Shown: piece by piece, positions 1 through 64,000 of the stretch
Layout of the letters: each line of letters begins with the position of its first letter
Numbering within the stretch: the first letter of the stretch is position 1
Source of the DNA: Xylographa opegraphella
Lineage: Eukaryota
Reading direction: 5' to 3'
Length of the DNA: 64,000 nucleotides
NCBI GenBank assembly: GCA_022813865.1
Contig: JALDZX010000052.1
Location: 62,001 to 126,000, forward strand
Made by a program: the position numbers and the translations under genes
Notes under the pieces: model-generated
The model's input: the letters and a program-made list of their open reading frames with translations, nothing else
Database searches by the model: none
What the model was told of the DNA's origin: nothing

Positions 1-350
1 GGACCGGCTACGTCAAGGTAACTACGTCTCTGGCGCGTTCCGAATTTGGTATTTGGATATTCTAGCTTTTGAGGGACTCGTACTGCCTTCGGGACTAATG
101 CATAATTTATTGAGTATAGGGATATGCTCTCGTCGAATACCCCACGCAGAAGGAAGCAAAGGCGGCTATCGAAGGGGTGAATGGGACAAAGTTGCTCGAC
201 CAGACGCTTGCAGTGGACTTTGCGTTCGTGAGGCCAACACCCACAAAGGGAGAGCAGGGTAAAGGAGGACGGGGCGGGAGGAAGGGCGGACGGGCCAGGA
301 GTCGGAGCCCAGGCGCGGATGTGGGGAAGGATGAGAAGGACGAGCAGTGA
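1..350 (+). CDS. RBM8A: RNA-binding protein Y14/RBM8A (exon junction complex RRM protein), 3' part
   Basis: Not in the ORF track. Splicing GT(18)..AG(119), branch GACTAAT at about 93, gives [44 protein letters not shown]...GRARSRSP...TGA(348-350). This matches the Y14 RNP1 region and RS-like tail. The gene starts upstream of the window. Confidence 0.88.
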
Positions 351-1331
351 GGCGTCGAGGTGTTCAGAAGACACGAAGTGTCAAGGCTGGGGGAGAGACA
401 ATCAGACGAACACCGGATGGAGACCAGAAGGCCGGCTTTCCCATCTGCTGTACGCAATGGCCTTGTCGGCACTCGCATGAGTGAGTTGAATGGTTTGTCG
501 TCCATCCTTGCCAAATTCGAACATGACTGACAATACCAGTGACACCGATTCGAAATTCTTAGCCACCGAAGCCATTTGAAAAACTAAGCACAATAAATGT
601 TTAAGACGCTGCCCTGCAGATTCGCAACGCAGCTTGAGGTCAAGGCCTAAGGCCCAACGGGACCTGAGGAACTACTTTGGCTTCTGACAGATTTCTGCAC
701 TTGTTTGAGACATCCGCAGGATGGGGTTTTGCTTCCAAGAAAGTACGACACTAGGCGTCAATCTCAGAAAATTTGAGCATGTCACGCTCCGTACCTGCTT
801 AGTGGTTATGCGTCTCAAAATAGCCCTCCGTCTCTTAAGTAAGACCTAATTACCGCGTAGCCTTTACCTCATTTGTGATCTAGATACCTTGATTGAATCC
901 GAGATCCAGGATTGGTCACGCCCAGATCTTATTCAGCTACTGTCTCCGGCGCTACCACACTTGACTGACAAGGCTGAGGCATGAGAGACCGAACGTGAAG
1001 AAATCTTTGCATCCAGAGGCTTTCATGGGTAAAGATCCGTTTTTTCGACAGCGCGGCAATCACTTTTCCAAATTCGCATTTGAACATTCACAAAGCATGA
1101 TCTAGACTAGATACAAGCACCGGCCTGAAGCCACCAGGACTTTCCTTCACCGAGATATCCAGCTTCTCAACTTCTCGTAACCCCAAGGAAACATGATCAG
1201 AAGTGTTGCTTTTGTTGTTCGCTTGCGCATTAGAAAATGTATGTGTAGCCGAGCTTTCCATTCCGTCGTCAATCATAATGCACTGCCTCCTTATCAGCCA
1301 ATATGTATCACGCGAGACTCCCGAGTTCTCT

Positions 1332-4261
1332 TTATGTATGCCGGTGAGGCATGGCATCATCCCCGCCACCATGCGTAGCCTCCGCTGGAGTCGTGGTGGC
1401 CCTGTTCCTGCCAGCGCGCTCATCTTCGCTTTGACTGGCGCTCTCGTCACCTTGAGCTTCACTCCGCAGTTGCTCCGCCCTATCAGACAGTACCTTCGCC
1501 TCCTCCGCTGCCTTTTGCGCTCTAATTTGCTTCCGCCACATGCTGGCGTAGCGACCTTTCAGCGACAGTAACTCGTCGTGTGTTCCGCTCTCAGCCACCC
1601 GACCCGCATGCAAAACAAGGATCTGATGCGCAGTAGTGATGGTAGATAAGCGATGCGCAATGACCAGAGTCGTTCGCCCCTGAGATAGTTTGTCAAGCGC
1701 GTACTGAATGTTTTGTTCGGTTTCACTATCAAGTGCTGCTGTGGCTTCATCCAGCAGAATTATTCTCGGGTCCTTCAAAATGGTACGAGCGATGGCGACT
1801 CGCTGCTTCTCACCACCGGACAGCTTGAGACCTCGCTCACCTACACGTGCCTGATATCCGTCTGGAAAGCCAAGGATCTTCTCATGAATACTGGCAGCAC
1901 GGCATGCAGCATACACATCGTCATCGGTGGCCTCCGGAGCTGCATACTTGAGGTTGTACATGAGTGTCTCGTTGAATAGAACAGTATCCTGCGGTACCAC
2001 TCCAATATGACGACGCATCGAGTCAATCTTTAAGTCCTTCACATCATGCCCATCAATTTGTATACTGCCATCATCTGCATTGTAAAAGCGAAATAACAGA
2101 CGAAAGATGGTTGACTTCCCTCCGCCCGATTCACCGACTAGGGCAGTTGTCGTGCCTGGTGCACAACGGAATGTCACACTACTCAGAGCGGGTTTTCGCG
2201 GATCGTAGGCGAATTTAACATCGTTGAACCTGATCTCGCCCTGGCATGATACTAAGTCCCGTGCCGATGGATCATCGACCACTGTAGGCCTCTCCTTGAA
2301 CAGCTCCAGCATTCGTTCGGAATTGATCATGGCCGATTGAATGGACCGATAAAACGTGCCAAAGAAATTCAACGGCGTCTGAAGTTGTGCCATATATGTC
2401 AAAAGACTAACAAAGTCACCCACTTTGCGCTGGCCGCTTGTGACTTGATAGGCTGCAAGGAAACAAATAACTAGGAGACCTAGGGTGAAGACCACATTCT
2501 GAGAGACGTTCATGATGTTCAAGGAAACAAGAACTTTGTATTCCGCCCTTTGGTAGTCTCGAACTGCGCCACGATACCGCTTGAATTCGTACTGTTCGGC
2601 ATTAAAGTATTTCACAGTCTCGTAGGAAACCATAGAGTCGTTCCTGATCAAGGTGTCAACAGAATTGGACCCGAAATCTTGGCCAGGCGGGGGGCTAACT
2701 TCACTGCGTCTTCTTGACGGCTAGAATTGACCATCTCCCTGCGTATTTCGGCTCGCCATTGTGCTAGACGGATGGTGAGATACAAATAGGCAAATGTTAC
2801 GATTGCAACAACAAGGGCATAGTATGCATCAAAACGGATGAGAAAATAGCCGATTGCCACAGCCAAGTCGATGAGCATTGGCAATACCTGAAACGTCACT
2901 TGCTCCAAGAAGGTGTTGATTGAGTTTCCCTTGCTCAGAGCCGATAATACTTCACCGGTTTTCTTGCCCAGATGAAAATCCAAGCTTAGTCCATGGACAT
3001 GCTCAAAAGCCGCGGTAGAGAGCTCCTGGTAGGAATACTGGCTGATGGGGATCCATAACGTGCTACGGACAGCTCCCAAAAGCCCGTTATTGCCCTGAAG
3101 GAGGCGGTAGAAGATATACAAACAGATCCCACCCCAAGGTATCCCTGGGTTTGCTCCGTCCCCGTCCGCAAGTATGTTCGTAATTATACCGACTTGGATC
3201 GGTACCAGAATGTTGACGACACGTGCAATCATGACGAGAACGAAGCACACCACGACAACAATCTGCAGGCGGAGTGACTTTGCTGGCCAGAGGTAGGGGA
3301 AAAATAAAGAATATCCACGGAGATATTCCCACCAGCTTTTCGAGGGAACCTTGGTTGGTCTGCTCCACCCCTCTGGCTGGTCGTCCGCAGGTGGTACACT
3401 TCCATAGGCATGTCCATTGGCTGACCCATGACCTGGATGGTGGCCATTGAGAAGACCTGTGGATTCGCTCAATCGCGCAGTATCCTCATGATCATCCTGA
3501 CGTTGCTTCTGGTTTCGTAGCAATACGAAGAGTAGGTAAAAAGAAATCAGAGCAAGTAGGAAAAAGATTCGAACGGTGTCGATCGCCACTTCCGCCGCTT
3601 CCCACTTGGTAAAGCCTGGCCGCCAAAGTCCGCCCTCAGGACCATCGGTGTTTGGCTCTCGATGGTCGCCATTATAGACCGCCACGGAAGCTCCCAGAAG
3701 CAAGATCTCCAAAAGCAGGGCCACAAGCCATGTGAGCACGTGAGCTATGTTTGGGGACGGTTTGGTGTCAATCAGAGAGATCAAAAAGAGTGAGTAGACG
3801 AAGAAAGAGGCCACGACATAAATCTAGCGTTGCATGTTATCAGTACGGTGCGTATGACCAGTGGAGACGAAGGGACAGACCGCCACGTGGGGACCACACC
3901 ACCAGTTATGTTCTCGGTCCAACAAGGCATGGGAAATGACACCGATAGCGTTGGCTACGAAGGTCAAGATCACACCGAGGGAAATCCAGTCAAAGAGTAG
4001 TTTCCTCCTAGGACTAAAGTCCAGGACCAGTAATTTCCGTTGTGCCTTGGCCCTCTGGCTCTTGCTCTGCGGTAAGGGCTTTCCTCCCGGACCCGTTTGG
4101 ACCGTGGGGACGGCGGTCGTGGAGTCCCCTGCAGCAGTTGCAATGCTATTGACGGTAAAGACAAGGAGAAATGATACTAGGAGAATGATGGGAGACGCAT
4201 AGTGAATGTAGACGAGGATTCCCTCCACGGTCCGGTCATAAACTACCGGGGTGGACGCCAT
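1332..4261 (-). CDS. hmt1: HMT1/ABCB6-type half ABC transporter (heavy metal tolerance protein)
   Basis: Three ORFs joined by two GT-AG introns (about 3880-3824 and 2697-2644). N-terminal extra TM region, ABC TM domain (LSLDFHLGKKTGEVLSAL), Walker A GESGGGKST, signature LSGGEKQRVAIAR, Walker B IILLDEATAALD. Start MASTPVV at 4261. Confidence 0.9.
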
Positions 4262-5145
4262 AACTGCAGGCGTAAGAGGACGTTGACATTCATCAACCAC
4301 AACGAGAGACCAGAAGCACTCCAAAACGCCGAGACCGGATCTCTCACGGTCGGTCAGCGTGGACCGTACGCAACGGACATGGCGGGGGGGTGGGGCGCTG
4401 GGGGAGGGGGGGGGCGGGGAGGGGTTGAGGGACGGGGGAAGTGATGGGGGAGAATTGGTATGAGGCGAGATGTCGAGGAAGTCGCGTTGTGTTGACGGAG
4501 GCAGGTGAAGAGCAGAGAAGAAATGGCGGTGGAGGTGAAGGTGGAAGTTGAAAAGTGCAGTGAGGAAATCCACGAGATCGTGGAGACGGTGGTCCGCAGC
4601 TACGATCGCGCGGGCAGAGTAATGGTAAGGCAGCTACTCGGTACAAAGTATAAAAGCACGTTAGAAAGCGCGCGCGCTATTATTGGCACACCTCCGTCTG
4701 CAGCCTGCAGGCACTAAGGTAGGAGGCAATCCTCTTGACCGACGGAAGTCCCGAGCACTGGCCCGGCCGCTTGTGACGGATTGTAATAGTACAAACGCCG
4801 CGTGAAGTGTCCGGCGGAAGCAGAGGAAGAATCAAAAGCTGAACAATGGGATGCTGAAGTTGGAGATGCTTGCACTGATCGGGCTGGCGTGGGGTCCAGC
4901 GCCGGAATCAACAACACTCGCGCTCTCGCCCTTCTTGCTCCAACTACCTTAGCTACTTTATCCAAACCTCTTGCATGCGTCGAGCCCTCCAGTACGCCAT
5001 GTGGGCGCACGCTCGACGCCCGCGGATCTAGACTAGGTATCTAGATAGATAGCCAATGACTTTCGACATCGTCGTCCGGCAGACTCACAGGGAACGTCGG
5101 GCCTTGCTGGATCCCCTCCTTCTGCCCTCGTTACCGTGAGCTGTC

Positions 5146-8100
5146 ATGTCCACGACTGCGTTTCGCACCGACGCTCCTCGACCGCCTCCACTGCCCCCTC
5201 CGCCAGCCCCACCCCTGCCGCCGCCGTCCCAGCGATATGGGGCTCGCGCGGCCACGGCCATCGCTCGCCTTGCCCAGCCTTTCTTCCACGGATCGAGACC
5301 GCCCAGTGCGCAGGGCCACCGTGAAGGTGAGCCACGAGTGTCGGGTCCGAGGTCAATCGTACCACGAATCGCAAGGTATCCAGAACGTATCTGCCACCCC
5401 CCGGCCCATATATCGGGTACTGATGCCTTAGCAGTGAAACCACGTCCCATTCCCTGGTTCACAAGACTGGCATACCTATCGCGGCGTTGGACATATCTCC
5501 GAGCCGAACGCATGCCATCCTGGCTGGTCGAGATATCCTGAAAACGATTCAGGTTCAAGGCGCGACCTGTTCGGAGGACTTCAACCTCCGCTCATCCATC
5601 ATCGCATATGCCTCGACACACAATTCGTCGAGGGGTCTCGTATCTGCCCAACATAAAGACCAACTTGCAGCCAACGATGTCAAGTGGTCCCACGGGAAGT
5701 TCGACACCACAGTCGCTACCGCGGCTGCCAATGGACGGATTGTGCTCTACGACATAAATCGGGCTGGCGTGGAATTGGCCCGTTTGCACGAACACACGCG
5801 CCAGGTTCACAAAGTTGCATTCAATCCCTACCAGGGTGCACTGTTGCTCTCGGGAAGTCAAGATGCTACGATTCGCATGTGGGATCTCCGAGACCTTGCT
5901 GGCGAGAGGAGTGTGATGACGTGTCGTAGCATCAACACGTTCTTGGGGAACAACGAAGGTATTCGTGATCTCCGGTGGTCCCCCACTGACGGCGTCGAGT
6001 TCGCTGCCGGCACCGATAATGGTGTGATTCAACGCTGGGATTTTCGAAAGGAGAATGCTCCGTTGTTGAAGATCAACGCTCATGACAAAACATGCCATAC
6101 CATTGACTGGCACCCCAGTGGCAAGTTCCTTGCAAGTGCAGGAGCAGACAGAAATGTCAAAGTGTGGGATTTCAAGTCTGCGGATCGTCGAATGAAGCCT
6201 TCCTGGCAGTTGCGCGCCCCGCAAGCGGTTCTGAATGTCCGCTGGCGCCCGATTGGGGGATCTTCGGACGCCGCTGATATGGGTGGGCAGCAATGTACCT
6301 ACCTAGCTACTACTTATGACCAGCGTGATCCCAGAATTCATATCTGGGATTTTCGAAGACCACATGTTCCTTATCTAGAGATTGATCGTTATGACACACC
6401 TGCGACCGGTTTGCTTTGGTGCACCGAAGATTTGCTGTGGTCCGTAGGCATAGCGGGCATGTTTACGCAAACAAATCTGAAATTTGCTACAAACTCAATC
6501 GAGCGGCGTAATGTCAATGTGGTAACTGCGGCACCAAGCGGAGAGATATGCTATTTCTCTCAAACCCGCGCCCGAAAACCTATGGCTTCCGGTGAACCTC
6601 AAAATAGATTTCTGCAGCGGAGTAGTACCGGTGGTAGCAGCGGAGACAAGATTGGTAGCTGTCATAGCACAACTGATGGTAGCGTTGAAGACAGCAACAT
6701 CCTGAATTCTTCACTCAGAAAACGCCGTAGAAAGACGTTGAGCAATCGCACTCCTGGTGCTCCCATGGACAATACTCCACCTACTGCTGGTTGCAATCTC
6801 GCCGCTGCTCGACTTGAGGAAGCAATGAAATTAGAGAGGAAGTACTATCCCGATCAAGTTGCAGCATGTGGTCATGTGTCTGGAGTGTGTGAGGTGGAGG
6901 TATTGAAGTATCTTGCCAGACATTACAGATCACCCTTGGCAATCAGGAAGCTCGCCAAAGATTCGAATATGCAAACAGCTATTTCGTCTGTCTTTGAAGA
7001 AAATGCAAGTCTTGCCGCTTATACCGGTCAATTCCGTCTAGCCCAGAGCTGGCGCATTCTAGGTTTGGCAGTATCGAATGAGATAGAGAAGTCTTCGCCA
7101 AATAACTTAACATGCTCCGACTTGCAGCCGCCCACCGCCGAAACTATAGAAGTACCTGTGAAGGGAAGAGGACATTCGAGAGCTCCTGAAATAAGTCAGA
7201 CACAAGAAATGCGGAATCAATCTCCTGCGGTTTCCAATTTCGAGAGTACCTCAAATATGCCCACACCACTTGCGAAGCCTGTTCAGGAATCTTTAAATGT
7301 GATTCCAAAAGTAGAAGATGAGATGGGATTGTACGACCTGCCATCAACGCAATTGCCCGGTCCAGCTTTGAAGATGAATCACGTTGTGGAGTCTCATGAA
7401 CATTCCGTTCCGGTGGTGAGAACACCTGATCCCGAGCCACTGATTCCCGAGGCGGTTGGAGAACTCCATGATAGCCCTAGCGAAAGTCCCGATGTACCAG
7501 TGATATTCGGGAGCTTCACGGATATAGATCAGCAGATGAGTGAACGACGGGCCGCTATGAATAATTATAGAGCTAAAGCTCGTTCGCCCCTCAGACTCGA
7601 CGATTCTCTTGCATTATCACGCAGCTTATCCGTAACACCCCATTTGGATCGGCATGACTCGAACGAAAGCTTTCAAATGTTCTCTGCATCAACCGACAGT
7701 AATCCTCACTCGTTGACCTTGGCAGAATCGTTTAGAGAGAGCCAATCATCTGGCTCCTCTGGTTCTCTCCTCGGGCCATGGTCTTCGGGCTATGACACAC
7801 ACGCTTCTGGACCACATCCAAGCACAGCACAAACACAGGTTTCACCCGGGAACATGGATGCCTCTCGTGCGAATTCGCCGATCTCCGCTGAGCAGAAATC
7901 TGATCCTCCTAATTATGCTGTTTGCTCTGCATCTGGTGTTCCCAGTACACGCAGACCCAGTGATAATATAGCCCCAATTATTCATGTCAGCGGAATGCAT
8001 GTGTCCCGACAAGAATGTCTTGCTGCTCCAATCCGAACAGATACCAGATCTACTCTACCGTTGGTACCAGCCTCGTCGTTCACGCCCAATGAAACTATAC

Positions 8101-9023
8101 CATGGACTGCTACGGCTTTGCTTCCACCTGTTGTCGGTTTCCACCTGTATACCCTGTCTGATACACAGTTCCCGACTTACCTTTTCTTGTATTTGGTTGA
8201 TATCTACCCACACCTGTTCGATATCAGCATTGTTATAACAACGTTGTTCTCATATCATCAAGAGCTGATTTCTCTCGGTCTCTTTGTTGAAGCAGCTGAC
8301 CTGCGTAATCACTGTTACCCTGCTTACGCTGACATTTGGGAGTGTGGAAGCAGTGACAACGCAGCTGCAGGTTGGTACTGCCGCAATTGCAGGAAAGCCG
8401 TGAAAGGCGAAACGGTGGGCTTTTGTGCGCGCTGCCGACAGGACTGGGGCGCATGTCCTATTTGTGGTTCGCTTGACTCGCCTCCCTCATTTCTGAGCTA
8501 CTCCAGTGAGAATGAAAGTCACAGTGCCATCAACGAGTCTCTGAGCCACAAAGGGACGAAACTCTGGGCATGGTGCCAGGATTGCGGTCACGGCGGGCAT
8601 TCGTCCTGCCTTCGGCTCTGGTGGGCAGACGCTGTACGTAGTGAAGGGGGTTGTCCCTGTCAAGGATGTCTACACGACTGTATGCCCGGCATAAGGCGCG
8701 ATGAGAAGATCAAGATGCAGGAGGCAGAAGGACGACGGATCAAGACGAGAGTGGGAGGAGTCCTCAAAGACGGTTGGATTGTGGGTGAAAGTAGGGCAGT
8801 CGAGAGGGCAAGAGGATTGGTCGCCCCGCTCGAAAGGGTGCCAGACGTGAGCCAACTGAGCCGGGCATTGAGTGGTAAGAGTGGACCTGTCTCTGTCGGT
8901 CTCGGCTTGAGCGGAAAACGCGTTCGCTTGATTGAACCTGAACCACTAGAAGGAAGCGCGGCAGAAGGCCCGATTATTGAATCCCCACCTGTGTCCGACG
9001 AGACCAGCAAATCAATGCCTTAA
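5146..9023 (+). CDS. RTC1: SEA/GATOR2 complex subunit Rtc1/Sea2 (WDR24-like): WD40 repeats plus C-terminal RING-like zinc finger
   Basis: N-terminal WD40 repeats (LLSGSQDATIRMWD, LASAGADRNVKVWD) and a C-terminal CRNC..CARC..CPIC..WCQDCGHGGH..C..C..C cluster. Intron 5376-5431 (tandem TAGCAG acceptor) joins ORF 5146 in frame to ORF 5487. Confidence 0.85.
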
Positions 9024-9630
9024 AGCTGGGATGGTCGGAAGGATCGAAGTATCGATGAGACGATGAAGGCCTTACTTACTGTATATCTGCTTGTACATGG
9101 TACTCTTCTGCGATGATACCACTTTGCAATGTCGGTCGTTCTGGAGGCTAGCTCTACTTAGGCTAAGGATAAACGTCGGTTGAGCAATAGGCATAATGAG
9201 AACTTTTTCATAGTATTCCACAGATGGAACCTTTGAGTGACTTGAGGACGACCAACCTGTGTCCTAAGAATCCAGTCGACAATTGGTGATGGACGTCGGA
9301 CTCGCTTCGAACCAGTTATCCTGCGCGTTGTAACTGTTTCAACATAATCCTTCCGACGTCCTTCGCCTACGAAGGCCACGAGGGCTCCGTGTCACGTGGA
9401 GTGCTGTCATCCTCGAATCCCTATCCAGCATTGTCATCATTTTCTTTTCGTGAAGTTGAGAAAGGTCGGTTTGTAGGGAAATATGACGGACGATACCCGT
9501 CGTGTTGGTAATAGTAAGTGCAATTACGTACTTCATGCTTATTGTGTATTGGAAACGCGGTTTGGATGGATAAAACAGTCTAGTCTACAGCTGTCTTTGA
9601 TGCTTTCCTTCCAGCCGTCGTCACAGCATA

Positions 9631-10455
9631 ATGAGAAGAACACCATGCCTGCACCCCTCCCCACGGCCCCTCCAGGGACTGTTTATCTCCGCCGCAAAAG
9701 CCCTTGCAAGCAATGCACCGAAAGACAACTCCGCACGGGTTCACTGATACTCAACAGCTCATGCTCCTTCTCCCCTCTCAATCGGCGTCCTCCTTTATCC
9801 GCATTTCCAAGCGCTGGATGTCTTCGGCCCCCTCGACGCCCTCAACATTCTCTCGGAAGACCACCCGCTCACGCTCTCACTGATCGCCCGAACCCTCGAG
9901 CCTATGCGCACCTCGTCCGGCACTTTCACCCAGCTCGTCCTCCCCACGCACACATTCGATACCGCTCCTCCGTTGGACGTCCTCCTCGTGCCCGGCGGCC
10001 CCGGGGCTCGCTCCCCGGATATGCAGCCCGTCGTCGATTATATCGCCTCAGTGTACCCGTCTCTGAAGTACTTGATCAGTGTGTGCACCGGCGCGCCGCT
10101 CGTTGCGAGGACAGGCCTCGTGGACGGAATGAGGGCGACGACGAACAAGCGGGCCTGGGAGTGGGTCACTGGGCAGCGACCGCAGGTGAAGTGGGTGGCG
10201 CATGCGAGGTGGGTGGTGGATGGGAAATGGTGGAGTAGTAGCGGAGTGAGTGCAGGAATTGATGTGGCCTTTGCGTGGATAAGTCATGTGTGGGGGGAGG
10301 AGGTAGCGGAGGATGCAAGTCTAAAGATGGAGTATACAAGGTGGAAGGATAGTACGCGGGATCCGTTCGCGGAATCGTACGGGCTGAGTAGGGGAAACAG
10401 TGCAGAAGCGACTGAAGTTGGCATGCATGGACACGGAGAGACGATGTTGGAGTAA
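9631..10455 (+). CDS. DJ-1/PfpI (ThiJ) family protein, isocyanide-hydratase-like; 5' end uncertain
   Basis: Frame reads IGVLLYPHFQALDVFGPLDAL...LLVPGG...SVCTGA...RATTNK...ARWVVDGKWWSSSGVSAGID. The start is ambiguous (see findings). Confidence 0.8.
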
Positions 10456-13262
10456 GGTGCGGAGGGCGTGAATGACTATTCCAGCGATCGCCCAGTATTC
10501 TTTTGAGGTTTCCAGGACCCCACTCAAGGGCAAAAAATAGACCTGGCGCTGCTGAATGAGCCCAGGAGAGCTGATTTCCTCTTACTGTTGATACAACATC
10601 CAATAAGCTGCTCTACTCTTCCGACGTTGGCCGTGCAAGGCTCGAGCGCTTCCCCTGCAGTCTCTGGTTACAAATTCCAGGAACAGAGTACCAAAGCAAC
10701 AATGCGGTATGATTAATTTCAATTCAAGCGTCTGTTATCAATTCTGTTCGCCGATGACTTGAGTAGTCTTGGTTTTCTCATCACCAAAGCGTTGGCCTGC
10801 AAGCCCGTATCCGGCTGTTGTATTGTAACAACTACTCTCTTGACCGAGGTCCGGACCGGCTGGTTACGTTTCTTCGGCACTTAGCAGACTGGCAGAGAGT
10901 CAGTGGGTTCGTCTGGAGGACCATGTTCAGCAACTTTTGTAAAGCTACCTCTCGGGCTCCAGCGGATGGGTGAAGCATCCTAGGCCTTACATACGGTAGA
11001 GGAGAGAGGAGGATCATTGAAAAAGAAAGGAGAAAGGCATGTCTTACGAGAGAGACTTGAAAGAAACAAACTAGCGACCATCCGCAGGCTTCAGTGGCGA
11101 GTATCCTCTGTCTGGAGCGGAAGAGCCGGAAACACGGAACTCAGAGCAGGTCACGAACACCGGTAATATTTACTACAGATGTTTTTGCCATTCGTGGGTC
11201 GGCCATGCGGACAACATAATCGGAGGCGGTGATCGATGACCGCCGGAAATGGCAAATCGGTGTCGATCTTGTACGTCCGAAAGGAAACAACGGTCGTTAG
11301 GGTGGTTGGGTTCACTGAACGGACGGCAAGACTAACCGTCCAGCCAAGAGAACCAGGTGTGAGAAGGCTGGTGAAGGCACGTCAACGTTGGCCTAGAAGG
11401 GTGGTGGGAGACGTAATGTTGGACATCGGACGGGAGACGAGGCTTGGAAAAGCTATGTAGTCCTAGGTGGTCTGAGACGGTCTCGGAAAAGTCCCGCCGC
11501 TGATTGCGAATACCTCTTTCCGCGACATATACTGACAAGCGCAACGAGCAAAGAAAATAGGAAGCATAAAGGGGGTATATGAATCGTTTCAGGAAAGAAG
11601 AGGTTTGCATCGACGGGCCCTATCCCCGGCGCTTTCCGAGCAGAACGTCGACCTGATGTGATCTTATCACTTGGCCTCCGGGGGCCTCCGTGATGCGTGG
11701 TTTTAGCGTTGTGATGTGCATGATGGCCGCCATGCAGTCTGTCGTCGTGGCCGTGACGATTGGCTCCTGTGGCGCGATGTATCATTTCTACAAGGGCATT
11801 CGTTGATAGTCCTACTTGCGTGCCGGCATTAGCGTGGTGGTTAAGACACCGTAGTCGAGGCGTTCTCCTCATGTTTCCCATGCGCTTACCCTGGCTGGAG
11901 CCGCTTCATTCGAGCTTTGAACAGGGAAGATAGCACGATGCCTGCAATCGGAAGCGGTGGTGGCTTCCCCGTGGAGGTTGCTCCGTGCATGGAGACCGGC
12001 TACGGTTGCAGTCTGCCTACAGAACACAACGGTCTCACACCGAGGCAAGACGCGTGTTTCAGGAACCTGATCGTCGAAGACGTCTCTCTCCTACTTGAGA
12101 GATGGAAGAGTTCTGCGAGCCTCCCAGATATTGGCATAGCCTAGCTCTTTGCGGCTGAAGTCAGTGCTCTGCGGCGCCTGATGCTGCGGGTCTTCCTCAA
12201 TGAAAATCAGGCCGATTCACTATCATGAGATGGCTGTATGGGAGGCAATAGTGCCCGTCAAACCTTTTCTGTTCAGTTTGGTCAGTCCCGTCAGGAGCAT
12301 CATACCTTACGGGAAATCCATCCTTCAAACTTCGTTGGAGAACAAGAAACATATTCACATCTCGCTTGGACACTGATCTGAGCATCGCAGCCACACGAAA
12401 GCCTTTGCGATCAAGGCGCTACACACGTGCTGATCAGACCACATTGCCATTGCCGGGGAATGGGTTGGTGCAGAGCAGTCTGCTAAGAACGATACCAGTT
12501 AGTGTTCAGGTCCAACTTCATTGTCGGCGTGGGAACGGGATGGCGTGATGTGATATGACCAGGCCTCGATTTGGGCCGTCAGCCAGTCAGCTGTGGGTGT
12601 CACTGATGCCGCTCATCCCACCCAAATCTGAGGAAGCCTGAGATCGGTCCACAGCGACGATGGCAAGACCAGCAATGTGAAGATTTCCAAAGGTCTCAGC
12701 CAGTGTGCATACCGGGTGTGCATGCCGGAGCGGTCTGAGGGGTAAGAGACATCTGAATGGTCGATTTCCATTTTACCGTCACTGATTTTCCTCTCGACAT
12801 TAATTGACGGGTCATTATGAGCAGTGCTTTCATCCGATCTCTCATTTCTAAAACATACAAATGTATTTCAGAAAGCATGTCCTTGATATTTCAAGCTCCT
12901 TGTATCCTTAACCCAGCCATCTATTATACAGGTCGTGTGGATTTACAGTGCGTGAGATGATGTGATGCGTACCTCCCCTTACAAGATCAAATACCCTTGT
13001 GTCTCCGCAGTCCCGAAGACGCATGCGCTTGGATAGATAATGTCCACGCACGACCTCCGGTTTGGACAGCAGAACGCCAAAAGTGACTGATTCAAGCCGT
13101 GATTTGATACAGTAGATCATGCGAGCAAGCTTGTGCGAATGATGTAATGTCGTCGACATAGCCGAGAAGAATATTGCAAAATGGTCTACAATCAATGCAG
13201 TGTTCAAGTCTGCAGCTTCTGGAGGTCTGGAAAGATGAGCTGCTCAACCAACCTGCCTTTCT

Positions 13263-14869
13263 TTAGGCGTAAGAATCAAACTCGCAGTCCAGTAAGTGCG
13301 TCTCGGAGTCACATAGTGAATATCCGGACATCGCCACATCCATGTCAAGCTTATCAGTGTTGTCGTAGAACAAAGGTTTATGATCCAGGCCACTGGCAAC
13401 CCCTGTGATGTCCTCGAAGCCGTATGGGTGGGTATCAGCGATGGAGGATTGTTTCGTGGTCGAAGGCGTGTCTAGGAAATAGGGTACGACGCTGAGATCG
13501 TACATGTCGGTTTCCAAGGTGGACTGCATATCTTGGTAAATACCGCCAGTTTGGTACATATCCTGGGCGCTTCTCTCAGCTGTATGGTCTCTTTGATATG
13601 CATCGTATCGAGTAGTGCGCCGCGCCCTGATCGACTTTTTCGTCGCTCGCCCACCTCTTGCACCAGATCGCTGACGCTGGGCAGCTACGGTATCATTCCT
13701 TCCGGTCTTCTTGTTTGCGCCGACCTTGCGATATCTCGTCGTCGATTGTACTCCCTTTTCCAGAGCCGATGGCTCAAGGACCCAGATACAACCTTTCTTC
13801 CCGTCGTCTGCGGGTGGTAGGAGATCAACTTTCGTGAATGCCTAAATGATGTCATTTTCACTCAGATTTGACCACATCACAATCGAGGGCGCTGACTTAC
13901 GCCATTCATTGATAAGTTATGTCGAATACTGTTCTGCCAACCCTTTGATGAGTTGTTCTTGGCTTTGTCTGTATTCTTCTCGAACCATTCGTAAATCTCT
14001 TTCAGAACCATCCTATGGCTAGGGACGCTCTTGAGTGCACGATATATCAACTGAGCATATGGTTCAGCGCTCAAGCCCCCGTCACTGTCTTCATCATTAT
14101 CAATAGGAGAGGGAACTACTGGTGAAGGAGGGTAGGTCGCATCTGGAGACAGAGGACCGTACTGCTCGGAATCTTCGGCTTCTCCCAGCTTTGGTTCGAA
14201 TGCAAGCGAATAGTTCTGAAAAATGTCTCTTGAAGTATAGAAAGTATCCATGCTGCTTGATGTTTTGTAGACGTCGGAAGAAAGTGGACGATATCTTGGG
14301 GAAAAGTCAGGTGAGTCCGAGTTCTGGTTGAGGGGCTCAGTGAAGTAAGCTGTCGTCGTGTCGCTGCGTGTGGGGAAGCAGTTCTCCGGTATGATACCCA
14401 CCGTCGTCTTCACATCCTCATTCACTTGCTTCTGAAATTCTTCGGGACACGTCACTGACGAGAACGGAAATATTTGATCACACGCTGACCGATGTAGCCA
14501 TTGAGCGTCCTGCGATGATTGGCCATTCGAATTCTGTCCGGACAAAACCTTGGCTTGTGGACAGTAGAAATTTTGGCGTGGCATTGATTGAAAAGAACCA
14601 CTGTAAATAGATGCTTCGTCCTGAGCACCAGTCCACTTTGGATAGTTCAAGGGGATACTCATCACACTTGGCGCCGAAATTTGGGTAGAATGGCTGCGAA
14701 TCTGTGAAATCGTGGTAGGCTCCGGAAGGGGCGTGTTGTTGCTAGCGACAGAGTAGCTATGAAGGGACGGAAAGTATGAGTATTCCTGTGCGAAAATGCT
14801 GAGTAGCTCGTGTTCGTTCTGGGCATGAGAGGCGCGAGGAAGGTAGTTAGCTACTGAATGAGATGGCAT
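13263..14869 (-). CDS. Forkhead (winged-helix) transcription factor
   Basis: EPYAQLIYRALKS...MVLKEIYEWF...KGWQNSIRHNLSMNG|AFTKVD...GCIWVL. Intron 13900-13842 joins the main ORF to a frame continuing into ORF 13263..13559. Confidence 0.88.
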
Positions 14870-16263
14870 TGTTGGTGAGTCAATTGAGGGCTAGTTGACA
14901 ACACTGCGATTTCGGTGAGATGAGATCGTAGGTTGAACAATGCCCCGAGCACTCCGCCAGCAGACCAGCAATGTGTCGAAGAATAGTCTGAAATCCATGG
15001 CTTGTGAGACACTGATATGGTGAAGTGCACTTGTCCGCGTGGAGTGAGGTGTGGTGAATTCATCCGTCACGATTCCGGCTGTCATGCAGGAGGCCAACAC
15101 ACGGGTGATAGGTGTTTTGCAGAAGACTGATCTTCCTTACCGTAGAGCAAACACGACGCGATCATGTTGCAGGCATACGTGATCTAATGATTTCTTTGCG
15201 CATAGACAAAGCTTAGCGTGGCGACCTACTGGTCGTTGCACGACAGCACAATCCTCTATCAGTAACATCGGTGCCCTATGACGGGGCTTGAGAGAGATCC
15301 TATCAGCCCCTACACCGCTGCTGGGGCATGCTATAGCGCACACTTATTCTCCGATGACCCAGTCCACGGATAGATGCAGAACTAGGCGACTTTTATTGGA
15401 CATCCTTTCACCATCCGACCCAGCACAAGGGGCTAAAGTTTTCTAGAAGCCTGATGGAAGGTCAGATGCTCGTCGAGGAGGTTCTAATGCATATTCGCAA
15501 CCTAGCCCGGGTCAGGCACCATTTCGGAGCAGAAGGCTTTTCGCGCTCGTCAGACTTGCTTCCAGCCTTGTACCACGCGCCCGGAGCACAGTCCAGGTGT
15601 CCGAGCGTCTACTTTGACAGGTGCGCCTAAGTTCGTTGTTGGGCCTTCGTGTTTTGTGCAACCCGGTGGCCAACGTCGGTGCGGTGATTGCAGATAAAAG
15701 GCCGCAAGTATGTACCGGAATGGAACGGTATGCTCTCCAAGTCACCGAAAACGATTTGGTAGATGAGTAACCCAGATACTGGAATTTTGTAGGGGAGGAA
15801 AGATAAGATGTTTGCGTTGGGCTCTATGAGTACATGATTCCGTCTGTGTACACGAATCAATCATGGCTGTTCGTCTGATCAACATGGCTTATTTCTTTTC
15901 ATGAAAACGGGACGTGCTATTGCCCTGGAAAATCTCAGCCAGACGTAAACGTCACAAAAACAGAAACTGGGAACAGGACTCTCTACCTACGATGTGCCTG
16001 CGCTAGGCATACATATAGTGCGAGATCGAGATCCTACATGGAAGTATAGCTCTGGAAACGACCAATACTTTCCATATCTCGAACACCTTCGATGAAAGAG
16101 AACAAGAGGATGATTTTCGCCTGCCGCTTCGTTCTCGTATACAACTGGCGGACAAAAGCTGCAGCGGCCAGTCTAGACATTCGAAACGCCCATTCATCAA
16201 CCAAAGTTTTGTCGTTGACATGAATCGATAGATGACTGAGGACGACCGCCATCTGAGGCCCCT

Positions 16264-18202
16264 TCACTTTCTGTAGTAGACCTAATAACGAGTAAGCATC
16301 AGAAAAAACAGGCATGATCGAACATTGGCAACTGTAATCTTACCTTTTTGAATTGGAAATGTAGTTGTAAGATGCCCTAATCAACCAATGTCAGTGGAAA
16401 ACCTATATCGGACCAACGGAAATAGCCGGACGAAGCCATGTGAAACGATAGTCACTGCTTACCTTGTCGAAACTACTTCGAAATCCACGCTCTCGTTTCG
16501 CACTATAATCCCATTCTTTGTCCACGATACGGAACGCAAGATCCTCATAAGGCGGACCGCTGATAAATCTTATCAAGCAGGTGTCTTCTTCTCCTGCAGG
16601 CGCAAAAGACTGCCCCCTTTTTCGACCATTCTCGCGCTCAATTCGATACGTCGGGGCCTTCACCTTGTCTATGAGATCAGGATAAAATACGTTGAACTTA
16701 TAACCTTGAACAACCTTTGGCGGTGGATTATCGTGATCATAATGAGTTTGGTTGTACTTGTTCCACTCATAGCCCATCTGCACTCGGTTGAAATACCGAG
16801 GCTTCCGAGGCCTATATTTACCTGCCCATTGAGGCTTGGATAGCGTCAATACTTCTTCCTCTCCTGTAAATATTTCTTCATCCTCTTGAACCCCTCTTGC
16901 AACTTCCCTTTCGTATAGAGCACTTGTAGCTGAAGAGAAATCCTCATGTATCGTAGTGGCAAAACGAGATGCTGTAGGAACTGCATCTGGATCCAGGATT
17001 TTAGGAACAACTGCAAGAGTAGACTTTTCCTGCTTTCGTTGTCGGTGTGGAACATAACCCATTTTGATGGTCCTTCGCCGCTCCAGTGTCTAGAGAGATT
17101 AGTACAATTAAGGCTTAATGACGAAATGTATTGGTTTCCTACAATCTTGTCCAAAAATTCCGACTCTCCAACGATATCCAAGCCCTTATCTTCGACTCTG
17201 ACCTTGAGAAGAGGATCAGGATCGAAAACCTTCAAGTGTAGAATAGGTATAAGAGGCGCTTCATCTCTATGTTCAGGAGCTTTTGCCGTGAAAATTGTAT
17301 TATTCTTCGTGCCGAGATTTACTAGTAATAGAGACAGCTTTGCTTTCATGAGTTCCGCCTCTTCTATTTGTTGCCCCCGCAAGACCTGTAGGCGACTGTC
17401 AACCACGGATTTATAAAATTTCTTGAGTTCAGCCTTCGCCTTGTACACTGCTATGTTACTTAGCAACTGCTCCCAGTACTCTACATCTATGGGTTCATTC
17501 GACTGTAATTTCTCTGATATTTGCTCTTCCAGCTTTCGGAGTTGGTCTATAGTTTTAGGGCCTAGGAGGCGATCGACATCGACAGAAACCGCGTTGATTA
17601 TACGACCGGAGGATTCCGACAACGCCAGTCGTCTTCGGCGGTCTTGACAAATGATCTTGACAGCCTATGTATATCAGCGGCTGATCACGCGTTACCATGT
17701 ATTGTCTCACATTCCAATATACTTGATTGCTGCGATTTGACTCCAGGATTTCATACGAATCAATATCCTTCTCAAGGTCGTGCAGCTCTTTCTCACTTAG
17801 GTCTTCAACGATAGCGTTAGGATCCATGATATCCAGTTCCGAGTCGGCAGATTCATCTTCAAGGAGATCCTTAGTAGGATCTATCACACTGAGAATGACT
17901 GCAAGCCAGTCGATGGATTTCGCCCGTCCTTCTCTGACGCGAATCTGTGCCTTCTTCTTTGCTTGCTTAAGAACGAATTCGTCTTCCTTCGAAACCCATT
18001 CTCGCATTTGTTCTGCTTCTTGAATCTGGTTTCGCTTTGTTTGCTCTCTTGCGAAACTCTCTTGCTCTTTCTTTAGCTTTATCTCCTGATCGTCTCCAAC
18101 TCGTCCACCTTTTTGCGTAAGTGGCCCTAGGACCTTCTGCGATCGCCGCCATGGAGGTGAAGAGCTAGACGCTGGCCTCTTTCTAGGATTGGCGTGCTCC
18201 AT
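16264..18202 (-). CDS. Cactin (spliceosome-associated protein)
   Basis: Conserved cactin C-terminal domain RPRKPRYFNRVQMGYEWNKYNQTHYDHDNPPPKVVQGYKFNVFYPDLID...AGEEDTCLIRFISGPPYEDLAFRIVDKEWDYS. Small terminal exons GILQLHFQFKK|VYYRK-TGA(16264). Mid-domain WVSKEDEFVLKQAKKKAQIRVREGRAK. Confidence 0.9.
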
Positions 18203-19002
18203 GATAGCGATGCAACAAAAATTTCATGAGTTCAAAGCTCAGTGGACCTCACATGCCAAGACCCTAAGACTATCTATCCTAATTCGCCGGCTCGGAGGCT
18301 CGGAGACTAGCTGAATCTGTACTTCAACGACAACTCATTTATATTTAATAAAGCCATCATTCATACAGCTGCTACCAAGTGCTTCCCGGATTGTATTCGA
18401 TCCCACATCAATTATCTGATGCTTGGGTTGGCTAATTCGAGGGACTCGTCATGCCTATGGGCCCAAAATCGAGACCGTCAATAAGTAAAGGCGTTAGCGA
18501 CTAACGTTGGTAATAAGTGCTTCAATCATGACTGTGAGTGGAATCGACTGTCCTAGAAAATGCAATGATTTCGCATTGTTTAAAGCTGGGAGGCTGTTCC
18601 TCTATTAGATCTACTAAGTGCCTAACATCCTCAACCGCCGGTATGGTACAGAAATTGCATCGATGCTGTTGATCCTAGCAAGCTCTGTATAGTGTATCTC
18701 TTGTTCTACAAAGCTCTTGCAAAACCAAAAAATACCAATTTATCAAACCTTTCTTGTCAGATATTACCAGATCGACAGGAAATATCAGTCAACCCAAGCA
18801 AACCCTCAACATCGCTCAGGACTGTGTCGCTAAACAAATATTTACTCATCCCATAACTTCATGTGTATTGTCAACTAAGCCTTTTTTTCTGTTGGTTGGC
18901 TTTAGACAGCTTTAATTGCGTTGATCTGTATGTGTATGGCGCGTCTTGTTCATCAAAACCTGTAACTTTCTGTTAGCCCGATCTCCAAAATTTCTTGAAT
19001 CA

Positions 19003-19485
19003 CTAATTACCTTTAAATGATGCATGACGCTTCCCGACATGGTCCAAACTCGGCCAGAGCTCCTGTGCGTCAATTTCAGGAAGATCCGGCGTGGGAAGTC
19101 GCCGTGGTGACGGACGTGCTGGCGGAGTCTGTTCGAGTATTTCGGTCAAAGCCGCTGGATCTTCTTTGACCAAGTCTAGAGTCTGTGTGTCTTGGTCTTC
19201 ATATAAGACAGCTAGCTCTTTTCCGACGTGGTACTGAGGTCTATGTTGTCGCCGAGGAGATGGGCAGATAATCTCAACAGGGCCGATCGGAAGGATAAAA
19301 ATTTCAGTATCTTCAGCACCATGAGCTCCGTTGCATCTATTTGGAATGAGGGACCAATCCAAAATTTTCATACTGGAAACACATTGTGATGAGGGCTGAC
19401 CAGCAGTCATCCGGTTGCAGTGCGATAATCCAAAATCCATCGGAACAAGTTTCTTACGAGCCAGCGCAGATGATGCTGGATACAT
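19003..19485 (-). CDS. Hypothetical protein (about 160 aa)
   Basis: Open frame with a Pro-rich SPRRLPTPDLPEI motif, preceded on the minus strand by TATAAA boxes and a CT-rich tract (about 19660-19730). No family recognised. Confidence 0.4.
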   Translation of the reverse strand: MYPASSALARKKLVPMDFGLSHCNRMTAGQPSSQCVSSMKILDWSLIPNRCNGAHGAEDTEIFILPIGPVEIICPSPRRQHRPQYHVGKELAVLYEDQDTQTLDLVKEDPAALTEILEQTPPARPSPRRLPTPDLPEIDAQELWPSLDHVGKRHASFKGN

Positions 19486-20294
19486 TGAGAATATGCTATG
19501 GGGCAATAATCACGATGGAACAGGTTGAAAGACAGGGGCGTTTCCGCTGAAGATGGCTCGTCCCCACTTGGTACAAGTCCTCGGCCGAAGAACATTCACT
19601 AAAACAATAGGGCCGAATGCTCAAACCATGTTGGGATTGAGCGGTGATGAGAGACCAAGATTTATAGGCTGCACGATGCTCGGGAAGAAAGAGGATGGAA
19701 AGGGAAGGAGGGGGACAAGCGCACTTTATACGATTGGTCTCGGGGTATGGAGTTGTCCAATCAGAGAGAGGCTCGGCACTAGCGGCGTATGACCCTTACT
19801 AAGGGCTTCGTCCTTGCACGTTGCGAAGCGAAGCGGACTCGGGGCACGGGGTAGTTTCCGTCATGGCTCACTTTTGCTACGCACGGCTGATCTGGCCATG
19901 AATCACGGTTGCTGTCGTTGTAGAATCAGCTTGTTTCAACCCGCAGTCTGGACATATTCACTGAACGCCAGTCTCCTCTCCTCGACTATACTTGTCATAC
20001 CGTGTCAGGCACCCAAAGTCTGTCATATTGACCTGCCCACTTACTGTCTATCTCAGTCATATCTCCTATGGGTCTCAAGCTTCTCAATCACACACGTCAA
20101 GGGGTGCCTTACAGTCAGGCCGCTGTTATCACTATCACGTTATTTTGTATCATCGAACCATCAAAGACTCACGCTTCATGCTAAGTATTTGAGTATATAT
20201 GCCAATCTGGATGTGCTTCAACTGGCGAATAATGTTGGCTTGGTAAATGCGTTCAGGACATTAAACTAATATGCATAAAATCCAATCAGGTTCA

Positions 20295-23200
20295 TCAAAC
20301 AATGATCAGATTACTGATAGGTACGCCTTGTGCATGTACATAATACCTTCTTTTGAGGCCGACTCCGACCGCATGCCGGAATATATCGTACACCTTCTGC
20401 CCGCCTCCCACCATCACCAAAGGTACTGGACTGTGCCTTGGCAAGCCACTCGATGTCACTTGCACCGAATCCAAAAGAGGTCGAATAAGCAGACTTTCGC
20501 TACGGCCTTGATCATCACCCTCGTCAAAGGAGACCACTACGACGAGTTGTAGCGAGGTACGCGACGGAGCAAAACTTGGGATATTCTCGAGCTTTTCGAC
20601 AAAGCTGCAGCCACCACGCTTGACAACAATTATCTGGTACTCTCGAGGGATGCTGCCCGGTAGCTTACGCTTACACATCTCATCTGTAACATATATCGAG
20701 TTCCACAAGAGCACACCTTGTGGTGCCCCGGAAATGTCGGGACCTGAAGCTTCCACAACATCAGGTACCGGAGCTGCTCCAATTCCAGTCGGCGTTATGG
20801 CTGGCAGGTATTCACGCAAGTATTTTGGGTCAGGTTTAGCGGGTTGCTCCTGCAGCATGGAGCCAACGTGATTGGCCAAAAAGCTGAGAGCCATTTTGAC
20901 ATGCGAGGCAGCCTCTGAGTTTGCGTCAAGTATTCCTGCCAGCGCGGCCTCTTTCATAACAATAGGATCTGGACCACCTGGGTCGTCTATCAAGCCGGGA
21001 CTGCGGTCAGGTTCTTCTGTGGGACCGGCCACATCTACTACAATGTCAAGCATCGTAGAGTCTCGGACTCTAGTAAAGTTTGGATCTTGAGGATTCACTA
21101 CACTTGAGACAATGTCTCTGCCCATAAAGATCTTCTCGTCTTTGCCTAGGGGAATGTTGTTGATAGCTTGAACCCTATACAGGTCTTCGTCACCACTTCC
21201 ACCATACGATCCCGGTACGTCCTGAATCATGCCGAGGCGTAGACCGCCAACTCCACTTATCAAGATACCATTACCGACACGCTGCAGCATTCCAGGTGTC
21301 AACACACTATTAGGGAGAGCCGGAAATGTAATATCGTAAGTAGGTCTCGTCATGATCATAGAACTCGTACCGTTGAATGGTACCAGTTCCAAAGGCAGTG
21401 TCCAGGGAAAGTATGTGTAATTAGAAGGCGACCTAACATCTGATAATGTTATGCTGGGATGGTCGCGTGAATACTCAACGATCGGTGAGTCTAGATTCTC
21501 TATTGTAGGCATAAGGTGGAGGCGTGCGAGGTTGGCAGCATGAAATAAGTCTGGCCTTGTGGCAGTGACAGATATGCTGAACGGAACTGGTGTGACAGCT
21601 ACGGGGCAAGTGCCAACCCTGACTTGACTCCTGACCCGCTCTCGTCTGGGGTCCTCGCGTGGTGTTGAAGACTTTCTTCGAGCTAATCTTGGTATAATAA
21701 GCGGATGACCTTCAGTGGTGAAAACAAACGGTGCATCGACGTTGTTCAGTGGGTGACCAGGGTCGAATAGTAGATGCAAGTACTTGGCTGTTTCACCTAG
21801 GAAGAAACTCTCCATCCGATCGTTGCGCTCACCAGTACGCACATCCTGCATACCAGACCATCCACATTTCGTCCAGCAACGGCGCTTAATGTCTCTCAAT
21901 GCCATTTCGCCGACATGCAGATACCATGGATCCTTCGTGGCTCGATATATGTGGTAGGTGGATTCAATGAATTCTGGTCGCCCTCCCCACCATCCAAGTC
22001 CTCCTTCAATGCTGCCAGTCACAGCTGACCATCTTTCAGGAAGCGCGGAATAGCGAGTCCAGAGAGCCGTAAACAACAGATGTATCTCAACCGCATCATC
22101 GATGTCACCACTCAAAGTAAGAAGACCGGGGAAAAAGGCACTAAGGCTATCCATCCAATACGCCCGGGCAGCTCCCGTGTTTAAATCTGCTTGTATGTAA
22201 TGCGGATGCATGTACATCTCACCGCGGTACAAGTGATGCTTGATTCCTGCGTAAGCCTCTTCCCATACCTGAAAAAAACTTTCGGGGTCGTGGTGTTCCA
22301 CACTCAGTGGAGGAGCAAGATCAATTCCTTCCATATCATAGTCTCCATGCAATGGATTTTCTTGTGCCGAAGTACCGGAAAGAAGGATGTAAGACTTTAA
22401 AGCATACTCAAAGAAGCTATCAATACCAGCCCCTAGACCAGTAAATGAACTTGCCCAAATTCCAGTCTCAGCATCAATTCCAGCGCCAATCAGGCCGATG
22501 TTGCTTCGGCGTTCCCAAACAGACCAGAAAGCACGTTTCGCAAGATATTCAAAACGAGGGTCTCCTGTCAGACGGCTCAAGACAGTAAACTCAAGCACAA
22601 GGCTGCCGGCTCCGGCGCTACAAGTCTCTGTGAGCTCTTTACTTGTCGGTGGTACTACTGGACATTGTCCGTGCTCCGATTCACAGCTGAGGGGCGAATT
22701 CCTATAGAACGGTACACCAGATCGCAAATTGACCCGAGGATAAGGGAGACCCGTGGTTGTGCTGAAAGCAGGAAGCAGACGCCTACCGAGATCGTGAGCC
22801 AGCCTAAGAAGCTGACCATCGTACTTGAAGTTCTTCGACCATTTTATAATTTCTTTGCCTGTGGAGTCCTTGACAGCCATCTGTCTTGGTTCGTACCCTG
22901 TGATGGGCAATTCTCCAATGGCAAACAAGTGAGCACTTAGCAGCCCGCCAACTCCGCGTATCACGGTCTCAAAAATTTGGACTTTGCTGTCCAGGTTAAA
23001 GCCGTGCGCTCTTGTTCCCTTTCCATGCACAGTTTCTGTCCCATCTCCATACTGCTCCACCAACGCCACAATCCCATCCTGGAAATGTCCTAACGCGCGC
23101 TCTCTCTTTGGTCTTGATCCGGGACTAGAAGCAAGAATAGCCAGGGTAGAGAGGCTATCAATCAAGGTCAGAGAGTAGTTTCCAAGAGGATCGTTGAGCT

Positions 23201-23524
23201 CAATATGCGCCGGGTTGTCTTGATCTCTGGTCAGGGGCCTGCAGGACAGTGGTCGCAACTCATCCTCAGGAAAAGCATGTTGCATATAGTTGTTGAAGCC
23301 ATGATAGAATAGGCTTTCAGTCTCCTGCCTGTGCACGTTAGGCACTGTCTAGTAGAACCACCTCAGACAAAGCATCATTACCTCAAAGACCTGATCTCAG
23401 CATTGTTCATACAGTGACCATTGCCAACGCAAGCTACTAAGATTACAATGCATATAATGGTAAATGGAAAGCTCCAAGAACGGGAACCAAAATAATTCGG
23501 TTGCAGGATGCATCTCGAGAGCAT
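20295..23524 (-). CDS. MNL1: ER degradation-enhancing alpha-mannosidase-like protein (GH47, Mnl1/Htm1/EDEM) with C-terminal PA-like domain
   Basis: Hydrophobic signal or anchor exon, then an intron (about 23381-23329). Motifs: FYHGFNNYMQHAFPEDELRPLSC, LTLIDSLSTL, FETVIRGVGGLLSAH, ETCSAGAGSLVLEF, GIDSFFEY, RPEFIESTY, MESFFLGETAKYL, FTTEGHP. PA motif VKRGGCSF. Confidence 0.9.
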
Positions 23525-23935
23525 CACCGACTGGTACGTGGGAGATCTGTTGTCACAGGACCGAATCCGGATGCGTGTACGGCAGCAATTCACATGATAC
23601 ACAACCTTTCTCGCATGGTCTGCTTCAAATATATTGCTCGGTCAAAAAAGGTTTCGGTAGGCATATCTGAGCCATGAAAGCGTGTTAGGTGTGCAAATGG
23701 CCAGAGTGGAAGACAACATCCTTTCTGGAGGCTCTGCGGGAAAGATGTCTTAGCCTATCTATACCTAGGATAGTCTAGCGTTATGACTGCAATGGACCCT
23801 GGCATGTTCTTGATAAACTGATAATTTAGAGTCCTTGACTTTCGCTAAGGTACCGTACTATGAGGAACTTGAGCCAACGGTGACCACCGCTACACGGCTA
23901 CACTGCTTCTGAAACCTACTCAGTCTTTATCAGAT

Positions 23936-25775
23936 ATGGCTATTGAACTTCCCGCGCAAGTGCTGGAGGCACTTGCCCTCACTGATGGGTCTATTCTTAC
24001 AGCGGAGATTTTCCCTTCAGAGTCTTTTACGACAGTCAAAAGTGCTCTGGATAGACTAAGTTCTAGGGAGATGCTTATTTACAAAACAATCGAACGAGAC
24101 GAAGCTACATTAACAGAAGAGGCACAAGGAATTGTGGAGCATGGGAGTCACGAAGCAAAGGTCTTCGAGGCCGTTAGAAGTGCAGTTGAGGGCTTGAGTG
24201 TTTCAGACCTGCCAGTACGTGGGACAATATGTACGCCAGCAAGTCTGGAAAAGCAGCCTATGAAAGTCTGCTGACGGTTATAGGGAATCGTGGGCAAAGA
24301 GAGTGCGAAGGTCGGACAAGGTAAAGCTCTGGCTGGAAAGTGGATTAAGCTCGATAAAGAGAAAAATATACTCAAGGCCAATGTATGATGCCAATGTCGC
24401 AGATGCTTACCTTACTAAAAAGCGACATCAGACCGAGTCCATTGTCGATACGATACGGGAGCAGCTACAGATTATAGATAGGACAAAGACATATCCGGAT
24501 ACAAAAGTGATCAGTGACCTCAAGAAGAGGAAGCTCCTGAAGATGCAAAAGGCCATAAGTTTTGAAGTATCGAGGGGGCCGAAATATGCTAGGGAATTTG
24601 TGAAAGAGGAGACGGATCTTACTGCAGAAATGCTTGCAAGGTACTTCTCCAATTCCAGCTCGAAAGGATGACCTTTCGTTTATGACCCCGTAGTGGAACC
24701 TGGAAAAATGTCAAACTAAAGCCATACAACTTTAAGTCGAAAGGAGCCCCAACCTCGAGCGGTGCTTTGCATCCATGTAAGAACTCAATATATTCAAGCG
24801 ACACCCTTATTTATTCTCACTAGTGAACAAGGTGCGCCACGAATTCAGGCAGATTTTCTTCGAAATGGGGTTCGAGGAGATGCCGACCAATCGGTACGTT
24901 GTACTTCCTCGGCATGATCAACCACTACTAAGAGGCTCACAGCTTCGTTGAGACTGGGTTCTGGAATTTTGATGCTCTTTTTGTACCCCAACAACATCCA
25001 GCCCGTGATCTGCAAGATACGTTCTACATCTCAGACCCCCTTTATGCAAACAAAGCAGGGCCAGATCCGACGCCAGGGAATGGCGACCCGAAGCTTGACT
25101 ACGAGCGGTACTGGAACGATATACGAGAAGTGCATGAAAACGGAAAGTTTGGCTCGATAGGTTACCGTTACCCTTGGAAGGAGGAGGAAGCCCTGCGGCT
25201 GGTCCTGCGCACACATACCACATCGACTTCTACTTATATGCTCCACAAACTAGCAGCCAATCCTCGTCCGGCACGCTACTTCTCCATTGATCGTGTGTTC
25301 CGGAATGAGACTGTAGATGCCACTCACCTGGCCGAATTTCACCAAGTGGAAGGGGTCATTGCAGACTTCGGGCTTACTTTAGGTGGTCTGATTGGATTCA
25401 TGGAAGTCTTCTTTAGTAAAATGGGCATTCACCGACTCCGGTTCAAGCCTGCGTACAACCCTTACACAGAGCCAAGCATGGAAATATTCGGTTTCCATGA
25501 AGGGCTGAATAAGTGGGTCGAGATAGGGAACAGTGGTATGTTCAGACCCGAGATGCTGGAACCTATGGGACTGCCAAAGGAAATGAGGGTCTACGGTTGG
25601 GGCCTGAGCCTTGAGCGGCCAACGATGATCAAGTACGTATGCCGCAGAATCAGTCCACTCCTAATGCTTACAGTCCTACAGGTATGGTGTAAACAATATT
25701 CGGGAGCTGCTGGGACACAAGGTCGATCTCAACTTTGTAGAAAGTAATGCTGCTGTCCGCTTGGAGAAAGACTAG
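23936..25775 (+). CDS. FRS2: Cytosolic phenylalanine--tRNA ligase alpha subunit
   Basis: Seven exons with six GT-AG introns. Motifs [85 protein letters not shown]. Stop TAG 25773-25775. Confidence 0.95.
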
Positions 25776-26567
25776 ATAATGAAGCTGTTGGAAGGTTACT
25801 CCTGCCATAGTTCTGTTCGGGCCTACATGCTTCACACATAGACGGAAGCCTCCGATACCGTACAATAATTAATTGTGTAATAGTGAGATACGGCATGCCA
25901 AGTTCCAGCAAATGGCCCGCACTTTGTCAAGATGCCGACTGTACCCCTCCACTACGGAACGTAAGGTATTATGGAATACTCGAGGTCCGACCTTAGTATG
26001 TCTTCGGTGGCCTGCAGTACATACACAGCCCGGGACCGCGGTGAAAGCCAGTGCGATGGCCGAGCTTATCATCGTTGTTCCTGCCCGAGCCGCGGCTTGA
26101 ATCATCCAGGAATCGCTAGTGGAAGACGGAGTAGAACCTAATGCTAGTCTATTTTGAAACATGCAGCTTAGTGTGTATTATTGTAAGTCAGAGCACAACC
26201 CATGACTTGAGACGAGGGGCTCGTCTGGTCATAAGTCACAAAGGTACGGATTACTTATGAAGGTAAGGTACGGTACAGTATCGGAGATACACAGTAGCGC
26301 CGTGGCCGGGTTCGGCCCGTCGACCCATTGAATGGATGGATGAATGGTCGAGTGTGGAACAACTACTGTAGTACCTGGGTAACTAGCGTCAGCGATCCTT
26401 CGGAGGCAGTTTGTCTGCCCTCTTGGGTTAGAATACTGGAAGTCGCGTGATGTATTTGCCTTTCATGCCTGTTGCACATCTTCACTTCGATACGAGATGT
26501 CGCATTTAAGTTAACATATCGCGAAGCAGGCCGTCCTTGGTCTGCTGTCTTTGCCCCTCAATTGATC

Positions 26568-28418
26568 ATGATAACGCGAAGCGCTTCCCCAAGGGCAACC
26601 CGGAAAGCCTGCTTTTTATACTCGTGTTTACTTCTCCTAGCTTTCGGTAATGTTCATGGATTGCAGCTTGATGGTGCCAGGTTGGCAAGAAATGCGCCTT
26701 CAACCCCACCCACGTCGTTCGAGTCACCGAGCACTTTGGTCAACCAGAACGAATTGCCTTCGTCACAATGGGGGAGCATTATACCTCAAGCACAGCAATC
26801 AAGACAAGAACGAGGGAGTACTGTGGAGTCTTTCAAGAGCTTTCCTGCTCTTCTTGACGCCTTGGATGTCATGCAATCCAGCTACTTTGAGGTCTGGCAG
26901 GGAATTTGGCCCAAGGCCATTGACTGGACAGCTGCCGTCGTGGGGACCTATGTTTCTGCGTCTCTAAGCGCTATCACAAGGTCGGACTGGTATAGAGACG
27001 AGGTTGCAGCGGCCACCGTTCTTCGCTCACCGCATAATGTCACGATACCCGAAAACCTCATCAATAAATACTTCTCGCACACTCTCTCCTTCTATTACGG
27101 CGAACATGCATTTGCTCTACGAGGACAGGCGTTCGATGATATGCTTTGGGTCGTGCTAGGCTGGTTAGAGAGCATAAAGTTCATCAGTCTGCATTCAGAT
27201 CTACACTATAAGTCTCTGGAAGGTCTAAATGAATCTTCGATATGGTACGCAAGACAGTTTATACCCGCGTTTGCTCACCGGGCGAGGGTCTTCTATGACC
27301 TAGCATCCAAAGGCTGGGACACATCCTTGTGCGATGGAGGAATGATCTGGAGTCCTTACCTAACGCCCTATAAGAACGCCATTACCAATCAGCTATATAT
27401 TTCAGCGAGTGTCAGTATGTACTTGCATTTTCCAGGAGACTACAATTCGTCTCCTTTCATGTCGACATCCAAGGATTCTCGAGACGGAAAACTACGTCCT
27501 GCAACGCCTCACGACCCGAAGTATTTGGAGGCGGCCGTGAAAGGATATAAGTGGTTGGTGTCAAGTAACATGACGAATAGAAAAGGCCTCTTCGTTGATG
27601 GGTTTCACATCAGAGGCTGGCGTGGAGACGGCCGTAATGGCAGCACTGGGAGCGGTCAATGTGATGTAAGAGACGAACAAGTGTATACATACAATCAAGG
27701 CGTTATTCTTTCCGGTTTACGAGGATTATGGGAAGCAACAGGCGCTTGGAATTACCTTGAAGATGGGCACAAGCTGATCCGGAATGTCATATCTGCCACA
27801 GGCTGGGGTATCGAAGATGCGGACGAGCGGCGCAAATGGGCCGGTATCGGGAGGAACGGCATACTGGAAGAATCCTGTGATGCAAAAGGCACCTGCAGCC
27901 AGGATGGCCAAACGTTTAAAGGCATCTTCTTCCACCATATGACAGCGTTTTGCGCGTCTCTGCCTGTTGGCGATGTGAAGCAAGTGCCTTTCAGTGCCAG
28001 CGCCGATCTGGCAAGTGTCCATACAAAGAGTTGTCAGGAATATGGACCCTGGATCAGACATAACGCCGAAGCCGCTTACCGAACACGAGATAGCAAAGGG
28101 AGATTCGGAACGTGGTGGACGTACGGTTTGTGGCATAACGATACTGCCCCTGATAACATAAATACCGAGGTTCCTGATCAAGGTACGGATTACAGGAATT
28201 ACGGTGTACCTAAAACCCGACTCTGGCGATTCGCGAACCATCTATCTGAATCATTCCCCGAGGATGTTATGCCTGGATCAGAAGTCTCAACCCCCGACAG
28301 CCAAAATTGGTCCAGGGACCCAAATGGGCGTGGACGGGGAAGGACGGTTGAAACACAAAGTGGCGGGGTCGCTGTTCTGAGGGCTTTATACGGAGTTGCG
28401 GACACTGGGTGGGGATAA
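26568..28418 (+). CDS. Glycoside hydrolase family 76 (alpha-1,6-mannanase-like) protein, secreted
   Basis: Signal-like hydrophobic stretch, catalytic DD motif (AFDDMLWVVLGW), CDGGMIW, YKNAITNQLY, YTYNQGVILSGL, FKGIFFHH. Single exon. Confidence 0.88.
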   Translation: MITRSASPRATRKACFLYSCLLLLAFGNVHGLQLDGARLARNAPSTPPTSFESPSTLVNQNELPSSQWGSIIPQAQQSRQERGSTVESFKSFPALLDALDVMQSSYFEVWQGIWPKAIDWTAAVVGTYVSASLSAITRSDWYRDEVAAATVLRSPHNVTIPENLINKYFSHTLSFYYGEHAFALRGQAFDDMLWVVLGWLESIKFISLHSDLHYKSLEGLNESSIWYARQFIPAFAHRARVFYDLASKGWDTSLCDGGMIWSPYLTPYKNAITNQLYISASVSMYLHFPGDYNSSPFMSTSKDSRDGKLRPATPHDPKYLEAAVKGYKWLVSSNMTNRKGLFVDGFHIRGWRGDGRNGSTGSGQCDVRDEQVYTYNQGVILSGLRGLWEATGAWNYLEDGHKLIRNVISATGWGIEDADERRKWAGIGRNGILEESCDAKGTCSQDGQTFKGIFFHHMTAFCASLPVGDVKQVPFSASADLASVHTKSCQEYGPWIRHNAEAAYRTRDSKGRFGTWWTYGLWHNDTAPDNINTEVPDQGTDYRNYGVPKTRLWRFANHLSESFPEDVMPGSEVSTPDSQNWSRDPNGRGRGRTVETQSGGVAVLRALYGVADTGWG

Positions 28419-29750
28419 AAGCGCCTTCGGCGTCGATGCCATGCGAGTTCTTGACATCTCAAAAAGCATGGACCGTCTGCCATGCTCGGAAAACATCTAT
28501 GCCCCGGTGGCTGGTAGGCACTGAAGCCGTCATTGACGTGCATGGAACATGGGTAAGCAGCGTTTAACCTGAGCATGTTTACTCGTATTCCTTCATCCCG
28601 AGCATTGTCTAAGAGTAGACCCATATGTAGAACAATCGCAGAAACGAGAACGAGTGCTGTATGCCCTCGGGCTTGAAGTGTCATTCAATCGTCAGATTCG
28701 ATTCCCACGTCGGCGTGCTGGTGTCAGTTACATTGAGAAAGATGACCTATGGCGGCGTTGCACGCAGAGTTAAGGATACAATCTCATCCAGATGGCTTTG
28801 ACATGGACAGCATTGCGGCGCTCGCCATCCGGGGACGTTGGTTCTGCCCATGTGCAAAGCGACCGGCAATGAGTCTCTCGTCGGAGATATTAATGCTCAC
28901 CTAGAGGAAACGAGGACAATTGACGGACTTTGGCTTCATGGCTTGAAGATTCTCCAGTTGGATTCGGGTAACGTGGATTGGAAAAGGAATCGAGCAGTGA
29001 GAACACTTTGGTACTTGTATCATTATTTGCGCTTAATTGGCCTCAATATACCACATTTTGCTGTTACAACATGACCTACAGTGAGCGTTCATGCACCAAA
29101 CAAATGCAGTATCAGCGGCACAAAACCATCAGTGTCAGCGTAACAGCATCCGGCTTCGCTCTACAGGCTGATATCGATTCCACTTGTTTGATAGATCGGA
29201 CTGAAAACTGTCAACCTCACATAGGATTGAATCGTCGTCCAACTCAGGACTCCGAAAATGGTAGGTGCTGCTTACTCGCCGTAGACAGAGATAAGCCGTA
29301 AGCGGAATGGGAATGGGAATAAGAAGATGGGATTTTAACTTGCAGATAGGGACTCGCTAGGAGTTTAGGGGCCCCGCCAGGCGATAACCCCCACCTATGC
29401 CGCTGAGCCCACGGCCCAAGCTCCTCGGGTAGGTACAGAATTAGCTGATTACCTAAGGTACGTGCCTGGTATTAGCGGTCTTGGCAGCACCATCGACTTC
29501 ACCGCTCGCGAATGGAGCTTCCCTATTCGGCTGCCTATCTATCTACCTACCTGGTATGAAGCACTCAATCGGTCGTGTCGACCAAGCCCTCTAATCGAGG
29601 CTTCACCTGCAGGCACAATGCAAGTTCGCATTGTGGAGAGGCTCTGTCTTCGGACTGAACCCATCATGCAACTCTATAAGACCGATCGCACCCGGCGTTC
29701 AAAGCGTACACGCTTCTCCACTCGTGTCGTCTCCGGGCAGTTGGGGTATC

Positions 29751-31992
29751 ATGGCGTTCAAGTCGATGCTTCTCGTTCTGCTGGCCACCGTAAGCCACAT
29801 TGGTGTGGCCCAGTTGGTTTCAACCGGTATGACAGCAGTCCTCAATGACATTCCATATTATATTCCTGCTGCTCCGGTCGCAACGATACAGATCCGCCCG
29901 AATCAGCTGAATGCGGGAAGTTCTGCGGCCGGTCTGGTGCCTTTGACTGTCGTTGGGACGACTTCCCTTACGTTCAATGAATCTGATCTTGAGGTGATAA
30001 TTGCCAACTATGCGGCCAGCGATGATGTGTTCCAGACCGGCTTTCTCCAAGGTACGTGTAGCCTTCGTCTGTTTCTGTGGGCGCAAAATCACTGCTTTCT
30101 AAGGACGAGCCTTTTGGTTTGCGTGGCGGCTTTTTGTTGCACAGCTGTTTGCCTCGTGGCTTTGCTTACAGTTTGCGATTGAGTCCAAGTTTCCTTAATA
30201 GAGGTTCTTCGGGATCTTACTAGTGGCAAATGTATACTGATGTTGGTTAGCGATTTATATTGAGTATACGGGAAGTCTCGCTCCTGGCCCCAAAACACCA
30301 TTCACGACGTCGGTTGCTTCCAACGTGACTCTGCTGGGGACCTCGATCGATAACCCAGCGGAGATCCTGGGCTCTAGTTTGGCCCCTGGACCCTACTTTG
30401 TGTCTTCTACTGGTAGCATCTTTCAGGCTTACAGACTCTACTCTGACTTTGCTGGAGCATTTACCCAACCCTTGATCCCAGCGGCAAATGGTACATATGC
30501 TGCTTTACCTGCCGCTATCCCCGGTATTCAAGGACCATCGACGGTTGCAGTTCCATCCCGTCTTTACTACGCAGTTACACCGGAGCAACCACTGGCTGGC
30601 ATAAGACTAGGAGTCAAGGATATATACGACATTGCCGGAGTGAAGACCAGTGACGGCAATCGTGCCTGGTATAATTTGTATCCTGCCGCCAATGTATCGG
30701 CCCTTGCTGTGCAGAGATTGATCGACGCTGGTGCTGTGATAGTTGGTAAAATGAAGACGAGTCAATTTGCCAACGGCGAGGAAGCTACGGCGGATTGGTG
30801 GGTTTTTCTAATCTGGTTGATCTAGTCTTGCTCAACCTTATTTGCAGGGTTGATTACCACTCTCCTTTCAACCCTAGGGGCGATGGCTACCAAGACCCTT
30901 CATCCTCATCTTCCGGACCAGGTGCAGGAATGGGATCATACCCTTGGCTCGATCTTACCATCGGCTCAGACACGGGAGGTTCCATACGCGGGCCATCCCA
31001 GGTGCAAGGCCTGTTTGGCAATCGACCATCACATGGTCTTGTCGCCCTCACTGGAGTTATGCCACTTGCTCCACAGCTCGACACTGGTGGATTCTTGTGC
31101 CGTGACCCCTCAATTTGGGCTGCCGCAGGCAAGGTTTTGTACCCTCAATTAACCTTTTATAACCAATACCCAAAGATCATCCAGACCATTGGCTTCCCGG
31201 AATCAGGTGATACGGACTCTGATGCTCTTGTACTGAGTTTCTTGAGCAAACTCGGGTCCTTTTTGTCTGCGAAGACAACCGTTCTGAACTTGACTACGCT
31301 ATGGGAAGCCACAAAACCGGCGTTTGCACCAGCATCACTGACCTCGTTGTTGAACCTTACATATCCTATACTCATTTCAAAAGAGCAGATTATGCTTGTC
31401 AGAGATCCATTTTATGCTGATTACGCTGCTATTCATGATGGTCGACTTCCTTTTGTGGATCCTGCGCCGCTCGCCCGCTGGGCGTTCGGGGACTCTTATC
31501 CAAACTCAACTCTGACGGACGCAATCAATAACAAAACGACGTTTATGGATTGGTGGAGCATGTATGTTACCAAGAATGACTCGGTCACTTGCTCAGATAG
31601 TCTAGTTCTGTATGTTGGAAGTACGGCGGATCGCCAGAACTACCGAAACCAATACAGTGGGTACGTACAAACCGAATGAGATTGGGAGCGGGAGCTGCCA
31701 GTTATGCTAATACCATTGTTGCTGTAGTCCTCCGGGGATCCCGTATGGGTTCAGCAGTGGCCGCATATCACCTTTCAGCGAAGTGCCTGATATGGTTGTA
31801 CCCATTGGCCAGGCTTCATACTTCTCTAATATTACTCTACATACGGAATATCTCCCTGTAACGATTGACTTCCTTGCAGCCAAGGGTTGCGACGGAATGA
31901 TTTTCCAGTTGATCGAGGATCTAAGGGCGGCTGGGATCGTCAATGCCACTCTGGCCGGACAGACTATTGATGGAGGGCAGATACTTTTCTAG
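29751..31992 (+). CDS. Secreted amidase-signature family protein (GatA-like amidase)
   Basis: Signal peptide [14 protein letters not shown]. Catalytic Lys in [45 protein letters not shown]. Introns at about 30052-30250, 30798-30848 and 31661-31728. Confidence 0.87.
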
Positions 31993-32442
31993 TTTGGCAT
32001 TTCTTGGAAGAGTACCTAGCATGCTTCTCTTTCAAAGTTTTTCTCCAGTGTTTTCATCCTCGACAGAGGGTGGATACTGCATAACGATTGAAAATTTCAA
32101 TATAGTATATTAAATAATAAAACAAAAACGTAATACAATTGAAAGCGCCATTTTCGATACGAACTTTGTTCGAGTTATTTATATTAATATAAGCTAAAGC
32201 TATAGCTCTTTACAAATTAATTCTATACTTTTTACCATCAACCTTCGAAATAATAACGATACGATTTGAACAATTATCATTAACTTCCAGAATCGTGCCA
32301 ATTACTTGACTGTAACTACGATCATTGGTTAAGGATTACGAGTCGTGCGTCTTATTTTCTTCTTCATTAACACGACCGAATTCCAGGCCTCAGCCTTGAC
32401 GACATTCATATATTACACTCTACAAAATTTTGTCGAAATCGA

Positions 32443-32600
32443 GGCATCTTGGCCGAGTGGTTATGGCGCAGGGTAAGCTCACCAAAATCCAAGATTCCGC
32501 ACCGGCCCAGATATTGACTTTATCCCCCCCCCCCCCAGTTTCAGGTCCATATCTCATACCTGTTGGTAAAACAGCGAGGGTTCGAATCCCTCAGATGTCA
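32443..32600 (+). tRNA. tRNA-Leu(CAG), interrupted by two introns (32473-32538 spliceosomal-type; 32546-32556 canonical 37/38)
   Basis: Acceptor stem GGCATCT/AGATGTC plus discriminator A. D arm GCC-GAGTGGTTAT-GGC. After removing both inserts the anticodon arm is CAGGT-TTCAGGT-ACCTG (5 Watson-Crick pairs, U33, CAG, G37). 13-nt class II variable arm, T arm GAGGG-TTCGAAT-CCCTC, T5 terminator. Confidence 0.9.
32473..32538 (+). other. Putative spliceosomal (GT-AG) intron within the tRNA gene, between tRNA positions 30 and 31
   Basis: 5' GTAAGC, branch-like TATTGAC (32512-32518), pyrimidine tract TTTAT-C13, 3' CAG. At 66 nt it is the same size class as mRNA introns in this window. Exact GT..AG excision restores the anticodon stem. 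Confidence 0.8.
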
Positions 32601-32605
32601 TTTTT
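32601..32605 (+). terminator. RNA polymerase III terminator (T-run)
   Basis: TTTTT immediately after the tRNA discriminator base, followed by another T4 run. Confidence 0.8.
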
Positions 32606-33560
32606 GTTCTTTTGCTTCTGCATGCTACGAAAACTGTGTGTAAGCGGTCGTGGATACTTGATCTTATGCGGGGATAAGCCTCGGCGTTCGGGTCTGAGCA
32701 GGTGCCACGCCAGGGCGAGGATTTTGAGTCACCTAAATGCACGTTAAGAGACGATACCTTACTTTATCCCGAAGACCGCGACTTTTCATATTTCTTACTG
32801 TGAACTCTATCCTGGGATAGAATGGGGGTTTATTCCAGATTTTCTATTTTGACGGTCTGCTGTATCCTATTCGGCATTCCTCTAGTCACAACACGCCTTT
32901 CGGTACTCACGAACTACATGAAGCGTACGATGGGGGATCGTGTGCCTGTGTACGTTTTGGGGAGGCTACCCTTAGGACCATCGTGGCCGATATGGACAAT
33001 GGCGAATGAACTCCTAGAGTCGCAGTTCCACTAGGACGACCAGGGAGAGTGTATGAATGATTATTATAGGAAGGGTGAAGAAGTTTACGGTTACAGGCAT
33101 TGGTATAATTGCTGTATGGCTGATGGTACGATACACATCTGTTCGCTCTTGGTATGAGGGACACGTCGATACGAGGTCCTCCAACCCAAATCTGCATGTA
33201 GTCAAGTGAGATCAAGATGGATATGGTATTCCGGGATTGCCTCTTGTGCATGCCACATGCTCTCGAAGAAATGATGGGTTCTTCTGGGTCGATAGAGCGA
33301 CGTGGGAGCCTCTTCAGCTGTGGGTATGGTCTAGGTATGGACATGTATCAAATATTAGCACCAGGCTTGGAAATTCGCTGGCTCATTCACTGGCTTGTGC
33401 CTCGAAGTTTCTCAAAATTTCGGTTTTTGAAGGTTAAGCTTCACTCATGTCTTCACGACTAGGAAATCTGTATAGTGTGTGTTCTTTGCCATATTATATC
33501 CAGGCAAATGGCATGTCACCGTATTGTGTGTGATTGAGGACAGTGTTCCGATCAGACCGT

Positions 33561-34463
33561 CTATATCAGACTGATGATATGTCCCGGTCCAGACCAATCC
33601 GGGTCTGATTCAGTCTGAGGGACAAATGAGCCGATTCTTGTGCCATCGCGTGCCATAGTATAGATTTCAGCACTCCCCTTGCTGTGGCTCACGATTTTCC
33701 GAAGGTCACCAGATACGTGCGGAATCAAAGTGGTTGGGGACTGCCAGGACTTGAACGTTAGACCGTAGGAACCTTCTCGTAAGAAACGCAGGCAGGCCCC
33801 GACAGGTATTACCACTGCGCCGCCCGGGCTCATAATCTGAGGGACAAAAGAACCAGTTCTTTTGCTATCGCGATAGCAGTATATTTCAGCACGTAGGATT
33901 CCCACAATTATGTCCCTGTCTTGAGCGAGAGTCGAATAGCTTTCGGGTCAAGCTCGCCAGAGAGCACAACCGTATTGCAGAATTGGAGCATTGCATTCAG
34001 CTACTTCTTCCTCAAAGCCATCACGCCTCGGGTCACATACTCCGGAGTATTGACGCTGTGCACGACGCCCACCGATCTTTGATATCGATACAGTGTGCTC
34101 CATGGCACATTCGGCTACAGAGCGTTCATGAATAGTTGCGTTCTCGTCCACTGAGCGTTTGGTGATGCTGCGATTGACATGGTACTACATGTTAGTGACC
34201 CCGTGAGGATTGCAATCGAGGCAGGAGAGATAACCTGACCGCTTGAAAAGTCAAGCTTTTCGTCATGAGGAAGCCGATTCCATCATTGCTGTATTATGCA
34301 GATATGATACTCTATCCGTCTGCTAAGACATGTCAATTGGTACAGATATCGCAGTCTCAATATTATGTCCAGGGCCTAGATGTATTTCCGGCACATAATT
34401 TCAACAGATTATTCAGCAAAGGATACAGTTGTCAAGCCAAGCAAGGGCAGAAGAGATGGACAT
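33561..34463 (-). pseudogene. Possible decayed secreted-protein gene with an internal duplication
   Basis: ORFs 33948..34151 and 33561..33905 share a frame separated by one TGA. There is a branch/acceptor CACTAACATGTAG upstream, a frameshifted signal-peptide-like segment after ATG 34463, and a repeated peptide AEIY..RD..R.GSFVPQ. Confidence 0.3.
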
Positions 34464-34917
34464 TATTGTACTGTGTAAGGTACACCGTAGAGTAGTTTTA
34501 GTGGTGGTCCGACTGTGGAGTCCAAGAGCACGCTATCCTAAACCCTAGCGCCATTTTGCCATTTCGTCATTTCGTCAATTACCGAACTTCCCAAATTTTC
34601 CCCGTGAAGACACACACACACCTAACGGTAGATACCTTAGAATAGATATTTAGTCTACCTTCAAACGACCAGACTACCTTACCATGACCTATCGATCTTC
34701 GCTCTGCACTAACTAACAGAAGCCCGTCCGTTCCACCAACAGCCGTACCTTCCCCAGATTGACGTCACGGCCAATTCTTTCACTATTGATGACCCAACGA
34801 TCAAGTGATGGCTGTCAAAGTAGTGCCCCTTCGCTCTCGAGTTTCTCCATTGTTGCGACGTTTTACTCCTTGCGTGTCCTTCTCCCCCTGTCTCAAGCAA
34901 TTGAACAATAAATTCCA

Positions 34918-37068
34918 ATGCAGTCATTTCTACAGTACCGGCGCTTCAGAAAAAACGTCACTTCCCAATATGAGGCTCATCGTGAAAAAGTACTGGCATC
35001 GGATCGCAATCGACATAATAGTGGAGAATCGTCTCCTACGTTAGGCCGCATCTCAAACACAGACCTTCCGCCTTCAAGGCTTTCGTCCAATAGGCAGGAT
35101 CCGGAGAAGGCCGAGTCTCTCGATCAACAAGGTTTTGAGGGAGGAGATGAAGGCGCTGAAGTGGCTTCGTCTACATCCGACAACCGACTGGAAGCAGATC
35201 GCCGTCCAGAATTCAGCCCGTTAAGAACAGCGCAAACTCAACACAGTGTTGGCACTAACATAGGCTATGCTATGACTGGCATTGAGGTGCGGGATCGAAC
35301 ACGCTCGAAGGAAATGGCAGGAGGCAATAGTAAAGTCTTTGTGGTTGGGTATGAGGGAGAGGACGACATGATGGTATATAGCTTGCCACTTGACTCCTCC
35401 AGCCGCTGACTCTCTTTCATGCAGAATCCCCACAATTGGAGTCGATCGACGAGGTGGGGAGCTACGTGAGTTACCAACACCGATGGCCCCTGATCGAATG
35501 CTTACAACCATAAGGGGCACAATTGCGTCAATCGGCTGGATCGTTGGATTTGCCTCAAGTATCGATTCGGGAGCACTGCCACAAGCTGCCGCAGAATTTG
35601 GAGTGAGCGAAGTTACAGAGTCCCTAGCTACTGGGCTCTTTCTCATTGGCTTCGGATGTGGCGCGCTCATTGCTGGCCCAATATCGGAGACTGTGGGTAG
35701 GAATCCTGTCTACATTACTACGCTGTCCCTCTACATGATCTTTGTCATGGCATCAGGACTCGCCCCAAATATCGGAGCACAATTGGCCTTTCGGTTCCTG
35801 GCTGGGCTCTTCGGCTCGACGCCATTGACCTGCGCAGGCGGCTCCGTCTCCGACCTGTGGTCTCCTATGGAGAGGACCTATGCCTTTCCGGTTTTTGCCA
35901 ATGCTGCTTTTATGGGGCCTATCTTTGGTAAGTAGTCCAAGTCGAATTCATTCCAATGGTGCCAATTGACCTTGTGCGAGAAATGTCTGTTTATATGTCT
36001 TACCGATCGTTGCCTTCTATTTGTTGATTATTTATTATTGATACCCCTAATTCACTTTTCGACTTCTGTTTTTAGCATCCTACGGCCATACCATTAATTC
36101 GTCTAGTAACACACACTCCTTACTAATCACCTCCTCAATCAGGTCCTGTTGTCGGCGGCTTCATCGGTCAAAATACCAACATCACTTGGCGCTGGGTCGA
36201 ATGGGTCGCATTGATCATCTCTGGCCTCATCCTAGTCCTCGTCGTCCTTTTTCAACCCGAAACCTACCCCCCTATCCTCCTCAAATGGAAAGCTGCACAC
36301 CTCCGCGCTGTCACCGGCGAGCCACGCTATCGTGCGGAAGTCGAGATTCGCGAGGACACGTTTTTCCGGCGCATTCGGACCGCGCTCTACCGTCCCTTTT
36401 TGCTCACCTTTCGCGAGCCCATCATTATGCTCTTCGCTCTGTATCTCACAGTCATCTACATCATGCTCTTCACCTTCCTAAACGGCTATACCTTCATTTT
36501 CACCGAAATCTACGGCTTATCGCAGGGGCTCACCGGCCTTGCTTTCCTCGGCATCGCCATCGGCCTATGTAGCGCCTCGTTACTCGTGCCCATCATATAC
36601 CGTTGGGCACAGAATGACCTCGCGAAGATCAAAGCTGCAGGCGGCGAACGCCTGCCGCCGGAGTTTCGCCTTTGGTTCAGCATGTTCGGTGCGCCAGCGG
36701 TTCCTATCTCCATGTTCTGGATGGCCTGGACGTCCTATCCGTCCATCTCGGTGTGGTCGCCGCTGGCAGCGACTGTGTTGTTCGGCTACGGTATTTTGTG
36801 TATCTTCATCAGCTGCTACCAGTACATCATTGACAGCTATGAGGTATTCTCGGCCAGCGCCCTCGCCAGTGTAACGCTAATTCGATATGTGGCGGCGGGC
36901 GGCATGGTCGAAGTGGCAATACCAATGTATACGAAGCTGGGGGTGCACTGGACGCTGAGTTTGCTGGGGTTCTTGAGCTTACTACTGGTACCGGTGCCGT
37001 ATTTGTTCTATTTTTATGGGCCAAGGATACGGAAGATGAGCAAGTATGCTGTCGTTCATGATGATTGA
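34918..37068 (+). CDS. MFS transporter, drug:H+ antiporter-1 (DHA1) family
   Basis: NPHNWS motif, GPISETVGRNPVY, RFLAGLFGSTPLTCAGGSVSDLWSPMER, WRWVEW, PETYPPILL, PPEFRL. Introns at about 35373-35424, 35466-35514 and 35928-36141. Confidence 0.9.
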
Positions 37069-37506
37069 AAAGCTCCTGAGAGCTTGGCCTTTTGATGAGG
37101 GGCACAGATCTATTGCTTTACTTCTGGGAACAGACAGCGTTTGACATGTAGGATCGGGGCCTGACGGCATAATCCTTGGGAAATATTGGCTGGCATCTTC
37201 CACAGGCTTAGTGCATCTGGCATTGGAGTTTGCTAGCATTGCTTGTCACAGAAGTCGGCCCATAAATATTGTAATAAACAGAGCTTCGTGAATTTCGAGC
37301 TCCTAAAAAGGTGTTCGACTTGAGAAGCCTGATTTTAACGAAGCAAAGTTTATTTCATCACGCTCGTATAGCTGGAAGTGCAACTAGCCCGGATCTTTTG
37401 AGAAGAAACGCCTGTCTGCCTTGCCTGACGGTGCCACCTATCCTGCCACCCAACTCCTGAATACCTTACCGTAGCAGACGCCATAGTAGACGCCGTTGTT
37501 CCAGAG

Positions 37507-39144
37507 CTAGCCGCTCCCAACACTAACACCAGCCGGCATCGCAGGAGGAGGCCCGCCGGTTCCGGTTCTCTTTTTTTCCTTCTTTGCCCATCGTACTGCG
37601 TGACGTTAGCACTATGTCTCGGATCTTAGAGCATGAGCCAGGGTTCAACACACATCCGCAAGCATTGCACAATGTCTTTGGCCCATTGGGCCCCTTTCTC
37701 CACTCGGGCGAGTCCAGCGTTCCGCAATCGGTGCACACGTATTCGTCTGCAACTTTCATCTTCTTTTTCTTATCGCCGCTCCGATTGTCCTTGTCGGCCG
37801 GGATGGCGATCCCTGCGTCCCCTCGGACCAGCATGGGGCTGGCATCCCCAGTGCTGATGCCCATCGAGCGCTCTCCTTCCCGGTACCGTAGCCCCGTGAT
37901 CATCTCTATGGAGTCAATGTGCGTCGCGCCTTCATACCGCGCCATCTTGTCGTTGATGCTGTCAGGCTTCAGAGTCGCGTTCGCTTCGTCGAGGTTCTGT
38001 TGTGTGAGCAGCATACTTGACACGCTGGGTTTCGCGGGCGGCGGCATCCCGTTGTAGTCGTTGGATTGGCCGGAGGTCATAGACGCGGAGCCTAGGTTCT
38101 CTGACTCGGTGCGCTGTGTTTCCGAGGGCGTGACGCTGCTGTGATTCTCTTGTTTCTTGACCCAGTGCCGTTGCTGGGCTTCCGCATCCTCCTGCTCCTC
38201 CTTGCGGAGATCCGCGATCCGCTTGTTCAGCCGTTCGTTCTCGATCTTGTGTTCCAGGAAGGAGTCCAACAGATTCGCGTTCTTGGTCGGATACGGTCGT
38301 GCCATCATAAAGAAGCCACGGCAGAAACCCGCCGCGTTGTTGGGGCCGAAAGCCGCCGCCTCGGACGTTAGGTGCGGGTGACCGTGTGATTCGAAGATCA
38401 CGTAAGAGCCGTCTGCTTTTCGGAAGCGGTAGAAGAAACGGAGGGGATTGCCGGACGCAATACTCTCGTTGAATTCGCGCACGAAGATCACGTTGTCGTC
38501 AGGGTGGATGAAGTCGCCGATGAACTTACCCACAAGTTCACTCTGGTCGTAGCCTGTGAGCGGCTTCCCAGAGGGAGAGATGTAAAGGATACGCCCATCG
38601 GGTGTGAGGATATGTAGGAAGTCTTTGAGTTCTTCGAGCACACGCTGGGACCAGTTGCGGCGTTTGGTAAATTCTGTAAGTGTGCTACCGCCGTTGGCAC
38701 TGGCCTGGGCACCAAACCCTGTGGGAAGAGGGCCTGCACCGGCGCCGGTGAGAGGGACATTCGTGAGGGCGGTGGAATCATTCTGATCGGATAGTTGTTG
38801 CGGTTGTTGTTGTTGTTGTTGTTGCTGCTGCTGCTGTTGGGGGTGGAGCTGGGTGTCGACCGAATTGTAGCTCTGCGGGTCCCGGTCGTTGAGGCTGAGG
38901 CCGAGACTCATGGGCAGCATATCGACATCGAGGCCTGTCATCATGTCGCCGCCCTGCTCGAGCATCTCGGTCATCGTGGCATCGCCAGTTGCCATACCTC
39001 CCATCTGCGGGTGCGCTGTTAGCACTTTCTTCATGGAAGTCTTGGTGGCAGACATTGTGGGTGCGATTGAACCTTACATCAGTGGAAAGATGAGCGACCA
39101 ATCCATCCGGCCCTGTGTCGTACATCGACATCTCCAGCGATCAT
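37507..39144 (-). CDS. wc-2: White collar-2 / LreB: PAS domain plus GATA zinc finger transcription factor
   Basis: [28 protein letters not shown] domain ([24 protein letters not shown]), coiled coil, GATA finger [36 protein letters not shown]. Predicted first exon MIAGDVD; last intron lies within the zinc finger. Confidence 0.93.
38794..38840 (-). repeat. CAG/CAA trinucleotide repeat encoding poly-Gln in WC-2
   Basis: (tgt)n(tgc)n tract on the + strand, translating to about 12 Q, P, QQ. Confidence 0.85.
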
Positions 39145-39530
39145 GAAGGGGGCGCATCGGTGATGGGCTATTGCTGCTGCGCACTGGTGTGGTGGTCCTG
39201 ATCTGCACATGGGCTGGCGTGGCGCATGAAGCACTGCAGCCACATGTCAAACCCGGGGTTTAGGCTCCTTTGGGCAAGAGGCGGAGCGGGCCTGGAATCA
39301 TCCTGACTTAGGGGATTATCCTAGTCAGGGACTTAGCGGAAGTGGTGTGTGGTTTACTGTCGTCCGGGGTTTCCGATGGCTCACGTCGTCGGGACGCGGT
39401 AGTCGAGGTCCCTATGCTTTCTCTGGCTGCCTGTTTTCAATAAGGTACCTAACTCCGGAGACTACCTTAACGAGCTCACAACAGACTCGTAGTCTACCAG
39501 GAGACTAATTCATGCACGAATACTTCCATC

Positions 39531-42500
39531 ATGTAGGTCTCTTCCATCTGTAAGACTCTGATTAAACTTATCGCTAATTCTGCTACAGGTGTGAGTTTAT
39601 AGACTCCAGTCAGCCGACTCCTCTCACATATAGACACTAATAGCCCTTCATAGCGAAAATTGACAAGCTTCTCATTCTTGGGTACCAGACTCTCTAAGCG
39701 GGCTATCTCCCCAGCTAACCAGTTGTTCTAAAGAGTGAGGTCTTTTGACAATGCACACCCCGAGGCAATTCAATTCAATACCCCACTAACGCTTATTGTG
39801 GGCTACAATGGATCTGGGAAGACGGTGAGTCACGATCCATTGATCGAGTCTCCTTTCCTGATGCTAGGGGATAATAGACTATCATCGAGTGCCTCAAATA
39901 TGCCACCACTGGGGAGCTCCCGCCTAATAGCAAGGGCGGGGCTTTTATCCACGATCCAAAGGTATAAACGTCTCCACCAATACGTTAAGTTACGGAGCTC
40001 ATGACTTGTGTAGCTGGCAGGGGAGAAAGAAGTCCTGGCCCAGGTGAAGCTTTCATTCAAAAGCACTTCTGGAGCAAAAATGGTGGCAACCAGGAGTCTA
40101 CAGTTGACTGTCAAGAAATTAGTGAGGGCGCAAAAGACTTTGGACTGTACCCTCCTTATGGCGAAAAACGGCGAGAAAACAACCATTTCTTCAAGAGTCG
40201 CAGAGCTGGATCAAATTCTACCACAATATCTCGGGGTCTCTCGAGCGGTCCTGGACTCTGTTATTTTCTGTCACCAGGATGAGAGCCTTTGGCCAATGAG
40301 CGAGCCAAGCGCTCTTAAGAAGAAGTTCGACGAGATTTTCGAGGCGCTAAAGTACACAAAGGCAATCGATAACATCAAAGCACTGCGGAAGAAGCAGAAT
40401 GAGGAATTAGGAAAGTACAAGATCATGGAGCAGCACGCTAAGGAAGACAAAGACAAAGCTGACAGGGTAAGCTCTTGTGGCTGACGAGGCCGATTGCTAT
40501 CACAGTGAGACTGACATGAGGACTCAGGCGGAGAAGAAGTCCAAGGAACTATCGGACGAAATTGAAACATTGCGGGTCGAGACCAAAGATCTTCATACCA
40601 AAGCTAGGGATGCTAGGGACAAATCCCAGCATGCATGGAATCAAGTAGCCGCTTACACCGAGGTGGTCGAATCTCTCAAGGTTGCGCGGAAAAACCAAGA
40701 ATGGTACGAAAAACATCTGAAGGACCTGGCGCAAGACCTCAAGGAGCGCAGTGAATCGGATGAGTGGTTGCAGACTGAGCTGGACCAATACGAGGAACGT
40801 ATGCAAATCCATGATCAGCGTCAAAAAGAACAGACTAGGCGCTACGAAGATGTCAAACGAGAGATCACACAAATAAGGAAGAACCAGAGTGAGAAGCGTG
40901 TTGAAGCTGGTAAGCACGAAGAGCGAAAGGTTACACATTTGAACAAGATCGAAAATCGCAATCTTGAAATCAAGCAAACCGCGAAAGAGCACAACATCCA
41001 TGGATATGACACGGAGCTCGACGATATGGAAATTTCTGAGTATATTGACAAGATCACAAAGCGTAGCAAGGATCAAAACGCTAAGATGGAACGACTACGT
41101 CGTGATACAATGTTAGAAATTCAAAAAGTCCAGGAAGTTCTTGATTCACTGCGGGAACGACGGTCCGCTTTGCAAGAAGGTAAGAAAGCGGCGAAAGATC
41201 AAATGAGTGGTAACGACAAGAAAATCGCGTCTTTATACTCGGAGCTAAACAGTATCACTACGGACGAAGGAGGAAAGGCGGCATTAGAGTCCAATATCGC
41301 TGACCTTGAGAGCAAATTGACTAAAGCTAAGCAAGATTTGATGAGCGGTGCCTTGGATGCCAAAATCGAAGAAGTCAACGCCGAGCTTCGATCTCTGGAA
41401 GACAAGAACGCGACCTTGAACAAGGAACTTATACAAGGAACCAAGCAAGCCGGGAACCTCGCAAGACTCGATCATCTGAAAAAGGAATCGACGGATCGGG
41501 AGCGAAGCCTTAAAACCATGACAGGTGCCCACGGTGAACGTTTTCGGAGCATCATTGGCCAATCATGGCAAGCTGCAACCCTAGAGGTAGACTTTCAACG
41601 CGTTATGGATTTACGGACGCAGCAGGTCAAAGACGCGGAACGACAACGGGATGGCATTTCTAGGGAACTCGAACAGCTTGAGTTTAAGCTGAAGACTGCC
41701 CGTGCCGATGCAAAGAAATGGGAGGGCGAAGTACAAGACTGCGCGCAGATTTTGATAGATATCACAAACGGAGAACCTGATGATTACCCTGAAATTCTCG
41801 CCGCTATCCAGAGTGATAGAGACACTCGGAAATATGACGTTGATGGCTATGCAATACTTAAGAAATGGTATGGCGAGTGTATCGAAACAGCCAAATCGAA
41901 AGAACCTGCCTGCCGATTATGTAATAGGGCCTTTACTGAGGAGAAAGCTGTCAGACTGTTTGTTTCGAAGCTGGAGAACAAAGTTTCGAAGCGGGCACTG
42001 GATGAGCTTCAAAAAGACTTGGAAGACCTCGATGCGGATCTCGAAAAGGCTAGAGAGGCCAGCACGACTTACGACACATGGAGAAGATTATCTGAAAAGG
42101 AACTGCCTAGTTTGCGTAAAGAAATCACCAAGCTCGAGCGCAATCGGGAAACGTTGCTGCGTCAAATTGAAAAGCATGACAAGGTCGTTGAGGATAAGGA
42201 GGAGGCAAGGCGAGATGCGGAAACTTTATCAAAGCCGGTTGCAAACGTAGTTAAGTACGCTCACGAATATGCCAGCTATCAAAGTCAGATCCAGGAGCTT
42301 GTCGAAAAGCAGCAAGACATCGGGCTGTCTCGAACCCTGGAGGATCTGCAGGATGAGATTGAGTCCAATGGGGCGAAATCACGTACACTACGAACAAGCC
42401 TCACTAAGCTGCAGAACGATGACAAACGTAGTCGTGGACAAGTTAGCTCTTTCGAGGTCGAGCTTTCGCGATTAAAAAACCGACTATCAAGCGTAAGCCA

Positions 42501-43877
42501 CGAGCTAGAGAAGAGAACGAACATTTTGTCTCAAATCGAAGACGTGAAGAAATCTAATCACGAACAACGAGAGGCAATCACCAGGCTTGATGAACAATTG
42601 CAAAGCCTAGCGCCTCAATTTTCGGAGCAGGAAGCCAGACGTGATGACATCAAGCAACGTGGTGACGCGAGAGATAAGGAGTTGCAGAGAGAGGCAAGGA
42701 ATCTGTCAGACAGCGTCCGGAATCTTCAGCGAGCGGACCTTGAGATTCGAACATACATAGAAGAGGGAGGTCCGGCTAAGCTTGCGAAATGTCAGAGAGA
42801 TATTCAAGGGTTTGAGCAGGATATCACTCAATTGGAGGCGGAGCTGAAGCAGATCACGATCGAAATCAATAAGATCAGGGAAGAGCTGGCCAATCAGGAT
42901 CAAAACAAAAGGGTGATCAACGACAACCTGAAATTCCGTAAGACTCGCCGCGAGCTTGAAGCTGTCAAGGTTGAGATCCAGGAGCTTAGTGCCCAAAACG
43001 CGGAAGCGGATCAGGAGCATCACAGGATTCAGGCGGAGAAGTTCCAGCGACAGCACAATCTGTATAGTACAGAAGAAACCAGCAAGATGGGCATCATGAA
43101 GGCCAAGGATGATCAACTGGGGCAACTTCTGGAAGACTGGAATACGGATTACAAGGATGCTGCATATAAGTTCAAAAAGTCCCATATCGAAGTGGAGGCA
43201 AGAAGCCGTTTTCTTCTAATCATGTTCCAGAGACTAATATGTGCTAGACTACCAAAGCGGCGGTGGAAGATCTTGGACGCTATGGCAGTGCATTGGACAA
43301 GTATTTCGAAAATGATTCTGTCCTTCTCTGCCAACGACTGACGATAGTTAGGGCGATCATGAAGTACCACAGTCTCAAGATGGAGGAGATCAACCGGATC
43401 ATCGAAGAGCTATGGAAGCGGACGTACCAGGGCACAGACGTCGACACGGTGCTCATCCGGTCCGACAACGAGACCGCGAAAGGCAACCGGTCGTACAATT
43501 ATCGAGTCTGCATGCTGAAACAGGACGTGGAGATGGATATGCGGGGCCGGTGCAGCGCCGGCCAGAAGGTGCTGGCGTGCATCATCATCCGCCTGGCGTT
43601 GGCCGAGTGCTTTGGAGTCAACTGCGGCCTGATCGCGTTGGACGAACCGACGACAAATCTGGATCGGGACAACATCAAGGCGCTGGCGGAGTCGCTGCAC
43701 TACATCATCAAGTCGCGGCAGCAGCAAGCGAACTTCCAGCTGATCGTCATCACGCACGACGAGGACTTCCTCCGATACATGAAGTGCGCGGACTTCTGCG
43801 ACACGTACTACCGGGTGTCGAGGAACGACCGGCAGAAGTCGATCATCGAGAGGCAATCGATCTCGGAGGTGGTGTAG
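39531..43877 (+). CDS. RAD50: DNA repair protein Rad50
   Basis: Spliced N-terminus [16 protein letters not shown], Walker [20 protein letters not shown], long coiled coil with zinc hook CRLC, signature [10 protein letters not shown], Walker [17 protein letters not shown]. Stop TAG 43875-43877. Confidence 0.96.
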
Positions 43878-44934
43878 CGGGTTTTTCGAGCTATGCATCT
43901 GCTGGAGTTTAGTGGTTGGGGGACGACATCGTCCGGGGTAGTCGTTGCTGATGGTTGGGAAAGGTGGCAGTTTTGGAGCTCATGAACAAGATAGCCGACC
44001 ATGTAGCAAGACTGCCAGGATCCACCACGAACAGTTTTCATCGAGCTTTTGATATGACAGTAATGAAGCATATGAATCGGTACCCACCCAGGTGAAACGC
44101 CTTCTGGAGCGCGTTGCGACGAAAGTCTGGCCTGTGGTGTGGGGTGGAGGAGGCGCAGACGTCGGCGGAGTGCCACGGGCACGCAATTGGCGAGATTAGG
44201 GGCCCTCTATTCGCGTCGTGAATGGAAAGCATCACCACTGATGGCTCTCGACTTCTAGCAGCCTCCGACCATGGCCGGCCATAAAGATCGGGGTGACAAA
44301 AGGGTACCATTAAGCGCTGGCATCCTCCGCATTGGCGCCTACGTTCCAGGGGGGTTGCTCCCGGGGCTCTCGGAATTCCTGGTTTGAGCATCGGACTGAT
44401 TAGGTGGTCGCGATGGTGGTCCGGAGCCGAGACGTGTTCTGTGAGCGCGCAAGGCGGGGGGGGACTGCTGGTACTTATTTTAGTTGGCTGAAGGCGGAAT
44501 GTCCAGCGTGTGTTGGGATGGGTGTGAGGGCTGCATGGCCTGAAGCTTTGGGTGGAAGGGGTGAGGAGGGGGGGGGATCGCTGATGGTGCTGCCGGGCAC
44601 GTTACTACCGACACCTAAGGGACTACTCCGTACCGTATGTAGAAGTTAGCTGGGGGACGAATGGGAGGCGGGTCGACGTGCAGGCCGCTATAGAATCCCC
44701 GTAAGGTAAGCAGCATTTAGGTGAAGGCCTGCACCGAGCCGGTTGAATCCTTCAGTGGGCGCTAGTGAGCCGCCTTATGTCCAGGGGTCCGGCTTCTTCT
44801 TCTTCTTCGTTAAGGGTCCGCTGTCCCCCCCCAGCCTTCTTCCCCTAAAGCTCTCGTCGTCCTCAACCATTCCCACCGCCCGAGAAGTCCTCCACCACCA
44901 CCTATCATCACCACCTCACCGACCGCCCACCACC

Positions 44935-46387
44935 ATGGCCCGCCCAAAGAAGTCCGACTCGGTGCTCAACGACTCCGGCGGCCAGCTGATGAGCTCGGCT
45001 GATATCATCTGGATGAGAGACAATGTTAGTAACCGCGACTTCCCATCCTGTTGACACTCCGCTTTGCGCTTTGCGACTACTCCTTGCGGGTGCGACGCGT
45101 CCGTACCTGGTTTGCTGTCTGCTCCGTTGCATGCCATCCACACCGCAGTGCCTCGTCACCGCAGCATACGTTTGTGTCGTCGGCGGTCCGCCGTCGGGGC
45201 TCATGGAGCGTCATGATACCGTGGCCGTCGTCGCGACCGAACAACATTGCGCCACTCATTGATTATGCGCATCCTGTTTTGCACAACTTGTTTCGGAGTT
45301 GTTTACTCGTCCGACTACGCTTGCGCATGCGGTACTGACCTTGCCTTCAGGTCATCACTGGCCTAAGCAACCTAGAGAATGGGGTCCACGAGCTGCGTCG
45401 CACGTACATCTCCTACTTCAATTCGCGTCTGCCCGAAGGCCACCCCGCGCGTGTCAACATGCCTTTCTTCCCAGCCCTGTACCCTGGCGACAACGGTGTC
45501 GCCCGACCGCGTGCAGAAACACCCGGGGGTGCAGCCGATGGTGGCGCGAAGAGGAAGAGGAAGCCCCATGATCCCAATGCACCCAAGAGAGCCTTGACCT
45601 CGTACTTCCTTTTCATGCGCGACAACAAGCCTCTCATCAAGGAGGCCAACCCTGACTGGTCAGCAGCGCAGATCTCGGCGGAGAGTGAGAAGAGATGGGA
45701 GAATATCACCGACGATGATAAAGCTGTCAGCTTTCTCGGCCTTGTAGAGGGATACACGTTGCTAATGTTGTTATGATGCAGGAATATGACCATATGTATC
45801 AAGTTGACCTGTGTCGATACTACGCCCAGAAGTCAGCTTACGAGGCTGGAGAACCCATTCCTGACATCACTGCCGAAGAGGCGATTCAGCTCTATGACGC
45901 TCAAATCAAGTCGGGCCAACCGCTCAAGGGGCGCAAAGCTGGCAGACCTCCCACCGCAACCGCAGCTCCAACGGTGTTGGAGGATATTGAATCTGAGCCG
46001 GCGACATCGGATGAGGAAGAGGAGGACACCCCCGAACCTCCCCGGGTGCCAACCCCACCCAAGGCTGATCGATCCAGTAAACGCCAGAAGACTGCCAAAG
46101 AGAATGAGGTTGCGAAGCCAGCTTCCTCCAAGGTAATTGACAAGCCGCCCGAGCAAAACATGCAATCGGGATTCCAACTTGCTGACCGAACACTTCAGTC
46201 CCCTGAATTAGAAAGAAAGAAGAAGGGGTCGGCGAAGAAGGGGGTCAAAGTCGACAATGATGTCGAGGTCGATGAGACGCATGCTATGGCAAGCTCCCCC
46301 GTAAAAAAGGGCCACGATAAGAAGGATGATAAGAAGGACAAGAAGGCGAAGCGGAAGAGGAAGAGTGAAGCTGCGGGAGATGACTAG
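44935..46387 (+). CDS. HMG-box protein (Hmo1-like architecture with a lysine-rich tail)
   Basis: RKRKPHDPNAPKRALTSYFLFMRDNKP..IKEANPDW...ISAE..KRWENIT, acidic and Lys-rich C-terminus. Introns at about 45025-45350 and 45726-45781. Confidence 0.85.
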
Positions 46388-46871
46388 GCAAGGAACATGA
46401 TGGGGGCCTGCGTTCAACGTTCTTCGCACACCGTTGAACTCAAAGGGTCTTTGTATGTTGTGGATGCTACTGGTGGATGATTGAACGATGCACTTGTCTT
46501 CTGCAACGACGGTCCCATTCATGTGCTTTCGTCTCAGATGCACCTGTTACAGCTTGTATCGTGGAGTTACGGTGCGTCTTGTTTCGTAGGCTACAAAATG
46601 TCATGGGTTTCCTGTGCATAACGAGTCCCTTCTCGTGCTCGTCCATTGGGCCTATGCCAAATGCAAGAAAATTACCCCTTTCATGATCTGGACGACGTCA
46701 AGCACGTTTTGTGTAGTCTACAATGTGTGATGGGACGGCACTAAGGTAGGTTCCCGCGGGTGAAATACGCGGCTGCGACCCCGCATCGCGAACGTCCATT
46801 GTGGTACATAATATAGACGTTCCGCCCCACGTTCCACCAATGCTTACATAGACAAGCAAGGCCGGTCCAAG

Positions 46872-49731
46872 ATGCAGCTGGTGCCTAAGGAGGTAGGTCA
46901 GACCGTGAGATGCACATTCATCTACATCCAACTGATATCCGCCCAGCTTGACAAGCTCGTCACTTCACAGCTGGGATTGCTGGCGCAGCGCCGCCTGGCT
47001 CGGGGCGTGAAGCTCAACCATGCAGAAGCTACGGTGCGCATATGCAGGTGCAGGTCGACTCCGAGCTGCTCTGACCCTTTTCACGTCCCCCTAGGCATTG
47101 ATCGCAAACAATCTACAGGAAGTATGGCTATGCTCGTCGTCCAATGTGTCTTGCGCTTCACAGACTGAGGCTCTTTTCCGTAGCTCATCCGGGATGGCAA
47201 CCACTCCGTGGCCGACCTCATGCAGATCGGCAAGACGATGCTGGGGCGGCGCCATGTCATGCCCTCGGTCGTTTCGTCCCTGGACGAGATGATGGTAGAA
47301 GGGACCTTCCCCTCGGGCACCTACCTGGTGACCGTACACCATCCGGTGAGTTCGGACGACGGCGATCTGGAGAAGGCGCTCTACGGCAGCTTCTTACCGG
47401 TACCGTCGAAAGACCTCTTCCCATTGCCGGATCCCGCAGTATACGAGCCTAGCAAGCAGCCCGGCGCGGTCGTCCCAGTGAAAGGGAAAAAGATAGTCCT
47501 TCACGAAGGTAAGAAGCGAATCAGGTTGAAGGTTACCAGCAAAGGAGACAGGCCGATACAAGTGAGGGGGATCTGAACCTACTCCCGGTGGTTGATAGAG
47601 CTGAATGCGCCTCAGGTCGGATCACACTACCACTTCATCGAAACCAATCCGCAGCTGGAGTTCGATCGTCTGAAAGCGTACGGATATCTCTTGGACGTAG
47701 CGGCAGGAACATCGGTCCGATTTGAGCCTGGTGACACCAAAACCGTGACTCTGGTCGAGATGAGTGGCCACCGAATAATCAGGGGCGGCAACAATCTTGC
47801 GTCTGGGCATGTGGACATCTCAAACACCGAAGAGATCACTAAGCGGTTGCGCGAAGGCGGCTTCGCCAACGTGCCCGAGCCAGCTGGAGATAGCGCACAT
47901 ATCGACCCCTTCTCCATGACTCGTGACGCTTATTGTGGAATGTATGGTCCCACAACCGGGGACCTTGTTCGCCTTGGATCTACGGATCTGTGGATCAAAG
48001 TTGAAAAGGACTTTACGTCTTATGGCGACGAATGCAGCTTTGGCGGTGGCAAGACATTACGAGAAGGTATGGGACAAGCTAGCGGTCGTAGCGATGCCGA
48101 AAGTCTGGATACCGTCATAACAAACGCGTTGATCGTCGATTGGAGTGGTATCATCAAGGCAGACATTGGCATCAAAGGCGGTGTGATCGTTGGGATTGGC
48201 AAGGCCGGTAACCCGGATGTCATGAACGGTGTGGATCCCGCACTGGTCGTTGGGTCCTGTACCGATGTGATTGCCGGAGAAGGCAGTATAATCACTGCCG
48301 GTGGTTTCGATACCCACATCCATCTGATTTGCCCCCAGCAAGCGTATGAGGCAATCGCGTCTGGCGTTACATCGATGCTCGGCGGGGGCACAGGACCAAG
48401 TACTGGAACGAATGCAACGACATGCACTCCAGGCAAAGAGCACCTGAAGAAGATGCTCCAAGCCTGCGATGAACTCCCTCTGAATTTTGGTATTACTGGG
48501 AAGGGCAACGACAGCGATCCGAAAGCGCTCCAGGAGCAATGCTTGGCTGGAGCAGCGGGCCTCAAGCTTCACGAGGACTGGGGGACTACCCCTGCGGCCA
48601 TTGATACCTGTCTGAGCGTTTGCGACGAATATGATGTCCAGTGTCTAATTCACACGGACACCTTGAACGAGTCCGGGTTCGTCGAGTCTACAATCGCTGC
48701 GTTCAAGAATCGCGCTATTCATACATATCACACAGAAGGTGCAGGCGGTGGACATGCGCCGGATATAATCTCCGTGGTTGAGCACCCCAATGTGCTTCCC
48801 AGCTCCACCAATCCGACTCGACCCTATACCCGAAACACTCTTGATGAACATCTTGACATGCTCATGGTCTGCCATCATCTCTCGAAGAACATCCCAGAGG
48901 ATGTAGCCTTTGCGGAGTCACGTATCCGCGCAGAGACCATTGCGGCCGAAGACGTGCTTCATGACTTAGGAGCCATAAGCATGATGTCTTCGGATTCGCA
49001 AGCCATGGGTCGCTGTGGTGAAGTCATACTACGGACATGGAACACCGCTCACAAGAACAAAGTCCAGCGAGGTACCTTGAAGGAAGATGAAGGCACAGGT
49101 GCGGACAACTTCCGAGTCAAGCGATACATCAGCAAGTACACCATCAATCCTGCCATCACTCAAGGCATGAGCCATATTATCGGAAGTGTGGAGGTTGGCA
49201 AGCTGGCAGATCTCTGCCTTTGGAAGCCCGCGAACTTTGGCACGAAACCGAGCATGGTTATTAAGAGCGGCATGATCTCCTATGCGCAGATGGGAGATCC
49301 GAACGCCTCGATACCCACCGTGGAGCCAGTGATCATGCGGCCTATGTTCGCGGTAGGTCGTTCATGGAACGCTGGTTCAGTTTTTTCATCCGATAATAGT
49401 GCTGATCTGTAACATAGGCTTTTGTCCCTCGCACTTCCATCACGTTCGTGTCCAAAGCGTCTGTGGAATCGGGCATCGTTGCCCAATATGGCCTCAAGAA
49501 ACGCATCGAGGTGGTGAAGGACTGTAGAGATATCGGCAAGAAAGATATGAAGTACAACGACGTGATGCCGAAGATGAAGGTTGATCCCGAAAGCTACGTA
49601 AGTTTTCCGGTGAAGATTGAACTCGAGATGGGCGTACTAACAGCTGCTAGGTTGTGGAAGCGGATGGCATGGTGTGCAAAGCGGAGCCGGCGACGTCGTT
49701 GCCTTTGACTCAACAGTTTTACATATATTAA
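46872..49731 (+). CDS. ure1: Urease (fused gamma-beta-alpha eukaryotic form)
   Basis: [40 protein letters not shown], Ni ligands [53 protein letters not shown]. Six introns; stop TAA 49729-49731. Confidence 0.97.
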
Positions 49732-50066
49732 ACTTGCTCAGGGTGATTGTACAGTGGGAGAGATGATGCAGTTGAGCGATGCCGGACAATGTGATCTTGA
49801 GTGACATGGTCAAGTATTATGCGCACAAGCTATAGATCGAGCGCAAATGCCTACTATGAAACATGTGATTGTGATACTTTTCCACATGAGATAGTATGAC
49901 ATGAATGATCTTTTGTAACTAGGATTGATAAGTGACAGTGGAGAGACGTTGTAGAATTTCCCACAGCCCTATGGATTCGAGACCAGAGTAAAGTACGACA
50001 TTTTTGAGGATATCCGACTAGCTTCAATGCTCGACGAGTTTCTGCTCTACACACCTCACGCACATA

Positions 50067-51284
50067 ATGTTTGCCCGACCACTTTTCCGCTGCTCGCAGC
50101 CAATCAAGAACGTAAGATGCTCTCATTCTCGTGTCATTAGCAACTCTCTGCTACACTATCGAACACGTATTTATTAGACCTACTTACACCGCGACGCAGA
50201 ATATCCGTCGCTATGCCACCGAAGGCTCTTCGGCAGGCAGCTCCAACACCCTTCTCTACTCCGGAGTCGCCGCAGCCGCAGCTGCAGCAGGAGGCTATTA
50301 TTACTACAGCGGGAGTAGCGGCGCGGTGAAGAGTGGAAGGAGTCGAGAAAATGCCGTATCGACTTCCGAACCCAAAACTATCGAGCCATCGGGTCCTCAG
50401 AGTAAAACCTTTACCGGAGGAGATCAAGGATGGATCGATTTGAAGTTGAAAAATGTTGAGGTGATAAACCACAATACCAAGAAGCTTCGTTTCGCGCTCA
50501 ACAGCGATGATGATGTTTCCGGACTTCAGATTGCTTGTTCGTATTGCTTTCATGGAACTTACAACTAGCCTGCTAAGTAGTTTTAGCTGCACTTCTTACC
50601 AAGTACAAAGGCCCCGAAATGGAGAAGCCTGTTGTTCGACCGTATACGCCGACCAGTGATGAAGGTATGTCATTCCGACTATCCATTGGATTCCCCTACT
50701 AATGTTTTCAAACAGCTGCTCGCGGCTACATTGACTTGATTGTCAAGAAATACCCCAATGGACCCATGTCATCGCATCTGCACGACATGGAACCGGACCA
50801 ACGCCTTGCCTTTAAGGGTCCCATCCCTAAATATCCGCTCGAAGAAAATAAGCACAAGCACATTGCTCTTATCGCCGGGGGTACGGGCATCACGCCCATG
50901 TATCAGCTCGCACGCGCAGTTTTCGGACGTCCCAACGACAAGACGAAAGTCACTCTCGTCTACGGCAACCTCACTGAAGAAGACATCCTCCTGAAGAAGG
51001 AGTTCGAGGAGCTGGAAAACACATACCCGCAGCGCTTCAGGGCGTTCTATGTGTTGGATAACCCGCCGGAGCACTGGACGCAGGGATCAGGACATGTTAC
51101 CAAGGAGCTCCTGAAGACGGTCCTGCCTGAGCCGAAGGAAGAGGGCTTGAAGGTGTTCGTATGCGGGCCTCCGGGAATGTACAAGGCCATCAGCGGCACG
51201 AAACCGAGTCCTTCCGACCAGGGCGAGCTGTCGGGAATGCTGAAGGAGCTGGGCTATAGCAAGGACCAGGTGTACAAATTCTAA
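50067..51284 (+). CDS. MCR1: Mitochondrial NADH-cytochrome b5 reductase
   Basis: Presequence-like [21 protein letters not shown], short TM anchor, [35 protein letters not shown]. Three introns. Confidence 0.92.
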
Positions 51285-52098
51285 AGCGAAGACATTGGTA
51301 CGGAGGAGGGGTCCATACTTTTACTCAACCTGCTTCATGTTCTGTAGAAGACGCAAATAGACGCTTAGATCGTTTTCTTGCCCGATGAAGGATGATACCA
51401 ATCGGATTTGGGTATCATATTCACATCTCTCCAATGTCTTTTTTTTGGTGAGACTCATTTCATTGGGAGTGCAGGCACAGGGCCGACTGACGAGAATATG
51501 TCACAATCATATCCGCGAGGCCATCTCTCGAGCTCGATATTCCAAGCTCATCTTAACTGGTAAGTAGCATATGCCACCTGTCCGGTTCGAGGGGTGGCAT
51601 CCCTGACACGGTACCCGTATTTTCAATCCGTGGATCACTCGCCAACATTTCCCATCACTCGTCATGATGAGTCGTAGTCAACAGTTTTGACACTGTTGGC
51701 GATCGGGTACTAACCTAGGATCGTGTAGCCCAGAGCAACCGAATCCGGAAATGTCGGCCTCCTCTTGCTTCGTGGGGAGGAGTAGACGAGGAGGAAATGT
51801 ACAAAGGCACAAAATAGCAAGAGAGCTATCCCGACAATGACATTGTTGGCGCGCTCTTGTCTCGTGCAGGGGAACCGAGAGACAATGGATCGCTAGACAA
51901 TGGTAAAAACAAAGGGGCCTGCTGAATGGTATTGTACCTTGGTACTACTATGCCTTTGTCCCCTTCCATTTTCCTATATCAACATCTTCTCCCTCTCTTT
52001 CCTCCTCTTTCCTTCCTCTTTTCTCGCCCGAAACCTACCCCCCCCCCCCCCTCCTACCGACTTCACCACCGCTGAAACCGCTTCCATCTTCTCACACC

Positions 52099-52755
52099 AT
52101 GTCAACAATAGACCAACCACAGGAAACCCCCGGCGCGCTCGCACTGTGCACCATCTACGGCATCACCTACCCGTCCTGCACGCACGGCATCCGCATCTTC
52201 TGGCACCGCCTCGCATGCACCAGCCCCGCAGCCCCGCCAGGCGAGTTGCCCACGTGCGCACAACTGCAGGACCACCGCATGCGCGTCGATTTCCCCTGCG
52301 CGCTCTGCGACGGTGCTGACGTGCACAGCAAACAGCAGCAAGAACAGGGCTCGCCGCTACCAGAAGCGTGTGACGCAGCGCTCGTGCCCCTGCCGGCGGA
52401 GACGCAAGAGGAAACGCTGGAGCGGGCGCGCTTGGCGCGCGTGGCTTCGGAGGAGCGCATGCTGAGCGAGGGCACGACGCTCGAGATCGAGAACCGGCGC
52501 AGCCGCCAGAACAAGGACGCGGCGAGGAAGCTGAGGGCGTACGCGGCGCGGTTGCAGCGGGGCCTGGAGAGGCGCTTCAGGAGGGAGGAGGAGGATCGGA
52601 ATGGGTTCTGGCACGACCATTCGGATGGGTCGCGGTCCGATTATCTGGACGGGTCGTCGTCGTCGTCTGGTGGTGGGAGTGGGTCGGGGAGTGAGCATGA
52701 TGTGGATGAGGATGAGGATGAGGATGAGGATTTTATAACGAGGATGGCCATTTGA
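52099..52755 (+). CDS. Hypothetical protein with an N-terminal Cys/His cluster and acidic tail
   Basis: GC-rich 218-aa ORF with a good start context (CACCATG) after a CT-rich leader. Pattern C-x8-CxH...C...C...CxxC, a helical charged middle, and a DE-repeat C-terminus. Confidence 0.65.
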   Translation: MSTIDQPQETPGALALCTIYGITYPSCTHGIRIFWHRLACTSPAAPPGELPTCAQLQDHRMRVDFPCALCDGADVHSKQQQEQGSPLPEACDAALVPLPAETQEETLERARLARVASEERMLSEGTTLEIENRRSRQNKDAARKLRAYAARLQRGLERRFRREEEDRNGFWHDHSDGSRSDYLDGSSSSSGGGSGSGSEHDVDEDEDEDEDFITRMAI

Positions 52756-54000
52756 ATGATATCGCTCGGAGGAGCCCCCTGAGTCACTGGACGGTGCGTC
52801 TTTGTTCACATTGTCGGATTCTGGGATAGCCGTGCGACTGGATTTGTGGTTCGATAGGGGCTTTGGTTCCTGTTTCTTTTTTGGTGGGATTGCCGGAGCT
52901 GGATTTTGATTTGGGGTCCAAAGATCGATCAGTATGTAAGAGTAGGTAGTTAACACCAATAGCTGTGGAGAATGATAATGAAACAATGCTCTGGATATTA
53001 CGTGTTCATCCTCACTTATGGACAGGTTAGTGCAGCTGTAGCAAACAACAGGTCACCCCTTCCCTCATTCGCCCCCCTTTCCGAATCCGTTCCAGAGAGC
53101 AGGGACGTTAGTTATGATGACTTGTGTGTAAACAATAATAGGCACTATCCTTTCGCCGAGTCACTTCATTTTGATCCTCATGTACTCGACATACATGTTC
53201 CAGGTAGAGGTTTTCCACCCGAACATCTCCAGACCATTGGCCAGGAAGTGACCGTTCTATCGGTTGTTGAATGATTGCATCCATAGAATGCAGCGCCATT
53301 GTTAGAAGACTTCAGAACATAATAACTAAGTAGGAACGTACTGAGCGCAGAAAATGGGATGGTGGCACAATTGGATGTGCTGGTAGAAAGAGTTTCGAGA
53401 CATGAAGCAGACTCTGACGATTGGAATGTAAGAGACCACACCCTGCCCCAGGACTATTGGTGCCGTATATGATATAATCAGTGCCACAACGCATGAAATG
53501 ACTGAATGCTAAAAGTTGAGAGGTGATGAAGACGCTGTCTGTTGTGGCACGGCGTAATAGATCGTCGAAACAGCACGAGCACGCAACTCGAAGACAGCTG
53601 AGAACCCATACTTCGTTCCATGGTACTTTCATATCGAGTCCCGGCAGAAGCCGCTCTTACAGTTATGAAGATACACTGAGGGTGGAGGCTTTGGGGCTTC
53701 TTCCACGCCACCTGCAGAATATATGCCGTTTTCTGAAACGTAGCGAGGGACCAATAGGGAGCTTCCGAAGTGATATTGCCTAGAAATGCTGGGCATGACT
53801 GCCGGTCCCATCTGGGCTGATCAACCACGCAACGAAAGCATCGATTTGATGCCCATCCGTCACTCACCCGAGGCGCATGCGTGCGACGTTGCATCGGCCT
53901 TATGATTGACCGCAGCCGCAGGCCGCTTTAACCGCATCCAGCCGATCACGTCTATTTGGAGCAAGGTGTGGGAAGGTTGCACCACCCATTCCCATTCTTT

Positions 54001-54030
54001 GTTCTTGTTCTTGTTCTTGTTCTTGTTCTT
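54001..54030. repeat. Hexanucleotide microsatellite (GTTCTT)5
   Basis: Five perfect tandem copies. Confidence 0.9.
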
Positions 54031-54638
54031 GGGAATCTGGCAGTGGAGGAGACTGCGATGGCTCAGATCTTCTGCCTCTAGATCATCTTTGCTCTTCATG
54101 TGCAATTCTGCACGCGAGGCTCGAGCTCGATGATTCACGATCAAGTCGAGCATGTTGTGGCGGACTGATCGCAAGGCCTGGACCCTGCAGACCACACGGC
54201 CTACCGTCGTACACATTGCGAACAGCTTGCTTCATACCCACACCTTCCAGGCACACAACAGGATGTGGTGTTTGCGCTGCGAAATAGCGAGTTTCAATCG
54301 AGGACAAATACCAGGGCCTCCCCACCATCTTGTCCCTCCCCCCCTGCTGTTCTGCACCTGTGCATTCGTGGCGGGGTGCTTCGATACCACATCAGAAGCA
54401 CACCTCTTATCTATCTGACCTCCTGGTCACCAATCTCGATACTGCTGAGTTCGTACGTTTGAGGCACAGATGCTGCCGTTCTTCTCTGGATTTCCCGGCG
54501 GATAAAGGCGGACTTCCTTCCGTTGGACGTTTCTGTCATGCATATACATCCTATTCTCCTGTATTCCATATTCGTTCTGATCTTCAGATCCCCTAATAGG
54601 TGGCACTTTGTCGTATGCTGTTCTCTTACTTCCCGATC

Positions 54639-55851
54639 ATGAGTACGCTCTCGCAGAGCGGTCTAACAGTAATTACTCTCTTTTCATCAGTCTCAAGGTC
54701 CCGCTTACTAGTGGTTTCTAACGTCTGCTGGAAAGGCGTTATCATGGACTTTCACCATGGCTGCGATAGTCCTGACTGCTGGCCGCTATGCTATACGAGG
54801 CTGGATGTTACGGAAATTGGATTGGGATGATGCAACTCATCTATTCGCACTGGTGGTCCTTGTTGCCTACGTAGCCACGTATACGGCGATGTTTCCAATA
54901 AATTATGCAGTTGAGGACTGGGTCACGGGCAATGGAGAGATGCCATCAATAGGAGTTCTTGACCTGTACTTGCATTATGAAATGGCTGTTTGGCTCCTGT
55001 TTTGGGTTATTATATATCTTGTCAAATTCTCGTTCTTGCTTTTCTACCGTAGTATCTTTGGTGTTTCTCGAACTTTCAAGAAAGCCTGGTGGGCTGTGAC
55101 GGTCTTTACTTTCCTCACTTTCTGGGCCTGCTTCTTCGCAATGCTGTGGAGCTGCAACAAGCCTTCACTGCTATTCATTGTTGGTGAGTAGTTTTGTCTG
55201 AGACCATTTTGGAGGACGTCCATTCACAAAGTCTAGAGGAGTGTCTGTCGAAGTCTGCTCTAAACATTCAAGCAGTGTTTGTTACCATGTGGTGCATTTT
55301 GAATATCATTTCTGATCTGAGCAGTAAGTACCATTTCTCATAATGAAAAGAATGCCACTCACGAACTCAAAGTCATGGCCCTGCCTTTATGGATGTTGAA
55401 AGGACTACGCATTTCACGAGCCCAGAAAATTGGGTTGGCGGCAATCTTTCTCATTGCGTTCATCGATATCTTGTTCGACATCCTCCGGACCATATACACT
55501 GTCAACGGAGCCGCCGTGGGTCTCGACACCACCTTTGACATTTTGGAGCCCTCAATTGCAGTCATCATTTCGACATTGCCGACTTATCGTGCCCTGTTCA
55601 TGACGCGAAGGCGCACGGAGGTAGGGAGCTCGTTCGGAAATATGAAGACAAGCAATATCAGCACCAGTGCACAAAGTGCTGGGGGAGAAGCGTACGAGCT
55701 CAGTCCCAGCGAAACAGGCTTCGACCTGAGTGAGAGCGGTATGGGGTTGTTTTCAGACACGGGTAGAGGCAAGGATCTCGTGGAGCCGAGATCCGAGGGC
55801 TCGATGGACTCGAAACAGTATCCGGTAGACCGGATCTACCAAGCTGTATGA
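54639..55851 (+). CDS. PTH11-like integral membrane protein (fungal rhodopsin-fold family, no CFEM)
   Basis: GRYAIR...LDWDD, YLVKFSFLLFYRSIF, NIISDL|MALPLWML..LRISRAQKIGL..IF, LEPSIAVIISTLP. Introns at about 54669-54736, 55184-55236 and 55324-55371. Confidence 0.85.
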
Positions 55852-56594
55852 TATACATGGCTTTGTAGTTGCAACGATTCAGTCGGGCACTTTTGGAGCA
55901 GTTGGGGACTTGGATACTGCTTGTACATGGTTGGGAGCTGGATACCATTTCGACGAGTGGTCACCGAGGCCAGGGTTGGAGTACATTTACGAATAGAAGA
56001 GAGGATGACTCCAATGTCACAGACGCTTGCCAATACATCGGCCGCATTGCCTGCGATGAGCAGAACATTTGAGCTATGCTGTTACAGATCAAGGGTGTAT
56101 CGTTATCTATCATTCTCCATATGCGCCTTCCGCCCCTGACCGCTGTTAAGCCTTAGGGTGACCGTAAATTATAATCTATAGCGAGCTGCACCTTGTTCAA
56201 GTGCACCATAAAGCAGGTCCATGCTTAATGATGAGATTCCCCTGTTGGCAGCATTTATCTCACAGCACTTTTTCGCTTTCGTGTCCTGGCTGCGCAATGG
56301 CACCAGGGTGGCGGTGGAAAGGCGACAGCCACAAGATCTGCCGCGCCACATATCCCATTTGCACAGCCACATGTGCGTCATCCTTTTGGACCCTCGATTT
56401 GGAATCCAGAAACGCAAAGCGGGACAAGTCTTGGCGTTAATACCATGAACATGGAAATGACGGCGCTTGGCCGACATATATATTAGGCGTGTATGCTCAC
56501 CTACCTACTGGACTGTAAACATAAATAGACAGAAAAGTACAAACACGCTGTCGTTCCTGTCCAGGCTGTCTTGATCCTCGTGGTAGCTCAACCA

Positions 56595-58215
56595 ATGGCT
56601 GCCGGGCACAACGACCCACGGCTGTTATACAGCATCGCCAACATCAACGCCTACCACATTCAAGATGGCGAGGAATCCCCGCTCACGCAGTCTGGGCCAC
56701 AGACCCTTTCTTTGCTGATGGTTCCCACCTCATCCCCTTTCGTCGACTCCTTCACAGCCGAGCCTCCAGCGGCACCAGAAGAGGACTTTTACCTTCATCT
56801 CCACCTTCCACCTGAGCTCGACCTCTCACTACCTGCCACCACTCAGATATATCACCAACCTCCTCGCAGCTATCTGATCCCTCGATGGGATCTAGGTCCT
56901 GATTCGGGTGCTTTCACGAGAATCGAGTTCCCCAAAATAGGCACTCCGCCGGATCGAGTTTCCCAAGAAGATATAGATACCTTTGAGACAATCCTGGCGC
57001 AGTGCACGGCATTTCTTGAGCGAGCGCAACCGCCCGGTAAGAAGGGCTATGGGGAGTATAATCCAGCCGAGTATGCCCCCGGCGAAGGCTATATGGACAG
57101 CGATTCCAAACAGCCTCACCGAGGTCACATTGTCCTGATTGATGAGGAGGATGGTAGTGTGGTGGGCGAACTTGGCGAGGGATATGATCTGATGGAAGGA
57201 CCTGGTGTCATGCCAGGATCGAAGAGTAGGTTGCATCTTATTACGACACAGTTGTTCAATGCTAACATGCCTCTCAGACCCTGTGGAGATCCATCTACCG
57301 GAGCAAGGCCAAGGGAACCGGATCAGCGTCAATAACGTATCGGATGAGTATTTGAGGATGGCAAGACACCCGGCTTACAAAGATTCACATATCGTTCAAA
57401 ACGCGGCGACGGCGTCACGTCTCATTGTGACTGGTTCCGGATACCTTTCCAACGCCATCAACTCTGGTGCGACATCGTTCACGCAGAAAACGAAGGCCAA
57501 TCCCAACCCACTCACTTTCACCCCCACCACTCAGGCCAGGATAAGGAAGCTGAATAGTCTTACCAAGGGCGCCGTCGGTCTATCGGCCAAGACGGTTGGA
57601 CAGGTGAACAGATATGCGCAGAATTTGGGCGCGACGATGGCGCGCCGAAGCGAACAAAAGCAAAGAGGTGCCAAAGGATACGATCCTGACGGCAAGCCGA
57701 TCGAGGATTACAAACCTGGACTGTTGAACAAATCCATGATAGCATTCTCCACCGTTGCAGATGGCATCGAACAGTCTGCGAAACAGCTCTTGACGACCGG
57801 ATCGTCGGCTGCATCGACCGTGGTTGCTCACCGGTTCGGTCCGGAAGCGGGCCAAGTGGCCGCAAACCTTGCAGGCGGGGTCAGGAACGTGGGCCTTGTG
57901 TACGTTGACGCTGCAGGTGTGTCGCGGAAAGCGGTCATCAAGTCGGTAGCGAAAGGCATGGTGGTCGGCCGGATGCCCAGTGGGCAGGATCTCATTGTCG
58001 GGGGAGGCGATGGCGGTGAGGTACCGCCGGAGGCTTACCGGCAGAAAGGCGAGAAAGGAGGAACACCAAAGGAAGATCACAACACGAGGACTGGGCAGAT
58101 GTCGAGCGGTCGGCCTGGATATGGCAACGCCGCACCACCTTCGTACACCAGCGGCGCCGGGGAGCCGTTGGACTCGTCGGATCGCAAGGCGGAGGATTAT
58201 TACGGAAAGCGCTGA
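56595..58215 (+). CDS. Spartin/senescence-domain protein
   Basis: N-terminal EEDFYLHL..PPELDL..PATTQIY region and C-terminal senescence-like helices (KGAVGLSAKTVGQV, LLNKSMIAFSTVADGIEQSAK, VVAHRFGPEAG, NVGLVYVDAAGVSRKAVIKSVAKG). Intron at about 57226-57277. Confidence 0.8.
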
Positions 58216-60434
58216 CTGGGCAGGAAGGGATCGTTGATGAGGTACGATAACGACTCGTCAAGGGTTTTGCGTTTATTTACCGACGGAAAGGTCATATGTG
58301 CATAACTTTGTTGGGTGGTGTCTGCGGTTCACGAAAGCTGAGGAAACAGCATGTGCTTGTCTGTCTCTGCAAAGGGCATCATTCAGCTTGGGCCATCTCA
58401 CTCATCTCGCTAATGAATGGCACTTGGTGTTCAATCCCATACTCAGCATGTGAGAGAGCTTTGCGGTAGATAACGTTAGATCTAATGCGAATGCGAACCC
58501 ACCAGTTCAATCTGTCATCCAGACCATGGTTCTCTCCGCATTGGTATAGTCAACGAAGTGCCGAGAAAGCGACTCCGTTCGCGATTGTTGGCCAAGTTTC
58601 CCGAGTCCAAGACATAGAATCAATGGCTGGTGGAGGGCAGCATCCACTCCATCCGTGCATGGCTGGCGGCCGGCTGCAGCTCCAACGGCGTCTGTGAGAG
58701 GCAAGCGTGGCTCCGCAGATGGTTAGCTGCTGCTAAAGTTAGGCGGTGCCTTTCGAAGCCGCAGGGGTGCAACGAGGATCGTGTGTTTCAGCAGCCATCC
58801 TTGCGGCGCGCCGGCCCCTTTCTAGTGGACGACCCAAATTCCACGTAACGCCAAATCTCCGTGCTGGACTGATGTCTGTGGTTATCAAAGGTCGAATGGG
58901 AACCGAAGGGGCGTGAGAGCACGGCGCGATGCATTGAAGACTGTTGGGAGAGTAGGTCGTACGGTCGCTGGACATGTTCGCCTCTCTGGTTTGAGCTTTG
59001 ACCGATCATTAAGAGGTCTTCATACTGCGGACCAGGACTCGATGGAGTTATGGGGGTGTCTGTTGAAGCATGACGGATTCGAGTGACCGCCGTATCCAAA
59101 GAGCGGTAGATACGCAGCAGGTCCATGATCTGGGTACCTCGGCTGCATGTTTCAACAGCCGCTCCATAGAAATAGAAGCATGTTCCACGGGTATTATTGT
59201 GCGGAACAATCAGTGACGAGATTCATGAGACTCGGAGAAATTCGTTGACTGACGGTACTTACGGTGATTGAAAGTCATACGTTTCTGCTGCACCTTGGTG
59301 ACGATCCAGGAGAGGCGTAAGCGCTCTAAGCTCCGATCAGTTGATGTGCTAAGGCGATATTAACGATCAGGTGGTCGAGATATAGTTTCCTGGCGGAGTA
59401 GATAGAGGCTTGGTGTTGGCGGAGATGCGAAGCTGCAGCGTGTCCGTCCGTGTACGGGACAGATCGAGATAGACTTTCAACTGTTGCTTGGGGAGCCAAC
59501 TACCTGCTCCGTAGAGGCTTTAGCTGAGGCCGACCCCCTATCCGGCGAAGATCCCGCCCGAAGATGCCCCCCCCGGTCGGCAGCAACGCGCCTACCCTGC
59601 ACCCGCCAAGAAACGAGATTGCGACTCTGGCTCGGCAAGCTTGAAGCTAGCTGAGTGCCAACAGAAAGACTCAAGAGACAGCAACACCCAGCCCAGGCTT
59701 GGATACGCTGGTCATCAGCATCAGCGCAACTCCTCCCTCTCCGCCCAATCCCCCCCTCCATCTCGCCTCTCCCCTGGCCACGCCGTCCAGTCGCCTGCTC
59801 GAGGCCTCTCTACAACCTCGTCAAGTGAGCAATGGGAGTCGGTCGGCGCCCTTGTCAACCGCTGTGACCCATCGCTCCTTTCCGCTTGTGATTGCAGTTT
59901 CGATAATTCTTTCACTCCACCAAACCATCGTGCCGCCAGAACCTGGAGCTCCATTGCAATCGGATATGGTCCTCACAGCGTGTTAGACGTCCCAACACTC
60001 GCCGACTCTCCTGGAACATTTGCTTGCCTTCCCGCTTCCGATCACCTGCGACTAGCAGCTGAGAGCTCCGACCACTTCACAATCCTCATTCACCTCCGGA
60101 TCACCGAGATTGCATCTACTCTTCATTCCATAGCAAGTTCGTCGGTTAATGCGCACGACTGTGGCTATTGGCCTTATCTCCAACTCAGAACTCTCTGGTG
60201 GTTGACGATCGAATGGTACAATAAGCAGCACAAATAATAAACACGAGGATCAGTGAAGAACGGCGTGTTGCACTGGGTTGGCCAAGATACCGAGGCTGTT
60301 CTCTGGATTTTGTGTTAATCAGGAAGACAATAGAGGGTGTCACGCGTTTGATTGGTCGTACTGAACTGCATCAAAGCTTGGCTTTATCTACTTCAGGGAT
60401 CCCAACCCATCGAGAAGTTCACTGCACGTTCACA

Positions 60435-63400
60435 ATGGCTGTACAGACCTCTCCACAGCATATGCAGAGCTCTGTGGCGTCAGACCCGTATTCAATCGAG
60501 GCCCCATCATCAAGGCGCCACTACGCTCAGCATACATCCCAACCTAGCGATGTATACCTACCTGCCAGCTCGCCGCCATCATCAAGACGGCCTTCTCGAC
60601 GACCTAGCGGTAACACTGCCCAAATAAGCAGTCCTATCTCACCGCAGCAAGCGCAGTATCAATCTCCAAAGGGTGCCCAATCTCAAAATGCGACTACGGG
60701 CCGGAGTCAACCCATGACTCCGAATGATTATCCAACCACCGGAAACACAATAAGTGCTACATCACCGCCATCTGCGTCAAGCCGACGAGAGCAGCGAGGC
60801 GATCAAGACCAATCCAGTGGACCACCTATACCACCGCCTCCAAGGACGTCGTCGAATCATCGAAGTGCGACCACTACTGCCCCAATCAACGTTGCAATGC
60901 CTAGCAGAACAGTTGCATCACATCAGTCTGGCAGGTATGGGGACGAGCAAGGATCCTCACCAAGGTTCGCAGAAAAACAACGATTTGGAGATCGTGGAAA
61001 TATTGACGACGTACAAACAAATGAGGATCCGTGGTCAGGATCTGATCACATTCAGGACGACCCAACAACAACGGCGCCAACAGCAGCTCGCTCAAGACGG
61101 AGGAATCCTACGTCACCGGAGGCACCACAGAGGTCTGCGAGCACCCGCGAGCCGCGGCCTGTTCAATTACCCGCGAACGTGCAGAGCAGATCAGTAGCCA
61201 ACATCGGCCTTGATACACCGCTTGTGAAGGTTTCCCGAGACGGTAATGAGGTTATAAAGCGGATGGTTATTGACGATCCACAAGTGGACTTGAGTCGAGC
61301 AAGGGAACGACTAGCGGAGGTTATGCCAAGCTCACCGGCGATGAATAGTCCAGCAATATCTAGTTTGGGAGGTGGCGGCGGTAATGAAGGCGGAGATGAT
61401 GGCAGTAGGAATGCGGGAAGAAGTCGCCAAGATCATTCTGCCAGTACTGCAAGGAGGAAAGAAACCAAATTTGGTGATTACGTTTTGGGACAAACCTTGG
61501 GCGAGGGAGAGTTTGGCAAGGTCAAACTTGGTTGGAAGAAGGATGGCAGTGTTTCAAGTGTCCAGGTCGCCATCAAGCTGATTAGACGTGAGAATTTGAA
61601 CACGAACCCAACCCGACTTCCGAAAATTTACCGGGAAATCAAGATTCTCAGTCAACTATCACACAAAAACATTGTACGCCTGCATGAGATGGTGGAAACC
61701 GATAAGTATATTGGTATAATCCTGGAGTATGCTTCCGGAGGAGAACTGTTTGACTACATTCTTACTCATCGCTATTTGAAGGATAATGCCGCTCGGAAGT
61801 TGTTTGCTCAGCTGGTGTCCGGCGTGGGTTATCTTCATAAAAAGGGCATCGTTCACAGGGATCTCAAATTAGAGAATCTTCTCTTAGACCGGAACCGGAA
61901 CATCATCATTACGGACTTTGGATTTGCAAACACGTTCAATCCTCGAGATGAACTAGGAGAAGAAATTGAATACAATCTAACAAATCGAGACTTTGTCAAG
62001 AAAATGGATCTCGAGCGCCTCAACAATGACGGCTTCCGCAGAGGCGATCTGATGCAAACTAGCTGCGGAAGTCCTTGTTATGCTGCTCCAGAACTCGTTG
62101 TAACAGACTCCCTATATACGGGAAGAAAGGTAGATGTATGGAGCTGTGGTGTCATTTTGGTATATCTATCTGTTCCATTGAATCGTGATAAATGCTAATA
62201 TTGCTATACAGTACGCCATGCTTGCAGGATATCTTCCATTCGATGACGATCCAGCTAATCCCGAGGGTGATAATATCAATCTGCTTTACAAGTACATCAT
62301 GTCAACTCCACTAACGTTCCCCGAATATGTCACTCCTCATGCTCGTGACTTGCTTCGACGGATTCTTGTGCCAGATCCACGTAAGCGAGCCGACTTGTTT
62401 GAAGTTGCTCGCCATAGCTGGCTCAGCGAATACGCTCACGTGGTGGTGCATGTCACGAGTAGCACAACAACTATTGGAGATATTCAGAATACGACAGTCA
62501 CATCAGGTAGGCACTATTTTCAAAATAGATGACCCATGAATGTATCAACTAATCATGTTATAGATAACCAAGAGGCTCCCTTGTTAGCCAGAAGTGCTTC
62601 GGTTCGAGAGCCCACCAAACCCACTGTGTCGAACGTGTCTCCAGTCGGTGGGCTCAGTCATCAAGGTAAGATTGATCCGGAAAAGGCAGAGAAATCGAAA
62701 ACGCCTCGCGATCCCAAGCGTAGGACTGTTCAAGTCGAATACGTGGCACCTCAGTCGCAAACTGTGCGTGGCGAATTATCTCCTCCACCACCTCCACAGC
62801 CAGGTGCGTTGGGACCTCCTCTGCCGGCACAGTTCCAAGAGCGGAATCGATCTAGTGGTCCAGCTTCGACCGAGTCTGCTAGGAAAACAAGTCAAGTGTC
62901 CGCTGCCAGGAAGCCTCTCCCACAGGATCCTCCTGTCTCCCCAGATCTAAGGGGTTTTCAGGAATCTCAAGTCGGGTCGAATCTCAGAACAAATCAACGT
63001 CCTGCAACTTCGCAGCCAGTCATGCAACCGCCTGCGCGTCCCATAAGAGATCCACCGAGGTCAGTGTCCGACTCGATAAACGCTTTTGGTCAATTACCAA
63101 CATCGTCTGCAACTCGACCAACCACGGGAGGCTCTATGGTATCTACAGGTGCCGGGAGACTGCCTTCTCGAGGCAGCTCTTATAGTCAAGTCCTTGGACC
63201 GACTGTTGTCGCTACCAACGCGCAAGGGAAACTTGCGCAGCCGAAAAATGGCAGGAGCTACAATATCTCTGCACCCATACCACAAGCCGAACCTTACATC
63301 TCCGACCCCTCGATTGGCGTGTCAAGTGCTCAGCCTGTTCCCTCGAGATACAGCCAGACCCCACCTGCACGTGATGATGCCAAGTCTCATAAGCGGTCTA

Positions 63401-64000
63401 ACACTCTAACCAACATGTTTGCAAAGTCAGGTTCTTTCTTTAGCGGTAAATCGCAGACTCAATTGGCTCCCGAGTCGACCCGTCCGCAAACGGAAAAGAG
63501 ATACCCGCCCACAAGTATGAAAGGGCCTATTGCATCGAACAGTCCCCGACAATCTACAGATTCGAGGCGACCATCTTTCAGTTTCAGCCGCAAAAATAGT
63601 GATCCCGCAAAAGCTGATAAGCCACGGAGATTTTCACTGCTGCCGGCGTCCTTTTCTCTCAAGAGCATGACGGCTGGAGCCAAAGATCAGAACTCCGACT
63701 CCTCGAGACCCATGTCTCAGCGGCAGCAGTCATACGGGCAGCAACCGCAAAGTACGGGGTATGACAGGGGTGCAAGCCAGACAGACAGCGAGGAGAGTAT
63801 TCCCGCCTATGATGGCGTTAGCAATGGGAGTAGAAATGTATCTGCTCCATTATCTAGGCGAACAGATCCTTCGATACGCGGTACACGCAATGCAGAGCCA
63901 TTGCAACAGCCTCCATATCTGTCGCCGCAGTACGAGTCTTCTCAGATCAGTTCGCAAAGCCGACCAGCGCCACCAGGACAATCCTTCTTCATCAACGAAA
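60435..64000 (+). CDS. Kin4/Ppk1/KfsA-like Ser/Thr protein kinase (CAMK group), 3' end beyond the window
   Basis: LGEGEFGKVKLG, VAIKLIRR, HRDLKLEN, ITDFGFAN with a long activation-loop insert, [48 protein letters not shown]. Introns at about 62160-62210 and 62507-62563. Confidence 0.9.

What the first reader, a model, noticed from the sequence alone, without database searches (positions are those of the whole stretch)
32443..32605. tRNA-Leu(CAG) gene containing an apparent spliceosomal (GT-AG) intron in its anticodon stem, plus a canonical tRNA intron
Seen in sequence: a complete Pol III tRNA gene (A box, B box GGTTCGAATCC, paired acceptor, D and T stems, T5 terminator). Its anticodon 5' strand is broken after CAGG (position 30) by a 66-nt insert, 32473-32538. 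The insert begins GTAAGC, has a branch-like TTGAC with its A 21 nt from the end, a pyrimidine tract and a CAG end, like the mRNA introns of neighbouring genes. Removing exactly GT..AG gives CAGG|T-TT-CAG-G. Removing the further 11 nt at 37/38 (32546-32556) gives a 5-bp CAGGU/ACCUG stem and a 7-nt loop. Established: eukaryotic tRNA introns normally sit at 37/38 and are cut by the tRNA splicing endonuclease. Spliceosomal introns are known in some fungal non-coding RNAs (U6 snRNA of fission yeast, rRNA genes of lichen-forming ascomycetes). I do not know of one reported in a tRNA but cannot search the literature. Inference: this pre-tRNA would need two splicing machineries in sequence. The spliceosome would probably act first, because the endonuclease needs a folded anticodon stem.
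Basis: partly seen in the sequence, partly recalled or inferred. Interest (0 to 1): 0.95.

Follow-up and report, generated by a model that had tools for sequence, protein, structure and literature searches.

The report
tRNA gene split by mRNA-type intron
A leucine tRNA gene of a lichen-forming fungus is interrupted in its anticodon stem by a 66-base insert that looks like an ordinary mRNA intron, next to a normal small tRNA intron; if it is really spliced, this would be a natural tRNA that needs two different splicing machines.

Summary
Window 32443-32600 is a type-II tRNA-Leu(CAG) gene with A box, B box, A73 and a T5 terminator. It is readable only after two inserts are removed: 66 nt (32473-32538) between positions 30 and 31, and 11 nt (32546-32556) at the canonical 37/38 site.

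Four metagenomic fungal Leu(CAG) genes carry exactly the predicted uninterrupted CAGG|TTTCAGG, and have an intron only at 37/38.

The 66-nt insert fits the 17 homology-defined mRNA introns of this window in length, 5' site and 3' site. Its branch site is weak. It has no bulge-helix-bulge motif, no group I features and no T run of 4 or more.

The window comes from a Xylographa-like lichen fungus. That group is already known for ectopic spliceosomal introns in rDNA.

Whether the insert is spliced could not be tested. No genome is held, no RNA run was listed, and no orthologous locus was reachable. A dead gene copy remains a serious rival.

A 15-nt stretch of the insert resembles the canonical intron of the homologues. 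This is unexplained.

The scan noted one similar, unchecked case before, in an alga. Ten paper searches found no published report.

The parts
32443..32472 (+). tRNA-Leu(CAG) exon 1: positions 1-30 (acceptor 5' strand, D arm, first four bases CAGG of the anticodon stem). Contains the A box at 32450-32460.
   Evidence: The four homologous loci align by blastn to exactly 32443(2)-32472.
32473..32538 (+). 66-nt insert with mRNA-intron signals: 5' site GTAAGC (32473-78), branch-like TTGAC (32514-18, A at 32517), C13 tract (32524-36), 3' site CAG (32536-38).
   Evidence: It is absent from the 4 homologous tRNA genes. No BHB motif. No other copy in the window.
32539..32545 (+). 7-nt middle exon TTTCAGG: position 31, then loop positions 32-37 with anticodon CAG at 32542-44.
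   Evidence: The same CAGG|TTTCAGG is contiguous in L012, L032, L053 and L090.
32546..32556 (+). 11-nt intron at the canonical 37/38 site (TCCATATCTCA).
   Evidence: The homologues carry a 25-26-nt intron at the same site. The anticodon-intron helix is absent here, 0 of 4 pairs.
32557..32600 (+). tRNA exon 3: position 38, anticodon-stem 3' strand ACCTG, long variable arm, T arm with the B box at 32579-89, acceptor 3' strand, discriminator A at 32600.
32601..32605 (+). TTTTT, a Pol III terminator-like run directly after the discriminator. A second TTTT follows at 32610-13.
   Evidence: The longest T run inside the pre-tRNA is 3.

Best explanation
This is a real nuclear tRNA-Leu(CAG) gene of a Xylographa-like lichen fungus. 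It acquired an mRNA-type (U2-type GT-AG) intron between positions 30 and 31 of the anticodon stem, in addition to the family's normal intron at 37/38.

[quoted passage not shown] This is the route proposed for fungal U6 and for lichen rDNA introns.

Inferred working:
1. Pol III transcribes the 158-nt precursor. The internal promoter boxes are intact, no T run of 4 or more lies inside, and T5 sits at the end.
2. In the nucleus the spliceosome removes 32473-32538, joining G30 to U31 and completing the 5-bp stem CAGGU/ACCUG.
3. Only then can the tRNA splicing endonuclease and ligase remove the 11-nt intron at 37/38.

Shown here: the gene anatomy, the precise interruption relative to homologues, the resemblance to local introns, and the absence of other intron types' hallmarks. 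Inferred: transcription, both splicing steps, their order, and use of the tRNA.
For: (1) Removing exactly the two inserts gives an 81-nt Leu(CAG) tRNA with all stems paired. Rfam tRNA scores 37.7 bits against a gathering score of 29.

(2) 4 of the 120 metagenome loci fetched are fungal-type Leu(CAG) genes with the same D arm. They have CAGG|TTTCAGG contiguous and an intron only at 37/38. Their blastn matches to the window stop at 32472 and resume at 32557.

(3) 17 mRNA introns of the window were defined by spliced alignment to homologous proteins. 14 of the 17 are 49-67 nt long; the insert is 66 nt.

(4) The insert's 5'-site PWM score of 6.3 bits exceeds 11 of 14 reference introns. Its total of 11.9 bits lies inside their range of 8.2-19.2. 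155 of 200,000 random 66-mers reach that total. 1 of 127,868 window 66-mers passes GTRAGY..YTRAY..YAG, and that is the insert itself. RAD50 intron 40467-40527 has the same junction string CAGG|GTAAGCTC.

(5) The first AG after the branch-like A is the proposed 3' site.

(6) No BHB motif: the central helix reaches at most 3 of 4 pairs and the flanking helices at most 2 of 4. No group I match in Rfam at E up to 10. The insert alone folds at only -2.1 kcal/mol.

(7) Compatibility with Pol III: the longest T run is 3, whereas 8 of 17 mRNA introns have T4 or more. The insert has the lowest T content (18%) and the highest C content (42%) of the 18 sequences.

(8) Precedent. S. pombe U6, a Pol III transcript, is spliced by the spliceosome, and U1, U2, U5 and rRNA genes carry such introns (review section read). 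Lichen fungi carry ectopic spliceosomal introns in rDNA, and yeast removed one from Pol I transcripts (passages read). The window's proteins are 90-97% identical to Xylographa proteins.
Against: There is no evidence of transcription or splicing. No RNA run was listed. No genome is held, so the number of other Leu(CAG) genes is unknown. No orthologous locus was found, so conservation of the insert is untested.

The branch signal is weak. The PWM branch score of 2.3 bits is below all 14 reference introns (minimum 4.0), and the PWM prefers CCAGATA to TTGAC.

Given GT and AG at the ends, the rest of the PWM signal is not strong. 455 of 127,868 66-mers have GT..AG, against 155 of 200,000 reaching the full score.

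The host looks like a Pol III gene. In mammalian cells Pol III transcripts were reported not to be spliced (Sisodia et al. 1987, seen only as a title in a reference list).

The 11-nt intron lacks the anticodon-intron pairing that the homologues have.

Part of the insert (32486-32500) resembles, in register, the canonical intron of the homologues. A freshly inserted mRNA intron does not predict this.
Confidence: 0.45

Rival explanations
1. Dead gene copy. The insert is a genuine spliceosomal-type intron sequence that entered one of several redundant Leu(CAG) genes, by reverse splicing and retro-integration or by another precise route. It is not removed productively from the Pol III transcript, so the locus makes no working tRNA.
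For: Splicing is unproven. Insertions at non-canonical places in eukaryotic tRNA genes are usually found in one of many synonymous copies and are taken for pseudogenes (Yoshihisa 2014, passage read). The branch site is weak. The small intron lacks the A-I helix. Pol III transcripts were reported not to be spliced in mammalian cells (title only).
Against: After in-silico removal of the inserts, every stem and the A and B boxes are intact, and the T5 terminator directly follows A73. The insert avoids T runs that would stop Pol III, unlike 8 of 17 local introns. If the spliceosome could insert the intron into this RNA, the forward reaction on the same RNA is chemically plausible (inference). Fungal Pol III U6 precursors are spliced.
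Confidence: 0.33
2. Origin in place. The 5' half of the insert descends from an older, longer tRNA-type intron region, for example after a local duplication or rearrangement that moved the working anticodon loop downstream. The GT..AG ends arose later or by chance. How the piece is removed, if at all, is open.
For: 32486-32500 (AATCCAAGATTCCGC, with the hairpin AATC/CAA/GATT) matches 12 of 15 bases of the conserved block of the canonical intron in L012 and L053, at the same distance (within 1 nt) from CAGG. Under a statistic restricted to collinear diagonals, 8 of 20,000 (L012) and 4 of 20,000 (L053) shuffled inserts reach the observed score, and 92 of 20,000 for L032.
Against: That statistic was chosen after seeing the match. 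Without the collinearity restriction the score is reached by 46 of 5,000 shuffles, by 117 of 5,000 random 66-mers and by 1 of 17 mRNA introns. For L032 it is not significant: 315 and 1,026 of 5,000. The seven bases where the old loop should lie (GTAAGCT against TTTCAGG) share 1 of 7. The insert shows no copy of the tRNA's own 5' half or of the rest of the gene; scores are at chance, 3,371 and 4,994 of 5,000 shuffles. Neutral decay would not spare all 81 tRNA positions.
Confidence: 0.08
3. The 66-nt insert is a non-canonical tRNA intron cut by the tRNA splicing endonuclease, as in archaea, Cyanidioschyzon merolae and nucleomorphs.
For: Introns at 29/30 and 30/31 exist in archaeal tRNAs, and some eukaryotic endonucleases accept ectopic sites (Yoshihisa 2014, passages read).
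Against: No bulge-helix-bulge motif in either orientation, for either of the two equivalent boundary pairs. The central helix reaches at most 3 of 4 pairs and the flanking helices at most 2 of 4. The predicted pairing of the insert with the anticodon and small-intron region is not unusual: 122 of 2,000 shuffles and 4 of 13 real introns do as well. Fungi are not known for such introns (recalled).
Confidence: 0.05
4. Chance or artefact. A random insertion or an assembly error, including a miscounted C homopolymer, that only happens to start with GT and end with AG. Alternatively, a degenerate group I intron of the lichen type.
For: Single locus, single assembly. The C13 run is hard to sequence. 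Lichen fungi have short degenerate group I introns in rDNA (abstract of PMC3160393 in the listing).
Against: The boundaries are exact to the base relative to the homologues. Intron-likeness is rare among random 66-mers. A wrong C count would change neither end. The 5' exon ends in G rather than the U expected before a group I intron (recalled rule). Rfam gives no group I match. The insert has almost no structure.
Confidence: 0.05

Closest known systems
mRNA-type introns in fungal snRNA genes, above all U6 of Schizosaccharomyces pombe (Tani and Ohshima 1989; review PMC5855946, section 14 read)
   Same: A spliceosomal GT-AG intron with canonical 5', branch and 3' signals inside a small non-coding RNA gene transcribed by Pol III. 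It is thought to have arisen by reverse splicing and retro-integration, and is often a species-specific insertion.
   Different: There the host RNA is part of the spliceosome, which explains how the intron got in. Here the host is a tRNA, which has no such proximity and already has its own, unrelated splicing system. Splicing of S. pombe U6 is shown; here it is not.
Ectopic spliceosomal introns in the rDNA of lichen-forming ascomycetes (Bhattacharya et al. 2000, seen only as a citation; Armaleo and Chiou 2021, PMC8527467, passages read)
   Same: The same group of organisms: the window is from a Xylographa-like lichen fungus. Short introns (57 bp in Cladonia grayi) with mRNA-type signals sit in a gene not transcribed by Pol II. 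Such introns are removed from mature rRNA, and yeast spliced one out of Pol I transcripts.
   Different: The host is rRNA (Pol I), not tRNA (Pol III). There are many cases with phylogenetic support, against one locus here without RNA or comparative support.
Non-canonical and multiple tRNA introns of archaea, C. merolae and nucleomorphs (PMC4090602, passages read; PMC13578239, passages read)
   Same: A tRNA gene with two interruptions, one at 37/38 and one in the anticodon stem at 30/31, a position also used in archaea. One must be removed before the other site can form.
   Different: Those introns are defined by bulge-helix-bulge motifs and cut by the tRNA endonuclease. This insert has no such motif and carries GT..AG, a 5' splice-site consensus and a pyrimidine tract instead.
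Canonical eukaryotic tRNA intron at 37/38
   Same: The 11-nt insert sits exactly there, and the homologous Leu(CAG) genes have an intron at the same site.
   Different: It is shorter than in the homologues (11 nt against 25-26 nt) and lacks the anticodon-intron pairing, 0 of 4 pairs. By my reading of the sequences, L012 has three such pairs.
Engineered yeast tRNA gene carrying a pre-mRNA intron (recalled: Koehrer, Vogel and Domdey, EMBO J 1990; not found by searches, and a guessed id was not held)
   Same: As I recall it, a Pol III pre-tRNA with an mRNA intron was spliced by the pre-mRNA pathway in yeast. That would be the direct experimental model for this locus.
   Different: Treat it as a lead only.
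   Same: An alanine tRNA gene of an Ostreococcus-like alga, described as split by an mRNA-type intron.
   Different: Another kingdom and another tRNA. It is an unchecked AI note that I did not test.

Membership tests
Eukaryotic nuclear type-II tRNA-Leu gene | Cloverleaf with 7-bp acceptor, D, anticodon and T stems; long variable arm; A73; anticodon CAG with U33 and G37. | tested here: met
   Met only after removal of both inserts. ARAGORN calls an 81-nt tRNA-Leu(cag). Rfam RF00005 scores 37.7 bits against 29.
Eukaryotic nuclear type-II tRNA-Leu gene | Internal Pol III promoter (A and B boxes) and an oligo-T terminator, with no T run inside. | tested here: met
   TGGCCGAGTGG at 32450-60; GGTTCGAATCC at 32579-89, the only match in the window; T5 at 32601-05; longest internal T run is 3. 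The consensus forms of the boxes are recalled.
Eukaryotic nuclear type-II tRNA-Leu gene | Expressed, aminoacylated tRNA. | not testable with these tools
   No RNA run was listed.
Spliceosomal (U2-type GT-AG) intron | A 5' splice site matching the local consensus. | tested here: met
   AGG|GTAAGC scores 6.3 bits, above 11 of 14 reference introns. The junction string is identical to that of RAD50 intron 40467-40527.
Spliceosomal (U2-type GT-AG) intron | Branch site YTRAY 10-40 nt before the 3' end. | tested here: inconclusive
   TTGAC with its A 21 nt from the end fits the loose rule. Its PWM score of 2.3 bits is below all 14 reference introns. TTGAT-type branch candidates occur in reference introns 47562-47615 and 39825-39877.
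Spliceosomal (U2-type GT-AG) intron | 3' YAG that is the first AG after the branch; length within the local range. | tested here: met
   CAG at 32536-38, with no AG between 32518 and 32536. The insert is 66 nt; 14 of the 17 local introns are 49-67 nt.
Spliceosomal (U2-type GT-AG) intron | Removal seen in RNA (junction reads, lariat). | not testable with these tools
   No RNA run was listed, and the cap for that tool was used.
Spliceosomal (U2-type GT-AG) intron | Host transcript made by Pol II (the usual case). | tested here: not met
   The host has the anatomy of a Pol III tRNA gene. Exceptions are known: U6 and rRNA.
BHB-type (endonuclease) non-canonical tRNA intron | Two 3-nt bulges holding the cut sites, separated by a 4-bp helix and flanked by helices. 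| tested here: not met
   Both orientations and both equivalent boundary pairs were tried. The central helix reaches at most 3 of 4 pairs and the flanking helices at most 2 of 4. The geometry used is recalled.
Canonical eukaryotic tRNA intron (the 11-nt insert) | Position 37/38. | tested here: met
   the homologues have an intron at the same site.
Canonical eukaryotic tRNA intron (the 11-nt insert) | Anticodon-intron pairing that places the 3' cut in a bulge. | tested here: not met
   0 of 4 pairs between positions 32-35 and intron positions -6 to -3.
Group I intron (including degenerate lichen forms) | Conserved P1-P9 core, U before the 5' cut, G at the 3' end. | tested here: not met
   No Rfam match at E up to 10. 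The insert folds at -2.1 kcal/mol. The exon ends in G. The U/G rule is recalled.
Introner-like or transposon-derived intron | Many near-identical copies in the genome; target-site duplication. | tested here: inconclusive
   There is no second copy in the 64-kb window and no duplication at the ends. The rest of the genome is not held.

The most novel reading that the evidence does not exclude
A natural tRNA whose maturation needs two unrelated splicing systems in series. The spliceosome first removes an mRNA-type intron from the anticodon stem of a Pol III pre-tRNA. Only then can the tRNA endonuclease and ligase remove the canonical intron. This would extend the lichen fungi's habit of placing spliceosomal introns in non-mRNA genes from rRNA to tRNA, and would show that tRNA transcripts are targets of intron gain by reverse splicing.
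Probability: 0.42. Interest if true: 0.85.

Novelty: new variant of a known kind. Interest (0 to 1): 0.7.

Why it matters
Spliceosomal introns in non-coding RNA genes are rare. They bear on how introns are gained (reverse splicing into abundant RNAs) and on whether the spliceosome is tied to Pol II transcription.

tRNAs are the one RNA class with a dedicated protein-only splicing system. Reviews read here in part treat the eukaryotic intron types as separate, each with its own substrates. A tRNA needing both systems would break that separation, and it would be easy to test by RT-PCR.

It would also expose a blind spot in annotation. The standard scans used here missed the gene, and tRNAscan-SE looks for non-canonical introns only in archaeal mode (passages read). 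More such genes may therefore sit unannotated in fungal genomes.

If the locus is instead a dead copy, it still records a precise intron gain in a tRNA gene.

Tried and rejected
RNA evidence: the look-up of sequencing runs on window 30000-35000 listed no RNA holder (none was listed, which does not mean none exists). Read laying therefore could not be used.

Genome: none is held. Counting Leu(CAG) genes and scanning other tRNA genes for inserts was limited to the window, which has one B box and one tRNA. Two extra ARAGORN calls at a relaxed threshold lie inside long ORFs, and I took them for false positives.

Orthologues:
- The 22-nt 3' end of the tRNA gave 0 metagenome hits.
4 of the 120 are relevant. 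None of the 120 shows a tRNA with an insert after CAGG. In 5 of the 120, GT follows CAGG, but none of these is a tRNA with an intron-like insert.
- The prokaryote genome collection gave 0 hits.
- The records behind the four loci are not held, and their flanks share nothing else with the window.

An ab initio intron list (49 candidates) mixed true and false introns. It was replaced by homology-based junctions.

Ideas tested and dropped:
- A helix between the insert (32509-20) and the anticodon plus small intron (32543-54) looked like a surrogate anticodon-intron helix. It is not unusual: 122 of 2,000 shuffles and 4 of 13 real introns do as well.
- A single 77-nt intron giving 'tRNA-Glu(ctc)', ARAGORN's reading. 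It has a G.A mismatch in the stem and a long variable arm that Glu tRNAs lack.
- The insert as a repeat: there are no other copies in the window.
- The insert as a copy of the tRNA's own 5' half: scores are at chance.

Earlier findings of the scan: searches gave nothing relevant.

Literature: all ten searches found no report of a spliceosomal intron in a natural tRNA gene. Subscription journals are largely outside that library. Supplements were not consulted.
Full report
**What is there**

Window 32443-32600 (+) reads as a tRNA gene whose anticodon arm is broken.
- The acceptor strands GGCATCT and AGATGTC pair over 7 bp, one of them G.T.
- The D arm carries a perfect A box (TGGCCGAGTGG, 32450-60).
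- The T arm carries GGTTCGAATCC (32579-89), the only such match in 64 kb.
- A long variable arm and discriminator A (32600) mark a type-II Leu tRNA.
- TTTTT follows at 32601-05.

ARAGORN in default mode finds no tRNA in the window. Rfam at gathering thresholds with default filters reports none either. On the short stretch, with laxer filters, Rfam's tRNA model scores 37.7 bits (gathering score 29, E = 1.1e-6) over 32443-32600, with 86 unaligned bases in the anticodon arm.

I removed pieces by coordinates in a script.
- The intact locus and the locus lacking only the 11 nt give no gene in default mode.
- Removing only the 66 nt gives a misread Pro(agg).
- Removing both 32473-32538 and 32546-32556 gives an 81-nt tRNA-Leu(CAG). 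It has a 5-bp stem CAGGT/ACCTG and the loop TTCAGGT.
- With its intron option, ARAGORN reads the intact locus as 'Glu(ctc)' with one 77-nt intron. That reading has a G.A mismatch and a variable arm that Glu tRNAs do not have, so I reject it.
- The same product also follows from boundaries 32472-32537, which are not GT-AG.

**Comparison with relatives**

No genome is held for the window. The exact 22-nt 3' end of the tRNA has no match in the metagenome collection.

Most are bacterial tRNAs or coding DNA. Four (L012, L053, L032, L090; two pairs of near-identical loci) are fungal-type Leu(CAG) genes with the same D arm. In them CAGG is followed directly by TTTCAGG, then a 25-26-nt intron at 37/38, then TACCTG.

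Their blastn matches to the window cover 32443(2)-32472 and 32557-32605 and beyond, and nothing else. So the 66 nt is an insertion relative to homologues, exact to the base, and the 37/38 intron is a family trait. Differences in the acceptor (pair 5:68) and T stems are compensated (by eye). None of the 120 loci shows a tRNA with an insert after CAGG.

**The organism**

The window's urease is 97% identical to a protein named Xylographa pallens. Its amidase is 93% identical to X. trunciseda. Its RAD50 is 90% and 85% identical to X. vitiligo and X. trunciseda. The window is therefore from a Xylographa-like lichen-forming ascomycete.

The tRNA lies about 450 bp downstream of the amidase stop (CDS 29751-31989). 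It faces the 3' end of an ORF on the minus strand (32907-33344).

**Is the insert like the local mRNA introns?**

I defined 17 introns by spliced alignment of homologous proteins: urease 5, amidase 3, RAD50 6, an MFS transporter 3.
- Fourteen of the 17 are 49-67 nt; the others are 199, 215 and 215... more exactly 199 and 215 nt plus one further long case as listed. The insert is 66 nt.
- Local 5' sites are loose: GTGCGC, GTATGG, GTAAGT, and one GC-AG.

A PWM from 14 of these introns gives the insert 6.3 bits at the 5' site (above 11 of 14), 3.3 bits at the 3' site, but only 2.3 bits at the branch (below all 14). The total is 11.9 bits, against a leave-one-out range of 8.2-19.2. 155 of 200,000 random 66-mers reach that total.

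Under a stricter rule, written after seeing the insert (GTRAGY, YTRAY 10-40 nt from the end, YAG), 1 of 127,868 window 66-mers passes, and that is the insert itself. Only 4 of the 17 real introns pass.

RAD50 intron 40467-40527 shares the 12-nt junction CAGG|GTAAGCTC but nothing further. The insert has no other copy in the window.

**Other kinds of intron**

I tested bulge-helix-bulge geometry (recalled: two 3-nt bulges, cuts after the second bulge base, a 4-bp central helix) in both orientations and for both boundary pairs. The best central helix has 3 of 4 pairs and the flanking helices at most 2 of 4. Rfam gives no group I match. The insert alone folds at -2.1 kcal/mol.

A predicted helix between 32509-20 and 32543-54 is not unusual.

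The 11-nt intron has none of the anticodon-intron pairs, 0 of 4. By my reading of the sequences, the L012 intron has three such pairs and a 6-bp hairpin.

**Compatibility with Pol III**

The precursor has no T run longer than 3. In contrast, 8 of 17 mRNA introns have T4 or more, and 4 of 17 have T5 or more. The insert's pyrimidine tract is C13, and the insert has the lowest T and the highest C content of the 18 sequences.

This is what a Pol III host would demand, but it is only suggestive. The A-to-B box distance of about 129 nt is within what long natural tRNA introns impose: introns of 6-133 nt and a 113-nt case.

**An unexplained detail**

MAFFT aligned 32486-32500 of the insert with the conserved block of the homologues' canonical intron. 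12 of 15 bases are identical, there is a similar small hairpin, and the distance from CAGG is the same to within 1 nt.
- Without a position constraint the score is reached by 46 of 5,000 shuffles, by 117 of 5,000 random 66-mers and by 1 of 17 mRNA introns. For L032 it is not significant.
- With a collinearity constraint chosen after the fact, it is reached by 8 and 4 of 20,000 shuffles (L012, L053) and by 92 of 20,000 (L032).

The insert holds no copy of the tRNA's own 5' half. The place where an old loop would lie shares 1 of 7 bases with TTTCAGG. I keep this as a low-probability rival (origin in place) and as a reason for caution.

**Literature**

Passages or sections read:
- S. pombe's Pol III U6 gene has an intron removed by the spliceosome. 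U1, U2, U5 and rRNA genes have such introns too, and reverse splicing is the favoured origin (PMC5855946).
- Lichen fungi carry ectopic spliceosomal introns in rDNA, and yeast removed one from Pol I transcripts (PMC8527467).
- Non-canonical insertions in eukaryotic tRNA genes are mostly taken for pseudogenes, outside nucleomorphs and red algae (PMC4090602).
- Reviews of 2023, 2025 and 2026 list tRNA introns and spliceosomal introns as separate classes and name no overlap.
- tRNAscan-SE seeks non-canonical introns only in archaeal mode.

Sisodia et al. 1987 (Pol III transcripts not spliced) was seen only as a title. An engineered yeast tRNA with an mRNA intron (Koehrer et al. 1990) is recalled and was not found.

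None of the ten searches found a natural tRNA gene with a spliceosomal intron.

The scan's own notes hold one unchecked parallel, in an Ostreococcus-like alga (e1-4091646).

**Verdict**

The insert is best read as an mRNA-type intron sitting precisely in a tRNA gene of a lichen fungus. Whether it is spliced is open.

My estimates:
- About 0.45 that the locus yields a working tRNA through spliceosome and then endonuclease.
- About 0.33 that it is a dead copy.
- The remainder is spread over origin in place, endonuclease removal and artefact.

Noticed in passing
window 48055-48348 (-): Rfam '5_ureB_sRNA' matches at 109.7 bits, antisense inside the fungal urease coding exon (47616-49352). It most likely reflects conservation of the urease coding sequence rather than a small RNA gene.
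   Followed up: partly
window 40463-40474 and 32469-32480: RAD50 intron 4 (40467-40527) and the tRNA insert share the 12-nt string CAGGGTAAGCTC across the 5' junction. The rest of the two introns is unrelated.
   Followed up: partly
window 43198-43247 (+): RAD50 has a GC-AG intron (GCAAGA...CTAG), supported by 3 of the 4 homologues used.
   Followed up: no
window 32486-32500; L012, L053: A 15-nt block of the insert resembles, in register, the conserved block of the canonical intron of the homologous Leu(CAG) genes. In those homologues the block GAGATTCG is also the reverse complement of their own T arm, by eye.
   Followed up: partly
window 52038-52051, 4406-4414, 44568-44576: Other long homopolymer runs occur (C14, G9, G9), so the C13 of the insert is not unique in this DNA.
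   Followed up: no
window 30052-30250 (+): The first amidase intron comes out at 199 nt, far above the usual 50-67 nt. It may hide a small exon or reflect the annotation of the homologue used.
   Followed up: no
window 37523-39073 (-): An ORF with PAS and GATA zinc-finger domains, like the white-collar light regulators of fungi.
   Followed up: no
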